Positions 1-64,000 of a stretch of 64,000 bases of DNA are shown piece by piece (positions within the stretch are counted from its first letter, which is position 1; the number at the start of each line of letters is the position of its first letter). The notes beneath the pieces are model-generated. The model did no database searches. It worked only from the letters and a program-made list of their open reading frames with translations, and was not told the origin of the DNA. The translations under genes and the position numbers were made by a program. Source of the DNA: Oceanispirochaeta sp. (GTDB taxonomy: Bacteria; Spirochaetota; Spirochaetia; DSM-2461); contig CAXXXD010000001.1 of NCBI GenBank assembly GCA_963663385.2, positions 160,001-224,000 on the forward strand, read 5' to 3'.

Positions 1-879
1 AAAAATCATCTGATCCCTTCGGTTCTGGAAGAACACGGACTGTCGGAGAAGCAGGTGCTGATCAGCGATGAAGCCCTGGAGGAAGTGGTGGAGAACTACA
101 CCCGCGAAGCGGGAGTCCGGGAGCTGAAGAGAAAGATTGCCGCCCTGGCCAGAGCTGTTTCGGAAGAGGTTGTTTCGGCAGAAAAGGAACTGCCCATCAG
201 GATTACCAGGGATGAAGTGGACGGTTATCTTGAAAGCCCGAAAGTCCGTCATGAAACCATAGGGAAAGTGAATCCTCCCGGAGTCGTCACCGGTATGGCC
301 TGGACCCCGGTTGGAGGAGAGATCCTTTTTGTGGAGAGCACCTATATGCCCGGGTCAGGAGGACTGACCATTACAGGACAGCTGGGTGATGTTATGAAGG
401 AGTCCGCCCGGATATCCCTCAGCCTGATCCGTTCGCGTCTGGCTATGTTCACATCGGGATTCTCCTTCCAGGAACATGATATCCATATCCATGTTCCCTC
501 GGGAGCCGTCCCGAAAGACGGACCGTCGGCAGGAGTAACCCTGATGACATCCCTGGCTTCCCTTATCCTTGGAAAGCCTGTCCGTTCGGACCTTGCCATG
601 ACGGGAGAAGTAACCCTGCGGGGAGCCGTAATGCCTGTAGGAGGTGTAAAAGAAAAAGTGATTGCCGCCCATAGAGCCGGCATCAGAACCATCCTTCTAC
701 CCAGGGAAAACGAAAAAGATATCAGGGAGCTGCCTGAAGAGGTCCGAAACGATTTAACCATTAACCTGGCCGAGTCAATACAGGATGTTCTGAAAGCAGC
801 CCTTGGTATTGATATCCCGGAAATCCCCGGGATAGAATCACAGCAGTACGGCAGCACCACTGCCGCCGGGGAGATGTAA
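1..879 (+). CDS. lon: Lon protease paralog, C-terminal part (5' end outside window)
   Basis: Frame open from base 1; YTREAGVREL, GMAWTPVGG, catalytic KDGPSAG and GGVKEK motifs. Confidence 0.95.
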   Translation, partial: KNHLIPSVLEEHGLSEKQVLISDEALEEVVENYTREAGVRELKRKIAALARAVSEEVVSAEKELPIRITRDEVDGYLESPKVRHETIGKVNPPGVVTGMAWTPVGGEILFVESTYMPGSGGLTITGQLGDVMKESARISLSLIRSRLAMFTSGFSFQEHDIHIHVPSGAVPKDGPSAGVTLMTSLASLILGKPVRSDLAMTGEVTLRGAVMPVGGVKEKVIAAHRAGIRTILLPRENEKDIRELPEEVRNDLTINLAESIQDVLKAALGIDIPEIPGIESQQYGSTTAAGEM

Positions 880-1449
880 TTGGCAAGGGACACCAGGGAA
901 CACATACTTAAAAAAGGCATAGAACTGATAACAGAGAAGGGTTTTCACAACACAGGTATCAGCGAAATCCTCCTTTCCGCATCTGTTCCAAAAGGGTCCT
1001 TCTATCATTACTTCGGGAGTAAGAATGAGTTCGGCCGGGAAATAGTAGAAACAGCTTCGGCCGAATTTCTGAATTGTCTGCAGGAGTACTGCAACAGGGA
1101 TTTGCCGCCTCTGGAAAGGCTTCGCCTCTATATGGAAGACAAGATTGAGCATATGACGCCCTGTCAGTGCAACTGTCTTTTTGGAAAGTTGTCGCAGGAA
1201 GTAGGTGAAGAAACGCCGGAGCTGGCGGACAGCCTGCAGGCTGTTTTCAATTCCTGGAACAGGATACTTGCGGATCTGCTGAGAGAAGCCCGGGAAAGGG
1301 GAGAACTGAAAAACAGTGAAGATCCTGAAATGCTGGCCCGCTTTATCCTGGCAGGCTGGGAAGGGGCGATATCTCAAAGCCGGGTGAGACGGGATACAAC
1401 GCCTCTGAGGGAATTCTCAACCCTCCTGTTTTCATTTCTGACAGGATAG
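880..1449 (+). CDS. TetR/AcrR family regulator (NemR-like)
   Basis: HTH motif GFHNTGISEIL...VPKGSFYHYFGSK; TTG start directly after the lon stop, GGGGAG upstream. Confidence 0.9.
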   Translation: MARDTREHILKKGIELITEKGFHNTGISEILLSASVPKGSFYHYFGSKNEFGREIVETASAEFLNCLQEYCNRDLPPLERLRLYMEDKIEHMTPCQCNCLFGKLSQEVGEETPELADSLQAVFNSWNRILADLLREARERGELKNSEDPEMLARFILAGWEGAISQSRVRRDTTPLREFSTLLFSFLTG

Positions 1450-1450
1450 A

Positions 1451-1813
1451 TCAGGATTTCTTTCTACCGGTGTCCTCATCCAGTCTGGGACATCCCGGAC
1501 GGGTGTGGCAACTATCTCTGCTGCAGAATTTCACGTTCCCGCCCTCTATCACCAGGGGCCTCGATTCAACCAGAGCTGTAGCTACTTTTTTATGGGCGGA
1601 ATCCAGTATGCGGGCAAAGGTTTGGCGGGAAGTACCCATGCTTTCGGCGGCTTTATCCTGATACAGTCCCAGCTTGTCCGCCAGGCGGATGGATTCAAAC
1701 TCTTCCAGAGTCAGAATGATATTTTCTCTGGCGGTGACGGGAATCCCGGCAGGCTTAAAAACGCAGGCTTCAGGCTTTCGACAGATTGTTTTCTGTGTTG
1801 ACGGTCGGGGCAT
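1451..1813 (-). CDS. DUF134 family putative DNA-binding protein
   Basis: MPRP...FKPAG...LTLEEFESIRLAD..GLYQ..AA.SMGTSRQTF.RIL.SAHKKVA.ALV...L.IEGG is the family signature. Confidence 0.9.
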   Translation of the reverse strand: MPRPSTQKTICRKPEACVFKPAGIPVTARENIILTLEEFESIRLADKLGLYQDKAAESMGTSRQTFARILDSAHKKVATALVESRPLVIEGGNVKFCSRDSCHTRPGCPRLDEDTGRKKS

Positions 1814-1882
1814 AACTATCCTCTCTATTAACTATCCTGATGGTATTTTAAGAAAAAATCAACAACAGATGTGACCTTTATC

Positions 1883-1910
1883 TTGACAATTATGGGAATA
1901 TGCTCATAAT
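1883..1910 (+). promoter_or_regulatory. sigma70-type promoter (TTGACA-N16-CATAAT) overlapped by palindrome ATTATGGGAATATGCTCATAAT
   Basis: Read directly between divergent DUF134 and NifX-family genes. Confidence 0.7.
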
Positions 1911-1938
1911 ATTTTCTTATACACTCCGGGAGGAACCC

Positions 1939-2304
1939 ATGAGAATTGCAGTTTCATGCACAGAGGAAAGTACTAAAAAAATGGCAAGTCCCAGTTTTGG
2001 CAGAGCTCCTTTTTTTTATCTGGCGGAATCAGAAGAATATACAGGGTATTTTGTACCGAATACGCAAAATAAACAAGCCGTTCAGGGTGCCGGAATCCAG
2101 TCTGCCCAGACCATCCTCAGAGAAGAAGCCGAGGTTCTGATTACAGGGCACTGCGGTCCCAAAGCGTTCCGTGTTTTAACGGAAGGGGGAGTCAGGATTT
2201 TCCAGGGGGAACCGAAACGAACCGTGGATGAAACCCTGAAAGATTTCTTTGACAATAAACTTGTGGAACTGAAATCTGCGGATGTTGAAGGACACTGGGT
2301 ATAA
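1939..2304 (+). CDS. NifB/NifX family (orange-protein-like) metallocluster-binding protein
   Basis: FGRAPFF, GAGIQSAQ, ITGHCGPKAF motifs; GGAGG RBS before ATG 1939. Confidence 0.9.
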   Translation: MRIAVSCTEESTKKMASPSFGRAPFFYLAESEEYTGYFVPNTQNKQAVQGAGIQSAQTILREEAEVLITGHCGPKAFRVLTEGGVRIFQGEPKRTVDETLKDFFDNKLVELKSADVEGHWV

Positions 2305-2305
2305 A

Positions 2306-3154
2306 ATGAAAATAGCAATAGCATCAGGAAAAGGGGGAACGGGGAAATCCAGCATTTCCACATCCCTGGCCGCCTGCCTTGCAGAAAACGGAACCCCAGT
2401 AGCCCTTTTTGACTGTGATGTGGAAGAACCGAACTGCCATCTGCTCCTGAACCGAACAGAAACTGTCAACAGGGATATACCCGTACAGATACCAGCCCTA
2501 ACCGCTCCCGACAAGTGCACGCAATGCGGCATCTGCGCTACAGTCTGCCGGTTCAATGCCCTGGCTTCCTTTAAAACTAAGCCCCTTTTCTTTCCCGAAC
2601 TCTGCCACAGCTGCGGCGGTTGCCAGTTAGCCTGCCCTCAGAATGCCATTTCAATGGTTGAGCATATTCCGGCACAGAGCAGAGACAGCATTGAAAATGG
2701 TCTGCATCTGATAGAAGGAGTCATGAATATTGGAGAAGCCCAGGCAACCAGAGTGATCAGGGAACTGGTGAAAACACCTGTAAGCGAAGAGGTGCAGATA
2801 CTGGACTCACCTCCCGGCACATCCTGTTCCTTTATGGCCACTGTCAGCATCTGTGACTTCCTTATCCTTGTAACAGAGCCGACTCCTTTCGGCCTGCACG
2901 ACCTTAAACTCGCACTCGAAGCCATAGAAACCATGAATATCCCCTACGGAATCATTGAGAACAAGGCGGAAGAAGGTGTCACCCTGATTCAGGATTTCTG
3001 CAGAGACGATGGTCACCCCCTCCTGATGTCCATACCCTTTTCCAGGAACGTTGCAGAGAATTATTCCCATGGGAAACTGCCCTACTACAACCAGACAGAG
3101 GTTCAGAAGGGATTCGAACAGCTTTTGAATCAGATCAGGAGTGAGTGCGCATGA
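2306..3154 (+). CDS. MinD-superfamily P-loop ATPase with 2x[4Fe-4S] insert (COG1149)
   Basis: ASGKGGTGKS, DCDVEEPN, two CxxCxxCxxxC motifs, DSPPGTSC, VTEPTPFG. Confidence 0.9.
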   Translation: MKIAIASGKGGTGKSSISTSLAACLAENGTPVALFDCDVEEPNCHLLLNRTETVNRDIPVQIPALTAPDKCTQCGICATVCRFNALASFKTKPLFFPELCHSCGGCQLACPQNAISMVEHIPAQSRDSIENGLHLIEGVMNIGEAQATRVIRELVKTPVSEEVQILDSPPGTSCSFMATVSICDFLILVTEPTPFGLHDLKLALEAIETMNIPYGIIENKAEEGVTLIQDFCRDDGHPLLMSIPFSRNVAENYSHGKLPYYNQTEVQKGFEQLLNQIRSECA

Positions 3155-4017
3155 AAACTTGGACCATATTAAGCGGTAAGGGCGGCGCCGGTAAAACAAC
3201 CATAACAGCAACCTTTGCCCAGCTGATGAAAGACGGTGTAATGGCCGACTGCGATGTGGATGCGGCCGACCTTGCCCTGATACTCAAAGGGAAAAAGCAG
3301 TACGAGGAAAAGTTTTTCAGTGGGAAACTGGCCCGGATAAACCAGGATAAATGTACGTCCTGCGGCAAATGCATGGAACTGTGCCGTTTTGATGCTATCA
3401 GTAATGAAAACGGAAACTATACAGTAGCAGAGGACCGCTGTGAAGGTTGCGGAGTCTGCTTTGACCACTGCCCGGAAAAAGCCGTAGAATTTAACGACCA
3501 CGATTCTGGAATGTGCTATCACTCGGAAACCGAATCAGGCCCCCTGATTCATGCCAGACTTCATCCCGGCGGCGACAATTCCGGAAAACTGGTAACCCGC
3601 GTAAAGGAAATGGCCGAAGAAGTGGGAGAAAAACAGGGTCGGAACAGAATACTGATTGACGGACCTCCCGGAATAGGATGCCCCGTTCTGGCCTCTCTGA
3701 ACCTGTCGGAGCAGGTATTAATTGTAACAGAACCCACCCCATCCGGTCTTCATGACATGAAACGGCTCAGCCAGGTCTTGAAACATTTTAAAATTCCGGG
3801 TTCATTATGTGTTAACAAAGCAGATATCAACAGTGAGCTGACAAATGAGATTCGAAGCCTTGCAAATGAACTTGATCTGCGGTGGTTGGGAGAGATACCC
3901 TTTGATCCGGCCGTTCCGGCTGCTCTCAGAGAGGGGAAAACTCCTCTGGAAGCTCAAATTGAGCCGGTCCACAAAGCAATACAAAATATTTGGGAGAAAT
4001 GGAATGAGTACATGTGA
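3151..4017 (+). CDS. second COG1149 P-loop ATPase with ferredoxin insert
   Basis: SGKGGAGKT, DCDVDAAD, two ferredoxin motifs, DGPPGIGC; ATGA overlap with previous gene. Confidence 0.9.
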   Translation: MKTWTILSGKGGAGKTTITATFAQLMKDGVMADCDVDAADLALILKGKKQYEEKFFSGKLARINQDKCTSCGKCMELCRFDAISNENGNYTVAEDRCEGCGVCFDHCPEKAVEFNDHDSGMCYHSETESGPLIHARLHPGGDNSGKLVTRVKEMAEEVGEKQGRNRILIDGPPGIGCPVLASLNLSEQVLIVTEPTPSGLHDMKRLSQVLKHFKIPGSLCVNKADINSELTNEIRSLANELDLRWLGEIPFDPAVPAALREGKTPLEAQIEPVHKAIQNIWEKWNEYM

Positions 4018-4843
4018 CCACAACTGCGAAAGCTGTGAAAGCAAAGATAACTGCGATCATAAACTGATCGACAGAATGGATAAGATCAAGAACAAAATTA
4101 TGGTTCTGTCCGGAAAAGGAGGAGTCGGCAAGAGTTCCGTAGCGGCCTCTCTGGCCCTGAGCCTTGCTTCCCAGGGGAATAAAGTAGGTCTTCTTGACCT
4201 GGACTTCCACGGGCCCAGTATCCCCACCCTCTTCGGAGTTCAGGGGATGTCTCTGGTTTCGGACGGAGAGAATATGATTCCCCTGGAAGCAAAAGGAATC
4301 AAGCTTCTGTCCGTCGGTTTTCTGCTGGAAAACCAGGACAGTGCCGTTATATGGAGAGGCCCCATGAAAATGGGAGTAATCCAGCAGTTTCTCAGAGATG
4401 TGGAATGGGGAGAACTGGACTACCTGATTATGGACTTTCCTCCCGGAACTGGAGATGAAGCCCTTTCTGCCTGCCAGACCGTACCCAATGCAGCAGGGGG
4501 AATCATTGTTACAACCCCTCAGGAAGTCTCACTTTCCGACTGCCGGAAAAGCATCGACTTCTGCCGGAAGCTGAACCTTCCGATTCTGGGCGTTATAGAG
4601 AACATGAACGGATTTGTCTGTCCCAAGTGCGGCGAGGTAACTCCTATTTTCTCAACCGGCGGTGGAGAGAAAATGGCAAAATCCGATAATCTTCCCTTCC
4701 TGGGCAGCCTTCCCCTGGATCCGAACTTTACACGGAAATGTGATGAAGGAAACATAACTGTGGACCTTGATTCCCCTGTTGTTGAGGGAATCAAGGCAGC
4801 CGCAATGGAAATACAAAACCATCTATTAGGAGTTTTAAAATGA
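4004..4843 (+). CDS. mrp: Mrp/NBP35 (ApbC) Fe-S carrier ATPase
   Basis: N-terminal Cys cluster, SGKGGVGKS, WRGPMK, DFPPGTGDE, CPKC. Confidence 0.9.
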   Translation: MSTCDHNCESCESKDNCDHKLIDRMDKIKNKIMVLSGKGGVGKSSVAASLALSLASQGNKVGLLDLDFHGPSIPTLFGVQGMSLVSDGENMIPLEAKGIKLLSVGFLLENQDSAVIWRGPMKMGVIQQFLRDVEWGELDYLIMDFPPGTGDEALSACQTVPNAAGGIIVTTPQEVSLSDCRKSIDFCRKLNLPILGVIENMNGFVCPKCGEVTPIFSTGGGEKMAKSDNLPFLGSLPLDPNFTRKCDEGNITVDLDSPVVEGIKAAAMEIQNHLLGVLK

Positions 4844-5178
4844 AAATAGCAATCCCCTGCGCAGATAAAGTGCTTTGTGCCCATTTTGGCCATTGTGAAG
4901 CTTTTGCCATTCTTGATGTGGATATGGAATCCGGAAAAATGGGCGAGATCGAATATGTGACTCCTCCTCCCCACGAACCCGGGGTTCTTCCCAAGTGGCT
5001 GGGAGAAAAACAGGTAAATCTGATAATCGCCGGCGGTATGGGTCAGAGAGCCCAGCAGCTTTTCGGCAATCAGGGAATTCAGGTTGTTGTCGGAGCAGAA
5101 GCCGGTTCTCCCGAGAATGTGGTAACAAGCTACATGGACGGCACCCTGCAGACAGGGAGCAATCTCTGCGATCACTGA
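4840..5178 (+). CDS. NifB/NifX family protein
   Basis: HFGHCE, PPPHEPG, AGGMG, C-terminal CDH. Confidence 0.88.
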   Translation: MKIAIPCADKVLCAHFGHCEAFAILDVDMESGKMGEIEYVTPPPHEPGVLPKWLGEKQVNLIIAGGMGQRAQQLFGNQGIQVVVGAEAGSPENVVTSYMDGTLQTGSNLCDH

Positions 5179-5196
5179 TTATTGTTTCAGGCTGAG

Positions 5197-5231
5197 AAAA
5201 AACGGATTCGTCTGGGCGGTCCGTTTTTTTT
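5197..5231 (+). terminator. intrinsic terminator, probably bidirectional
   Basis: AAAAAACGGA...TCCGTTTTTTTT hairpin. Confidence 0.8.
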
Positions 5232-5261
5232 ACTCCCGGAGTTAATTTATACTTAAACATA

Positions 5262-5319
5262 TTGACTAATAGTTAAGCATGATTTATAAATACTTATATA
5301 TGTTTAGCGTGAATAAACA
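5262..5319 (+). promoter_or_regulatory. promoter TTGACT-N17-TATAAA with downstream palindrome TGTTTA-N7-TAAACA
   Basis: Read directly upstream of the XRE-cupin gene. Confidence 0.55.
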
Positions 5320-5333
5320 GGATTGAGGGAGAA

Positions 5334-5921
5334 ATGGCAAAATCCAATAGAACAGAATACCGGTTCGGTGAAAAGATCAAGAAAGTCCGGGAGAGTCAGG
5401 GGATAACCCTGAAACAGCTGGCCCATCAGATGGATGTAAGTACCAGCCTCATCTCCCAGATTGAGAACAATAAGGTCTCCCCCTCCATCGACACCCTCTT
5501 AAATCTGGCGGATATCCTGGATATAGATCCGGAGTATCTGTTCAGGGATTTCCGCAAAAGACGGAAAGTCCGAATTGTCCATCAGGAAGACAGGAACAAC
5601 CTGGTTCTGGGAGACGTACAGTATGAACTGCTGACTCCGCCCATAGGCGAAGACGAAGAGTATGCCGTAGAAGCCCTGGAACTGGTTGTTCCTCCGGGGA
5701 GAAAAAAAGGGAGCGAACAGTTCGGCCATCCCGGAAGGGAGATGGGAGTCATACTGGAAGGAAAAGCGGAACTGCTGTACGGCACGGAAAGCTACCAGCT
5801 GACAAAAGGAGACAGCCTCTCTTTCTCCTCCTCGGTTCCCCATACCCTGATCAATACGGGAAAAAAAGACCTGAAAGCCATTTGGATTATTACCCCTCCC
5901 CGCCTGTTCTCGGCAGATTGA
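5334..5921 (+). CDS. XRE-family HTH-cupin transcriptional regulator
   Basis: N-terminal HTH (LISQIENNKVSPS) plus cupin motifs (HPGRE, GDSLSF..SVPH). Confidence 0.92.
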   Translation: MAKSNRTEYRFGEKIKKVRESQGITLKQLAHQMDVSTSLISQIENNKVSPSIDTLLNLADILDIDPEYLFRDFRKRRKVRIVHQEDRNNLVLGDVQYELLTPPIGEDEEYAVEALELVVPPGRKKGSEQFGHPGREMGVILEGKAELLYGTESYQLTKGDSLSFSSSVPHTLINTGKKDLKAIWIITPPRLFSAD

Positions 5922-5999
5922 AGGGGCAGGAATGGATAGGACAGCCCCCGATACAGGGAGGACTGCTTTTATATATCCCACTATACAGAAGGAGTTATT

Positions 6000-7286
6000 A
6001 TGGGAAAGACAATAGCTGAAAAGATTTTTGATGCCCATAGGGTGGACAGCCCCGAAGAGGGCGTACACGTACTGAAACTGGACAGGGTTTTCTGTCATGA
6101 AATTACAACCCCCATTGCCATCAACGATCTGGTAAGCAGAGGAATGGACAGGGTTTTCGATCCGGATAAAATCAAGGCCGTTATCGACCATGTAACCCCC
6201 GCCAAAGACTCCAAGACTGCGGAACAGGGGAAAATCATGAGAGAGTGGGCGGCCAGACAGGGGATCAGGGATTTTTTTGACATTGGTCGTAACGGTGTCT
6301 GCCATGCCATATTCCCGGAGAAAGGATTTGTTCACCCCGGTTTTACCGTCATTATGGGAGACTCCCACACCTGTACCCACGGGGCATTCGGCGCCTTTGC
6401 CGCTGGTGTTGGAACCACAGACCTTGAAGTAGGCATCCTCAAGGGAGTCTGCAGCTTCCTTACCCCCGAAACAATTAAAATCAATGTAAGCGGTAACTTG
6501 AAGGATGGAGTCTACGCCAAGGATGTTATCCTCTCCATCATTGCCAAGCTTGGTGTTAACGGCGCAACCAATAAGGTGATTGAATTTACCGGTCCTGTTA
6601 TTGATCAGTTTAATATGGACGAAAGAATGACAATCTGTAATATGGCCATTGAAGCGGGAGGAACCTGCGGGATCTGTTACCCCGATCAGACAACCGTCGA
6701 TTACCTGTGGGAGTTTATCAAAGACGATTACAGCTCCAGAGAAGAAGCTCTGAAAGAGTTTAAAAAATGGCAGTCCGATGGGGATGCGGAATACGCTCAG
6801 ATTGTTGAGCTTGACGTGAGCGAACTGGAACCTGTCGTAACTTTTGGTTACAAACCCGATCAGGTTAAAACAATTCGCGAGATGGAAGGAACTCCGGTTA
6901 ACCAGGTGTATATCGGCAGCTGTACCAACGGTCGCATCGAAGACCTCCGGGTAGCCGCAGAAGTCCTGAAAGGTAAAAAGGTATCCGATTCAGTCAGAGT
7001 CGTTCTCTCACCGGCGACACCTGATATCTACAAAGCAGCCCTGAAAGAGGGATTGATTGAAATTTTCATGGACGCCGGAGTCTGTTTGACCAACCCGACA
7101 TGCGGAGCCTGTCTGGGAATGAGTAACGGTGTACTGGCCGAAGGAGAAGCCTGTGCGTCCACTACCAACCGGAACTTTAACGGAAGAATGGGAAAAGGCG
7201 GAATGGTCCACCTTATGAGCCCGGCATCCGCCGCCGCAGCAGCTATTACCGGAACCATCACCAATTCATCACTGTACAAGGGGTAA
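6000..7286 (+). CDS. leuC: 3-isopropylmalate dehydratase/homoaconitase large subunit (short type)
   Basis: GDSHTCTHGA, IGSCTNGR, CGACLG, STTNRNF.GRMG. Confidence 0.9.
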   Translation: MGKTIAEKIFDAHRVDSPEEGVHVLKLDRVFCHEITTPIAINDLVSRGMDRVFDPDKIKAVIDHVTPAKDSKTAEQGKIMREWAARQGIRDFFDIGRNGVCHAIFPEKGFVHPGFTVIMGDSHTCTHGAFGAFAAGVGTTDLEVGILKGVCSFLTPETIKINVSGNLKDGVYAKDVILSIIAKLGVNGATNKVIEFTGPVIDQFNMDERMTICNMAIEAGGTCGICYPDQTTVDYLWEFIKDDYSSREEALKEFKKWQSDGDAEYAQIVELDVSELEPVVTFGYKPDQVKTIREMEGTPVNQVYIGSCTNGRIEDLRVAAEVLKGKKVSDSVRVVLSPATPDIYKAALKEGLIEIFMDAGVCLTNPTCGACLGMSNGVLAEGEACASTTNRNFNGRMGKGGMVHLMSPASAAAAAITGTITNSSLYKG

Positions 7287-7289
7287 AAC

Positions 7290-7826
7290 ATGAGTCAGAA
7301 AAAATCATTCAACGGAAAAGTCCTCTTTCTGGACCGATCCGACATTAATACGGACGAGATTATTCCGGCAAAATATCTGACGGAAATAACAAAAGAGGCT
7401 TTGAAACCCTATCTGCTGGAAGACCTGAAAATGGACGGATTCAATCCGGCTTCCGATCTGGAAGGCGTTAAGGTTATTATAACCAGGAGCAACTTCGGCT
7501 GCGGATCCTCACGTGAGCATGCCCCGTGGGCACTGGAAGTCAATGACATCAATCTGGTAATAGCTGAAAACTTCGCCCGGATTTTCCGCCAGAATATGTA
7601 TAACTGCGGAATGATGGCTGTGGAACTGCCCGCCGAAGAGATCGATTCCCTCTTCAGGGATTTTGCAGGAGAAGAGGTCGAGCTGACAACAGACCTCGAA
7701 GCAGGGAGCTTTTCCCTGAGCAGTAAAAACGGCAAGTCCCGCACCCTGCCTTTCAAGATATCGGGATTCGACAGAACCCTGGTAGACCACGGCGGCTGGG
7801 TCGGTTACGCAGACAGCAAATACTGA
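7290..7826 (+). CDS. leuD: 3-isopropylmalate dehydratase small subunit
   Basis: DINTDEIIPA, NFGCGSSREHA, FARIF. Confidence 0.9.
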   Translation: MSQKKSFNGKVLFLDRSDINTDEIIPAKYLTEITKEALKPYLLEDLKMDGFNPASDLEGVKVIITRSNFGCGSSREHAPWALEVNDINLVIAENFARIFRQNMYNCGMMAVELPAEEIDSLFRDFAGEEVELTTDLEAGSFSLSSKNGKSRTLPFKISGFDRTLVDHGGWVGYADSKY

Positions 7827-7847
7827 TAAGGAACAGATGAAATAGAT

Positions 7848-7879
7848 GGCAGTGCTTCTTTCGGGAGCACTGTTTTTTT
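7848..7879 (+). terminator. intrinsic terminator
   Basis: CAGTGCTTC/GGAGCACTG stem followed by a T run. Confidence 0.85.
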
Positions 7880-8078
7880 AACACCGGTTCAGGCTTTCCC
7901 CTCCGGAAACAGGACAGACACTCTTCCAGCAAAATCAATTTATAACATTTTTGTATGAAATAATTCAAAAAAACTACTAATTGACCAGTTAATCAAAAAA
8001 AATGAAGAAAAAGCTTTCAGGATGTCTAACATCTCCCTTACAATGGTTCTTATATTCACTATTCAAAAGGAGGCGTCC

Positions 8079-9476
8079 ATGAGTGATGCTCAACAGCTCA
8101 AAGCGGATCTGATTTTTTCACTGGAAGATAAACCCAGCACCGGAAAAGCATTTTTCGCAGCCCTGCAGCACATGATGGCAATTTTTATCGGGATTGTCAC
8201 ACCTGCTATTGTTATCAGCGGAGTCCTGGGATTCAGCACGGAACTATCTGCCTATCTTGTCAGTATGTCCCTGTTTGTTTCCGGTATAGCCACATTTATT
8301 CAGTGCCGGAAGATCGGACCTGTCGGTTCGGGACTGCTCAGTATCCAGGGAACCAGTTTCACCTTTCTATCCGTCTGTATCGGTATCGGTTTTGCTGTAA
8401 AAGGAGCCGGAGGATCTGAAAAACAGATGCTGGCGGCCATCTTCGGAACCTGTCTGTTGGCTTCACCGGTAGAAATGATCTTCAGCCGTTTCATCCCTCT
8501 TCTGAAAAAGATCATTACACCCCTTGTCAGCGGAATTGTTGTTACCCTGATTGGTATGTCACTGATTAAAGTCGGTATTACAGATATCGGTGGCGGAGCG
8601 TGGCTGATGGATAACAAACCTGAGTTCTTTGCCAGCCCGACAAATCTGATGCTTGCCGGACTTGTACTGGTTGTAATCATTATTTTTAACAGAAGCCGCA
8701 ACAAATGGCTCCGAATGGGCGCTATTGTATTTGGTCTGGTTGCCGGTTATATCGTTGCAGCCTTAATGGGGCTGGTAAATTTCGGGAAAATTGCCACCCT
8801 GGAACCGATTGCCCTTCCTATCCCCTTTAAATATGGATTCAGCATCAGCTGGCCCCATCTGATCCCCATGGCACTGCTGTTCCTGATAACTACAGTAGAA
8901 TCCATTGGAGACCTGACAGCCACCTCCATGATTTCCGGAGAACCTGTGGAAGGCGATATATATGTGGAAAGGATATCCGGCGGTGTACTGGGAGACGGTA
9001 TCAACTCTGCCCTGGCAGCCATATTCAACTCCTTCCCCAACACAACATTCAGTCAGAACAACGGTGTCATTCAAATGACCGGTGTTGCCAGCCGTTATGT
9101 TGGATTCTGGATTTCCGGACTTCTGGTCCTCTTCGGACTCTTCCCCGTCATCGGCGGTCTTTTCTCCATCATCCCCAATTCTGTTTTGGGAGGCGCGACC
9201 CTGATTATGTTCGGTACAGTAGCCGCTTCAGGAATACGAATCATTTCCTCCAGCATCATTGACCGCAGGGGAGTCATCATAATGGCGCTCTCTTTCGGGA
9301 TGGGTCTTGGAGTTGTCTTTGTTCCGGAAATCCTGAATCACTTTACCCCCTTCCTTAAGGGTGTATTCGGTTCTGCCATCACAACCGGCGGACTGACAGC
9401 AATCTTCCTGAATATTGCTCTTCCAAAAACCTTCAAGGAACAGAAAGTGGAAGAACCCATGAAGGACATGGTTTAA
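8079..9476 (+). CDS. NCS2 xanthine/uracil permease (XanP/XanQ-like)
   Basis: LQH in TM1, ESIGD, NAT signature FSQNNGVIQMTGVASR; AAGGAGG RBS before ATG 8079. Confidence 0.92.
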   Translation: MSDAQQLKADLIFSLEDKPSTGKAFFAALQHMMAIFIGIVTPAIVISGVLGFSTELSAYLVSMSLFVSGIATFIQCRKIGPVGSGLLSIQGTSFTFLSVCIGIGFAVKGAGGSEKQMLAAIFGTCLLASPVEMIFSRFIPLLKKIITPLVSGIVVTLIGMSLIKVGITDIGGGAWLMDNKPEFFASPTNLMLAGLVLVVIIIFNRSRNKWLRMGAIVFGLVAGYIVAALMGLVNFGKIATLEPIALPIPFKYGFSISWPHLIPMALLFLITTVESIGDLTATSMISGEPVEGDIYVERISGGVLGDGINSALAAIFNSFPNTTFSQNNGVIQMTGVASRYVGFWISGLLVLFGLFPVIGGLFSIIPNSVLGGATLIMFGTVAASGIRIISSSIIDRRGVIIMALSFGMGLGVVFVPEILNHFTPFLKGVFGSAITTGGLTAIFLNIALPKTFKEQKVEEPMKDMV

Positions 9477-9484
9477 TATTATAC

Positions 9485-9575
9485 TCCCTCTCCCGGCCTC
9501 CCTTAATCCCTCCAAAGGAGGGAAACCAGATTGACGTCTCCCCTTCGGGGAGATTGAAAGGGGCTGGAGAGGGGA
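9485..9575 (+). repeat. about 91-bp structured REP/REPIN-like element, copy 1
   Basis: Near-identical to 43114-43204; outer stem plus two inner hairpins. Confidence 0.85.
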
Positions 9576-9619
9576 TTAAAAAGTGAGGGTTTAACCTGCC
9601 TACTCCCTCAGGGAGAAGC

Positions 9620-10114
9620 TTATTCCTGTATATACTGCCGGGAGACATCCACAAGGGCATTACCGGACAGAAGGTTCCTCCCAATAAGAACGGGATAGGT
9701 CATGCTCCGTCTGTCCGCCAGAGAGAATTCCCCTTTCAGTTCCAGCTCACCCAGCACTGTGTCCAGAAGGACGATGTAACGGTTCTGTATTTCTGATCTG
9801 TTTCCCTGCCGTACAGCGACAACACGCTCTACCGGGAGCTCCAGAATGATATCCTCTGTATCCAGAGCGTTAGCCATATTAAAACAGACCCAGAGGCTCC
9901 CGTCTTTTTCAACTTCTGTGATATCGTAGGCATTCAAAGATGACAGGGCAGCCCCTGTATCCATCCGTGCCCTCATCCAGCGGCCGGGAGGATCAATAAA
10001 AACCATTTCCACTTCGCCAAGGATAACTGAAATGCCCCCATCCTCATCAGTTTCAGAGAAGAGAGGCAGGCTGAAAAACAGCAATATACAGAACCACACA
10101 GTTTTCATATACAT
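9620..10114 (-). CDS. exported retropepsin-like protease ('ATP-dependent Zn protease'/RimB family)
   Basis: Signal peptide; ARMDTGA..SSL, EFSLADR..M.YPVLIGRN.L...LVDVS. Confidence 0.8.
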   Translation of the reverse strand: MYMKTVWFCILLFFSLPLFSETDEDGGISVILGEVEMVFIDPPGRWMRARMDTGAALSSLNAYDITEVEKDGSLWVCFNMANALDTEDIILELPVERVVAVRQGNRSEIQNRYIVLLDTVLGELELKGEFSLADRRSMTYPVLIGRNLLSGNALVDVSRQYIQE

Positions 10115-10127
10115 ATTATACACCCTG

Positions 10128-11870
10128 TCAGAATTCCGTAAACTCCTCATCATCCTCATCAGAGTGATAGGAAGGTTCAAGAACATCCCCTGACGTAAGA
10201 GCAGGTCCGGATCCCTTACGGCCGGTTCCGACAGGAGGTGTTTTCACCCGGACCGGAGATGGCCTGGAATGATCTTCCAGAGTTCTGACAGGCTTTACGA
10301 CTTTTTTCTGAGGTGCCGGTCTTTCCCCGATATGAAAGAAGCTCACAAGGTCGTCCAGCTCATCCGATTTATTCTTAAGCTCTTCGGACATGGCCGCTAT
10401 CTGTTCGCTGGAAGAAGCGTTTGCCTGGATAACCTGATCCATCTGCAGGAGAGCCATATTGATCTGCTCGGCCCCCTTTGCCTGTTCATTGCTGCCTTCC
10501 ATAATCTCTTCCGCGATTTCAGCCGATTTCTGAATGGCCGGAACCATATTTCGCATCAGCTCCCGGGTTTCGTCTGCTTTCCTGACGCTCTTGCCGGATA
10601 TCTGCGTAATATCGTTGGCGGCAATCTGACTGTTTTCCGCCAGCTTCCTTACTTCGGAGGCAACAACGGCAAACCCCTTGCCGGCGTCCCCGGCCCGGGC
10701 CGCTTCAATAGCCGCATTCAGGGCAAGCAGGTTTGTATTCCGGGCGATTTCCTCAATAATGCCGATCTTCTCGGAGATGGTTTTCATGGAATCAACTGTC
10801 TCTTCCACGGCCTGACCGCCCACGCCGGCATCCCTGGCCGCCTGGCTGACTATCGTATTGGACTGACGGGAGTTATCCGTATTCATCTGGATATTGGAGG
10901 AAAGCTCCTCCATGGAGGCGGATATTTCCTCCGCACTGGAGGCCTGTTCGCTGGCGCCTGAAGCTACCTGCTGGGATGCGCTGGCCACTTCATTGGCATT
11001 CTGTTTTATCAGCTGCGCCGCCTCAACGATTCCCTTGACGATGAATTTCAGCCGTTCTATCATATCGGAGAACGCCTCGGCCAGATCTCCCGTTTCATCA
11101 TGGGATAAAACCTGCAGTTCTACCGTAAGGTCGCCCTCTGCAATTTTCCGGGCTTCCCCGGCCAGATATTCCACAGGACGGGAAATCCTCTTACCCATAA
11201 ACCAGGAGAGGATCAGGGAAAGGAGGACCACAAAGATATCCAGACCGACTATAAACAGGACAGTATTGAAGATACGTTTATCCAGGATTATCTGCTCCCT
11301 GTTAATCAAAGCATCGATATCATCGATGTAATTCCCGGTCCCGACAATCCAGTCCCAGGAAGCGAAATACTGATTGTAGGATCGTTTGGGGGAGGCCTCC
11401 GTTTCTCCCGGCTTGGGATAATAGTAAGTTGTAAAACCAGTACCATCTTTAGCAGCCTTTACTAAATCCCTGATTATATAAGTTCCATAAGCATCCTGCA
11501 GATCCCAGCGGTTGGTTCCTTCCAAGTCATTACCCATCATTGCAATTGTTTCACCGTTAGAATCGTAAACAAAAATATAGCCGCTCTCCCCGTAACGCAT
11601 AGCCCGGATATATTCCCGAGCCTCTTCTTTAGCCGCCGCTTCTCCAATTACATCCTTTCTTACATAGGCATTCTCAATAATAGTAAGAGCCGACTCAACC
11701 TGACTTTTTGCCAGACGGTCAAAATCTTCCCGGAGTTTGGTATCCAGAGTATTGATATTTTCATCCCCAAGCTGTTTCAATGCCAGAACAGAAAAAATAC
11801 CCATGGCAGCTCCTAAAGTGATCAGACAGACAAGGATCATGCTCATAATCTTCAGATGGATCTTCTTCAT
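10128..11870 (-). CDS. methyl-accepting chemotaxis protein (single Cache, HAMP) with C-terminal pentapeptide EFTEF
   Basis: Two TM segments, Cache motifs ([17 protein letters not shown]), [25 protein letters not shown] before ATG 11870. Confidence 0.95.
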
Positions 11871-13086
11871 ACATCCCTCCATTATTAATTATTGTTCTTC
11901 AAAGAAAACAAAAAGCTCATATTGCCGAAGAACTTTCTACAACTTAACTAATAATTAGATTGTATTTACTTTTAGATCCAAATATCTAATTGTTTTGCAC
12001 GAACACATTAAAATCCTATAATTGAAACAAATAAGCATCACAAATTCATCAGAATTCCGAAAAATCCTCATCATCAGAATGATCTTCCAAGGTTTTCACA
12101 GGCTTTACAGTTCTTTTCTGCAGCGCCGGACTTTCCCCGATATGAAAGAAGCTCACAAGGTCGTCCAGCTCATCCGATTTATTCTTAAGCTCTTCGGACA
12201 TGGCCGCTATCTGTTCGCTGGAAGAAGCGTTTGCCTGGATAACCTGATCCATCTGCAGGAGAGCCATATTGATCTGCTCGGCCCCCTTTGCCTGTTCATT
12301 GCTGCCTTCCATAATCTCTTCCGCGATTTCAGCCGATTTCTGAATGGCCGGAACCATATTTCGCATCAGCTCCCGGGTTTCGTCTGCTTTCCTGACGCTC
12401 TTGCCGGATATCTGCGTAATATCGTTGGCGGCAATCTGACTGTTTTCCGCCAGCTTCCTTACTTCGGAGGCAACAACGGCAAACCCCTTGCCGGCGTCCC
12501 CGGCCCGGGCCGCTTCAATAGCCGCATTCAGGGCAAGCAGGTTTGTATTCCGGGCGATTTCCTCAATAATGCCGATCTTCTCGGAGATGGTTTTCATGGA
12601 ATCAACTGTCTCTTCCACGGCCTGACCGCCCACGCCGGCATCCCTGGCCGCCTGGCTGACTATCGTATTGGACTGACGGGAGTTATCCGTATTCATCTGG
12701 ATATTGGCGGAAAGCTCCTCCATGGAGGCGGATATTTCCTCCGCACTGGAGGCCTGTTCGCTGGCGCCTGAAGCTACCTGCTGGGATGCGCTGGCCACTT
12801 CATTGGCATTCTGTTTTATCAGCTGCGCCGCCTCAACGATTCCCTTGACGATGAATTTCAGCCGTTCTATCATATCGGAGAACGCCTCGGCCAGATCTCC
12901 CGTTTCATCATGGGATAAAACCTGCAGTTCTACCGTAAGGTCGCCCTCTGCGATTTTCCGGGCCTCCCCGGCCAGATATTCCACAGGACGGGAAATCCTC
13001 TTACCCATAAACCAGGAGAGGATCAGGGAAAGGAGGACCACAAAGATATCCAGACCGACTATAAACAGGACAGTATTGAAGATACG
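10321..13086. repeat. direct repeat of about 950 bp (10321-11276 vs 12131-13086) within the two MCP genes
   Basis: Manual alignment at offset 1810 shows only about three substitutions. Confidence 0.9.
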
Positions 13087-13680
13087 GTTATTCAGGATTA
13101 TCTGCTCCCGGTTAATCAGAGCATCAATATCATCAATGTAATTCCCGGTCCCGACGATCCAGTCCCAGGGGGCAAAGTACCCATTATAGGCTCTTTTGGG
13201 AGAGGCGTCCTCTTCTCCCGGTTTGGGATAGTAGTAAGTGGTAAATCCTGTACCATCCTTTGCGGCTTTGATCAGATCCTGTATCAGATAGGTCCCATAG
13301 GTATCCTGCAGATCCCAGCGGTTGGTCCCTTCCGCCTCGCCGCCCAGCAAAACTAGAGTATCACCTTCAGAATCATAAACAAAAATATACCCGCTGTCCC
13401 CGTAGCGTATGGCACGTATATAATCCATGGCTTCTTCCATGGCTGCCGTTTCGCCAATTCCATCACTTCTGGCGTAAGCCATTTCTATTACGGTAAGAGC
13501 CGCCTCAACCTGACTCTGGGCCAAACGGTCAAAGTCCTCCCGGAGTTTGGTATCCAGGGTTTTGATATTCTCATCCCCAAGCTGCCCCAGTGCCAGGACA
13601 GAAAAAATCCCCATAATAACTCCTAACGAAATCAGACAGAGAAGTACCAGACCCATAATTCTCAAATGTATTTTTTTCAT
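12049..13680 (-). CDS. methyl-accepting chemotaxis protein, tandem paralog, pentapeptide DFSEF
   Basis: Same architecture; signalling region almost identical to the previous gene. Confidence 0.95.
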
Positions 13681-13982
13681 AGATCCTCCAGTTTTTTATC
13701 CGTCACGAGTTTAGAAGTAATAAATTCTCGGCTATCCTGTAAATAAAAGCAAGTTACAGTAATTCAGAGCTATATATAATCCGCTTTTAATTCCGGGATG
13801 CCCTGGAGTAAGACCGACAGAATTATTTCACTTGATTAGATAGGCTCTTATCTTAATAGTGATACCAGACCCCACCCGAAGCCTGCACTGACGAAAAAGG
13901 TCACTATATAGGGCTCCATATCGGCATCCTTCATGAGATAAAGTCTCTTACAGGTTATGATTTTACTTTCAGAAATTTTGAA

Positions 13983-14330
13983 ATATATAAGGAAATGCTC
14001 CATTCCCCCGGCTATGGAGTGGTAGCGGTTCAAACCGGAGAGGATGCCATTCGCAGGTACAGAGAATAATTGGATACAGGAACTCTGTTTGACCTGCTGA
14101 TTACGGATTTAACCATCCCGGGCGAAACGGGAGGAGCCGATGTGGCGAAAAAAATCCTGACGATCCATCCTGCTGCCAGGATTATCATCTCCAGCGGCTA
14201 TTCCTCCGATACCACAATGGCGGATTTCAGGGGGCATGGATTCAAAGGGATCATCGCCAAACCGTTCAATCTGAAAGATCTGGCTCATACCGTACAGGAA
14301 GCTCTGAAACATTCTGAAAATGCGGATTGA
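13983..14330 (+). pseudogene. truncated receiver domain (hybrid-kinase C-terminal type) with in-frame stop
   Basis: EMLHSPGYGVVAVQTGEDAIRRYRE*LDTG..FDLLITDLTIPG..SSGYS..AKPF; TAA at 14067-14069; N-terminal acidic pocket missing. Confidence 0.8.
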
Positions 14331-14362
14331 CAGCCTGGCCCCTGTCAAGGAAAATAGCAGAT

Positions 14363-14893
14363 ATGAAATATACCATTGAGAAATTAATTAACGAAGAACA
14401 ACTGGCTGAAAAAGTTGAAGAACTGGGAAAGACCATCGAGAAAGAGTATGCTCCGGAAGATGAAATTCTTCTGGTAGGCCTTTTGAGGGGGTCCACAGTG
14501 TTCCTCTCCGACCTGGCCCGCCATATAGATCTGGACGCCCGGTTTGATTTTATGGTTGTATCCAGCTATGGAAACTCAATGGACTCGACACGTGATGTTA
14601 AAATCAAAAAAGATCTGGAAGAAGAAATTCACGGACGCCATGTCATTATTGTGGAAGATATTATTGATACAGGGTATACCCTGCAGAAGGTAAAGGAAAT
14701 TCTGGAGCTCCGCAATCCGGCGTCCCTTAAAATATGCACCCTCCTGGACAAGCCGGACCGGCGGGAAGTGGAAGTTCATGTGGATTTTGTGGGATTTACC
14801 ATTCCCGATGTATTTGTTATCGGATACGGGATAGACTATGCCCAGAAACACCGGAACCTGCCCTATGTGGGAAAGGTTACCATAGAGGAATAA
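14363..14893 (+). CDS. hpt: hypoxanthine phosphoribosyltransferase
   Basis: [38 protein letters not shown]. Confidence 0.97.
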
Positions 14894-14988
14894 GCTCTTC
14901 CTGTAACCGCCGTTTTTGAAATACCTTCCCATTTCCCTTATAATTCAATAGGAGGGAGGGGATATATATCCTCATAGGGAGGTGCAAA

Positions 14989-16551
14989 ATGGCAAAGATA
15001 AAAAATAAGATCGCACTCCTCGTTTCCGTATTCCTTATATTCCTTACATTAGTGATCACTGCCCTTTCCATTATGTCCATCAGTCGGATAGGGAATCAGA
15101 ATCTGACACAACTGGACACGGAGCTGCGAAAAGACTTTGATCGAATGGCCCGTTATCAGGTGGAACAGGCCGTTTCCATGCTGGAAGTGTTTTATAATCA
15201 GGCGGAAGGTGCTGATATAACTGCAGTCAAAGAGGAGGCCGCGAAATTTCTGCGGGAACTCAGGTACGGAGAGGATGGTTATTTCTGGGCGGATACCCTG
15301 GATGGAACAACCGTTGTATTCATGGGGAATGAACAGGAAGGACAAAACCGCTGGAATGCGGAAGACGCCCTCGGCAACAGGTATATCCAGGATTTCAATA
15401 AACTGGGTGCCAGGGGAGGATTCACAAATTACTGGTTTCCCCGGCCTGGAGAACAGGAGGCCTCTCCCAAAAGGTCCTATACGATTTTATACGAACCATT
15501 CGGCTGGGTTCTTGGTACAGGTAACTACACAGATGATATAGATAAAATGATACAGACAGAAAGCCTCGCCATCAGGAAAGGAATTCAGAACAGTATCATT
15601 ATCATGTTAACAGTGAGTACGACTGTTCTGATATTAGCCATTCTGATTGCCCTTTATATGGGACAGAAAATTGCGGTCCCCATAACCCGGATTACCAGGG
15701 ATGCCAAGAAGGTTGCCGAGGGGGATCTCGACATCAAACTGGTCAGGCAGACAGGCGACGAAACCGGCCTGCTGGCGGAATCCTTCAATCAAATGATTGA
15801 ACAGCTTCAGGAGGTTGTCCTGTCGGTTCAGCACTCTGCCGATCTGATTTCCAACAATTCCGGGGAAATTACAAAATCCTCCCAGGCCGTTGCGACAGGC
15901 GCCAATGCTCAGGCTTCGGGAGCCGAAGAGATATCTGCCTCGATGCAGCAGCTTGTATCCAATATACAGATGAACGCCGAGAATGCCCGGAAATCCAACA
16001 CTATGACAAAAGATGCGGCAGATAATGCGGTTATCGGAGGAAAATCGGTACAGGAAACCGTAACGGCCATGCAGTCGATAACAGAAAAAATATACATAAT
16101 CGAGGAGATTGCCCGGAACACAAATCTTCTGGCTCTGAATGCGGCGATAGAAGCGGCGCGGGCCGGAGAGACAGGGAAAGGGTTTGCTGTAGTTGCTTCG
16201 GAAGTAAGGAAACTGGCGGAAAGAAGCCAGGAAGCGGCCAGAGAGATAACGGAGATAGCCCGGAGCAGCCTTTCTACCGCCGAGGAATCCGGAGAATTGA
16301 TCAATACGATGGTACCGAAAATCCAGGGCAGCTCCGATATGATTGAAGAGATTTATTCTTCAAGCGAAGAGCAGTATAAAGGAGCGGAACAGGTAAATGC
16401 AGCCCTCCTGCAAATGGACTCCGTAATTCAGACCAACGCCTCTTCCAGCGATAAAATTGCAGAGATGTCCCGGGAGCTGCTTGAACAGTCCAAAGCCCTC
16501 TATGATGCCATCAACTACTTCCATATGGGAGAGACCGAGGAATCCGAATAA
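14989..16551 (+). CDS. methyl-accepting chemotaxis protein (single Cache), no pentapeptide
   Basis: [34 protein letters not shown]. Confidence 0.95.
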
Positions 16552-16756
16552 TCTCTTATACTCTTATATAAGAATCCCCGTCCCGGGGGAAGGAGTATTC
16601 CTGTTAGGCAGGGTCGTCGCTTTCAGCAATATTATAATTTAATTATAACAAAGCAGGCTCCGGGAGATATTCCCCTTTTTCCGAATAAAAAAGTAACAGA
16701 ATTCTTCCCCTCTTTTGTTCAAATAGTATAAATCGAGAACACATGAGGTGAAGCAA

Positions 16757-17371
16757 ATGGGAAAAAAACACCTGGTCCTGACCCTTTTAACTACAGCTCT
16801 GGCATTTAATCTGTCCGCCCATGTGGAAACACGTCTGGCGGGAGAACAGACATGGGAGTGGAATTCCGGAAAATCACATATCAGGGATATCGAAGAAGAG
16901 GATCTGAGCCTGGGAGGCATACAGTTAGAAATTTTAGGGCAGAATCTCGGCTATGGATTCGATGCGCTTGTGGATTTCCGGCAGGATCCGCTGGAACGAT
17001 GGTATTTTGACTGGCAGGGGCAGCTGTTTTTACGGTATCATCTATTCGGGACAGACGGGTTTCTGGACCCCTTTTTTGAAGCCGGTTACGGAAATGCCGG
17101 ATCAGTTCTTCTGGAAGAGGAAGAGGATAAAGAGTTGAAGCTTTCCCTCTACCCATCCTTCAGCGCCGGATTGAATCTGTTATTTCATGAAGGGTTGTTC
17201 GTCGGGAGCCGGTTGAGCTACCGCCCTATCAATAAAGGGATACCCGCAGCCGATATAGAAACTGTTGCCCTGCAAAGATACCAGGCCTCCCTCTATTTGG
17301 GGATATCCCTGGGAGATTGTCATAATAAGAGAAGAGATGATTATTTTGACCGGTACTTTGAGCGGTATTAG
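16757..17371 (+). CDS. exported, probable outer-membrane beta-barrel hypothetical protein
   Basis: Signal peptide, alternating aromatic/Gly beta-strands (DPFFEAGYG, YLGISLG); GAGG RBS. Confidence 0.6.
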   Translation: MGKKHLVLTLLTTALAFNLSAHVETRLAGEQTWEWNSGKSHIRDIEEEDLSLGGIQLEILGQNLGYGFDALVDFRQDPLERWYFDWQGQLFLRYHLFGTDGFLDPFFEAGYGNAGSVLLEEEEDKELKLSLYPSFSAGLNLLFHEGLFVGSRLSYRPINKGIPAADIETVALQRYQASLYLGISLGDCHNKRRDDYFDRYFERY

Positions 17372-17382
17372 GAGGCGGAAAA

Positions 17383-17862
17383 CTGGCTGTTGATATTGAA
17401 GATTTATATACGAAATACGGCCCGATGGTACTCAGGAGATGCAGACAACTCCTGAAGGATGAGGAGCGGTCTCTGGATGCCATGCAGGATGTATTTGTGA
17501 AGGTTCTGGATAAAAAACACAGTATAACCGCGGCCTACCCGTCCAGCCTTCTCTACACTATTGCGACTAACCACTGCCTGAATGTGATCAGGAAAGAGAA
17601 GAGGATAAACTCTGACAATGAAATTCTGGACAGAATAGTCAGTACGGAAGTTCTGGAAGACCAGGCTGTAAACCGCCTGTTTCTTGATCAGCTCTTCAGC
17701 GAACAGAAACCTTCCACCAGAACTATTGCGGTCCTTCACTATATGGACGGCCTGACCCTGGAAGAGACCGCTGAAATGAGCGGAATGTCCGTATCAGGGG
17801 TCAGAAGAAGACTGCGGAAGCTCCGGGAAGCCGGACTCTGCCTTGAAGGGAGTGCCCTATGA
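17383..17862 (+). CDS. ECF RNA polymerase sigma factor (probable CTG start)
   Basis: Region 2 (DAMQDVFVKV, LYTIATNHCLN) and region 4 (LTLEETAEMSGMSVSGVRRRL); AGGAGG 7 nt before in-frame CTG 17383. Confidence 0.9.
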   Translation: MAVDIEDLYTKYGPMVLRRCRQLLKDEERSLDAMQDVFVKVLDKKHSITAAYPSSLLYTIATNHCLNVIRKEKRINSDNEILDRIVSTEVLEDQAVNRLFLDQLFSEQKPSTRTIAVLHYMDGLTLEETAEMSGMSVSGVRRRLRKLREAGLCLEGSAL

Positions 17863-18671
17863 AAAAAAATAATACCATAAAAGCAGAACTATACCATCTG
17901 GGAGAACTGCCGCCCGCCTGGGAGAAAGATCTGGAACTGGAATCCCTGCAGGCAGATCTTGAAAAGCTGGACGATTCTGACAGGGCCATACTGGAAAAAT
18001 ACAAACCGGCGGATATGGCCCGACAGATCCGGAACAGGATGGAAAGCAATCCCCGAAAAGAGAGTCATGAAATTCCCTTCAGGAAACCAGCCGCCAGAAG
18101 CAGAATGACGATACTTATACCGGCGGCAGCCATGATCCTGTTCGGACTCCTCCTGCCGACCATGATTCTAAGAAACAACAGTGTGGGAGAGGGTCAGGAA
18201 ATCACAAGGGTAAAAGGAGTGGAGGATCCTCAGCTGAAAGTCTACAGAAAGCTTGAAACGGAATCGGAAAAGCTGACAGAAAACAGCGTTGCTTCCGAGT
18301 CGGATCTGATTCAATTGGGATACAGAGTCAGCAGCAGGCTTTACGGCATCATCATATCCATTGACGGAAAAGGTGTTGTTACCCGTCACTTTCCGGAAGA
18401 GGAGAATACGGCTGTACTGCTGAAGACAGGGGGAGAACAGCTGTTGCCCTTCTCCTACGAACTGGATGATGCACCCGGTTTTGAAACATTTTATCTGATA
18501 ACCTCGGAAGAACCCTTTTCTGCAGAGAGAATAGTCGATACTGTAGCAGGGGCTGCCCGGAGAAACGAAATACTCCTGAATATCCCCGAAATTCTTGAGA
18601 AGAATAATAGTACTGAAGAACTCGGCAGTAAAATTCTGCAAACGGCAGTACCTGTTAAAAAAGAGGATTAA
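17859..18671 (+). CDS. putative anti-sigma factor (ActD-like): cytoplasmic N-terminus, one TM, extracytoplasmic DUF4384-like domain
   Basis: ATGA overlap with sigma gene; ELYHLGEL, TM ILIPAAAMILFGLLLP, RVKG, LPFSYELDDAPGFE.F. Confidence 0.7.
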   Translation: MKKNNTIKAELYHLGELPPAWEKDLELESLQADLEKLDDSDRAILEKYKPADMARQIRNRMESNPRKESHEIPFRKPAARSRMTILIPAAAMILFGLLLPTMILRNNSVGEGQEITRVKGVEDPQLKVYRKLETESEKLTENSVASESDLIQLGYRVSSRLYGIIISIDGKGVVTRHFPEEENTAVLLKTGGEQLLPFSYELDDAPGFETFYLITSEEPFSAERIVDTVAGAARRNEILLNIPEILEKNNSTEELGSKILQTAVPVKKED

Positions 18672-18675
18672 AACT

Positions 18676-20814
18676 GTGAAAAAAGGAATCATTCTTCTGA
18701 TACTTCTATCCGCGGCCCTGAGCACTGTTAGTGCGGATGTTATGGAAGTTCGGCGGTTCGGCCTGTTTATTGGAGCAAATAACGGAGGAGATACCCGGCA
18801 GAAGCTGCTTTACGCGGGCGATGATGCCACAGCTATGTCCAACACAATGCGGGATATTGGTGGTATTGATCCTCCCGATAACATACTCCTTATTGATCCT
18901 GATTCAAATGAAATCCTTGAAAAGCTGCGGGAGATGAGCCGGGAAATAAACCGTGTAGAGACCCTGGTCCGGAGAACAGAGGTAATGTTTTACTACTCGG
19001 GGCATTCCGATGAAAACGGGATTCTCCTGTCTGACAATCAGATCCGGTACAAAACCATTCGGGATATGCTGGAAGCAAGCGGAGCAGATGTGGTAATTGC
19101 TGTTCTGGACTCCTGCTCATCCGGAGCCTTTACCAGAACCAAGGGCGGTCAGAGGCGATCCCCTTTTCTTATTGATGAATCCTCGACTATGGAGGGGCAT
19201 GCCTTTCTGACATCCAGCTCGGAAACGGAACTATCCCAGGAGTCGGACCGGATTGGCGCATCATTCTTTACCCATTACCTGATTACAGGGTTGAGGGGCG
19301 CCGCAGACAACACAAGGGATGGACGGGTTACACTGAATGAAGTGTATCAGCATACCTACCAGGAGACTCTTTCCAAAACAGAATCCACCATCGGCGGTCC
19401 CCAGCACCCGGCCTACGAAATCCAGCTGACCGGAACGGGAGACCTTGTTCTGACAGATTTGACTGTCCCCACATCCGCTCTTCAACTCTCGGGAGAACTG
19501 GCCGGACGATTCTCTGTCCGGAACAGACAGGATCGCCTTGTAGCTGAATTTACAAAACCCGAAGGAGATACACTTAAACTGGCCCTTCCCTCCGGCGCCT
19601 ATACAATCCGTCTGGATGACGACCTGGAAACCTATGGGAATTCGGATGATGTCAAAACAGCACGGATAGAATTGAGCCGTAATGCCCAGCTTTACCTGAC
19701 AAAAAGGGACTTCAGTTCCAACGGTCTGGAGTTTACCCGCTTCCGCGGTAATCTGAAACAGGGAGACAAAGATGAAAAATATGTTTTCGCCCTTTTACCG
19801 GGATTAAACTACCCGTCCCTCAATGCAGATGATCTGGTCCGGATTCAGGCGGGGCTGCTGGGTTCCATTGCTCCACAGCTATCGGGGATTCAGGCCTCCT
19901 GGATTTTTAATATAACGGGACAGGAAAGCGAAGGAATACAGGCCAGTGAAATATTCAATCTGGCAGAGGATGATTTTCAGGGCATACAGGCATCGGGAGT
20001 TTTCAATATAACGGAAGGTCAGATGGAGGGGCTCCAGGCTTCCGGAGTTTTCAATATATCAGACAGCAGTATGTCGGGGATTCAATCATCCGGGGTATTC
20101 AATATTGCGGGAGACTATTTCTCCGGCGTCCAGACAGCCGGGCTCTTCAATATCGTGGACAGACCGGCCACAGGGATACAGGCGGCCGGGTTATTCAATA
20201 TCGCAGGAGAATTGAAAGGGATTCAGGCAGCCAGCCTGTTCAACTATGGATCCTATATGCACGGATTACAGGCGTCACTGCTGAATGTCACAGGAACCAT
20301 GCGGGGGCTGCAGATAGGCTTGCTGAATATAAACCGGGAAGTATACGGACTGCCGATAGGATTTGTCAGCTTGTCCCGGAATGGGATTGTGGATACAGGC
20401 GTATGGTATGAGTACGAAGACGATCACAGGGTCTATACCTCCTTTCAGTCGGGAACCAATTATTTCTATACACTTTACTATTTCGGAAACAAACAAAAGG
20501 ACTATCTGGAAAGTCAGGAAGATATGGTCTGGGGATTCCACCTGGGGAGCCGGATCAGCTTCGGCCCTTTTGATATAGACCTGGACGGCGGAGCCAAACA
20601 GTGTTACAAGGATCTGAGTGAGGATCATAATTTTTCAGTCCCCTCGGCGAGGGTTATTATTGCTTTAAAAGGTTTTGGTCTTTTCTGGGGAGTGACTATG
20701 GATATTCAGTATCCCGGAGCAACATCCGCCCTCTACACGGGAGAAAAATTCAGTTTTCTGGGAAACAGGGATTACCCGGCTTACTACCGATATGTATTCG
20801 GCTTCAGGATTTAG
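18676..20814 (+). CDS. exported caspase-family (peptidase C14) protein with C-terminal GxQxxxxxN repeats
   Basis: Signal peptide from GTG 18676; YYSGH and LDSC catalytic motifs; SFFTHYLITGLRGAAD..DG.VTL.E.Y. Confidence 0.88.
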   Translation: MKKGIILLILLSAALSTVSADVMEVRRFGLFIGANNGGDTRQKLLYAGDDATAMSNTMRDIGGIDPPDNILLIDPDSNEILEKLREMSREINRVETLVRRTEVMFYYSGHSDENGILLSDNQIRYKTIRDMLEASGADVVIAVLDSCSSGAFTRTKGGQRRSPFLIDESSTMEGHAFLTSSSETELSQESDRIGASFFTHYLITGLRGAADNTRDGRVTLNEVYQHTYQETLSKTESTIGGPQHPAYEIQLTGTGDLVLTDLTVPTSALQLSGELAGRFSVRNRQDRLVAEFTKPEGDTLKLALPSGAYTIRLDDDLETYGNSDDVKTARIELSRNAQLYLTKRDFSSNGLEFTRFRGNLKQGDKDEKYVFALLPGLNYPSLNADDLVRIQAGLLGSIAPQLSGIQASWIFNITGQESEGIQASEIFNLAEDDFQGIQASGVFNITEGQMEGLQASGVFNISDSSMSGIQSSGVFNIAGDYFSGVQTAGLFNIVDRPATGIQAAGLFNIAGELKGIQAASLFNYGSYMHGLQASLLNVTGTMRGLQIGLLNINREVYGLPIGFVSLSRNGIVDTGVWYEYEDDHRVYTSFQSGTNYFYTLYYFGNKQKDYLESQEDMVWGFHLGSRISFGPFDIDLDGGAKQCYKDLSEDHNFSVPSARVIIALKGFGLFWGVTMDIQYPGATSALYTGEKFSFLGNRDYPAYYRYVFGFRI
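19885..20360 (+). repeat. about ten 14-16 aa intragenic repeats (G[IL]QASG[VL]FNI), LA_2272-like surface repeat
   Basis: Visible in translation. Confidence 0.85.
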
Positions 20815-20835
20815 TCCTTCGACTACGCTCAGGAC
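20814..20835 (+). repeat. REP-like element GTCCTTCGACTACGCTCAGGAC
   Basis: Hairpin; the reverse-complement core CTGAGCG.AGTCGAAG recurs at 43319-43334. Confidence 0.6.
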
Positions 20836-20955
20836 ACTGAAGAAGTAATATTTAATTTCTTTTCTCCGGACCCTTCTCAGGAGGAGTATTATTTCCAGTT
20901 ACATCTCCCCTGAGGAGTGCCTGGAAATGAACATTTCAGAACAATCACAATAATA

Positions 20956-22776
20956 CTAATCAACAAGGGGAAACGCCATTTTCACAATACACCCCATTTT
21001 ATCTTTTCTGTTATTTATTGAAATTGTCCCCTGATACTTTTTGATAATCCCGTAAACAAGGGACAGACCTAATCCGGTATTTATGCCATTATAGGATTTT
21101 GTTGAGTAGAATGGGGTAAAATAGTCTTTACTGATGTCTATACCCGCTCCAGTATCTTCTATCTGTATTTCCAGAAAGTTCTCATTATTCACAGATATTC
21201 TCTCAATTGTAATGTCAATATCGCCATCTTTCTGAATTGACTCGAAACTGTTCTTGATTATATTCAGCAAAGCCTGCTTGAATTCGTTTTCATTAATATA
21301 AACGACATTGTTCTTATTAAGCTCAGTCAGATTGATGCTGATATTCTTCAGTTTCGCATTAACCCTCAGCAGATCTATCATTTCCTTTACCAGATCATTG
21401 ATGCTGGCATTTTCCGGAGCGACCTTTTCCAGATTGGAAAAATTCTGGAGATTACTTACTATTTTATTAATATATCTAACCTGCTTTGATAATTGATCAA
21501 CAATTTTTATGAGATCAGGTTCATTGTATCTGAATCTGATGTTTGTAAGGTAATTACTGATTATCTCAAGGGGATTATTTATCTCGTGAGCAACCCCGGC
21601 AGAGAGCAGGCCGACAGACGACAATTTCTCCGATAGATGATTGTTCTGCTGCAGGGAATCGTATTCTGTAATATCATAAAATATCAGCATTGATCCGATC
21701 TTGTTATTACCGTCATAAATCGGAGAGTAGTGTACGTTGTAAATGCCTTTCGTATCATTGATATTCAGTGATAAATGATAAATTGTATTTTCATCGTTTT
21801 CTGACAGCTGATCCAGTATTATGTTTTTTGTAGTAATAATTGTTTTGTCAAAGATACACTCTCCCGGTTTCTCAATGTAATCGCCTATATCGATATGAAA
21901 ACTATCAATGAAATATTTGTTAGCGAGCTTCAATATTCCATTATTGTTAAGAATGATTAAATTAACCGGAAGATTTTCGAGTATGGCTTCATTGTATTTT
22001 ATCAAATGATAGAAAGAGTCAGAGGAAGTCTGAATCACAGGCGTTTCCGATAACTGGGTATAAGCCATTCTGATTATCTGCATTCTGCCGATGCTTTGAA
22101 CTGACTCCGTAAGGATATTCGTCCCATATCGTATTATTGATACTCTATCAGATATATCGAATGCCCAGTCGATTTTATGAGTCATGAGAATGATACAGCA
22201 ACCGCCATCTCTTAATTTCCTTAGAATGCTTTTCAACTTGGAATAATACTCAACGGACAACTTATCCAGAGATTCATCCAGAATCAGGACCCTTGGATTA
22301 TTTTTAATTTTTGCCAGTATGGAAACAAGGGCCCGCTCGGATAAAGTCAGGTTTTTAGTCACTTTATCAACATCAAGATCGAAACCGAACCCCTTCAGAT
22401 ATGTATCTGCTGTTTCATGGAGTCTTCTTTTCAGGGAAAGAGAAAAAAACGGTGACGTGTTATCACAGAAAAAGAGATTTTCCGCAACCGTAAAATATGG
22501 ATTCAGCATTAATTGCTGATGAACAAATTGAATACCGGTCTGTTGTGCAACTTTCGTCTTAATAAAGCTATAATCCGTATTATCAACTGAGACGGTACCG
22601 GATTCCGGTCTTACCAATCCGCACAGAATCAGGCCGATACTGGATTTCCCGGCACCGTGTTCCCCGATCAGAGCATGTATGCTGCTGCTTGTAAAACTGA
22701 TATTTATATCATTTAGAGCTCTGACTTTATTAAAATTAAGCCGTACGTTTTTTATATCGACAATTTTATCAGACAT
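20956..22776 (-). CDS. soluble sensor histidine kinase with N-terminal sugar-ABC ATPase domain and PAS-like domain
   Basis: Walker A GEHGAGKS, Q-loop VHQQ, Walker B LILDE, switch THK; then LENLPVNLIILNNNG (PAS-like), GVAHEINNPL, N-box LLNIIKNS, DTGAGI, GLGLSL. Confidence 0.9.
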   Translation of the reverse strand: MSDKIVDIKNVRLNFNKVRALNDINISFTSSSIHALIGEHGAGKSSIGLILCGLVRPESGTVSVDNTDYSFIKTKVAQQTGIQFVHQQLMLNPYFTVAENLFFCDNTSPFFSLSLKRRLHETADTYLKGFGFDLDVDKVTKNLTLSERALVSILAKIKNNPRVLILDESLDKLSVEYYSKLKSILRKLRDGGCCIILMTHKIDWAFDISDRVSIIRYGTNILTESVQSIGRMQIIRMAYTQLSETPVIQTSSDSFYHLIKYNEAILENLPVNLIILNNNGILKLANKYFIDSFHIDIGDYIEKPGECIFDKTIITTKNIILDQLSENDENTIYHLSLNINDTKGIYNVHYSPIYDGNNKIGSMLIFYDITEYDSLQQNNHLSEKLSSVGLLSAGVAHEINNPLEIISNYLTNIRFRYNEPDLIKIVDQLSKQVRYINKIVSNLQNFSNLEKVAPENASINDLVKEMIDLLRVNAKLKNISINLTELNKNNVVYINENEFKQALLNIIKNSFESIQKDGDIDITIERISVNNENFLEIQIEDTGAGIDISKDYFTPFYSTKSYNGINTGLGLSLVYGIIKKYQGTISINNRKDKMGCIVKMAFPLVD

Positions 22777-22777
22777 C

Positions 22778-24103
22778 CTACAATATTCCGTATTTTTTCA
22801 ATTTGAGATAAAGAGTATTACGGCTCATCTGTAAATATTTGGCTGTTTCCGATTTGTTATTACCGGTTTTCAATAAAACTTTCCTGATCAGTTCTTTTTC
22901 TCTCTGCTGAACAATACTCAATGAATCATTATCATTTGATCCGCTTATTTCAAAACTCGGGGGCAGATCCTCCATTCTGATTTCATTGTTCTGGGAAATC
23001 GTTGCCGCATATAAAAGAGCATTCTTAAGCTCGCGTATGTTACCAGGCCAGTGATAGTTCATAAATACATGTTTGACCTGATCAGATAGAGATTTCCTGG
23101 GGTTTTTTGCATTGACGCTTATTTCATTTAGCAGAACATCTGTCAGTGCATCGAAATCTTCCCTGCGATTCCTTAAGGGCGGGATTTTCAGCAGACCGCC
23201 GTTCAACCGGTAAAACAGATCTTCCCGGAAAGAGCCTTCCTCAACCATATCCGACAGGTTTTTATTGGTAGATGCTATAAATCTGACATCAATTTTTCTG
23301 ACTTCCTTTCCGCCGATTCGTCTCACTTCCTGATTTTGAATCACTCTCAGGATCTTGGCCTGAAGAGTTGTGGGCATATCTCCAATCTCATCCAGAAGCA
23401 GCGTGCCATTGTTCGCCTGTTCAAACACACCGAGATACTCGGAGGAAGCCCCTGTATAGGCGCCTTTTTCATGCCCGAATAATTCATTGTCCAGAAGACT
23501 CTCCGGAAAGGCTGCACAATTAATTTTTATAAAATTTTCGGAAACCCTATTCGAATTCCTGTAAATGTAATCCGCCAGCAATTCTTTGCCGGTTCCATTT
23601 TCACCTATGATCAGGATTGAGATGTCTGATTCTGCCAGTTTTCTGGCCCGATTTAATAGACTGCTGAACTCTGCATTTTCGCTGCTTAATATATTGCATT
23701 CTTTTTTCAGCCTGTCTTTTAGTTTTTCATTTTCTTTTTTAACTCTTAAATTTTCAGTTGCCGTATCGATTCTTGTACACAGGGTATTGAAATCTATGGG
23801 TTTTTTTACAAAATCGAAAGCTCCCAGCTTCATTGCATTGACTGCCGCTTCAATCGTTGCATACCCGGTTATCATAATCACGGGAATAGGGGGATATTCC
23901 TTTTTTATTTTTTCAAGAGTTTCGACTCCGTTCTCGTTCCCTAATCGTACATCAAGCAAAATAATATTAATATCTTCTTTTTTCAGGACAGAAAAAGCAT
24001 CTTTTGTATTTTTGGCATAAAACAGATAATGCCCGACAAAAGAAAAGTTATCTTTCAGTACCTTATATAACTGTTGATTGTCATCTATGAATAAAATATC
24101 CAA
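22778..24103 (-). CDS. NtrC-family sigma54-dependent response regulator
   Basis: REC (IDD, LLDV, KP), GENGTGKE, GAYTGA, LLLDEIG, WPGNIREL, Fis HTH; AGGAG 8 nt before TTG 24103. Confidence 0.95.
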   Translation of the reverse strand: MDILFIDDNQQLYKVLKDNFSFVGHYLFYAKNTKDAFSVLKKEDINIILLDVRLGNENGVETLEKIKKEYPPIPVIMITGYATIEAAVNAMKLGAFDFVKKPIDFNTLCTRIDTATENLRVKKENEKLKDRLKKECNILSSENAEFSSLLNRARKLAESDISILIIGENGTGKELLADYIYRNSNRVSENFIKINCAAFPESLLDNELFGHEKGAYTGASSEYLGVFEQANNGTLLLDEIGDMPTTLQAKILRVIQNQEVRRIGGKEVRKIDVRFIASTNKNLSDMVEEGSFREDLFYRLNGGLLKIPPLRNRREDFDALTDVLLNEISVNAKNPRKSLSDQVKHVFMNYHWPGNIRELKNALLYAATISQNNEIRMEDLPPSFEISGSNDNDSLSIVQQREKELIRKVLLKTGNNKSETAKYLQMSRNTLYLKLKKYGIL

Positions 24104-24165
24104 ATTCAAGTCTCCTGTAAGCCAAAGCACAGTGTTATATGATTTAGTACAACCTGAACAGACAC

Positions 24166-24182
24166 TGTCCTAATTTAGGACA
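24166..24182. promoter_or_regulatory. perfect palindrome TGTCCTAA-T-TTAGGACA, candidate enhancer (UAS)
   Basis: TGT-N11-ACA about 100 bp upstream of the -24/-12 site; partial second site at 24135-24151. Confidence 0.7.
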
Positions 24183-24269
24183 ATGATAATACAACAATTA
24201 TAAACCCGCAACGATAAAAATCTGTTTAACTTACTGCTATATTAGCATTAATAAGAATCACCCTGATCC

Positions 24270-24285
24270 TGGTATGGTAATTGCA
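24270..24285 (+). promoter_or_regulatory. sigma54 -24/-12 promoter TGGTATG-GTAA-TTGCA
   Basis: GG-N10-GC spacing is exact; matches the TGGCACG-N4-TTGCW consensus. Confidence 0.8.
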
Positions 24286-24328
24286 TTGAATTATAACCAG
24301 AACGTATAATCATAACAAAGGAGAGAAA

Positions 24329-25342
24329 ATGAAAAAACTGTTATCCCTATTATTAATCAGCTGTCTGGGATTCGCTTCTGTTTTTGCCTCCGGGGCAAAT
24401 GATGCTCAGGCCGATTCCGGGGAAAAGAGTATCGGTGATCTGAAGATAGTACTGATTCTTCCGGGACCGATTAATGATCAGTCATGGAATGCGACAAACT
24501 ATGCCGGTCTTGTCGCATGTAATGAACAGCTTGGAACGAAAATGGAATATGTTGAGAATGTTCAGGCATCGGATTATGAATCGACATTCAGAAATTACAG
24601 CGAAAGAGGCTATAACCTGATTATGGCAGCGGGAACGCAATTTGATGATGCTGCCAATAAAGTAGCCGCTGACTATTCTGATACAACATTCTGCGTTGTT
24701 AATGGATTCAGAGCAGATTATCCCAATGTATCTCCTATTTTCCCCAAGGAATTCGAAGCGAGCTATATCGCCTCGTTAATTGCGGGAGAGGTGACAGAAA
24801 ACGGAAAGTTTGCCACTATCGGCGGTTTTCCGAATGAGGCGATGGAAAAGCTTCTGGATGTTTATGAAAAAGTTTCCGTCAGTATAGCAAAAGAAAGAGG
24901 GATCTCCGGTTCCAGTGCTAACAGATCGTATGCCAATAGCTGGGATGATATTGCCCTCGGAAAACAGATGGCTGAAACAATGATTGACAATGGTGCAGAT
25001 ACACTGTTTGTATACGCCAATCAGGTAGGGTTAGGAGCTATTCAGGCCGCAAAAGAGAAAGGCAAGAAATTTGTCGGATTTTCCAGTAATCAAAATGAAA
25101 TCGCCCCGGGAACAGTAGTTGCCTCGGTCATTTTTGATTTTCAGATTTTCTACACGTGGGCTGTCGAAAAATACTACAACGGAACTCTGACAGGCGGAAA
25201 AGTACATGAAGCCGGAATCAGGGAAGGGATCTTCAGACCCGTTTACCCGAGCGCATTTTCAGAGGATATAAAATCAAAAGTTGAAGCCGGTATGACAAAG
25301 GCAATCAACGGAGAAGTTGATTTCCAGTCAATGTTCAAGTAA
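24329..25342 (+). CDS. BMP-family ABC substrate-binding protein (nucleoside/purine-like)
   Basis: LPGPINDQSWNAT.Y.GL, SWDD..LGK..A..MIDNGAD; signal peptide ending FASG. Confidence 0.9.
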   Translation: MKKLLSLLLISCLGFASVFASGANDAQADSGEKSIGDLKIVLILPGPINDQSWNATNYAGLVACNEQLGTKMEYVENVQASDYESTFRNYSERGYNLIMAAGTQFDDAANKVAADYSDTTFCVVNGFRADYPNVSPIFPKEFEASYIASLIAGEVTENGKFATIGGFPNEAMEKLLDVYEKVSVSIAKERGISGSSANRSYANSWDDIALGKQMAETMIDNGADTLFVYANQVGLGAIQAAKEKGKKFVGFSSNQNEIAPGTVVASVIFDFQIFYTWAVEKYYNGTLTGGKVHEAGIREGIFRPVYPSAFSEDIKSKVEAGMTKAINGEVDFQSMFK

Positions 25343-25351
25343 TGGCAGATA

Positions 25352-25390
25352 ACACAATTCCCTGATATTGATCAGGGTATTGTGTCTTTT
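25352..25390 (+). terminator. intra-operon stem-loop after the SBP gene (partial terminator or mRNA stabiliser)
   Basis: ACACAAT.CCCTGAT/ATCAGGG.ATTGTGT followed by CTTTT. Confidence 0.65.
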
Positions 25391-25519
25391 ATCGGGTAGA
25401 CGCAAACCACAGGCAGCAGGATTACAAATAATTAATACATTTCATTCTATGTGGAAAAATCAGAGCATAAATTGAAGGATTTGCCGGAAATTATCAGTAA
25501 TTCCTCTAGGAACAGCATT

Positions 25520-27037
25520 ATGAATAAACCTTTTTTTGAACTGAAAAATATATCAAAATATTTTGCCAAAGTAATTGCAAACAAGGATGTTTCCTTATCC
25601 ATTAATCGAGGCGAAGTCCTGGCTCTCCTGGGAGAAAACGGGGCAGGAAAGAGTACATGCATGAAAATCCTTTACGGGCTTTATCAGGCTGACGAAGGAG
25701 AGATTTTCAAAGAAGGTGAAAGGATAATAATCAAATCACCCAAAGATGCAATGCAGCATAGGATTTCCATGATTCAGCAGCATTTCTCTCTCGTTTCAGC
25801 GCATACCGTTACGGAGAATATTATCCTCGGAAATGTAAAAGGGAAAATAAACTGGATTGAGGAAGAAAGAAAGATTCAGAAATTGGCTGATCAGTACGGA
25901 TTTGCTGTTGACTCCCGGAAAAAGATAAAAGATCTGACTGTAGGAGAGCAGCAGAAAGTTGAAATATTAAAGGCATTATACTTGGACGCGAATTTGCTGA
26001 TAATGGATGAGCCCACAGCAGTGTTAACTCCTCAGGAGATAGATATATTAATGGATTTCGTTAAGGGTTACTCCAAACGGGGCAATGCCGTTATTTTCAT
26101 AACCCATAAGCTTAAGGAAGTAATGAGTGTAGCAAACAGAATTATTGTAATGAGATCCGGAATGATACATGGGAATGTATTAAAAGAGCAGACAAATGAA
26201 ATTGAATTATCAAAAATGATGATTGAACATACAATTAAAGAATTAGAGAAAGTCAACGATGATAATGATGTGAAAGATGTCAGCCTTTCCGTCAGGAATT
26301 TAACCGTTAGGCAGAAGAACGAGATCCCCCTGTTAAATGATGTATCTTTTAATATTCACAGGGGTGAAATCTTCGGTATTGCCGGAGTTTCAGGCAATGG
26401 ACAACAGGAACTCTGCATGGCAATCTGCGGAGCCGTAAAACCGGTTGGTGGATCAATCATCCTTGAAAATGAGGACATAACCGACTTTTCGATCAGGAAG
26501 AGAATCTCTATGGGAATGGGATATGTCCCGTCGGACAGACATCGGTATGGAATGCTTATGGACATGAGCCTGTCCGAAAACATCCTGCTTAAAACCAGTT
26601 ATTCCAAAAAGTGGAAAAAGAATGGATTGATTGATAAAAAGAAACTGACCGATACTACAAATCAGATATTAGAGAAATTCAATGTGAAAGCTCCGGGACA
26701 TTACTCCCTGGCAAAAGAATTGTCCGGTGGAAATCAGCAGAAGGTCATTGTCGGCAGAGAAGTCGAATTCTGCGGAGATTTCATTATATTCGATCAGCCT
26801 ACCAGAGGTTTGGATTTAGGCGCAATCAACAATGTCCACTCGGCCATATTAAAAGAGAAGCAGAAAAACAAGGCTGTTATGCTGATCTCGACAGAGTTGT
26901 CTGAAATTTTTGCCTTATCCGACAGGGTTGCTGTTTTCTATAAGGGCGAAATACAGGGTATATATAAAACATCCGAACTCAGCAGTGAAAAAATCGGGTT
27001 GCTTATGGCTGGATATAAGCATCAGGAGGCAATCTAA
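25520..27037 (+). CDS. CUT2/nucleoside ABC transporter ATP-binding protein (tandem NBD)
   Basis: GENGAGKS, DEPTAVL, GVSGNGQ, LSGGNQQK, QPTRGLD. Confidence 0.95.
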   Translation: MNKPFFELKNISKYFAKVIANKDVSLSINRGEVLALLGENGAGKSTCMKILYGLYQADEGEIFKEGERIIIKSPKDAMQHRISMIQQHFSLVSAHTVTENIILGNVKGKINWIEEERKIQKLADQYGFAVDSRKKIKDLTVGEQQKVEILKALYLDANLLIMDEPTAVLTPQEIDILMDFVKGYSKRGNAVIFITHKLKEVMSVANRIIVMRSGMIHGNVLKEQTNEIELSKMMIEHTIKELEKVNDDNDVKDVSLSVRNLTVRQKNEIPLLNDVSFNIHRGEIFGIAGVSGNGQQELCMAICGAVKPVGGSIILENEDITDFSIRKRISMGMGYVPSDRHRYGMLMDMSLSENILLKTSYSKKWKKNGLIDKKKLTDTTNQILEKFNVKAPGHYSLAKELSGGNQQKVIVGREVEFCGDFIIFDQPTRGLDLGAINNVHSAILKEKQKNKAVMLISTELSEIFALSDRVAVFYKGEIQGIYKTSELSSEKIGLLMAGYKHQEAI

Positions 27038-28086
27038 TGGATAAAAAAAACCGGGATATTCTTATTACCAGCTTCCTGGCAATTCTGTTGGGACTGATTC
27101 TCAGCGGTATTATGGTTCTTTTTCTGAAAAAGAATCCCATATATGTTTTCAGCATTCTCTTCTCATCCATGTTTCGGGATGGCTATACAATCGGAGAAAT
27201 CTTTGTAAAGGCGACACCCCTGATTTTTACGGCGCTGGCTTTTGCTTTTACGTTTAAAGCGAATCTTTTCAATATTGGAGCCCAGGGGCAATTCTATATG
27301 GGATCGATAACGGCTGTGACTGTATCGTTATTTATACCGTCTCCCCTTGCCATTCCACTGGCTATTTTCTTCTCTTTTCTGATCAGCGGGATATGGGGAG
27401 GCTTTATTGGATTCTTTAAAGCCAGATTCAAAGCGAATGAATTTCTCATCAGTATGATGAGCACTTATGTCGCCCTGAATTTTATGAACTATTTACTGAG
27501 AACAGTCCTGATGGAAAGCAAAGGCGAATACCCTCAAACCGATTCGCTGGTAAAAAGTACCTGGCTATTTAAAATTGTTCCGCATACAAGACTTCACTTC
27601 GGTTTTGTTCTGGCGATTCTTGCTGCAGTAATTGTCTGGCTCATACTCTACAGAACGACTTTGGGATTCAGGATCAGAGCTGTGGGACAAAACCAGGAAG
27701 CTGCAAGGATGAGCGGCGTCAATCCTGAAAGGATTTATATTTTCACCTTTTTTGTCAGCGGAGGACTGGCGGGTCTTGCCGGAGTCACAGAGGTCAATGG
27801 GGTTCAGCATATGCTGCTTCAGGGTTTTAACCCTTCAATTGGAGCCCTTGGCATAGGAATCGCTATTTTAGCCAATGCCAATCCCATAGGGATCATCTTC
27901 GCTTCAATCCTGTTCGGAGCCTTGCATGTAGGAGGTACTATCATGGGCCAGCTGTCAGGAGTGCCTTCCAGTATTATAAATTTAATGGAAGGGTTTGTTA
28001 TGGTATTTGTCATCATCTCTTATTTTGTGCGGAAGAGATGGGAGTTGAACAGAGAAAAAAAACTTCTTAAGGAAGGGATCTACTGA
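27037..28086 (+). CDS. nucleoside-type ABC permease 1
   Basis: LFNIGAQGQFYMG, RTTLGFRIRAVGQN..AA. Confidence 0.93.
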   Translation: MDKKNRDILITSFLAILLGLILSGIMVLFLKKNPIYVFSILFSSMFRDGYTIGEIFVKATPLIFTALAFAFTFKANLFNIGAQGQFYMGSITAVTVSLFIPSPLAIPLAIFFSFLISGIWGGFIGFFKARFKANEFLISMMSTYVALNFMNYLLRTVLMESKGEYPQTDSLVKSTWLFKIVPHTRLHFGFVLAILAAVIVWLILYRTTLGFRIRAVGQNQEAARMSGVNPERIYIFTFFVSGGLAGLAGVTEVNGVQHMLLQGFNPSIGALGIGIAILANANPIGIIFASILFGALHVGGTIMGQLSGVPSSIINLMEGFVMVFVIISYFVRKRWELNREKKLLKEGIY

Positions 28087-29000
28087 TGATTGTGAGTTTA
28101 TTATCCAGAGCAATGATGATGAGTACGCCGTTATTATTCGGATCCTTATCGGAAGTCTTTTCCGAAAGAACCGGCGTGATGGTTACTGCAATCGAGGGGA
28201 TCTTCCTGATGGGAGCCTGGGCGGGCTTTACTGCAACTTATTTAACCGGGAGTTTAGGCCTGGGAATACTTTTTTCAGCACTTTCCGGTTTATTAGTGGC
28301 CATCCTCTATGCCTTTATTGTTGTAACTTTGAAACAGCATCAAATCGTAACAGGAACAGCTATAAATATTCTGATCGTCGGTCTATGTTCATTTCTGCAG
28401 AGAGTGGTTTTCGGGGTTCCTCTATCGCCATTAACTGTCGAACCCTTAAAAAAACATGCAATCCCGCTGCTTTCAGAAATACCTCTATTAGGTCCGATAT
28501 TCTTCAATCAGAATATATTAACATATTCAATCTATGCACTTGTTCCCCTGGGATTTTTTATTCTCTATAAAACATCTCTCGGACTGGTAATCCGGTCTAC
28601 AGGTGAAAATCCGGAAGCCGTCGATGTATCGGGCATTAATGTATCAAAAGTCAGATTCTACACTGTTGCCGTTTCCGGCATAATGTGCGGTATTGCAGGA
28701 GCTTTCTACTCTATAGGCTATCTGGGAATGTTTACCACAAATATGATCGGCGGGAGAGGCTGGATCGCCTTTGCAATCTGCTTTCTGGGGAACTGGAATC
28801 CGGTAGGAGCCTTCATTGGAACGGTTATCTTTGGATTAGCCGAAGCATTTGCCATTTTAATGCAATCGAATTCAGCGACTATGCTGCCCAACGAACTGTT
28901 TATATCATTGCCGTATATACTGACGATAATACTGACAATAAGCAGGAAATCATTTAATGTTCCTTCCAGACTGGGAACGGCTTATATGAAAGAGAATTAA
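28086..29000 (+). CDS. nucleoside-type ABC permease 2
   Basis: SERTGV...IEG, GENPEA, GRGWIAFA..FLGNWNP, LPYILT. Confidence 0.93.
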   Translation: MIVSLLSRAMMMSTPLLFGSLSEVFSERTGVMVTAIEGIFLMGAWAGFTATYLTGSLGLGILFSALSGLLVAILYAFIVVTLKQHQIVTGTAINILIVGLCSFLQRVVFGVPLSPLTVEPLKKHAIPLLSEIPLLGPIFFNQNILTYSIYALVPLGFFILYKTSLGLVIRSTGENPEAVDVSGINVSKVRFYTVAVSGIMCGIAGAFYSIGYLGMFTTNMIGGRGWIAFAICFLGNWNPVGAFIGTVIFGLAEAFAILMQSNSATMLPNELFISLPYILTIILTISRKSFNVPSRLGTAYMKEN

Positions 29001-29010
29001 CAGGAAACAT

Positions 29011-29052
29011 CCCGGGCCTGGAATATTGTGATTTCACCAGACCCGGGTTTTT
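29011..29052. terminator. hairpin between convergent genes
   Basis: CCCGGG.CTGG ... CCAG.CCCGGG followed by a T run. Confidence 0.6.
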
Positions 29053-30298
29053 AACGCCGCAGGTTATTCAGCCTCTTCTGGGCTTCATCCAGGTAGGCAA
29101 GATCAACAGCTCCCTGTTTCAGGACAAGTTCCTGGAAAGCGTCGTCATAGACCTGTTTCACCTCACCCCAGGAAACATAGTCACTTCCGGGAACGCCGGA
29201 AACTATCCCGGTTTTCAGCACTTCGATTCCTTTGGCAATTATTTCGTCTTCTACAGAATCACCGAGTTTCTCCAGAGATTCGTTTATGGGAGGAATAAAC
29301 CCTCCCGTTCCTTTGGAAATGACAACGGCCCGTTCGGGCTGGGTCATGAATTCAATAAATTTAATTGCCAGGTCCTTATGGGGAGCGCCGTTCATAACAG
29401 CAAATCCACTGGCGCCGGCAATTGTCCCGATCCCTTTAGGACCTCTGGGAGCCGGAGCCAGAATAAAATCATCCGGAGCCTCCCGGTAAACCTCTCCCAC
29501 CCGGACCATATGGGCAACAGTCATCCAGATATCGCCGTTTCTCAGGGGGGGAGTCATATTGTCAAACTCATTGATTTTCGGGCTGTAGGCATCCCTCATC
29601 CGGACCATCTGCTCCCATCCCTTAACGGCTTCTGAAGAGTTTATGACTGGAAAATCCCCGCCATAGGACAGAAAAACGCCGCCGTACATATATATCAGGG
29701 ATTTCTGTGGAACGCCGGTTACACCGGCTTTGCCCTCCCCTTCTCCCCGGGAAACATTAATCGCCCACTGAACATAGTCCTCCCAGGAGAGATTCTGGGG
29801 ATCCGCACCCTCCGGTTTGTAAGGAAGGGCTTTTTTATTAATCAGCGTCAGATACACATCGCCCCCGATAGGAGCAAAATATGTTTTCCCTCCCGAAGAG
29901 ATCCTGAAACAGAACGCATTGGAAAAGGTACGGTCCGTCCACTCGTCAACCGGGAGAGGTATAACATACTCACTGCGGATCCAGTCAGACATGATCCCGT
30001 CGTGTACAATAACAACGTCTGTTGTCACCTTACCGGACTCCTTCTGGAACTGCGCTTTTTTCAAAAGGGAGTCATCATCCATAGTCTCGAACTTAACAAG
30101 ACAGTTATTGGCTTTCTCGAATTCCGGAAAAATCTCCTCCAGAAGGAATTTCTGTTCCTCGGGAGGACTGTAGAGTCTGGATTCCACAATCAGTTCGACA
30201 GGATCCGGTTTACCCTCGGTTTTTACTTTTTTCTGACAGGAGATCATAGCAATTACGGGTATTGATACCAGTGCAATTATTAAAAATCGATTCTTCAT
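29051..30298 (-). CDS. orphan CUT1-type sugar-binding lipoprotein
   Basis: Lipobox-like MISC, PEFEKANNC.V, APAPRGP, A.KFIEFMT.PE. Confidence 0.85.
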   Translation of the reverse strand: MKNRFLIIALVSIPVIAMISCQKKVKTEGKPDPVELIVESRLYSPPEEQKFLLEEIFPEFEKANNCLVKFETMDDDSLLKKAQFQKESGKVTTDVVIVHDGIMSDWIRSEYVIPLPVDEWTDRTFSNAFCFRISSGGKTYFAPIGGDVYLTLINKKALPYKPEGADPQNLSWEDYVQWAINVSRGEGEGKAGVTGVPQKSLIYMYGGVFLSYGGDFPVINSSEAVKGWEQMVRMRDAYSPKINEFDNMTPPLRNGDIWMTVAHMVRVGEVYREAPDDFILAPAPRGPKGIGTIAGASGFAVMNGAPHKDLAIKFIEFMTQPERAVVISKGTGGFIPPINESLEKLGDSVEDEIIAKGIEVLKTGIVSGVPGSDYVSWGEVKQVYDDAFQELVLKQGAVDLAYLDEAQKRLNNLRR

Positions 30299-30433
30299 TT
30301 CTCAAGGGCTCCCTCTAATCAGTAAAGAGTAAACTGAGTCAGTATAACTCATATATTATATACATAGACTTTTCACGGTTAAATAGAAATTTTAATTCAA
30401 ATTGATCAGTTTTACCGCTTTATGAAGTTAAAT

Positions 30434-31321
30434 TCACAAGAATTCCATAATTCTTTTGACTAACCGGTCGGCTCCGTCAAAGGGTCCTGAGTAGTTTCGG
30501 TTTGTATCAAGACGCCATTTCTGATTCTCAGCAGCCCTCTTCTGAGGCAGGTAGATAGTCGGAAGATTATAAAACCGGGTTTCATAGAAGAAGTTGTAGC
30601 CGCAGGCTCCGATAGCCAGATCCACGCCGGAAAGGTAGTGGGACAAAGGGAATATGCGATCCGCCCGTTCATCCAGATTGCTCAATTGAACGAGGTGATA
30701 CTCATTTGAATCGATATCAGCATCTGCCATTATTGTTTCCAGCTCCCCGGGCATCCCGTTATGGGCGGCCAGGGCCAGTTTCTTCCCGGCAGGGACCTCC
30801 AATGCATCCCGGATTATACCGGGCGGTTGTATATCCTCTTTTGTAACACCGATTACCGGTGGAACAGAGAGGGCATCCTCCAACTCGAATCCAGGTTCCA
30901 TATTGAAGACAAGATCATATTCTTCAGGATCAAACTTCAGAACAGTGCCATCCTTCAACGGCGGGGTTTGAAGCCAGATCGGCTCTATCTGACGGAAGAA
31001 AATAGCTTTTTTAGCCTTAAAATCCTGCAGGATGGGAATAAGGGGCAGCCAGAGATGATCCGAGAGTATGACATCCGGCTCCAGCTGTTTCAGATACTGA
31101 TAGAGCATGGTTTGCCGGTCATGCCGAAAGTAGAGACGGGGTTCCAGATCCATCCGGATGATTTCGAGGGTCTCATCGTCCAGAGGGACGAAGAGATCCG
31201 AATCGGTTAGGAGAGAGAACTGCAGGTCATCGCCGCAGGCTCTTCTACACGCCTGCCAGAGAGCCAGGCCGCCGAAGAGGTGGCCAGCTCCTTTACCGAA
31301 GTGGAGGGAGATTATGTTCAA
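30434..31321 (-). CDS. GT-B fold glycosyltransferase-like protein, copy A
   Basis: N-terminal GKGAGH, PDVILSD, C-terminal DLAIGACGYNFFYE..LPTIYLP.....ENQ resembling GT28/GT1 C-domain. Confidence 0.6.
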   Translation of the reverse strand: MNIISLHFGKGAGHLFGGLALWQACRRACGDDLQFSLLTDSDLFVPLDDETLEIIRMDLEPRLYFRHDRQTMLYQYLKQLEPDVILSDHLWLPLIPILQDFKAKKAIFFRQIEPIWLQTPPLKDGTVLKFDPEEYDLVFNMEPGFELEDALSVPPVIGVTKEDIQPPGIIRDALEVPAGKKLALAAHNGMPGELETIMADADIDSNEYHLVQLSNLDERADRIFPLSHYLSGVDLAIGACGYNFFYETRFYNLPTIYLPQKRAAENQKWRLDTNRNYSGPFDGADRLVKRIMEFL

Positions 31322-31327
31322 CCGAAA

Positions 31328-33247
31328 TCAGGCTCCCTCATTGTAAGAATAACGAAACATCTCCGAAGGACTGGAATTCGAATAGAAGCTGTATATATCA
31401 GCATTTGTATCTTCCGGACTATCCAGTCTGAACAGTCTCGTTTCAGTTAAATCCTCTACACAGTAAAAATAATATTTATTGTCAGGGAGCACTCCCATTG
31501 GATAAAAATAACGATATTTACCCTCTTCCGGTTCCTCAAAAGGAGATCCATAATGCTGCCAGGTACCATCTGACCGGGAAAAGTACCGGACACTACCATA
31601 CGCAGAAGTAGAATGATCTTCATAGACATTCAGACTAACATATATTGAATTCCATTTATGCATCCCCATAAGGTAATTATAATCAACATAGGAAGACAAG
31701 GAACCAGAAAGACCAATAAAATCATTAATATCTGAGGGTAATTCAGCAGAAAGAGACCATGAATTGTCTGAACTAAGATTCCATATTTTCTGTAGTACTT
31801 TATCAGCATCATCACCATTCCGACGATCCAGCCCCATAATAAACAAATCTCCATTAGCATCCTGAAAAGCACCATTTGTTACAAATGAATAAGTATCGGA
31901 GACTTCCCACTTATTAAGTACTAACTCGTTTGAAAAATCATATGTATAACATCCTCGCGATGTAGAGAGCAAAAGGGTTCCATCATTCAATAGGTCAATC
32001 TGTTGTACTGAGTATGTACTGTTTCCATAAAAGAAACCTGGATCTACATCAATCAAAGCTCCTGCATTATCATCCCATCCATCAAATCTCCAGAGACACC
32101 GCCTGCTGCTGCCGTCATCCAAAGTAACAAATATGTAAATTTTGTTATTCAGATAGTCACAAGTCATTGCATGTATATCATTAAAAGAAACTGAAGTACC
32201 ATGATTTGCATTAAATACATCTGTCAGGTTTTTTGTTACTTCATTGGTATTTGACATCTCCTGATTTCTATAAAGAACATACCCATTGGATCCACCGCCA
32301 TAAGCAGAAATATAATAGAAAATATACGGATCCAGATTCTTTACTGTCATGGCTGCAAGAGATTCTTCTGTTGAATAAATAGTTTTATCCAGAAACATAC
32401 TATTATAACTCAGGCGCACCTCGAAGGCATTTCCTGAAGAATAATTACTGTTCTGATAACTTACTCGGCCATTGGAATCCGAAACACCAGATGCTCCCTC
32501 TATAGGCAAACCTGTTACTGTATCAAAAACTTCAAAGGACGTCCCCGGCAGCGGATACAATTCACACCCCACCAGAAAATCCAGATAAATCTCATGAGAT
32601 GCCTTCAAAGTAAAATTCTCATGGTTTTGAAGAAGAGCCAGATTTGTCCGGGTCATATCGTAGTGATCCCCGCCTACATCGACGGAAAATACATTCACAT
32701 TGGAAGGATTCGCTGTCGAAACGGTCATGGAGAACTTGCCGGAAGCATCGGACGTTATGGGCTCGCCGCCCTTAACCAGAATGGTTGTACCGGGCAGAAG
32801 ATTATTATCCTTGTCATAAAGGGTTCCGGAAACCGTATAGTCAATTGCCTCCATAATCATGGTTCCCGTAGAGTTGGCCCCTTCGACAATATCTATGGTT
32901 TTGGTAGCCTCAGTCAGAATCAGATCATACTCGTCTATGCCGAGGGTAACCTTGACAACGACGTTACTGGCGACAGTAAGATCATCCACCTGTATGGTCA
33001 TCTCAGAATCTTCATTCCGGGGAAAGGTTGCCGTATCAACGAAACCATCGGGATAAGTAAGGGAGACCGTCAGCTCATCCGCTTCCGAATGGATCAGACG
33101 GGATGAATCCGATCCTTCAGTTTCGGGAAACCGGACTTTCATCTGCAGATAGGTCCCGTCTGATGTGGTCAAACCGAGGTCCCGCCCGCAGCCTGTTAGA
33201 GATAAGAGGAGAATAAGGGCCGAAAAAGCCCGGAGAATCACTTTCAT
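31328..33247 (-). CDS. large surface lipoprotein, copy A
   Basis: Lipobox LTGC; beta-rich N-terminal domains; Tyr/Asn/Asp-rich C-terminal domain. Confidence 0.8.
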   Translation of the reverse strand: MKVILRAFSALILLLSLTGCGRDLGLTTSDGTYLQMKVRFPETEGSDSSRLIHSEADELTVSLTYPDGFVDTATFPRNEDSEMTIQVDDLTVASNVVVKVTLGIDEYDLILTEATKTIDIVEGANSTGTMIMEAIDYTVSGTLYDKDNNLLPGTTILVKGGEPITSDASGKFSMTVSTANPSNVNVFSVDVGGDHYDMTRTNLALLQNHENFTLKASHEIYLDFLVGCELYPLPGTSFEVFDTVTGLPIEGASGVSDSNGRVSYQNSNYSSGNAFEVRLSYNSMFLDKTIYSTEESLAAMTVKNLDPYIFYYISAYGGGSNGYVLYRNQEMSNTNEVTKNLTDVFNANHGTSVSFNDIHAMTCDYLNNKIYIFVTLDDGSSRRCLWRFDGWDDNAGALIDVDPGFFYGNSTYSVQQIDLLNDGTLLLSTSRGCYTYDFSNELVLNKWEVSDTYSFVTNGAFQDANGDLFIMGLDRRNGDDADKVLQKIWNLSSDNSWSLSAELPSDINDFIGLSGSLSSYVDYNYLMGMHKWNSIYVSLNVYEDHSTSAYGSVRYFSRSDGTWQHYGSPFEEPEEGKYRYFYPMGVLPDNKYYFYCVEDLTETRLFRLDSPEDTNADIYSFYSNSSPSEMFRYSYNEGA

Positions 33248-33343
33248 AAAATTCCTTCCTGTAGAGAAATACAGAATAATAATACTGCAAGTTTCATTTT
33301 TACAAAAGATTTTTGGTGAAAAAGATAGCTATTTTATACAGAT

Positions 33344-34234
33344 TTACAGAATTTCCATTATCCGTTCTATCAATATATCGGCTCCGTCAAAAGGACCGGA
33401 ATAATCCCGATTGGTTTCATAACGCCAGACCGGGCTTTCGAAGGCCCTTTCGACAGGGATATAAACGGCAGGCAGGTTATAGAAACGGGTTTCGTAGAAA
33501 AAGTTATACCCGCAGGCACCGACGGCCAGATCCACACCGGAAAGGTAGTGGGAGAGAGGGAAGAGCCTGTCCGCGGCTTCGTTAATATTGCTCAAACTGC
33601 GCAGTTCATACTCATCGGGATCATAATCGGCCTGCCTTGTAAACTCTTCTATCTCCCCGGGCAGGCCGTTATGGGCGACCAGGAGCAGTTTCCTATTATC
33701 CGGAACATTCAGCACGTTTCGGATAATTCCGGGAGGTTTGATATCCTCTCCGGTCACACCGATTACCGGAGGCAGGCTTTCTGTTCCGGGGACCAGGAAG
33801 CCCGGTTCCATGGTGAAACTCAGATCATACTGACCGGGGTCGAACACCCGGACTGTCCCGTCGGGGAGCACGGGTGTTTTCAGCCAGGGCGGTTTAACAT
33901 GGCGGAAGAATATCACCTTTACCGCTTTAAAGTCTTCCAGGATAAAAGACAGGGGAAACCAGAGGTGGTCCACCAGAATCACATCCGGTTCTATCTGCTG
34001 AAGGAACTGATAGAGCATGGTGTCTCTTGGATTATCGAAAGCTTTCTGCGGTTCCAGCTTAAAGCGGACTATCTCCAGGGTCGTATCATCCAGAGGAACG
34101 GGCAGAGTTGTACTGGTCATAAGAAAAAAAGAGAAATGGTCTTTCAATTTCCGTTTATAAGCCTGCCAGAGGGCGAGTCCGCAGAAGAGGTGCCCGCCCC
34201 CCTTTCCGAAATGAACAGATGCGATTTTAAGCAA
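33344..34234 (-). CDS. GT-B fold glycosyltransferase-like protein, copy B
   Basis: Full-length paralog of 30434-31321. Confidence 0.6.
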   Translation of the reverse strand: MLKIASVHFGKGGGHLFCGLALWQAYKRKLKDHFSFFLMTSTTLPVPLDDTTLEIVRFKLEPQKAFDNPRDTMLYQFLQQIEPDVILVDHLWFPLSFILEDFKAVKVIFFRHVKPPWLKTPVLPDGTVRVFDPGQYDLSFTMEPGFLVPGTESLPPVIGVTGEDIKPPGIIRNVLNVPDNRKLLLVAHNGLPGEIEEFTRQADYDPDEYELRSLSNINEAADRLFPLSHYLSGVDLAVGACGYNFFYETRFYNLPAVYIPVERAFESPVWRYETNRDYSGPFDGADILIERIMEIL

Positions 34235-34254
34235 AAAACCTTCCTTGTACTCTA

Positions 34255-36204
34255 TCAGAGAGACGCACCGCTGGATTCATAGTAGTAATAATAGTACTGC
34301 ACCTCTCCGCTGCCGTCCAGGAGGTATTCATAGCTGTCTCCCGCTCCCGGAATACTGGTGGGGGTATCCATTTCAATCAGGAAGTTATTACCTCCGGACA
34401 CTTCCTCTACAAAGTAGAACCTGTTATTAGGCAGAACAGCCAGGGGGATGACATAATCCAGAGCATCGCTGTCCGGACTCTGCGACAGAGGGGTTCCCAC
34501 AACATCCCAGGTCGTTCCCGAACCGTCGAGGATAATGATTTCACCACCCGTCGACAGGCTATCCACAAAATCAGCCATAACAATCTGAGAATTCCACTCA
34601 TAGAGCCCCAGAGAGTACTCATAATTATAATAATACAGATATACATCCATCAAACCGGCCTGTCTGTCGGGGAAGGCATCATAGCCGGCAGGGATCGATG
34701 CCACTTCACTGAAACTGCCATCCGATAATAACTGCCAGACGGCAACGGTGTTTGCCGTGTCACCCGACGGCAGGATACTCCTGTCTACTCCCAAAACCTG
34801 AATTGTTCCATCGGATCGTTCAACAACACCATTTGATACAAATCCAAACTCAGATAAAGTTTCCCAGACACGGACAATAGAGCCGGAAACCACATCGCAC
34901 TGGAAGGTCCCGTATGTTGCAGCGACCAGGACATTTCCGTTAGACATAACCGCCATCTGGGGAATGGAGTAGGCACTGGAAGGAGACTGGATTCCTGTAA
35001 GCGTGAAGACATCTGTCACATCGATCAGATCCGGTGATGAATCGGTCCAGCCGTCATATACCAGCAGAGCGGAATAGTAGTTTGCCAAAACGCCATAATT
35101 GACATAGACAATGATCCGGCCGTTCACATAGTCCACAACCATATTGGATATCCGGATAAGATTGGAATTCGCAATATTTGTCTCTATATAATTCTCTATA
35201 TCGATCAAAGCCTCATTGGTCCCTGCTATATCTTCCATCCGGACAATATCATAATAGGGTCCGCCCATATCATTCGGATTCGAATCGGAATAGATTATAT
35301 AGGGCTGCAGGGTCATATCACTGATAAAGGCCCCCGGGGTTCCCGGCGTGATTGTCTCGGCAGGAACAAACACACCCTTGTAACTGACACTGACAGTATG
35401 CTCTCCCGTACCGGTTAACCCGGTTGTCTGCTGGTAGACAATCTGCCCCAGAGCATCGGCCGTACCGCTGGCCACTTCGGTCACACCCCCTTCCAGAACA
35501 CTCCAGGAAGCGCCGGCCAGGGGATACTGGTCACAGCTTACCATAAAATCCAGATAGATCTCCGGTGCCGTCTTCAGGGTAAAATCATCCCAGTCCTGCA
35601 GCAGGGCCAGATGGGTCCGTACAAAATCGAAGGTATCCCCGTTTACAACACGGATCATCTTCAGATCGTCAAGGTTTTCCGTATTGACGGCAAGGGTGAA
35701 ATTCCCGCCGGCATCGGTTGTGACATTAGCACCGTCCACGGTAAAAGTATTATTCGGAATGGGCTGATCGCTGCCGTCCACCAGGGTTCCCGATACGGTC
35801 AGATCATATACCTCCAGAGTCAGGGAAACAGAATTGGCCCCTTCTGTAATATCTTTCGTCCGGGATGCTTTAGTCAAAACCAGATCATAGGCGGCAATCC
35901 CCATGGTTACTTCGATGACCACTCCCGAAGCAACATCCAGATCCTCCACCTGCACGGTCATAATGGACTCTTCGTTTCTGGTGAACTCCGCTTCATAATA
36001 GGAGCCGTCGGGATAGGTCAGTTTAATTTTCAATTCATCTGATTGGGAATGAATCAGTCGGGAGCGCTCGGAGTTTCCGGACTCGGGGAACTGGAGAGTC
36101 ATGTTCAGGTATGTGCCGTCGGGATCGATTATCCCGTACTCTCTGGCGCAGCCGGCCAATACAAAAAGGATCAGAAGAATTATTCCCATCTTCTCTCTTT
36201 TCAT
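34255..36204 (-). CDS. large surface lipoprotein, copy B
   Basis: Lipobox LAGC; shares SRLIHS, LTYPDG and EIYLDF motifs with copy A. Confidence 0.8.
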   Translation of the reverse strand: MKREKMGIILLILFVLAGCAREYGIIDPDGTYLNMTLQFPESGNSERSRLIHSQSDELKIKLTYPDGSYYEAEFTRNEESIMTVQVEDLDVASGVVIEVTMGIAAYDLVLTKASRTKDITEGANSVSLTLEVYDLTVSGTLVDGSDQPIPNNTFTVDGANVTTDAGGNFTLAVNTENLDDLKMIRVVNGDTFDFVRTHLALLQDWDDFTLKTAPEIYLDFMVSCDQYPLAGASWSVLEGGVTEVASGTADALGQIVYQQTTGLTGTGEHTVSVSYKGVFVPAETITPGTPGAFISDMTLQPYIIYSDSNPNDMGGPYYDIVRMEDIAGTNEALIDIENYIETNIANSNLIRISNMVVDYVNGRIIVYVNYGVLANYYSALLVYDGWTDSSPDLIDVTDVFTLTGIQSPSSAYSIPQMAVMSNGNVLVAATYGTFQCDVVSGSIVRVWETLSEFGFVSNGVVERSDGTIQVLGVDRSILPSGDTANTVAVWQLLSDGSFSEVASIPAGYDAFPDRQAGLMDVYLYYYNYEYSLGLYEWNSQIVMADFVDSLSTGGEIIILDGSGTTWDVVGTPLSQSPDSDALDYVIPLAVLPNNRFYFVEEVSGGNNFLIEMDTPTSIPGAGDSYEYLLDGSGEVQYYYYYYESSGASL

Positions 36205-36297
36205 AATCAGCCTGCCTGTCAAAACATACTACTTTAAGCATACTACATTTTTATTCAGATTTCCGTTAATATGACCTAAACTTCATACAGGAGTATA

Positions 36298-37521
36298 TTG
36301 AATTTGACAAACCCCTTCCGGAACATCAGAAACGACTTTCCCATCCTGAATCAGAGCAGTTCTTCCAGAGTGATCTACCTGGACAATGCCGCCACAACTC
36401 ATAAACCCCAGGCCGTTCTGGATGCGATTACAGGTTATTACTCAAGCTGCAACGCCAATGTGTTCCGGGCCATCCATCAGTGGGGAGAGGAGTCCACCCG
36501 GCAGTATGAAGAAGCCCGGAGGAAGGTCTGCCGTTTTATAGGCGCATCGGATTCCGCGGAAATTATTTTTACTTCCGGAACCACTGACGCCATCAATCTG
36601 GCAGCGGACTCCTTCTGCCGCAGGTATTTAACGGAAGGGAACGAAATTCTCCTCACCGAAATGGAACATCACAGCAACATTGTTCCCTGGCAGCTGGCTG
36701 CCGAAAAATACGGGTGCGTTTTAAAGTATATCCCCGTTACCCAAACAGGAGAACTGGACCTAAAAGCTCTGGAAACACTATGGAGTAAAAAGACGAAGCT
36801 TCTGACCGTATGCCATATGTCCAACCTCCTGGGAACAGTCAATGACGTAAAGGATATAATACGGAAGGCCCACTCCCGGGGGATTCCCGTTCTTCTGGAT
36901 GCCGCCCAGAGCGTTCCCCATATGCCGGTGAATGTGCAGGATCTGGACTGTGATTTTATGGCTTTTTCCGGTCATAAAATGTGCGGCCCCACGGGGACAG
37001 GTGTTCTATACGGAAAAAGAGAGTACCTGGAAGAACTCCCCCCCTGGAAGGGCGGCGGAGAAATGATACGGAACGTTTTCCCGGACCATAGCGAATGGAA
37101 CAGCCTCCCCCACAAATTTGAAGCGGGAACACCCAATATTGCCGGGGCGATCGGACTGGGGGCGGCTGTGGATTATCTGGCACAGCTGGGAATGGTAAAC
37201 ATCCGGCAGAGGGAAGAGGCCCTTACCCGAAAGCTGTTGGAGGGCCTGCAGTCCATCCCGGAAATAACAGTTGTCGGAAGCCCGGAAATACGAGGAGGAA
37301 TTGTCTCTTTTCTCAGACAGGGATCCCACGCTCATGACCTGACCCAGTATATGGACAGCCGGGGGGTTGCCCTGAGAGCCGGGCATCACTGCGCCCATAT
37401 CCTGGCCAGGAAAATGGGCGCCCGGTCCACCTCCCGGGCCAGCCTCTACTTTTACAACACGGAAGAGGATATAGATGTTTTTTTAAAAGAACTGGAAAAC
37501 GCCGGGGAGCACCTTATTTAG
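36298..37521 (+). CDS. sufS: SufS-type cysteine desulfurase
   Basis: YLDNAATT.KP, EHHSNIVPW, FSGHKM.GPTG, RAGHHCA. Confidence 0.95.
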   Translation: MNLTNPFRNIRNDFPILNQSSSSRVIYLDNAATTHKPQAVLDAITGYYSSCNANVFRAIHQWGEESTRQYEEARRKVCRFIGASDSAEIIFTSGTTDAINLAADSFCRRYLTEGNEILLTEMEHHSNIVPWQLAAEKYGCVLKYIPVTQTGELDLKALETLWSKKTKLLTVCHMSNLLGTVNDVKDIIRKAHSRGIPVLLDAAQSVPHMPVNVQDLDCDFMAFSGHKMCGPTGTGVLYGKREYLEELPPWKGGGEMIRNVFPDHSEWNSLPHKFEAGTPNIAGAIGLGAAVDYLAQLGMVNIRQREEALTRKLLEGLQSIPEITVVGSPEIRGGIVSFLRQGSHAHDLTQYMDSRGVALRAGHHCAHILARKMGARSTSRASLYFYNTEEDIDVFLKELENAGEHLI

Positions 37522-38575
37522 AAGGGAAAGTCAGATGAAAAACCATTCCCTTATCCGAACGGAATTGAGCCGTTCCCCCTATCTGTGCGGTTAAGGAAGA
37601 AATAAGCTTCATCCCCAGGCCATTTCCCTTTGAAGATTCCATGCGACCCCCCTCTTCAATCCCGGTGCCGTTATCACGGATTATGATCTGATACTGATCA
37701 TTATCAAGAGCCAGATCAAACGTGATCTGCGGGAAATCAACACCTTTAAAGGCATATTTTATACTATTGATAATAACTTCATGAACAATTAATCCCAGAT
37801 AAATTACCCTGTCACTGATAACGGGGTGATCCCCCGCAGGCCAGCAGGTTTTCAGATGAACACCGCCTTTACCTGCCCCGGTCAATATATTTTCCAGAAG
37901 GACGGAAAGGTAATCCTTCAAATCGATATAATTCGAGTTTCCCTCCCGATAGAGCTGTTCATGTACCAGCGAGATGGAAAAAACCCGCTGACTCAGCTTC
38001 CTGCACTCCTCCCGAAAGAGCGGGTCATCGACCCGGTTTACATGCAGCTGAATCAGACTCTTTATAATGTTGAGATTATTCCTTACCCTGTGATTCACTT
38101 CCTGAAGCAGGATCTCCTTATCCGCCAGAGTACGCCGGAGCTTCTCCTCGGTTATCCGACGTTTATGAATTTCCCTGTTCAGCTTGTCAAAATAATCGCT
38201 CAAATACCCCATTACAAGACCAACCAGGATACCGGAAGCTTCTGCAACAACCAGACTGGCAGGAGCATATTCGGGATGCCCCATTATATGGAAGGCCAGA
38301 AGGTTAAGGGGAAGTCCCAGAGAACCGGCGATAAACCCTCCCGCCAGGCCATAACAGATTGTCACACTAATGATAGGCAGGAGAATGAAATAATTACTGG
38401 AAATCTTTAGGGAATTTCCCCAAATCAGTAGTATACTAATGTACACGGCCAGTGACAGACAAATCGAGATGAACTTGTTCCTTCCGATATATTGTCTATG
38501 GAGCATTGCCAGAAAATTATCCAGAGGTGTAAGATAACGTTCCAGGGCATAGGATCGGCTCTGTTTAAAAAACAT
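37514..38575 (-). CDS. membrane sensor histidine kinase (HisKA_2 type)
   Basis: Several N-terminal TMs; EVNHRVRNNL, VHEQLY, E...NSIKYAF, DNGTG, GLGMKL. Confidence 0.92.
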   Translation of the reverse strand: MFFKQSRSYALERYLTPLDNFLAMLHRQYIGRNKFISICLSLAVYISILLIWGNSLKISSNYFILLPIISVTICYGLAGGFIAGSLGLPLNLLAFHIMGHPEYAPASLVVAEASGILVGLVMGYLSDYFDKLNREIHKRRITEEKLRRTLADKEILLQEVNHRVRNNLNIIKSLIQLHVNRVDDPLFREECRKLSQRVFSISLVHEQLYREGNSNYIDLKDYLSVLLENILTGAGKGGVHLKTCWPAGDHPVISDRVIYLGLIVHEVIINSIKYAFKGVDFPQITFDLALDNDQYQIIIRDNGTGIEEGGRMESSKGNGLGMKLISSLTAQIGGTAQFRSDKGMVFHLTFPSK

Positions 38576-38630
38576 AGGTATAATATAACTTAATTAAAAA
38601 TGTTTTACAAAATAATTATGGAGAGGAAGA

Positions 38631-39005
38631 ATGCCCCAGAAGAAAATCCTCATTGTAGAAGATGAACCTATCATTGCGATGGAACTTCAGGAGTCGTTAC
38701 AGGCTGCGGGATACCTGGTTCCGGAAATTGTCCGCAATGCGGATGATGTCCTTACCAGCGTAATGAAAAACAATCCCGATCTCATCATTATGGATATATA
38801 TCTGAAAAGCTTTATTGATGGAATCGATGCCGCCCAGAGGGTCAAGATGATAAAGCATGTACCGGTAATCTTCCTGACAGCCTACCCGAACGAAACAATC
38901 AGAAAGAAGGCGATGGGGATCAATCCCGATGCTTATCTTCTCAAGCCTGTTCAGGACGAAGAACTCCATCAGAATGTTGAAGATGTTCTGAAAAAGTATG
39001 CCTGA
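38631..39005 (+). CDS. single-domain response regulator
   Basis: ILIVEDE, MDIYL, FLTAY, LLKP. Confidence 0.92.
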   Translation: MPQKKILIVEDEPIIAMELQESLQAAGYLVPEIVRNADDVLTSVMKNNPDLIIMDIYLKSFIDGIDAAQRVKMIKHVPVIFLTAYPNETIRKKAMGINPDAYLLKPVQDEELHQNVEDVLKKYA

Positions 39006-39025
39006 TAAAAACCTGTGAGGCCTTA

Positions 39026-39451
39026 ATGCATTTTAAAGAAAGTCATAAAAAAATCATTCTTGATCACTACAGAAACCCCCGACACAAAAAAGAACTTGCG
39101 GAATCCGAGCAGGATTCTGTTCTGGACAACCCTTCCTGCGGTGACCGTGTAGCCCTGCAGATCCGAGAAGAGAATGGCATCATCAGGGAACTGAACTTTG
39201 ATGGAGAAGGATGCTCTCTCAGCATGGCCTCCGCATCAATACTGACAGACCTGATATCAGGGAAGCCCCTTGATGAAGCCAGGTCAATCTGCTCCCGTAT
39301 CCTGAGAGTTTTCCGGGGGGATGAACCGGCATCCGTATTGAATGATTTCGGAGATATCGCCGCCTTTGAAGAACTCACCCTGTATCCGGTTCGCCTTAAG
39401 TGCGCAACCCTTGCCTGGGAAACCCTGGAGCAGCTTTGGAAAATGCCATAA
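39026..39451 (+). CDS. sufU: SufU-type Fe-S assembly sulfur-transfer protein
   Basis: ILDHYRNPRH, NPSCGD, GCSLSMAS, PVRLKCATLAW. Confidence 0.93.
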   Translation: MHFKESHKKIILDHYRNPRHKKELAESEQDSVLDNPSCGDRVALQIREENGIIRELNFDGEGCSLSMASASILTDLISGKPLDEARSICSRILRVFRGDEPASVLNDFGDIAAFEELTLYPVRLKCATLAWETLEQLWKMP

Positions 39452-40923
39452 TCCCGGTTCTTCTCAGCCACCCGGTATTGACGACGGCTGGAATTATGAC
39501 CGGGATATCCCTTCTGATTATCCCCCTGTCCATCCGTTATATTATTACCCCGTTAATCCTTCTCAGCGTATCCCGTCGTTACCGTTCAAAAAAACGTTCA
39601 AAAGATGAGTTGTGGATGGAAGGAGAGAGCCGGAAACTGGCAGACAGGATGTATGGAAGAATCAGGAGCATTCTCTATCACTCGGAATCCTTTCAGCTTT
39701 CAACGGATCTTAAGAGTCTGCTGGGAATCCTTATCCCTGCCGGAGAGGGAGAGGATGTCCTTGAATCCCTGCGGTTTGATTTTTCTCCCGTACGGTTTCT
39801 GGAAACCCTCCTGTTCGCCTATGAGGATCTGCACCTGGAAGCGGAAAAGCGCTTTCTACTCCGTTATCTTTTGAAAAGACGGATAAAATGGTTCAAACCT
39901 TTTCAGGGCGGAATGAAGTTCCAGCGAATGATAAACAGTATCCCTGTTATAGACTTTTTCAACAAAAAAGGTCTTTTCACCCAGGTATTCAGGCTGATTC
40001 TTATTCCGCTTATCGGTCTTCCGGGAATCCTGCTATATACCCTGCGGTCCATCACGATCCGGGGAATATGGGCCGGTTTAATCCGATACTACTATACCCA
40101 CTTCCTTTTCAGGGCGGGCCACTACCTTATCTATCTCTATGGCGGCAATACCGTAGCCCTGATGGAAAGGCGCAAGAAATTCTCACGCAGTGAGATAGTC
40201 AGAAAAGGGCTCCATTACGACAGGGAACTTTCCCTGCTGCCCGACCCTGAGATTAAACCGGAAACCCTTACCGAGATGCTGAGTACCTACGAACAGATTA
40301 TGACCGATGCCGGGTTTGCCCACGATCCGATCTATACCCTGAAAGAGCAGCCCCGGAATATTGGTCACGGACTCAGGAGGCAGGTAAAGGGAATGTTCAG
40401 ACGGACCCTTTCCGCACTTAATCACCAGTTCACCGAAAAAGAAGAGAACCAGGGGATGCGGGAAACTGCACTCCGGCTGCTTCTGGAACTCCCGGGTAAA
40501 AGGTATCCCGGCAGAAAGGACCCCTGGATGAATTACAGGATTATTCAGGGATTAAATGTATCCTACCGCCTTCTGATGATCAGTCTCAGCCGGGTTTATT
40601 CCAATGCCCCCGGCAGTCACTTTGCCATGGAGCGGGTATCTGTCGATCTTATCCGGCAGGCAAGGGAATTCAGCAGACAGCCTCTGATAGCCCTCCTGTC
40701 CAGGACAGGCAGGAACTCCTATAAAGCAATCAAACCCCTCCTGCACCTGAGAAAACTCAACCGTTTAAGAAGCAGAACGACTCCAATGGGAGTGGCCACA
40801 CTCAGCATGCCCCTTCTGGGGAAACTGATCCAGGATCGATGGAAGGAACTGATCCTCTATCGCCTGGGAAGGGCTGTTATCCGTTATTCCATTTTTGAAG
40901 AGGAAACCCGCTCGCTCCCCTGA
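39436..40923 (+). CDS. hypothetical membrane-associated protein
   Basis: Long ORF; GGAG before TTG 39436; hydrophobic N-terminus, basic composition. Confidence 0.7.
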   Translation: MENAIIPVLLSHPVLTTAGIMTGISLLIIPLSIRYIITPLILLSVSRRYRSKKRSKDELWMEGESRKLADRMYGRIRSILYHSESFQLSTDLKSLLGILIPAGEGEDVLESLRFDFSPVRFLETLLFAYEDLHLEAEKRFLLRYLLKRRIKWFKPFQGGMKFQRMINSIPVIDFFNKKGLFTQVFRLILIPLIGLPGILLYTLRSITIRGIWAGLIRYYYTHFLFRAGHYLIYLYGGNTVALMERRKKFSRSEIVRKGLHYDRELSLLPDPEIKPETLTEMLSTYEQIMTDAGFAHDPIYTLKEQPRNIGHGLRRQVKGMFRRTLSALNHQFTEKEENQGMRETALRLLLELPGKRYPGRKDPWMNYRIIQGLNVSYRLLMISLSRVYSNAPGSHFAMERVSVDLIRQAREFSRQPLIALLSRTGRNSYKAIKPLLHLRKLNRLRSRTTPMGVATLSMPLLGKLIQDRWKELILYRLGRAVIRYSIFEEETRSLP

Positions 40924-40961
40924 CTTCACACAGAGGGCTATCCCCGTTACAATTATCAGCT

Positions 40962-42338
40962 ATGGATATGGTGAAAATAGGCCACATAACAGATTTGCAT
41001 TTCCGTCATTTTATCCCGGGTTCATCGGTAAAGCATAAAAACAGAAGCCGGGATATGCTTCCTGTTTTAAAAAAAACCCTGCAGAATTTGAAAAGAGACC
41101 GGGTCGATATACTTGTTATCACCGGAGATATCGTGGATGCACCGGCTATTATTCAAAACGGGAATGACTATTATATGGACCTGATCACCCCTTTCAGGGA
41201 AACCGTCCGGAAAGACTATCGCCTGATCCGCAGCCTCCTGGCCCAGTCCGGTCTCCCCTGGATGATAATCCCCGGTAACAGGGATGTATATGATCTGTTT
41301 GATGAAACATTCGGTGATCATCCCATAATAATGGACATACGGCGGTTCCGCTTCATCGGCTTTCAGGACAGGCAGTGGGACCATAAGATCCCCAGGCGAT
41401 TTGACAGGGAAAGGCGCCTTATGGAAACGGCCCTGGCAGATGATGCTCATCCCAGACAAATCCACCTTCAGCACTATCTGATTCACAAAGGGGACAAATC
41501 AGACAGGGAACACCGCTACCTGGAGTGGGACAATATCCGGAAAATGACCCGGGATTCGGAAAAGGTCCTTCTCAGCCTGTCCGGCCATTATCATCCGGGG
41601 GTTCCCTCTCTGAAAGAGGGAACAACTACCTGGTATTCAGCCAAAGCCCTCTGCCGCGTCCCCCATACCCTTACCATTCATGAGCTATGGGAAAATGGAG
41701 ACCACAGCTGCACCGAGGAAGTAGTGGATACAGATTCCGCCACGGCAGGCAAGCCTGTCGTGTTTCTGGATAGGGATGGTGTTATCAATACTCGCCATGC
41801 CTATACAACCGGACCGGAAGAGATGGAATTGATTCCGGGATCCGCCCGGGCGATAAAACTTCTGAAAGAAGCAGGGTATGCTGTTGTGGTTAATACAAAT
41901 CAGTCCTGTATAGGCCTGGGCTATGTACCGGAATCGGTGGTTCAGTTAAACAACGAGTATATGTGCTACCTGATGATGCAGGAAACAGGAGATCCCGAAG
42001 CGCAGCCTGATGCCATTTTCTACAGCAAGGGAGCCGGAAAAAAAGCAATCCACTCCTCCCTGAAGGATCTCAGCCTGACCAAACCCTCTCCTGCCCTTCT
42101 GGAAAAAGCGTTTTCACTTCTGCAGTTGAATAGAGAAGATTCCTGGATGATTGGAGACCGGGAAGGGGACCTTTTGTGCGGGCGGAATGGAAGAGTCTCT
42201 CCCCTATTGGTAATGACGGGAAAAGGAGAAGAAACAGCCTCACTGATAAATAAAGGGGAATACCCCGGTTTAGTGATCAAACGGGACCTTTTGGCTGCTG
42301 CCGAATTTATTATAAACAACCGTAAATCTAGATGGTAA
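40962..42338 (+). CDS. metallophosphoesterase fused to HAD-IIIA (GmhB/HisB-like) phosphatase
   Basis: DLH, GDIVD, GNRD, GHYH; then FLDRDGVIN, TNQS, KP, MIGDREGD. Confidence 0.85.
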   Translation: MDMVKIGHITDLHFRHFIPGSSVKHKNRSRDMLPVLKKTLQNLKRDRVDILVITGDIVDAPAIIQNGNDYYMDLITPFRETVRKDYRLIRSLLAQSGLPWMIIPGNRDVYDLFDETFGDHPIIMDIRRFRFIGFQDRQWDHKIPRRFDRERRLMETALADDAHPRQIHLQHYLIHKGDKSDREHRYLEWDNIRKMTRDSEKVLLSLSGHYHPGVPSLKEGTTTWYSAKALCRVPHTLTIHELWENGDHSCTEEVVDTDSATAGKPVVFLDRDGVINTRHAYTTGPEEMELIPGSARAIKLLKEAGYAVVVNTNQSCIGLGYVPESVVQLNNEYMCYLMMQETGDPEAQPDAIFYSKGAGKKAIHSSLKDLSLTKPSPALLEKAFSLLQLNREDSWMIGDREGDLLCGRNGRVSPLLVMTGKGEETASLINKGEYPGLVIKRDLLAAAEFIINNRKSRW

Positions 42339-42472
42339 CAAACTTTCTTTTAAATTTTCAATTAATGAAAAACACATTATCTCCCGGTTATTTTTTACTT
42401 GTTCCATTGGGAATTCAGGTTTAATGTGGTAGAAGTCGCTATAAATTAATTCATCTGAAAGAGGTATATAAA

Positions 42473-43105
42473 ATGAGAAGTAAGTTTGTGGTATTTGTCG
42501 GTTTAGCCCTGTTGCTAATAGCCCCTCTCTTCAGCGCATCCCCGGAGATTACCCCGACCTACGGGAATTGGGATATGTCGGGAAGCCGTCTTTATCAGAA
42601 GGATCTGAATGTAGGAATGGCCAAAGCGAATCTGCCGGTAAAACAGCAGGGTACCATGGTCTATGAATTCAATGTAAAATATGTTGACGGCCTACAGGAC
42701 GGAATGGGCGGTTTCGGAATTCATGTGTTTGTTGACAAACCTGCCGCAGGAAAAGCTTACGGAGAAGGGGATTCCTACCTGCTTTGGCTGAACTATGATG
42801 AGAATCCAGTATCATCCAGAATTCCTGCCGGATTAAGCGCCCAGGTTTACAAGAGCAATTCCTATACAGATATGAAACTGGTTGAAGCCGTTTCGCTAAA
42901 ATCCATTGAACCTGTAATTTCCAGATACCTGGATCAGAAACTCCCCGTAAAACTGGTTATTAACGGAAAAACCGGAATGGCGAAAATTTATGACCCTTTC
43001 AACAGTAATGTAGCCTATACGTTCTCCATGGGAGACGACTTCCCCGAAAGCGGAAACTATGTATCCCTCAGAACAAACAGCCTTGGCGTAAGCTTCGGCT
43101 ATTAA
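42473..43105 (+). CDS. exported hypothetical protein
   Basis: Signal peptide, GAGG RBS, beta-rich sequence. Confidence 0.75.
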   Translation: MRSKFVVFVGLALLLIAPLFSASPEITPTYGNWDMSGSRLYQKDLNVGMAKANLPVKQQGTMVYEFNVKYVDGLQDGMGGFGIHVFVDKPAAGKAYGEGDSYLLWLNYDENPVSSRIPAGLSAQVYKSNSYTDMKLVEAVSLKSIEPVISRYLDQKLPVKLVINGKTGMAKIYDPFNSNVAYTFSMGDDFPESGNYVSLRTNSLGVSFGY

Positions 43106-43113
43106 TATAAGAT

Positions 43114-43204
43114 TCCCCTCTCACGGCCTCCCTTAATCCCTCCAAAGGAGGGAAACCGAATTGACTTCTCCCCTTCGGGGAGATTGAGTGGGGCCGAGAG
43201 GGGA
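43114..43204 (+). repeat. about 91-bp structured REP/REPIN-like element, copy 2
   Basis: Near-identical to 9485-9575. Confidence 0.85.
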
Positions 43205-43220
43205 GATTATGAGATATACT

Positions 43221-43249
43221 AAGATCGGTGTAATACCGGTCTTTTTTTT
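43221..43249 (+). terminator. intrinsic terminator
   Basis: AAGATCGGT/ACCGGTCTT stem followed by a T run. Confidence 0.8.
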
Positions 43250-43292
43250 ACCCGTTACGGGGATTCAGCAATAAGCGGGAACTATATTAAAG

Positions 43293-43350
43293 ATCTCGAT
43301 CCCCGAGCGGACGTTTTGCTGAGCGGAGTCGAAGTAGTCGAGGGGGAGAT
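43293..43350 (+). repeat. nested REP-like element
   Basis: CCCCGAGCGGA[..GCTGAGCGGAGTCGAAGTA]GTCGAGGGGG. Confidence 0.6.
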
Positions 43351-43352
43351 AA

Positions 43353-43922
43353 ATGACAAAAAAAGAGAGCCGTAAACAGTTTAAAGAGTTCTGGAATGCC
43401 ATGGCTGATGGAACCCTTGCTTCCATCAGCAGTGCTGTCTGCCGGCTGATTCTGAAATCGGATGAATGGGAAAAAGCATCCACTCTTCTGGGTTACCTTT
43501 CATTCGGAAAGGAAATCAGCCTGGACCTGTTGATTCAGGAGAGCCTGTCAGCCGGTAAAATCGTTGCGGTCCCTCTGATAGAGAGCAGAACGGAAATGAC
43601 TTTCCGAAAACTCTCCCGCTGGACACCCGAAGGATTTTCTCTGAACCGCTGGGGGATCAGGGAACCGGAACGAGACCGCCCCCCTGTCATTCCCGGGGAG
43701 AAATGCCTGATACTGGTTCCCGGTCTGGGGTTTTCAACGGATGGAAGAAGAATGGGACGGGGCGGCGGCTATTACGACCGCTACCTGTCGGCAGCAGATC
43801 TGTCGGGCAGCCATCTGATGGGAATCTGCTGTGAAGCTGGATTATCTGAAGAGATTCCGACGGATCCCCATGATATCCCTGTTCACAGCATCTGTACGGA
43901 AAAAAGACTGATCAGTCCTTAA
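43353..43922 (+). CDS. 5-formyltetrahydrofolate cyclo-ligase
   Basis: WGIREP, LVPGLGF..DGRRMGRGGGYYDRYL, PHDIPV. Confidence 0.93.
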   Translation: MTKKESRKQFKEFWNAMADGTLASISSAVCRLILKSDEWEKASTLLGYLSFGKEISLDLLIQESLSAGKIVAVPLIESRTEMTFRKLSRWTPEGFSLNRWGIREPERDRPPVIPGEKCLILVPGLGFSTDGRRMGRGGGYYDRYLSAADLSGSHLMGICCEAGLSEEIPTDPHDIPVHSICTEKRLISP

Positions 43923-44277
43923 ACTGGTCCATTTCCCTGGTAATTTTTTTAAGGGTTTCCTTGGAAAAGACCTTTCCGATTACCTCTTTTCCGGCAATGG
44001 TTTCCTCATAGAACCCTTTTTCACTGCTCAGCATTTCACGAAATCCCTCCAGAAGATGCGCCCTGAGGGCAACAGGCTTTCCAAGGATAATCAGTCCCTC
44101 GTAACTGTTCTGAATCTGATTCCATCTTAATTCCCGTATCTCTGAAACAGTCAGAACCCCTGTCTCCACCAAACCGAGGAAATACTCTTCCTCTTTCTGC
44201 CAATGGTAACCATCCAGCATGGCGGCTGCCCTTGTCTTGAATTTATCGGCTCTTTGCCTTTCGCTTCTTTTACTCAT
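43912..44277 (-). CDS. hypothetical protein
   Basis: 121-aa ORF with upstream promoter-like region; weak resemblance to a tyrosine recombinase segment. Confidence 0.6.
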   Translation of the reverse strand: MSKRSERQRADKFKTRAAAMLDGYHWQKEEEYFLGLVETGVLTVSEIRELRWNQIQNSYEGLIILGKPVALRAHLLEGFREMLSSEKGFYEETIAGKEVIGKVFSKETLKKITREMDQFKD

Positions 44278-44384
44278 AGCAGAAGGAGTATATCATAGGG
44301 AAAGGATATAAAATACTCCTTGATCAGGGAGATATATCCTATTATCTTGTTCTATGAACAGACAGACAATAACAGAGGAATACT

Positions 44385-44966
44385 ATGGGAAAGATCAAAT
44401 CGGCCCTAGAACTGGCCCTGGAGAAAACCGCCGACCTGAAAGTTGATAAATCGGCTGTAAAAAAGAACAGCCTCACCAGGGAAGGGAAAGTCTGCGCATC
44501 CTCGTTCCTGGATAATCCGTCCAAATCCGATTTGGCAGACCGCTTGAAACATTATAAAGGGGAAGAACGGGAATGGTTCCGGTCCGGAGCAATGGATACG
44601 ATCCTGGCAAACCTGATCCTTCCACAGATAGAAGCGGATCTGCAGAAGCTCAATAATCTGGCGGAAGGTCTGATTATTCTGACAGGTGAAAAAAAGCAGA
44701 CCAAAGAAATGTTCAGCCAGCTGCGTCAGCTCTTTGAACAGTACATTGCCAATATGGACCAGCTGGAAGAGGGGTTGAAACAGCAGTATGAGCCCCAGCT
44801 CCGTCAGAAAGAGATGCAGATCCGTCAACAGACAGGACAGGACATCCATCTGACCCCGGATTCTGATCCGGATTTTATAAAACTCCTTTCCGAACAGTTC
44901 GGAAGGATGGAGCAGCAGTACAACGAAGTTCTGAAGCAGGTAAAAGAAGAGATCAGGAATTCCTGA
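44385..44966 (+). CDS. conserved hypothetical coiled-coil protein (DUF6657-like)
   Basis: MGKIKSALELALEKT N-terminus; GAGG RBS. Confidence 0.7.
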   Translation: MGKIKSALELALEKTADLKVDKSAVKKNSLTREGKVCASSFLDNPSKSDLADRLKHYKGEEREWFRSGAMDTILANLILPQIEADLQKLNNLAEGLIILTGEKKQTKEMFSQLRQLFEQYIANMDQLEEGLKQQYEPQLRQKEMQIRQQTGQDIHLTPDSDPDFIKLLSEQFGRMEQQYNEVLKQVKEEIRNS

Positions 44967-44981
44967 TCCGCTTCCGGAAAA

Positions 44982-47183
44982 ATGGAACTCTTTTCGCAGG
45001 CGCCCCAGAATGAACCCCTCGCCGCAAGGATGCGTCCGCGGAACCTGGATGAATACATAGGACAGGATCATATTATAGGACCGGGAAGGCTGCTGAGAAG
45101 AGCCATTCAGGCTGACCAGCTATCCTCCCTCATATTCTATGGTCCTCCCGGAACAGGAAAAACAACACTGGCCCGGGTAATTGCCGGTACAACCAGCAGC
45201 CGTTTTATCAGTATAAACGCTGTCTTAAGCGGGGTGAAACAGATCCGGGAAGCCATTGAGGACGCCCAGAAGACGAGGGATCTCCATGGCAGACGGAGCA
45301 TACTTTTTGTGGATGAGGTTCACCGCTGGAACAAGGCCCAGCAGGACGCCCTCCTTCCCTGGGTGGAAAACGGAACGATTATCCTGATTGGGGCAACAAC
45401 AGAGAACCCCTATTTTGAAGTGAATTCCGCACTGGTCAGCAGGAGCAGAATTTTCCAGCTTAAACAGCTGACATCCGAGAACCTGTATCAGGTTGCCCTG
45501 CAGGCGGTATCCGATAAGGAGAGGGGCTACGGCCGGTGGAAGGTCAGCTTTCAGGAAGGGGCTCTGGAGCATCTTGTGAAGACAGCCGACGGGGATGCCC
45601 GCAGCATCCTGAACTCCCTCCAGCTGGCTGTGGAAACGACTCCCGAATCCTACCCTCCCCCGGAAGGTTCCTCCATTGAAATATCCATGGAGACGGCAGA
45701 GGAAAGTATCCAGAAAAAAGTGGTCCTTTACGACAAGGAAGGGGACTACCACTACGATACCATCAGCGCTTTTATAAAATCTATCCGGGGGTCCGATCCC
45801 GATGCGGCCCTCTACTGGATGGCCCGAATGATCCGGGCGGGGGAAGATCCCCGGTTTATCCTGAGGCGGATGATTATCTCTGCATCAGAGGATATCGGGA
45901 TGGCAGACCCAAACGCTCTGACCGTTGTCAATGCGGCGGCCCAGGCTTACGACCGGATAGGTCTCCCCGAAGGCCAGTTCCCCCTGACCCAGGCGGCGCT
46001 TTACCTGGCAACGGCTCCCAAATCCAACTCATCCCTGGCGTTTTTCGATGCTATAAAGGTTGTGGAAGAGGAAGCTGCCCGGGAGGTCCCCAATCACCTG
46101 AAAGATCCCAGCCGGGACAAACACGGCTTCGGCCATGGCGAGGGATACAACTACCCCCATGCCTATCGGGACCACTGGGTGGCACAGGCCTATCTGCCGG
46201 AGGGCCTGAAAGGCCGGATCTTCTATCAGCCATCCTCCCAGGGCTATGAGAAACAGATTCAGGACGGGGTGCTGAAAAAAAGGGAAGCCCAGATGGCTTC
46301 CATGATAGAGGAACCTCCGGAAGTTCTGACTTTCTCCCCGGGAGATAAACAGAGAGACGCCTGGATGAGAAGAACCTCCGGCCGGACCGGCCGGTTTCTG
46401 GAAGAAATGCGGAGCCGTATGTTTTCCCTGGCAAAACCGGACAGAAACAGCCGGATCCTTGTCTGGAAAGAGACAGGGGGACTTTTTCTGTGGGAGGCCT
46501 GGAGACAGGTCCCTGAGGGCGGAGTATACGCCTACTTCCCGGAGAAAAAACATATGGACCTGTGCTCCCATTTTGCCCGGACCCTTCCGGAATCGGAAAG
46601 GCCGGCACTTGTCGGTGCAAACGGATCATCTCATGAGACTCTGGAGGAATTTAAAAAAAAGGGCATCCTCTTTGAGCATATTATCTGCAGGAACTGGCTT
46701 TTCGGCACTCGGGAAGAGTCCCGTATAAAGGAGTTCAAAGCCCTCAGGTCGCTTCTGGCTCCCGGCGGCTGCCTGATAACCAGCGAGCCCCTTCCGGGAT
46801 CGGGAAGCCGGATCAGCACATTCCTGAGGGATGGGATCGGACCAGTTGAAAATATTAACGATTTTATTGATGCAGAAGACCGGGTATACAGGGAGTGGCA
46901 CCCGTCTCTGACTTCGGAAGATCGGGTCCGGCAGGAGTTTGTCTCTTTTGGCTGCAGCGATATTAACAGTGAAGTACTATCAATAAAAGAGGACAGGCTC
47001 CTGACGGAGGAGCTTCTCAGACAGTGGCTAAATCCCGCCAATGAGGGAAACCTCGGACACAGGATGAGCCAGTATATAAATGAAGAGTCTGTGAAGCACT
47101 ATCTTGAAGAGAGTATCCTCAAATTAAAGGATGTAAGGGTTTCCTGGGAAAGTTTTTATGCCCTGATACGAGTTTCTTTCTGA
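44982..47183 (+). CDS. rarA: replication-associated recombination protein RarA/MgsA with long C-terminal extension
   Basis: [45 protein letters not shown]. Confidence 0.92.
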   Translation: MELFSQAPQNEPLAARMRPRNLDEYIGQDHIIGPGRLLRRAIQADQLSSLIFYGPPGTGKTTLARVIAGTTSSRFISINAVLSGVKQIREAIEDAQKTRDLHGRRSILFVDEVHRWNKAQQDALLPWVENGTIILIGATTENPYFEVNSALVSRSRIFQLKQLTSENLYQVALQAVSDKERGYGRWKVSFQEGALEHLVKTADGDARSILNSLQLAVETTPESYPPPEGSSIEISMETAEESIQKKVVLYDKEGDYHYDTISAFIKSIRGSDPDAALYWMARMIRAGEDPRFILRRMIISASEDIGMADPNALTVVNAAAQAYDRIGLPEGQFPLTQAALYLATAPKSNSSLAFFDAIKVVEEEAAREVPNHLKDPSRDKHGFGHGEGYNYPHAYRDHWVAQAYLPEGLKGRIFYQPSSQGYEKQIQDGVLKKREAQMASMIEEPPEVLTFSPGDKQRDAWMRRTSGRTGRFLEEMRSRMFSLAKPDRNSRILVWKETGGLFLWEAWRQVPEGGVYAYFPEKKHMDLCSHFARTLPESERPALVGANGSSHETLEEFKKKGILFEHIICRNWLFGTREESRIKEFKALRSLLAPGGCLITSEPLPGSGSRISTFLRDGIGPVENINDFIDAEDRVYREWHPSLTSEDRVRQEFVSFGCSDINSEVLSIKEDRLLTEELLRQWLNPANEGNLGHRMSQYINEESVKHYLEESILKLKDVRVSWESFYALIRVSF

Positions 47184-47258
47184 TTTTATAAAAAGTCCCC
47201 CCATTTATATTGACAAAAAACATCTTATATATGATTATACGTCTCGTTCTTGAAAAAT

Positions 47259-47332
47259 GGTGAATGTAGTTCAGTTGGTAGAGCGCCAGATTGTGGTTCT
47301 GGTTGTCGCGGGTTCAAGTCCCGTCATTCACC
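47259..47332 (+). tRNA. tRNA-His(GTG), with G-1
   Basis: Cloverleaf, anticodon loop TTGTGGT, GTTCAAGT T-loop. Confidence 0.95.
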
Positions 47333-47340
47333 CTTTTGTT

Positions 47341-47414
<74 letters not shown>

Positions 47415-47424
47415 ATAAAAAAAC

Positions 47425-47497
47425 GGGCCGTTAGCTCAGCTGGCAGAGCAGCAGACTCTTAATCTGCGGGTCAAAGGTTCGATCCCTTTACGGCTCA
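47425..47497 (+). tRNA. tRNA-Lys(CTT)
   Basis: Cloverleaf, loop CTCTTAA. Confidence 0.95.
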
Positions 47498-47504
47498 TAT
47501 AACT

Positions 47505-47585
47505 GCGAGAGTGGTGGAATTGGTAGACACGCTAGTCTTAGGAACTAGTGCCTTCGGTGTAAGGGTTCGAGTCCCTTCTCTCGCA
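47505..47585 (+). tRNA. tRNA-Leu(TAG)
   Basis: Cloverleaf with variable arm, loop CTTAGGA. Confidence 0.95.
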
Positions 47586-47611
47586 TAGTGCTGAAGAGCG
47601 CTGAAAATCTT

Positions 47612-47683
47612 GCGAAAGTAGCTCAGTGGTAGAGCTCCACCTTGCCAAGGTGGATGTCGCGGGTTCAAGTCCCGTCTTTCGCT
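47612..47683 (+). tRNA. tRNA-Gly(GCC)
   Basis: Cloverleaf, loop TTGCCAA. Confidence 0.95.
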
Positions 47684-47758
47684 TAAAACTTAATTATCCG
47701 GTGCAAACCGGCAGGAAGCCGGGACTGAGTCGTCCCGTCTTTCGCTAAACGGAAGGTG

Positions 47759-47796
47759 AAAGGCGATCTGGGTGTTATCCGGGTCGTCTTTTTTTA
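47759..47796 (+). terminator. terminator of tRNA operon
   Basis: AGGCGATCTGG/CCGGGTCGTCT stem followed by a T run. Confidence 0.75.
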
Positions 47797-47830
47797 TATA
47801 CCGACAATAACCATAAAAGAGGACAAAGCT

Positions 47831-49174
47831 GTGATTACCAGTAAAAATGTCGAAAAGTTGGAAAATTCCTCTGTGAAACTTTCCATTACAGTTGGAAAAG
47901 AACACGCTGCCCAAGAGTACAAGGATCTTCTTAGCAAATACACCAAAGAAGTACAGATTAAAGGATTCAGAAAGGGGAAAGTACCCGCATCCGTTCTGGA
48001 ACGCAAATTCGGTGAAGGAATCCGAGAAGAAGCTGCAGCGAACCTGATGGATAAAGCTCTGAAAGTTGCCATCGAAGAAGTAGAAGAAAAACCTCTCGGA
48101 TACGATTACCCCGAAGTACAGGGTAAACCAGAACTGGATCCGGAAAATGATTTCTCTTTCGAACTGGTTTACGATATTTTCCCGGAAGTAAAGTTCGGAG
48201 AATACAAAGGTCTGGAAATTAACGAAAAACAGGTTAAGATCCTGAAAAAGCACGAGGCGGAAGAACTGGAAAAACTCCAGGAACAGAATTCTGTCGTAAT
48301 GGATAAAGCTGACGAAACGGTTGAAGAGAAAAATATCATTACCATCGATTACTGCGAAATGGATGGAGATGAAGAGATTGCCGACACCAAGCGGGAAGAT
48401 TTCGTATTTACCGTTGGAACCGGCTACAATCTTTACAAGATTGACAAACAGGTCGTCGGAATGAAAAAGGATGAAGAGAAGATCATCCGCAAACGGTACA
48501 AGGACGATTTTGAAAACAAGGACCTGGCCGGCCGCAGCATTTCTCTGAAAGTAAAGGTTAAAGCTGTAAAAGAAAAACAGATGCCCGAACTTGATGACGA
48601 ACTGGCTCAGGATGTCAACGAGAAATACGAAACTCTGGATGACCTGAAAAAAGACATCAAAAAGCAGCTTAAAGAAAGAGCCGATGAAAAAATCAAGGCA
48701 GAAAAAATCGAACAGCTTGTAGATAAACTGGTGGAAACCAGCGATATAACTCTCCCCGCTTCCATGATTAAGGCGGAACTGGAGAGCAACTGGAGAAACT
48801 TCCTGCAGCAGTCTCAGACCCAGGAAGAACAGATGCTCAGATTCCTCGAGATGCAGGGTCAGACAAAAGACCAGATGATGGAAAACTGGAAAGAAAATGC
48901 AGAAAAGAGCTTGAAAACTCAACTCATTTTCAACAAGATTATTGAAGACGAAAAGATCGAAGCCAGTGAAGAAGAAATGGATGAAGAGATCAAAAAACAG
49001 GCAGAAATGTATAACATGCCCGTGGAAGATCTAAAAAAATCATTTGGCGAAGCCGGTTTAAAAGAGTATCTTAGTAGTGATCTCAAACAGAAAAAACTGA
49101 TCGACTTTCTGCTTGAGAACGCAAAAGTATCCAAGGATGCTGAAAAGATCGATTACAGCGATCTGATTAAATAA
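47831..49174 (+). CDS. tig: trigger factor
   Basis: [10 protein letters not shown] signature; GTG start with GAGG; upstream of clpP. Confidence 0.95.
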
Positions 49175-49196
49175 AGTAATAACGAGGTCTGCCGAT

Positions 49197-49790
49197 ATGG
49201 ACATTCAGAATAATACATTAGTACCGATGGTTGTTGAGCGCACAGGTGTGGGCGAGAGGTCATACGATATATACTCCAGGCTCCTGAAAGACAGGATCGT
49301 TTTTCTGGACGGAGAGATTCAGGATGTCACCGCAGATCTTGTTGTCGCCCAGCTCCTTTTCCTGGAGTCAGAGGATCCGGAGAAGGATATAAGCCTTTAC
49401 ATTAACAGCCCCGGCGGTTCCGTAACAGCCGGGCTGGCCATATACGATACCATGCAGCATGTCAAACCCGATGTTCAGACGATCTGTATGGGTCAGGCGG
49501 CTTCTATGGGAGCTGTTCTTCTGGCTGGCGGAGCAAAAGGGAAACGGTTCAGTCTTCCCTCTTCCCGCGTTATGATTCACCAGCCCTGGGGCGGTGTACA
49601 GGGGCAGGCCCGTGACATCGGTATTCAGGCAAGGGAGATCATCCGTCTGAAGAAGCTGCTGATAACCTACTTTGCACAGAATACGGGGAAACCGGAAGAA
49701 ACGATTGCAGCCGATATGGAAAGAGACTTTTTCATGTCGGCGGAAGAATCTGTAGAGTACGGGATTACCGACAGTATCCTGAAGAGGTAA
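49197..49790 (+). CDS. clpP: ATP-dependent Clp protease proteolytic subunit
   Basis: [31 protein letters not shown]. Confidence 0.98.
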
Positions 49791-49796
49791 AAAAAT

Positions 49797-51092
49797 ATGG
49801 CACGATCAACAAAAACAAGTAAAGAACTAAAAGTCTGCTCCTTTTGCGGCAAACACTCTGATATTGCTAAAAAACTTATTGCCGGTCCCGGCGTTTACAT
49901 ATGTGACGAATGCGTTCAGGTCTGCAATAAAATCCTTTCGGAAGAAGAAGATAATATTTCCTCCGATTTTATCGATGACATTCCCACTCCCAAAGAGATA
50001 AAAGAGTACCTTGATCAATTTGTAATAGGACAGGAAGAGGCCAAAAAGACTCTCTCCGTGGGAGTTTACAATCACTATAAACGGATCATGTACAAGGACA
50101 GGGTTTCCAAAGATGTGGAGCTGGAAAAAACCAATGTACTTCTTATCGGTCCGACAGGAACCGGAAAAACTCTGCTGGCAAAAACTCTTGCCAAAAAACT
50201 GAAGGTACCCTTTGCCATTGCGGATGCAACAACTCTCACCGAAGCCGGTTATGTAGGGGAGGATGTGGAAAACATTCTTCTGAAACTCATACAGGCTGCG
50301 GGGAATAATATTGCCGCAGCAGAAAGAGGCATTATCTATATTGACGAAATTGATAAAATCGCCCGCAAAGGTGAAAATGTTTCCATAACAAGGGACGTCT
50401 CCGGAGAAGGGGTTCAGCAGGCCCTCCTCAAGATTATAGAGGGAACCCAGGCTTCCGTTCCCCCGCAGGGAGGAAGAAAGCACCCGAATCAGGAGATGCT
50501 GAAAATTGACACAACCAATATTCTGATTATCTGCGGCGGCGCCTTTGTCGGACTGGATAAGATAATTGAAAGCCGTGTTACCCAGCATCCCATGGGATTC
50601 GGATCAAATGTACAGCAGGCTCATGAAAAAGATCTGGGAGCCCTGTTTAACGAGATGCATCCAGACGATCTTGTCCGTTTCGGTTTGATCCCCGAGTTTA
50701 TCGGACGGCTCCCCATTCAGGTGAGTCTGAATAACCTGAGAAAAGAAGATCTGCAGAGGATTATAACCGAACCCAGGAATTCCGTCATCCGTCAGTTTCA
50801 GGAATCCATGAAACTGGATGAAGTGAACCTTGCTTTTGAAGAAGCTGCCATCGAAGCAATTGCGGAGAAGGCTCTGGAAAGAAAAACAGGAGCACGTGGT
50901 ATCCGGTCTATAGTAGAAGCGGCCATGATTGAAATCATGTTTGACCTGCCCTCCACCAAGGGACCTAAAAAAGTCATAGTTACCAGGGATGTAATAATCA
51001 ACGACACGCTTCCGGTTATCATAACCGACCCGGATAAACTGGAAGCTCCCTGGGAAAATGCGCTTTATGAAAATAAACAAATCACAGCTTAG
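49797..51092 (+). CDS. clpX: Clp protease ATP-binding subunit
   Basis: CSFCGK Zn finger, [26 protein letters not shown]. Confidence 0.98.
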
Positions 51093-53517
51093 AATAAAGA
51101 AACAGGAACTACCGGTCATAGTTCTCCCGGATACGGTAATTTTTCCTTATACGGTAGCTCCTTTTTTTTTAACTGACAGAATATCGACAGCAGCAGTAGA
51201 GCTGGCTATGAAGGGGAGACGGGATATTTTTCTGGCTTTCCAGAGAGAACCGGCCAATTCCACCCTGCAGAAGAAGCATCTCTATAACTACGGTACGGTA
51301 GCTCATATCCTTCAGGTTCTCAAGCTGCCCGACGGGAACTCGCGCATCCTTGTTGAGGGACGCTCCCGCGGGATTGTTCAGAAACTCAGCAGAAAGAATG
51401 AGATTCTGATGATCCAGTACAAGGCCCTTCCGGATAACCGGGAAGTGGGACGGGAAATGGCCGTTGCCATGGAGACCCTTCAGGAGAGCTTTCAGGAATA
51501 CGCCAAAAAAAACAAGAAGGTTACCCGGGAAATACGAAACCAGGTAGAACAGGCTCAAACACCGGAAAAACTCTGCGGAATTATCGCATCCCAGATACCC
51601 ATTTCCACAGAAGACAAGATTGCTCTTCTGGAACTGGACAACACCGGGGAAAAACTGAACAGACTGAATGAAGACATTCAGCTGGAGATCGAAAAACAGT
51701 CCCTTAAGCAGGATATTACCGGTCGTGTTCGCAAAAAGATGGAGAAAACCCAGAAAGAGTATTTTCTGAATGAACAGCTGAAAGAGATAAACAGGGAGCT
51801 GGGAACCGATAAAGAGGATCCCACCGGCGCTGCCGAACTGGAAGCCCTGATTAATGAGAAGGATTTCCCGGAGGAAGTAAAGGCCAGAGCTCTTAAAGAG
51901 GTAAAAAGGCTTTCACGCCTTCAACCCATGTCGCCCGAGTCCGGTGTTCTCCGCACCTACCTGGAATGGCTGACGGAACTCCCCTGGACAGAAGAATCAA
52001 ACGATAGAATGAACCTGTCCCGTGCAGCCGAAATACTGAATGAAGACCATTACGATCTAAAAAAAGCGAAAGACCGCATACTAGACTATATAGCCGTACG
52101 ACAGGTACGGGATAAGCTCAAAGGACCTATTCTCTGTTTTGCAGGCCCTCCCGGAACAGGAAAAACTTCACTGGGACGTTCTGTAGCCAGAGCCCTGAAC
52201 CGAGAGTTTGTCCGCATTTCACTGGGCGGGGTACGGGATGAAGCAGAAATCCGGGGCCACCGAAAAACCTATGTGGGTGCTCTTCCCGGTAAAATTATCC
52301 AGTCAATCAAGAAAGCCGGATCCTGCAACCCGGTTTTTCTTCTGGATGAAATTGACAAAATGAGCAGTGACTTCCGGGGAGATCCCGGGGCAGCTCTTCT
52401 GGAGGTTCTGGATCCCGAACAGAACGGAACTTTTACCGACCACTACCTGGAGTTATCCTACGATCTCTCCCGGGTTATGTTTATTACGACGGCAAACTCG
52501 GTTCACAATATCCCCCGGCCGCTGCTGGACAGGATGGAAATAATCGAAATACCGGGATACACTGAGATTGAAAAAACCCGGATAGCCCGCGGATTCATCA
52601 TCCCGAAACAGCTGAAAGAAAACGGAATGGACGAAAGCCGGATAGAACTGCTGGACGAGGCGATAGTTGCGGTTATCCGTAACTACACCAGAGAATCGGG
52701 CGTCCGGAACCTGGAAAGGGAAATTGGACAGCTTATCCGTAAAATCGCAAGGGAAGCCATCGAGAACCACCAGAACAGATCGGGCCGGGAAAATATACAT
52801 ACTGCCCGTCTGCATAAATATCAGGATATATATGGAACGATTCCCGAAAAGGAACCGGAACTTCCTGACTTCACAACCCTGAAGGTTCTGGTAAACGAGG
52901 ACGATGTTCTCCGCTACCTTGGAAAACCACCCTTTCAGGATGAGGACAGCGACCAGCGGGACCGCCCCGGTCTGGCCACAGGAATGGCATGGACAGAGGT
53001 GGGAGGACGGATTCTGCCCGTGGAGGTATCTCTCCTCCAGGGCGAGGGAAAACTTATCCTGACAGGAAAACTGGGAGATGTCATGAAGGAGAGCGCCCAG
53101 ATTGCCCTCTCCTATATCAGGGCGAACAGCAAGGAACTGGGGATTCCTGCGGATTTCCAGAAAGAACACGATATTCACATTCATGTGCCGGAAGGGGCAA
53201 TTCCCAAGGATGGACCTTCCGCCGGTATTACCATGACAGCAGCACTGGTTTCTGCGCTGAAGAAGACATCTCTTATTGAGAAACTCGCCATGACAGGAGA
53301 GATTACCTTGACTGACCGTCTTCTTCCCATTGGCGGTGTAAAAGAAAAGGTTCTGGCAGCCCATAGAAACGGGTACCGAACCATACTCCTCCCCGAGAGG
53401 AACAGAAAAGACAAGGAAGACCTGCCCCTTGAGATTCAGGAGGACCTGAACTTCATATTCAGCAGTTCAGTAAAAACGGCATTGGAAAGTATTTTTCCGG
53501 AAGAGACATTTTCCTGA
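51058..53517 (+). CDS. lon: Lon protease (start could be 51067)
   Basis: [35 protein letters not shown]; canonical position after clpX. Confidence 0.97.
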
Positions 53518-53630
53518 AAATGGACTTGGATCCCATTTAAAATGGTGAGAAAAAAAAACTTCATTGCCATAACCATATTTTTCTATTATAAATGGAATAG
53601 AGTACTATGAAACCCAGGAGGCCTGTGTCC

Positions 53631-54032
53631 ATGAATAAAAGAGCAACGTTGATAATGGTTCTTTTTATGATATTATGCGGAACCTTTCTATATGCGGAAG
53701 TAACAACATCGGAATACTATCCCAAAACAATGGCGATCAACAGAGTGTACCCCCATACAATGGGATACCGCGTGGATTACATAAAATCCGACCGGACAAT
53801 CGGAACGTTTTATGCTCCTACCGAGTGGTTTAAAAAAGCTGCGGGATACGGAGAAATTGTATACGGCTTCGGCGCCCAGTACCCCTATGCGACCTTCTAC
53901 TATAAGGATGGCAAGATTGATCATTTCAGACTCTATCTGGTTTCTGACTTCAATGATATGAGCTGGGGTGTTCTAAGAGGTGATGATTACGAAAGTAAAT
54001 TCGATGTCAGCGAACTGGTAATAGAATACTGA
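53631..54032 (+). CDS. exported hypothetical protein
   Basis: AGGAGG RBS, signal peptide. Confidence 0.75.
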   Translation: MNKRATLIMVLFMILCGTFLYAEVTTSEYYPKTMAINRVYPHTMGYRVDYIKSDRTIGTFYAPTEWFKKAAGYGEIVYGFGAQYPYATFYYKDGKIDHFRLYLVSDFNDMSWGVLRGDDYESKFDVSELVIEY

Positions 54033-54068
54033 TTCTGATTTCAGATCTTGAGGTATACACATAATCCC

Positions 54069-55040
54069 ATGAGATTCTCGGAAGTCCCCTCCTCTTTGAT
54101 GGAGGGGTTATCTTTGTATGAAACATATATTCTTGTCGGTCATGAGCAGCCAGATGCGGACTGTCTCTGTTCACAGATCGGTCTGGCCTCTCTGCTCAAA
54201 AAAATGGGCAAGCAGGTTCATCTGCTGGCAGCCAAACCCTTTGACCGGCCGGAAACCCTCAGTCTTGAACATCTCTTTGAATCCGACTGGAGTGCCTTGC
54301 ATCCCGATAAAAAAACCCTTCTGGTTCTGCTGGACCTGTCGGATATAAACCGGACCGGTTTGCCCGCAGAGGAATTGAAGAAACTCCCTCTTATGGTAAT
54401 TGACCATCACGCTTCGGGCAGGGAGGAAGGCACGTACCGCTATGTGGATCCTCAAAGCCCCTCCACAACCCTACTTGTTCAGAAAATATGGAGAGAGTCG
54501 GGAATGGCTCCTGACAGCGCAACCTGTGAAGCTCTCTTCTTCGGCTTTGCCACAGACACGGGATTTTTCCGCCATCTGGAGGATGGAACGGAAGAAGTCT
54601 TTCTGGCTGTGGCCGATCTGATTAAGGGCGGAGCCTCTCCCAACAGAACATTCAGACAGATATCCGCCGGACGAACTCTGGGAACGCGCCGTTTAATGGG
54701 CCGTATAATGGAAAGATGCCGCTTCTACTGCGGTGATAAGATCCTTATATCCTGGGAAGATCCCAAAGACAGGGAAGAACTGGGTACTGGAGAAAGGGAT
54801 TCGGATAAGCTCTATCAGATGCTGCAGAGCATTGAAGGGTGTGAAGCGGTGGCTCTCCTCAGAATGGAGCGTGAAAACAAGTGCATTGTAGGCCTACGGT
54901 CCAATAACCATATAGATGTCGGCCGGATTGCCTCGGCCCTGGGGGGAGGCGGTCATAAAAAAGCGGCCGGAGGCGCCGTGGAAGGAACCCTGGAAGAGGT
55001 TAAAAAGCGGGTTCTTGCTCTTTTTGAAGAACAGTTGTAA
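54069..55040 (+). CDS. nrnA: DHH/DHHA1 phosphoesterase (NrnA-like oligoribonuclease/PAP phosphatase)
   Basis: HEQPDAD, IDHH, TDTGFF, GGGGH..AAG. Confidence 0.9.
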   Translation: MRFSEVPSSLMEGLSLYETYILVGHEQPDADCLCSQIGLASLLKKMGKQVHLLAAKPFDRPETLSLEHLFESDWSALHPDKKTLLVLLDLSDINRTGLPAEELKKLPLMVIDHHASGREEGTYRYVDPQSPSTTLLVQKIWRESGMAPDSATCEALFFGFATDTGFFRHLEDGTEEVFLAVADLIKGGASPNRTFRQISAGRTLGTRRLMGRIMERCRFYCGDKILISWEDPKDREELGTGERDSDKLYQMLQSIEGCEAVALLRMERENKCIVGLRSNNHIDVGRIASALGGGGHKKAAGGAVEGTLEEVKKRVLALFEEQL

Positions 55041-55138
55041 CAGGTCCGAATGCTATATTTAAATAGTATGAGTTTGAATAGGAATCAACAGCACGCCTTG
55101 ACCTGTTACGGAGATATAGAGATTACCAGATAAATTTT

Positions 55139-56266
55139 ATGAATATATATATGAATTTCCTGTTTTCAGGAATTGTACTTAGTCTGATCTTAGCGGTTTT
55201 TTTCTTCATCAGACGGAAATTCAATTCCGGAAATATATATTTTTCTTTATACCTTCTATGCTATTCTTTAATCCTGCTTTTAAGTATGGCTTCTGTATCT
55301 GGAATTAGCATTAATACGAATCTTGTTTTATTTTTTTCCAATATTACAAGCATGCTGATTATCCTCTCGGGCAGCGCCCTGTTCGGGTATATCAATATTC
55401 AATTCTACTCAGAAAATCCCGAAACCGTTACGACCGGTCTCTATTTCCTCCCCGGAGCGGCTGTTCTGCTGTATGCTTTGATCCTCTACTCCCTGGGCAC
55501 TTTAATACCCGGATTCAACTGTATCCGATATTATCCTGTTTCCTATCTGATATTTATTTTCAGTTATATGTACATGATACTTATGATCAGTAAAGCATAT
55601 ATGTGCTGGCGGTCGCGGAAACAGGAACTGAAAGAGATTTTTTCCAACACTGAGAGAAAGAAAAACGAGTGGTTTGGCGTAATTCTCTATGGCAGTTTCA
55701 TTTTATCCAGCATAGATATTGTTTCCAGAATAATTGAATTTTTTCATGGATCCTTTCAGCATGATTATCAGATCATCGATTTTATAGAAATTGTTTTTAT
55801 CATAGTTATCAGTTACTTTATTCTGCTGCAACCTCAGATATTCCAGGATCCCGTCAGAACCGGGCCGGAGAAGCAGGAGAAATATGGCAGGACCAAACTG
55901 TCACAGTTTGAATTAAACGCCAGTAGAAAAGAACTGGATTTCTTTATGACACAGGAAAAAGCCTACCTCAGGGACCTTTCACTTTCAAAACTGGCCGATG
56001 AAATGGGATGGAGTATCCACAGACTCTCACAGGTTATCAATTCCGATAATGAAAATTTCTATTTCTACGTTAACCGCTTCCGGGTAGAGGAAGTTATTCG
56101 CTTATTCCAGGAAGATAAAGAACAATCCCTCACCCTGCTTGATATAGCACTAAAAGCTGGATTCCAGTCAAAGAGTGTTTTTAATCTTTTTTTTAAAAAA
56201 GTAACCGGAGTCACACCTTCCCAGTACAGGCAGAAAACGATAAAAGAAGAGAAAATCGACAATTAA
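55139..56266 (+). CDS. multi-TM membrane-anchored AraC-family regulator
   Basis: About seven hydrophobic segments, then LSQVIN, FY.YVN.FRVEE, IALKAGFQSKS.FN..FKK.TG.TPSQYR. Confidence 0.9.
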   Translation: MNIYMNFLFSGIVLSLILAVFFFIRRKFNSGNIYFSLYLLCYSLILLLSMASVSGISINTNLVLFFSNITSMLIILSGSALFGYINIQFYSENPETVTTGLYFLPGAAVLLYALILYSLGTLIPGFNCIRYYPVSYLIFIFSYMYMILMISKAYMCWRSRKQELKEIFSNTERKKNEWFGVILYGSFILSSIDIVSRIIEFFHGSFQHDYQIIDFIEIVFIIVISYFILLQPQIFQDPVRTGPEKQEKYGRTKLSQFELNASRKELDFFMTQEKAYLRDLSLSKLADEMGWSIHRLSQVINSDNENFYFYVNRFRVEEVIRLFQEDKEQSLTLLDIALKAGFQSKSVFNLFFKKVTGVTPSQYRQKTIKEEKIDN

Positions 56267-56363
56267 TCAAAAATATTTGTCTTGATCTATCAACACAGAC
56301 GATTTAAACCCTACTAATACATACTATTTGGACAAATTCTTAACAAAAAACTTGGAGAAGAAG

Positions 56364-57500
56364 ATGTTCAATATTACTGGGAGACAAATAGCTCTCCTTA
56401 TCGCGACTCGTTTAATCCCGGCCGGATTGCTATTAACCACACTGACCGGTTGCCGGATATTTGGAATTGAGGATGATTATTCCTCAGCGGTAAAAAGCCG
56501 GCTGGATTCATTGCATATTTCGCAGGCGTCAATAGCGCTGTTTTCTGAAAATGGTGTTCTTGACACCCTAAACTACGGAGGGTCTGAGGATACGACTCAA
56601 TTCCAGTTGGCGTCTATTGGGAAGATACTGACCGGCACAGCGGTCCTACAGCTGGTTGAAACAGATAGGATCGACCTCTACGCAGATATAAATCAGTACC
56701 TGCCTTTTTCGGTTAGAACAGCCGGGCATCCAGATGATCCGATAACTATGCATATGCTTCTTACCCATACATCCGGAATAAAGGATAATTGGGATATTAT
56801 TGACAAGGAATTTACTTCCTATGATACGGATAGCGACCCGCTGCCGAATCTTCTGAAAACCTGTCGGGAATACCTGTCCGAAGACGGCTTATGGTATGAC
56901 AGGGAAAAAAACTTCAACTCATCCTCCCCGGGGAGCCAATTCGAATATTCCAATATGGCCGCCAGCCTTGCCGGCCTGATAGTCCAGGAAGTAACCGGTA
57001 TTGATTTTGAACAGTACTGCAGAGAGAATATTCTCAATCCTCTGGAAATAGGAGGAGGCTGGAATCTTCACCCAAAAGATAATGATTCGATTTCCCACCC
57101 CACAGATTATTCAGGCAAAGAAGTTAAAACCCAATCAGGGTCCCTGACACCAGCCGGATTCTACACCTGTTCCGCTTCGGATTATGCCAGATTTATGTCG
57201 GTCTTTATCAACGGGGGGACTTATGAACAGGTATCTATTCTATCAGAAGATTCTGTCGCCCTTATGACAGAACGGCAGTTCGAGAATCATGCCTATATCT
57301 GGCATTTCACCGGTTATACCTACAACGGAAAGAAACTTCTCTTTCATAATGGGGGGTTCGATGGCATCCGCACCGGCGTTTTTATTTCATCCGACTCAAA
57401 AACAGGATTTGTTATTCTCTGCAGTGGAGAGTATGACGCACCCTTCGCTTTATACGAACTGATTCAAATGACTCTGGATTACGGGAGGTCTCTGAAATGA
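56364..57500 (+). CDS. serine hydrolase (beta-lactamase/class C family) lipoprotein
   Basis: Lipobox LTGC; ASIGK (SxxK), LLTHTSG, YSN, HNGG. Confidence 0.9.
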   Translation: MFNITGRQIALLIATRLIPAGLLLTTLTGCRIFGIEDDYSSAVKSRLDSLHISQASIALFSENGVLDTLNYGGSEDTTQFQLASIGKILTGTAVLQLVETDRIDLYADINQYLPFSVRTAGHPDDPITMHMLLTHTSGIKDNWDIIDKEFTSYDTDSDPLPNLLKTCREYLSEDGLWYDREKNFNSSSPGSQFEYSNMAASLAGLIVQEVTGIDFEQYCRENILNPLEIGGGWNLHPKDNDSISHPTDYSGKEVKTQSGSLTPAGFYTCSASDYARFMSVFINGGTYEQVSILSEDSVALMTERQFENHAYIWHFTGYTYNGKKLLFHNGGFDGIRTGVFISSDSKTGFVILCSGEYDAPFALYELIQMTLDYGRSLK

Positions 57501-58060
57501 CTAAAAACTTTTTAATCGTATTCTTTATATTGAATATTTTAACTATATCAGCTGCCGAATCAGCTGAGAAATTTACAGCAGCCCTTGGTATCGGGGTGTC
57601 TTACTATACAGATATGGAAAGTGTTCTGACTCTTCACGAGGGATTGAGCGGACAAATGACCTATAATACTTATACAACCGGAATAACTGAGAACATTTCA
57701 TTCCAGATGTTGACTGGTTTAAAAACCGGAATACTATGGGAAGGAGCGACAAGTATGGACCACCTCTTCCAACCACAAAGCTTCCCGGTTTTTATACCCC
57801 TGGAACCCGGAATTAAACTCAATTGTCACTTAGGAGAGAACTGGAACATCAGCCTGAATTCCTTTTTTGGTCCCTATTTCTACTATTTTAATAATTATTA
57901 CCTGGAAACCCTTTTAAACCTCGAAATCGGCATGGAGATATCCTGGTTCTGTTTTAATGATTCGGGATTCTCTCTGCTTTTTAATCATAATCTGATTAAG
58001 GCAGATGAGAATAATTTCAGTGGATTCGGCTGTAATCTTTTATACATATGGCAGTTTTAA
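57497..58060 (+). CDS. exported hypothetical protein, probable small beta-barrel
   Basis: Signal peptide; C-terminal YIWQF aromatic terminus. Confidence 0.6.
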   Translation: MTKNFLIVFFILNILTISAAESAEKFTAALGIGVSYYTDMESVLTLHEGLSGQMTYNTYTTGITENISFQMLTGLKTGILWEGATSMDHLFQPQSFPVFIPLEPGIKLNCHLGENWNISLNSFFGPYFYYFNNYYLETLLNLEIGMEISWFCFNDSGFSLLFNHNLIKADENNFSGFGCNLLYIWQF

Positions 58061-58113
58061 GTCAGGCTCCTTTGCACTTACAGGACTATCTTAGATTGAA
58101 ATCCCCGAACCTA

Positions 58114-58164
58114 TTGACCTGGGTGTTTATTATTGTTATTTTTGTTTACGAACGGTCGTTAACA
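58114..58164 (+). promoter_or_regulatory. promoter TTGACC-N17-TATTTT (TG extension) with TetR-like operator TGTTTACGAACGGTCGTTAACA
   Basis: 22-bp imperfect palindrome at 58143-58164. Confidence 0.6.
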
Positions 58165-58169
58165 TTTTT

Positions 58170-59342
58170 ATGAAAGTCGAAGAGAAGCGGAAACAGAAGA
58201 GAAACTCTATCATGGAAAAAGCCCTGGATGTATGGTCCAGAGAGGATTTCCGGAAAACCTCTCTAAGTACCCTTTCAAAAGAGCTGAAGATGACCAAGCA
58301 GGGACTATACCGGTACTTCTGTAACAAAGAGGATCTTATAACATCCATTAACGCATATATTAATGAGAGATACCTTCAGGCAAACAGCGACCTGATTCAT
58401 CAACTGGAAAATACAGCTCCCCCGGACAGATTGATTCTGTTTATAAGAAAAATCTCGGGATTCTATCTGTCCAACCGAAGTATAGTAAAGTTTGACAACT
58501 TCTGGACGATCAGAACGGGCCAGGTTACCGTACGCGGGTCCCATGAACAGAGGAATGAAATCTGCCGTCTTCTGAATATTGATCTGAGAGCCTTATATCT
58601 GACAGGAATGTACTGTCAATTTGTTTTCAGCTGGGATGATGGCAGTCACTTTAATCCCGATAGAACGAATCAGGAAAAGCGGGTAATTATTCAGGAATTG
58701 ATTCAGAACGGTCTGGCAGGGAAGAACTTCAGACTACCTGAAAAAGGGATCAATATCAGAACGCAGAAGGACTATATTCAGCTGAAGGATAGACTCCTAA
58801 AGGACAATCTTTTTATCTCAATTGCTTCAGCTATCCAGGAAAAAGGGCTGAATAATGTGACAATGGAACAGATTGCCTCTAATGCGGGTCTTTCAAAAAG
58901 CTCTCTCTATAATTATTTCCAGAATAAAGACGAAATGCTGACAGAAACAGTCAATAAACTTGTTAAAGAATATAGGATATTTCACAGGGAGCTGCTTGAA
59001 CGCTATGACTCCTTTGAAGAGAAGCTGGTGGCTCATCTGGAACTGCAGGATGCAATCATGCCTGTAAAACCCCAGTCTCTAATAATCTTAAAACAATTCC
59101 TGAACAGGGATGTGCTGCAGAAAATAGATTCCCCGGGGGATTCTCCGGATTTTCTCAGCTTCATACAGGATGGAATTGACCAGAAGAAGCTGAAACCGAT
59201 GCTCTCCCCCAGGGAGTACCAGATTATTTTCAGCTCTTTTATTTTTATAGAAAAGGTTATGTTCAACCGGAAGGGGAACTGTAACCTTATACCTCCTGTA
59301 CTCGATTGGCTGAAACTGCTGGCCTGTGGTGTCCGGTACTGA
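58170..59342 (+). CDS. tandem (double) TetR-family regulator
   Basis: Two HTHs: MTKQGLYRYFCNKEDL and LSKSSLYNYFQNKDEM. Confidence 0.88.
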   Translation: MKVEEKRKQKRNSIMEKALDVWSREDFRKTSLSTLSKELKMTKQGLYRYFCNKEDLITSINAYINERYLQANSDLIHQLENTAPPDRLILFIRKISGFYLSNRSIVKFDNFWTIRTGQVTVRGSHEQRNEICRLLNIDLRALYLTGMYCQFVFSWDDGSHFNPDRTNQEKRVIIQELIQNGLAGKNFRLPEKGINIRTQKDYIQLKDRLLKDNLFISIASAIQEKGLNNVTMEQIASNAGLSKSSLYNYFQNKDEMLTETVNKLVKEYRIFHRELLERYDSFEEKLVAHLELQDAIMPVKPQSLIILKQFLNRDVLQKIDSPGDSPDFLSFIQDGIDQKKLKPMLSPREYQIIFSSFIFIEKVMFNRKGNCNLIPPVLDWLKLLACGVRY

Positions 59343-59362
59343 TATTAAAGAAAGGAACTTAT

Positions 59363-60706
59363 ATGAAAAAACGATTGATTATTTGCTTACTGACCCTTTT
59401 TACCTTTATAAATGCCTATGGAGAAATTATCTCTCTGACTGAAGACGAGGCAGCGGAAATGGCCGTAGAGAATAATCTCAGCCTGAAATCTTCCGCTGTA
59501 GATGTAAGAACCAAGGCCCGGACAAGAGACACAGCCTGGAATGTTTTCATACCGTCCATTAATGCTTCGGCCGATCTCAGCCATAGCCGTACACTTCTCT
59601 CGGATCCGACTCCTTCTCCCATGGCTCCGGATGCCTATGACCCCTCCTGGTCCCTTACTTCAACCTTAAGCATGACCCTGCCCCTCAATATTGCTGCCGG
59701 AACGGGAATCAGACAGACCATAATAGATTATGAAGCGGGAGACCTTACCTACAGGGATGCCAGGAAGCAGCTGGAAAGGGATGTGCGCAAACAGTTCTAC
59801 AATATGATTGCCCTGGCCGCCAATATTGACCTGAAAAAAGTGAATATCGAGATCGCCGAAAAAAGGTATGAACAGTCCAGGGAAAACTACAATAACGGGC
59901 TGATCAGCGAACTGGAAATGCTTCAGTCCCAGGTAACGGTTGAGAATATGAAACCGGAACTGAATGCTCTGAATACCCGGTTTGAAAACGGGTTGATGAA
60001 CTTCAAGTTCTTTCTGGGGATTCCCCTTGATGCAGAGATTTTTCTGATGGGAGATCTGAACAACATCCGCTTCTATGATCTTGATAAAGACAGCCTGATT
60101 GACAGTTACAGTGCGGGTCGGATGGATATCATGCAGCTGAACAAAGCGATTGAATCCCTGCGGAACGCAAAAAAAGCGACATCTCAGCTTAACAGGACCC
60201 CGTCTGTATCACTTTACTCCACATGGGTGAATCCCGTATCCGACCCTTTCGAAGGGGAAAGCTGGGAAAGCGGATCCTGGATTGACTCACTGACCTTCGG
60301 CGTTCAGTTATCCATGCCCCTTGATGACTTTATCCCCAACTCAAGCACGGATGTATCCTTGAAGGAGATGGACGATTCCATAGAGAAACTGGAACTGCAG
60401 CGACAGCAGCTCTACGAAGCGGCATCCATGGAAATAACAAATCTGGTTATGAATCTGGAGAATTCCTACCGTACAATCGAAACCTATGAACTTAATGTAG
60501 ACCTTGCTCAGAAGTCATTTGATCTGACAACGGAAGCCTATAACCTTGGTACCCGGGAACTGCTGGATGTGGAAACGGCCCAGGAGTCTCTCCTGACAGC
60601 ATCGCAAAGCGTTCTGTTTGAAAAAATAAATTATATCAGCAATCTGCTTGACCTGCAGTATGCCATCAATACGGATGATCTATCGAGAATCCTGGAGGAA
60701 AAATGA
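59363..60706 (+). CDS. TolC-family outer-membrane efflux protein
   Basis: Signal peptide; A..NN.SL, YNNGLISELE, YNLGTRELLDV repeats. Confidence 0.9.
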   Translation: MKKRLIICLLTLFTFINAYGEIISLTEDEAAEMAVENNLSLKSSAVDVRTKARTRDTAWNVFIPSINASADLSHSRTLLSDPTPSPMAPDAYDPSWSLTSTLSMTLPLNIAAGTGIRQTIIDYEAGDLTYRDARKQLERDVRKQFYNMIALAANIDLKKVNIEIAEKRYEQSRENYNNGLISELEMLQSQVTVENMKPELNALNTRFENGLMNFKFFLGIPLDAEIFLMGDLNNIRFYDLDKDSLIDSYSAGRMDIMQLNKAIESLRNAKKATSQLNRTPSVSLYSTWVNPVSDPFEGESWESGSWIDSLTFGVQLSMPLDDFIPNSSTDVSLKEMDDSIEKLELQRQQLYEAASMEITNLVMNLENSYRTIETYELNVDLAQKSFDLTTEAYNLGTRELLDVETAQESLLTASQSVLFEKINYISNLLDLQYAINTDDLSRILEEK

Positions 60707-61674
60707 GTAAAAAAGAGAAAAAGAAACGAGATAAAAAACCGGGACGAATTGTTCTGATAATACTGCTTCTGGCAATCCTTGCCGCCGGAGCCTTTACCGT
60801 TCTTAGTATGAAAAACAACGGAGGGCCCAAAGGCTCTCCCGGACAGGATGGAATGGAAGAGGACAAGGAAACCATTTTTGCGGTTACAGTAACCGAAGCC
60901 GTGTCCGGTGAAATAAAGGATCTTCTGGAAGTAAACGGCGATGTCATTCCCGACAGCTCGGTAGATCTTTATCCAGATAATTCCGGAAAGCTGTCCAGAC
61001 TCTATGTGGAACTGGGTGACTATGTCCGAAAGGGTCAGGTAATCGCAGAAGTTGATCCCTCCCGGCCGGGCATGTCATACACGGCCAACCCGGTTAAAGC
61101 GGAAATCAGCGGAACCATAACCCGACTGCCCTTCGACCTGGGAGCCACCGTCGGGCCCCAGTCCCCCGTCGCTACTGTCGGGAGGCTTCACAACCTTCAG
61201 GTCAGAACGTATATTCCCGAACGGTTTATCTCCAAAATCCGAATGGGAATGAAGGCGAACCTTACTTTCGAATCCTATCCCGGAGAAATTTTTCCGGGAG
61301 TGGTAACAGAAGTCAACCCTGTTGTGGATGAAGTATCCAGAACTCTGGAAATCAAAATGGACCTTGTCGACAGGGATTCCCGGATCAAAGCGGGAATGTA
61401 TGCCAAGATCAGCCTTATAACCGAAGAAAAGGATGATATCGTCCGGATCCCTTCGGACTGCATCATCAGCCGTTTCGGCGAAACCTTTGTATTCGTTATG
61501 GACGGAGAAGATAAGGTAGCCAGGCGCTTCGTAACACCGGGGATCCAGATCAGCGGAGTATCCGAAATTGCGGAGGGACTGAAAGCGGGTGAACGGGTGA
61601 TCTACCAGGGCCAGACCCTGCTGGATGATCAGGCCCCCGTCAAAGTCGTCAGAACCATGCAGCCCTTAAAGTAA
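60703..61674 (+). CDS. RND periplasmic adaptor (MFP)
   Basis: N-terminal TM, SGKLSRLYVELGDYVRKGQ lipoyl-like motif, SRT, GL..GERVI. Confidence 0.92.
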   Translation: MSKKEKKKRDKKPGRIVLIILLLAILAAGAFTVLSMKNNGGPKGSPGQDGMEEDKETIFAVTVTEAVSGEIKDLLEVNGDVIPDSSVDLYPDNSGKLSRLYVELGDYVRKGQVIAEVDPSRPGMSYTANPVKAEISGTITRLPFDLGATVGPQSPVATVGRLHNLQVRTYIPERFISKIRMGMKANLTFESYPGEIFPGVVTEVNPVVDEVSRTLEIKMDLVDRDSRIKAGMYAKISLITEEKDDIVRIPSDCIISRFGETFVFVMDGEDKVARRFVTPGIQISGVSEIAEGLKAGERVIYQGQTLLDDQAPVKVVRTMQPLK

Positions 61675-61684
61675 AGGACAAAAC

Positions 61685-64000
61685 ATGAGTGTAGCCAAAT
61701 CAATAGTACATAAACCCACCACCGTACTGATACTCTTTACAATACTGGTGGGGCTGGGACTTTATATAGTGCCCCAGGTACCGATAGACCTCTATCCCGA
61801 GATCAACCCGCCGATTCTCGTGGTGTATACCAACTACCCGGGAGCGGGTCCTGAAGAGGTGGAACAGACTCTTACCCGCCCCCTGGAAGGAGCGTTGATG
61901 AACGTGTCCGACATGGAACGGATCACCTCGACCTCCTCAGAAGGGAACAGCATGATCATCCTGGAATTCGGCTGGGACGTTCCTCTGTCGCCAGCGGCGC
62001 AGGACGTAAGGGATACCCTTGAATTTATCAAGGATTACCTTCCCCAAGATGCCTCAGCGGTGCAGATTTTCAAATTTGATCCTGCCATGATGCCCATTAT
62101 AGACCTTGTAGTAAACGGCAACCGGTCTCCTGAAGAGATCAGAGCCATTGCCGAAGACCAGATACAACCCTATCTGGAACAGGTATCAGGAGTCGCCACA
62201 TCCTTCATAACCGGCGGCCGGGAGAAGGTTATCCGGGTGGAGATCAGCCAGAACCGCCTGGAAGCCTACGGCCTGAACATAACCGGGATAGCCGGTATGC
62301 TGGCCACGCAGAACCTGCAGATCGGTGCCGGTTCCGTTGAAGAGGGATCCAAAAAATACCTTGTCCGCACAGGCGGTGAGTACAAGAACCTGGAAGAGAT
62401 TGAGAACGCCGTTGTTTCCTACAAGGTTTCTGGAGGGATAACCAAAGAGATCCGCCTGAGAGACATTGCAAAAGTATATGAAGGCTATAAAGACGCCACC
62501 AGCACTGTCTACATTAACGGTGAACCCGGTGTCTATATTTCCATCCAGAAGCAGAGCGGCGTCAATTCCATCGAAACGGCAGATAATGTTCTGGCCAAAC
62601 TGGAACAGATCAACAGGAACCTGCCGCCTGACATGTCTGTGTCTGTCATCAACAATACAACCGAAATGATCCGGAACTCCCTGAATCAGGTAACCCGTTC
62701 TGCTATTACAGGAGCCCTGCTGGCCATGGTGGTTCTCTTTGTTTTTCTCAGAAGCTTCAAGAGCACCTTCATCATCGGCCTCTCCATTCCCATCTCTCTT
62801 CTGATAACCATTATGTGTATGTATTTCGCAGGGCTGACTCTCAATATGATGACCCTTGCGGGACTCACACTGGGGGTCGGGATGATTGTGGACTCCTCCA
62901 TTGTTATACTGGAAAATATCTTCCGTTACCGCGAAAAAGGGGCCAAGCTTATGCCTTCGGCCATCCTGGGAACCCAGGAGATGTTTATGGCCATCATGGC
63001 TTCCACCCTGACAACGGTCTGTGTTTTCCTGCCGGTTCTGATGTTTAAAAGGGAGCTGGAAATGATCGGAGTCCTTTTCAAGGACATGGCTTTTACCATC
63101 ATTATAGCGCTGCTCTCCTCCCTGTTCATCGCCATAACTCTGGTCCCCGTTCTGGCCAGCAAATATATCGCTCTGTATACCCGGAAACAGCACCCTCTTA
63201 AATGGAGACTGTTCCGGGGCATAGACAACGCTATGGGCCGGTTTTTCACAGGCATGGACAATATGTACAAGAAAGCTCTCGCATCCTGCCTGGACAATAA
63301 AGTCCTGACGATCCTCGTTGTGGTTGGCCTTTTTGCTTTGAGCCTTCTGATGTTCCCCTCCATCGGGATCAACTTCATGCCCAGCAGCGAGGAGGATTCT
63401 ATCGTCCTTTCCATGGATATGCCCATCGGTACCCGGCTGGATCTTACCCAGGAGTATATGGACCAGCTGGCCATGATCGCCCAGAGAGAGATCGACAGTG
63501 CCAAGGACATCATTATATCCACCGGAGGAGGAGACTTCCTGTCTTCCGACAACAGTGCCCGGGGAACCATGACTATGACATTGAAGGATTTCGAACTCAG
63601 AACCGAAACCAATGATGAGATTAAAGAGGAGCTCCGGTCTCATTTTGACGACTTTCCCTCTGCCACATTCAGCTTCGGTTCCAATCAGGGAATGGGAGGA
63701 GCCGCTTCTCCTATCGACATTATAGTAAAGACTGAAGATATGGTGGAGGCCAAGAAAGTTGCCAACGATATTAAAGAGATGCTTATCGATCTTGTCCCCG
63801 AAGTTACTGAACCCGACATCAGCCTGACCGAAGGCCTGCCTCAGGCGGAAATCGTCATAGACCGGGAAAAAGCCTACTCCCTCGGGCTGTCTGTCATGTC
63901 CATCGGAAACGAAATATCCGCCAATGTGGACGGCAAGACCGCCTCCCGCTACCGGGTGGGAGGAGACGAATTCGATATCCTCGTCATTCTGGATGAAGCG
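61685..64000 (+). CDS. RND efflux permease (AcrB/AcrD/AcrF family), runs past window end
   Basis: Manual translation: YPGAGPEEVE..LTRPLE, TSSEG, GMIVDSSIVILENI, ASTLTT. Confidence 0.93.
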   Translation, partial: MSVAKSIVHKPTTVLILFTILVGLGLYIVPQVPIDLYPEINPPILVVYTNYPGAGPEEVEQTLTRPLEGALMNVSDMERITSTSSEGNSMIILEFGWDVPLSPAAQDVRDTLEFIKDYLPQDASAVQIFKFDPAMMPIIDLVVNGNRSPEEIRAIAEDQIQPYLEQVSGVATSFITGGREKVIRVEISQNRLEAYGLNITGIAGMLATQNLQIGAGSVEEGSKKYLVRTGGEYKNLEEIENAVVSYKVSGGITKEIRLRDIAKVYEGYKDATSTVYINGEPGVYISIQKQSGVNSIETADNVLAKLEQINRNLPPDMSVSVINNTTEMIRNSLNQVTRSAITGALLAMVVLFVFLRSFKSTFIIGLSIPISLLITIMCMYFAGLTLNMMTLAGLTLGVGMIVDSSIVILENIFRYREKGAKLMPSAILGTQEMFMAIMASTLTTVCVFLPVLMFKRELEMIGVLFKDMAFTIIIALLSSLFIAITLVPVLASKYIALYTRKQHPLKWRLFRGIDNAMGRFFTGMDNMYKKALASCLDNKVLTILVVVGLFALSLLMFPSIGINFMPSSEEDSIVLSMDMPIGTRLDLTQEYMDQLAMIAQREIDSAKDIIISTGGGDFLSSDNSARGTMTMTLKDFELRTETNDEIKEELRSHFDDFPSATFSFGSNQGMGGAASPIDIIVKTEDMVEAKKVANDIKEMLIDLVPEVTEPDISLTEGLPQAEIVIDREKAYSLGLSVMSIGNEISANVDGKTASRYRVGGDEFDILVILDEA

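Follow-up and report, generated by a model that had tools for sequence, protein, structure and literature searches.

A histidine kinase with an ABC ATPase domain encoded beside a sigma54-type CUT2 importer operon: a candidate transporter-coupled sensing system

Gene content of the locus

The window analyzed here, a stretch of 64,000 nucleotides, carries between positions 20956 and 29000 six genes and their putative control elements. The minus strand at 20956-22776 encodes a soluble sensor histidine kinase of 606 aa, in which the open reading frame, its translation, Pfam, NCBIfam and an AF2 model define an ABC nucleotide-binding domain (NBD), a linker, a probable PAS domain, DHp (HisKA) and CA (HATPase_c). 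Upstream on the same strand (22778-24130) lies the gene for a response regulator of 450 aa, counted from the listed GTG, which combines REC, an AAA+ domain with GAYTGA, and HTH_8 according to Pfam and NCBIfam. Scores of 83.7 (REC), 221.3 (Sigma54_activat) and 51.8 bits (HTH_8) place this protein among the NtrC-family sigma54 activators (bEBPs). Its assignment as an AtoC equivalog was rejected, as it scores 399.7 against a cut-off of 714.

On the plus strand, 24329-25342 encodes a BMP-family (PnrA-like) substrate-binding lipoprotein of 337 aa (Pfam Bmp, 164 bits) whose translation contains a signal peptide with Cys. It is followed by a stem-loop recognized by pattern match only (25360-25377, plus strand) and by a CUT2 ATPase of 528 aa from the listed GTG (25451-27037), whose two NBDs were identified by two ABC_tran matches, NCBIfam and a tree in which they fall into the BMP-type NBD1 and NBD2 groups. 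Two BPD_transp_2 permeases complete the operon, one of 349 aa (27037-28086) and one of 304 aa (28086-29000), both plus-strand and both recognized by Pfam and NCBIfam. The Pfam content of the operon (Bmp, two ABC_tran, two BPD_transp_2) is that of a CUT2 importer. The initial annotation had described an NtrC activator 1 nt from the kinase and a pair divergent from this operon; the ORF coordinates agree, with one base between the activator stop and the kinase ATG.

The same annotation regarded the importer as sigma54-driven, which is upheld by a -24/-12 element of the GG-N10-GC type, TGGTATGGTAATTGCA, at 24270-24285 on the plus strand, 59 nt before the BMP ATG, and by an rpoN gene in the source genome (190 bits). 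This promoter is assigned by sequence motif, TGGTAT-N5-TTGCA. The strict pattern TGGYAY-N5-TTGCW has only 26 matches on both strands of the 5.3-Mb genome. Four of these precede the binding-protein genes of kinase cassettes 1-4, and the element of cassette 5 has one mismatch. Among metagenome loci with relatives of the kinase, 27 of the 42 sigma54 motifs found in 0.94 Mb stand directly before a transporter ORF. An inverted repeat, CACTGTCCTAA-T-TTAGGACAATG, at 24163-24185 (no strand assigned) is by its position, ~85-105 nt upstream of the -24 element, a candidate activator binding site.

The kinase and its ATP-binding cassette domain

The kinase had been described as lacking a transmembrane segment, and its highest 19-residue Kyte-Doolittle mean is indeed 1.14, far below the 2.28-3.02 of six permeases. 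Residues 1-240 (22057-22776, minus strand, like all parts of the kinase) form a CUT2 NBD1-type ATP-binding cassette domain, as indicated by Pfam, NCBIfam, the tree, motifs and pLDDT. ABC_tran (PF00005) matches residues 21-169 with 75 bits against a cut-off of 25. The AF2 model has a mean pLDDT of 77.9, with values of 80-93 in the NBD except at residues 101-120. The linker, residues 241-261 (21994-22056), is predicted to be disordered, with pLDDT below 50 at residues 240-261; its sequence is variable and its length nearly constant (one gap position in an alignment of 22 sequences).

The claim that a PAS-like domain and an NtrB-type HisKA/HATPase follow holds, the PAS match being marginal. The probable PAS domain, residues 262-368 (21673-21993), scores 22.8 bits to PAS_4 at residues 266-371, just below the cut-off of 23.1. 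Its assignment also draws on relatives, many of which have precomputed PF08448 matches, on the paralogue HK5 (37.4 bits to PF00989, cut-off 22.6) and on the strand and helix order of the AF2 model, which fits PAS. DHp and the catalytic ATP-binding domain occupy residues 370-604 (20965-21669), where HisKA (residues 390-450, 30.8 bits, cut-off 26.9) and HATPase_c (residues 496-604, 58.5 bits, cut-off 26.4) are both above threshold. The H-box His and the N, G1 and G2 boxes of a HisKA-class kinase are all present: the phospho-acceptor H397 (HEINNP) in DHp, and N505/N509, D541xGxG and G568xG570 in the CA domain. Across 102 sequences there is no variation at H397, N505, N509, D541, G543, G545, G568 or G570. 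Residues 256-604 align to AtoS (2e-56, NCBIfam); an AtoS or NtrB equivalog was rejected, with 191.4 bits over those residues only against a cut-off of 646.

The N-terminal ~240 aa had been read as the first half of a CUT2 ATPase, and both alignment and profile comparison bear this out. Residues 1-240 match the first half of YtfR (1.5e-43), the 'B6' ATPase (6e-43) and AraG (1e-42), and the NCBIfam models of RbsA, AraG, MglA, YtfR and the 'B6' ATPase give E values of 1e-36 to 1e-43. A profile of kinase NBDs run over the 38 CUT2 ATPases of the source genome gives mean scores of 181 bits for NBD1 and 74 bits for NBD2. In the tree, all kinase NBDs (29 rows) group together in a single clade (SH-aLRT 98) that is nested in the CUT2 NBD1 clade and sister to the BMP-type NBD1 group (support 88); they do not cluster with NBD1 of their own neighboring ATPase. 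The phylogeny points to a single origin of the kinase NBDs from CUT2 NBD1. A CUT2 ATPase equivalog was rejected, there being one NBD only and a best score of 148.9 bits against a cut-off of 850 (YtfR).

Nucleotide-binding motifs are kept while the signature is degenerate, as had been noticed and as translation and a set of 29 family members agree. The NBD carries GEHGAGKSS at 38-46, Q87, LTLSER in place of the signature at 143-148, LILDE at 164-168 and H200, and it ends in the family-specific MAYTQ (237-241). All kinase NBDs compared (29/29) have the Lys of Walker A, the Gln of the Q-loop and the Asp-Glu of Walker B, and 27/29 have the switch His; at the LSGGQ signature, Ser occurs in only 17/29 and Gly-Gly is absent. 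In the CUT2 ATPases of the source genome, SGG is present in NBD2 of 38/38, where Walker A has Arg for Lys, the Q-loop Glu for Gln and the switch position Ser for His, and the sole consensus site is formed by NBD1 Walker A and NBD2 signature. Homologous to NBD1 of RbsA, AraG, MglA, YtfR and 'B6', the kinase domain differs from those ATPases in being a single NBD, in its remodeled signature and D-loop, and in a Walker A with GEHG instead of the GENG of CUT2 NBD1. The Q-loop/ENLF segment is common to both.

A stop or frameshift between the domains, or a fusion unique to this assembly, had been named as grounds for refutation. Three runs, each from a different study, contain the complete kinase ORF on a single contig (0, 0 and 6 substitutions, no indels); one of these runs may be the source of the window. 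ABC_tran and HATPase_c occur together in 113 of the best 120 relatives, at 598-646 aa, which also answers the call for a search for such fusions elsewhere, and among the 150 top-scoring representatives at 50% identity ~120 extend across the NBD-PAS junction. Seven of the best 120 matches are short rows with one half only. A few relatives are damaged: L111 has a kinase interrupted by TGA and an ATPase in two ORFs, and L178 has many frameshifts. These broken relatives and one-half rows speak for an artefact of assembly or annotation, or for a decaying gene. Such an origin is nevertheless exceedingly improbable given the contigs that cross the junction, the architecture and length shared by relatives, and the conservation of the catalytic motifs of both halves. 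A literature search found no published description of an NBD-PAS-HisKA-HATPase architecture. The NBD-kinase is a genuine, conserved arrangement, apparently uncharacterized so far, that is specific to CUT2 importers and sigma54 activators.

Linkage to importers and possible routes of sensing

Conservation of the neighborhood with CUT2 transporters and bEBPs, proposed as a check, is extensive. The source genome has five kinase cassettes, all with the activator upstream and with a binding protein, double-NBD ATPase and BPD_transp_2 permease alongside, while no more than 10.1% of that genome is found at a distance of up to 7 kb from any of its 38 CUT2 ATPase genes, and only one of its six other REC-sigma54 activators is near one. 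In other genomes (17 loci, 18 kinase genes), the activator adjoins the kinase in 18/18 cases and transporter genes do so in 17/18, comprising 14 complete sets, one with a single-NBD ATPase and two cut by a contig end. Among metagenomes (77 loci, 80 kinase genes), the activator is directly upstream in 63/64 assessable copies, and both ATPase and permease are at most 7 kb away in all copies (36/36) that have 7 kb or more of upstream sequence. No transporter occurs within 9 kb of the relative L110, which adjoins L-arabinose catabolic genes. Control of the neighboring importer by the kinase-activator pair is well supported. Since the kinase and its relatives are nearly always found beside a CUT2 pump, the kinase probably induces the pump genes by reading the pump.

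The reading preferred here, given a probability of about 45%, is that the six genes make up an autonomous unit for inducing a BMP-type CUT2 importer, with the NBD reading the pump via the permeases. The kinase would be a cytoplasmic homodimer in which one NBD1-like ABC domain, on a flexible tether of ~20 residues, replaces the sensor domain. In its ATP-bound state the NBD would engage the coupling helices on the cytoplasmic side of the cognate permeases, competing with or standing in for the two-NBD ATPase, and the permeases would serve as transmembrane receptor for a soluble kinase. Docking of loaded BMP, or transport cycling, would alter how the two kinase NBDs are held; this arrangement would set autophosphorylation of H397, from which the phosphoryl group would pass to the REC domain of the activator. 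The activator would then bind the candidate inverted repeat and open the sigma54 promoter, yielding more transcription of BMP, ATPase and permeases. Domain composition, conserved motifs, gene linkage, the sigma54 elements and rpoN were observed directly; we infer the NBD-permease contact, which way the signal runs and what the substrate is. It is also suggested, tentatively, that the NBDs of the kinase dimer replace the ATPase on some permease dimers, giving a signaling complex of binding protein, permeases and kinase. ATP binding without productive hydrolysis, as the degenerate signature would imply, would there couple kinase activity to the docking of a loaded binding protein.

Docking onto the coupling helices is plausible from sequence comparison. 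In ABC transporters, an NBD touches the coupling helices through its Q-loop and the beginning of its helical subdomain. The kinase keeps the ATP-binding and Q-loop motifs on an NBD whose NBD-NBD face is remodeled, and residues 81-130 are its only part that tracks the permease better than the activator (r = 0.70 and 0.56, respectively, over 27 cassettes whose relatedness makes pair statistics overstate significance). Given the activator, the partial correlation of these residues with the permease is 0.58, a value attained in 0/2000 permutations; residues 131-240 stand at -0.10 and the CA domain at -0.05. The importer ATPase itself co-varies most with the permease at its equivalent residues, 61-90 (r = 0.87). 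The DHp region also has a partial correlation of 0.48, so the permease signal is not unique to the NBD. Counting against docking, the NBD as one unit diverges in step with the kinase core (r 0.82) and the activator (0.83) much more than with the permease (0.53), whose own correlation with the pump ATPase is 0.89, and residues 81-130 are no closer to the cognate NBD1 than to non-cognate ones (mean rank 18.5 of 32, null 16.5). Every complete cassette, as in the metagenome loci, keeps its own full ATPase; the kinase NBD is therefore never the sole NBD and must compete for the permease. With 38 CUT2 systems per cell, docking would also require specificity. At both composite ATP sites of a kinase homodimer an intact Walker A would face a degenerate signature, so the conserved catalytic Glu and His have no obvious explanation there. 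The L110 locus, with no transporter nearby, likewise speaks against docking.

Sensing could instead be cytoplasmic, with PAS binding an imported substrate or metabolite and the NBD acting as a nucleotide-dependent regulatory or dimerization module without pump contact. The ATP/ADP state might, for example, gate induction of an ATP-costly importer that is adjacent only because it is the target operon. Two-component genes often adjoin their target operon, so linkage alone needs no contact. The copy without a nearby transporter fits this explanation, as do strictly conserved ATP-binding and catalytic residues, which are expected of a nucleotide-binding domain, co-variation of the whole NBD with kinase core and activator rather than permease, and a disordered NBD-PAS linker that would be a poor route for a conformational signal. 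However, it leaves unexplained why the domain is an NBD1 of CUT2 type and why the family is restricted to CUT2 importers. Retention of the Q-loop and ENLF segment and the tracking of the permease by residues 81-130 above the activator also weigh against it, and PAS follows the permease less (partial r 0.27) than these residues do (0.58). On balance, it is rather unlikely.

A further explanation places the contact within the ATPase: the kinase NBD, NBD1-like with Walker A/B intact but its signature unusable, would pair with a pump NBD, most plausibly NBD2 with its canonical LSGGNQQK, and read the ATPase cycle as a form of flux sensing. It draws on the single consensus site of the 38 CUT2 ATPases and on the exact NBD1 catalytic set of the kinase, including Glu168 and His200, which is hard to explain unless a canonical signature is supplied in trans. 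The higher correlation of the whole NBD with the ATPase (r 0.69) than with the permease (0.53) points the same way, but may follow from the tight ATPase-permease correlation (r 0.89). Pump NBD1 and NBD2 are, moreover, covalently joined and form a pair of their own, from which the kinase NBD would need to expel NBD1, and cognate similarity or complementarity of the kinase NBD to NBD2 is absent in any region (mean ranks 15.7-17.1 of 32). Pairing with the ATPase is judged improbable.

Comparison with known systems

Bce-type modules pair a BceAB-type transporter with an intramembrane-sensing kinase that has two transmembrane helices and lacks an input domain. The ATPase and the kinase are distinct proteins, the transporter confers resistance and the regulator is of OmpR type. 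BceS, a membrane kinase without an input domain, is said to contact the permease within the membrane. A BceAB structure has reportedly been published (PMC9169098). In the BceRS-BceAB modules of Firmicutes, the histidine kinase senses through the ABC transporter, termed 'flux sensing' (Fritz et al., 2015, PMC4513084). Regulatory genes adjoin transporter genes there as in the present locus. However, the kinase described here is soluble and bears the NBD itself, the transporter is a binding-protein-dependent importer and the activator is sigma54-type. Membership of the Bce type, by its customary definition, was rejected on the absence of transmembrane segments, the input NBD and the kind of transporter.

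Another comparison is with the 'transceptors' CbrA and CrbS, CbrB being a sigma54-type activator. In CbrA and CrbS a membrane SLC5 solute symporter domain is fused to the kinase (PMC13022988, PMC7096432, PMC5715377). These proteins likewise join a domain of the transport machinery to a histidine kinase in one polypeptide. A transceptor of their type was rejected since only a soluble ABC ATPase domain is fused here and the membrane part is encoded by separate permease genes. If the preferred reading is true, the locus would encode an ABC 'transceptor in trans', with CUT2 permeases having a second role as receptor.

Binding-protein-dependent sensor kinases include XylFII-LytS, which controls the xylFGH CUT2 importer, LuxP-LuxQ, TorT-TorS, ChvE-VirA and HptA-HptS; in these a periplasmic ligand-binding domain of the kinase touches the binding protein, as outlined in a review (PMC8050422). 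In the text of that review, the terms 'nucleotide-binding domain' and 'ATPase' do not appear. As in XylFII-LytS so described, a two-component system here would induce a CUT2-type sugar importer upon a periplasmic binding protein. Unlike the kinases of that account, the NBD-kinase has no membrane or periplasmic part, and information from the binding protein could therefore reach it only through the permeases. The source genome also holds two conventional sets, each with a HAMP kinase (701/704 aa), a sigma54 activator and a Peripla_BP_4 protein.

In PstSCAB-PhoU-PhoR, MalK-MalT and DctA-DcuS, a transcriptional regulator is informed of how active a transporter is, and in two of these systems it is the state of the NBD that is passed on. 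The NBD remains in the pump there and signals to the regulator in trans. The locus differs from all three in that the kinase has taken up a copy of the NBD as its input domain; if the proposed reading is true, this would be the first ABC NBD to serve as the signal-input domain of a two-component system.

The kinase fusion and its cassette

Cassette 1 spans window positions 20956-29000, and the ORF map agrees exactly with the gene layout given in the initial annotation. The minus strand encodes a 606-aa histidine kinase (20956-22776) and a 450-aa activator (22778-24130) with REC, Sigma54_activat and HTH_8 domains (Pfam), a single base separating the end of the activator gene from the kinase ATG. 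The plus strand encodes a BMP binding protein (24329-25342; Bmp in Pfam), a 528-aa CUT2 ATPase with two ABC_tran domains (25451-27037), and two BPD_transp_2 permeases (27037-28086 and 28086-29000). Genes flanking the cassette are unrelated to it (an ECF sigma factor, DUF4384, a caspase-domain protein and an SBP_bac_8 protein) and include no catabolic gene that names its substrate. The G+C content of 21000-29000 is 0.34-0.43 per kb (0.34 in the kinase gene), against 0.47-0.51 in the flanks and 0.46-0.47 in the genome; together with the unrelated flanks, this suggests that the module was acquired as a unit. Elsewhere in the window (12049-16551), two sCache_2-HAMP-MCP chemoreceptor genes (12049-13680, minus; 14989-16551, plus) stand on either side of a phosphoribosyltransferase gene.

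The kinase has the composition first proposed for it. Residues 1-240 align with the first half of the CUT2 ATPase models YtfR, 'B6', AraG, AlsA, XylG and RbsA (NCBIfam; E 1e-36 to 1e-43), residues 256-604 are covered by the AtoS model, and the score comes nowhere near the equivalog cut-off of any NCBIfam model. Pfam places ABC_tran at 21-169 and recovers the NtrB-type C-terminal half as HisKA (390-450) and HATPase_c (496-604). The PAS-like domain is less clear, as PAS_4 (266-371) is a borderline match while the AlphaFold2 model contains a PAS-like alpha/beta unit at 262-368. Every motif named in the initial annotation is present in the translation, and kinase and activator carry a full catalytic set (H397 and the N and G boxes; the REC domain; GAYTGA in the AAA+ domain). 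As proposed, the protein lacks a membrane segment, its peak hydropathy being 1.14, compared with 2.28-3.02 in six permeases. The AlphaFold2 model, built on a 102-sequence alignment (mean pLDDT 77.9), predicts an NBD with confidence (1-239), followed by a linker that is disordered, with pLDDT below 50 (240-261); further on come a DHp domain of two helices (370-445) and a catalytic domain (455-604). Its pTM is 0.43, and it therefore gives no mutual arrangement of the domains.

The fusion of NBD and kinase is genuine rather than artefactual. In each of three runs, from three studies, a single contig spans window 20900-25400; these contigs have 0, 0 and 6 substitutions and no indels, and one of the two identical ones may be the source assembly. 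ABC_tran and HATPase_c occur together in 113 of the 120 best matches from a search of 5.8 billion proteins (598-646 aa, down to 38% identity), the remaining seven being rows of 353-490 aa with one half only. The junction alone (residues 150-380), used as query against 1.84 billion representatives, yields 39 matches with E <= 1e-30 and 202 with E <= 1e-10; of the 150 listed, about 120 are ~600-625-aa proteins whose alignment crosses the junction at the same position. Two doubts raised at the outset, that the fusion might be unique to this assembly or hide a stop or frameshift between its domains, are answered by these indel-free contigs and by the relatives that share the architecture. By source name, the relatives belong to Sphaerochaetaceae, Pleomorphochaeta, Marispirochaeta, other Spirochaetota, the KSB3/Vecturithrix candidate division and Desulfomarina. 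Of 300 other genomes sampled evenly from the window's phylum, 8 contain a match with E <= 1e-60, in some cases as two or three copies, and the organism's own genome (5.3 Mb, 4 contigs) encodes five full-length paralogues with 26-39% mutual identity. Two loci are decayed or misassembled. At L111:9250-13935, a locus from another genome, the kinase is shortened to 482 aa with one in-frame TGA and the ATPase is split into two ORFs; at locus L178, the kinase, ATPase, permease and binding protein are each fragmented.

Linkage to CUT2 importers and sigma54 control

The kinase-activator pair can firmly be regarded as a dedicated sigma54-type regulator of the adjacent importer. For all five paralogues in the own genome, the gene immediately upstream, in the same orientation, encodes a REC-sigma54 activator, and all five stand alongside a binding protein (Bmp, Peripla_BP_4 or Peripla_BP_1), a double-NBD ATPase and a BPD_transp_2 permease, in divergent (three) or co-directional (two) orientation. 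As controls, the regions up to 7 kb from its 38 CUT2 ATPase genes make up 10.1% of the genome, and only one of six other REC-sigma54 activators is near such a gene. Among 18 kinase genes at 17 loci in other genomes, the activator is adjacent in every case and a complete transporter accompanies 14 of the kinase genes, L111 with its divided ATPase included. Two further copies lie on contigs that end after one transporter gene. At L112:5703-12124, also from another genome, the activator, NBD-kinase, binding protein and permease lie on one strand with a single-NBD ATPase of 265 aa; GatZ-like and PfkB genes come after the cassette. The sole relative of the 18 with no pump nearby is at L110:7662-16130, where genes for a LacI-type regulator, an FGGY sugar kinase, a class II aldolase and L-arabinose isomerase come after those of the activator and NBD-kinase, and no transporter is found within 9 kb.

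Metagenomes extend this pattern. A scan with the N-terminal 300 residues gave 79 loci, 77 of them with 80 kinase genes, 69 full length; a scan of genome contigs by full-length alignment drew in ordinary kinases through the VAHEINNP pattern, and six of its 80 kept loci are full-length fusions. The metagenome loci are partly near-duplicates, so that the following counts are not independent events: the activator adjoins the kinase in 63 of the 64 copies that could be assessed (the other has an over-extended ORF call), and a double-NBD ATPase and permease lie within 7 kb in 36/36 copies with at least 7 kb upstream and likewise in 21/21 copies flanked by 7 kb on each side. Kinase and ATPase lie a median 2.6 kb apart, and no complete cassette at these loci lacks its own ATPase. 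The predicted conservation of the neighbourhood, with CUT2 transporter and activator, is thus borne out in the own genome, at most loci of other genomes and in metagenomes; homologs are linked to transporters, L110 excepted. L022:1299-15955 carries two complete cassettes back to back, and at L002:4563-15488 a single activator-kinase pair sits between two CUT2 transporter sets, one per side.

A sigma54 element, TGGTATGGTAATTGCA (GG-N10-GC; 24270-24285), lies 59 nt before the BMP start, and the own genome encodes rpoN. In its 5.3 Mb, that genome has 26 occurrences of the strict pattern TGGYAY-N5-TTGCW, four of them ahead of the binding-protein genes of cassettes 1-4; the element of cassette 5 has one mismatch. 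The metagenome loci hold 42 such motifs in 0.94 Mb. Of these, 27 (in 26 loci) immediately precede an ORF for a binding protein, ATPase or permease on the same strand, and most others are in the divergent gap beside the activator gene. A scan for sigma70-type promoters gave no enrichment over shuffles (22 vs 23.5). The activator may bind an 11-nt inverted repeat at 24163-24185; by eye, each paralogous cassette appears to have a different palindrome at the same position. Between the binding-protein and ATPase genes, a stem-loop with a perfect 7-bp stem (CCCTGAT-ATTG-ATCAGGG; 25360-25377) might determine how much binding protein is made per pump.

Origin and possible docking of the kinase NBD

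CUT2 pumps have one consensus ATP site, formed by the Walker A and B motifs, Q-loop and His of NBD1 together with the LSGGNQQK signature of NBD2. In NBD2 of the 38 two-NBD CUT2 ATPases of the own genome, the Walker A Lys is mostly replaced by Arg (31/38), the Q-loop Gln by Glu (32/38) and the switch His by Ser (30/38); NBD1 has the opposite pattern, with an already weak signature, and these pumps therefore have one consensus and one degenerate site. The kinase NBD is of the NBD1 type. Its profile scores a mean of 181 bits on NBD1 and 74 bits on NBD2 of these ATPases. In a tree of 29 kinase NBDs, 38 NBD1 and 38 NBD2 (IQ-TREE quick search, LG+G4), the kinase NBDs form a single clade (SH-aLRT 98) within the NBD1 clade, its sister being, with weaker support (88), four BMP-type NBD1s that include the neighbour ATPase. 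No grouping of kinase NBDs with the NBD1 of their own adjacent pumps is found in this tree, which points to a fusion that arose once and later spread among pumps of different kinds.

Catalytic residues of NBD1 are kept in the kinase NBD (K44, Q87, D167 and E168 in 29/29; H200 in 27/29), as is the Q-loop/ENLF segment. Family-specific features include a GEHG Walker A where NBD1 has GENG, a signature degraded beyond that of NBD1 (L-N-L-S-D/E-R, with Ser in 17/29), DE-[AS]-L-[ED]-K after Walker B where NBD1 has DEPT-S-A-L, all three on the partner-NBD face, and a conserved C-terminal helix ending in MAYTQ. These features bear on ABC mechanics: an NBD1 half has kept its catalytic residues and not its signature, which raises the question of what completes its ATP site.

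We give a probability of roughly 45% to docking of the kinase NBD on the coupling helices of the permeases, which would then act as the receptor of a soluble kinase. This reading is favoured because information from the periplasm cannot otherwise reach the kinase, because its domain is specifically of the pump's NBD1 type in a family tied to CUT2 pumps, and because the TMD-facing Q-loop segment is retained where the NBD-NBD face is remodelled, the faces being those of ABC proteins in general. It is also favoured by a tether of constant length and variable sequence, and by residues 81-130, whose divergence follows the permease. In 27 single-permease cassettes, analyzed with Mantel-type tests that ignore relatedness, this segment alone within the kinase correlates more closely with the permease (r 0.70) than with the activator (0.56). 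Its partial correlation with the permease is 0.58, a value that 0/2000 permutations attain; co-variation is about 0 in the remainder of the NBD and in the catalytic domain, and that of the pump's own ATPase (overall correlation with the permease 0.89) peaks at the equivalent place.

Other observations count against docking and give rise to two alternatives. The whole NBD correlates at r 0.82-0.83 with the kinase core and activator and at 0.53 with the permease, and the DHp domain also has a partial correlation of 0.48 with the permease. When kinase NBDs were ranked for likeness to the NBD1 or NBD2 of their own pump against those of other pumps (32), residues 81-130 were no closer to the cognate NBD1 (mean rank 18.5). 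Residues 131-240 gave no signal, nor did comparison with NBD2; residues 1-80 are closer to the own pump's NBD1 (mean rank 10.3 of 32; 2/5000 permutations), which is unexplained. The pump always retains its own ATPase, and the kinase at L110 has no pump nearby. The conserved catalytic Glu and His have no obvious partner signature in a kinase homodimer. In one alternative, which we consider rather unlikely, the PAS domain would sense a cytoplasmic ligand, with the NBD as a nucleotide-dependent regulator. In the other, the canonical signature of NBD2 would complete the ATP site if the kinase NBD paired with the pump's NBD2 and so read the ATPase cycle; this pairing seems improbable. Prediction of a complex of permeases 1 and 2 with kinase residues 1-245, run without controls (alignments A3, A4 and A2 of 30, 22 and 102 rows), gave 0.02 and 0.01 (mark 0.32) and counts neither way. 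Solved structures include no close CUT2 relative of the kinase NBD (best matches are exporter NBDs, E about 1e-21), and thus offer no template-based view of the permease interface.

Relation to known transporter-coupled sensing

To our knowledge, how cells learn the activity of their transporters is known for few systems only, in which kinase and pump are separate and their contact is hard to map. A pump part fused to a kinase points to the probable contact surface and offers a straightforward, testable handle. The family is large (~120 clusters at 50% identity), occurs in several phyla and is modular, with five cassettes and different binding proteins in one genome; it could therefore represent a general means of inducing importers that depend on a binding protein, with no membrane sensor needed. 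Orthogonal switches that respond to sugars or nucleosides can also readily be drawn from it.

The own genome also encodes two conventional sets, L225 (C2:640546-646808) and L226 (C1:297361-301831), each with a kinase (701/704 aa; an N-terminal ~290 aa, HAMP, HisKA and HATPase), a REC-sigma54 activator and a Peripla_BP_4 protein; a CUT2 ATPase adjoins one of them. One organism therefore has both a membrane-sensor and an NBD route to sigma54 control near CUT2 pumps, and the NBD kinase looks like an alternative solution to the task of the conventional sets.

Searches of full text outside the subscription journals found no paper on a fusion of an ABC NBD with a histidine kinase. Two papers that name the Pfam domains together are unrelated on reading. 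Automatic annotation names the relatives no more precisely than 'ATP-binding cassette domain-containing protein' or with composite JGI labels. The NBD kinase can be classed with transporter-coupled two-component sensing, which is itself known. Sensing through a transporter occurs in Pst-PhoU-PhoR and MalK-MalT. It is likewise described for Bce modules (Fritz et al., 2015; PMC4513084) and the SLC5-kinase fusions CbrA and CrbS (PMC13022988, PMC7096432, PMC5715377), and in XylFII-LytS a binding-protein-dependent kinase controls a CUT2 xylose importer (PMC8050422). In none of these systems is an ABC NBD known to be part of the kinase, whereas here the two are fused.
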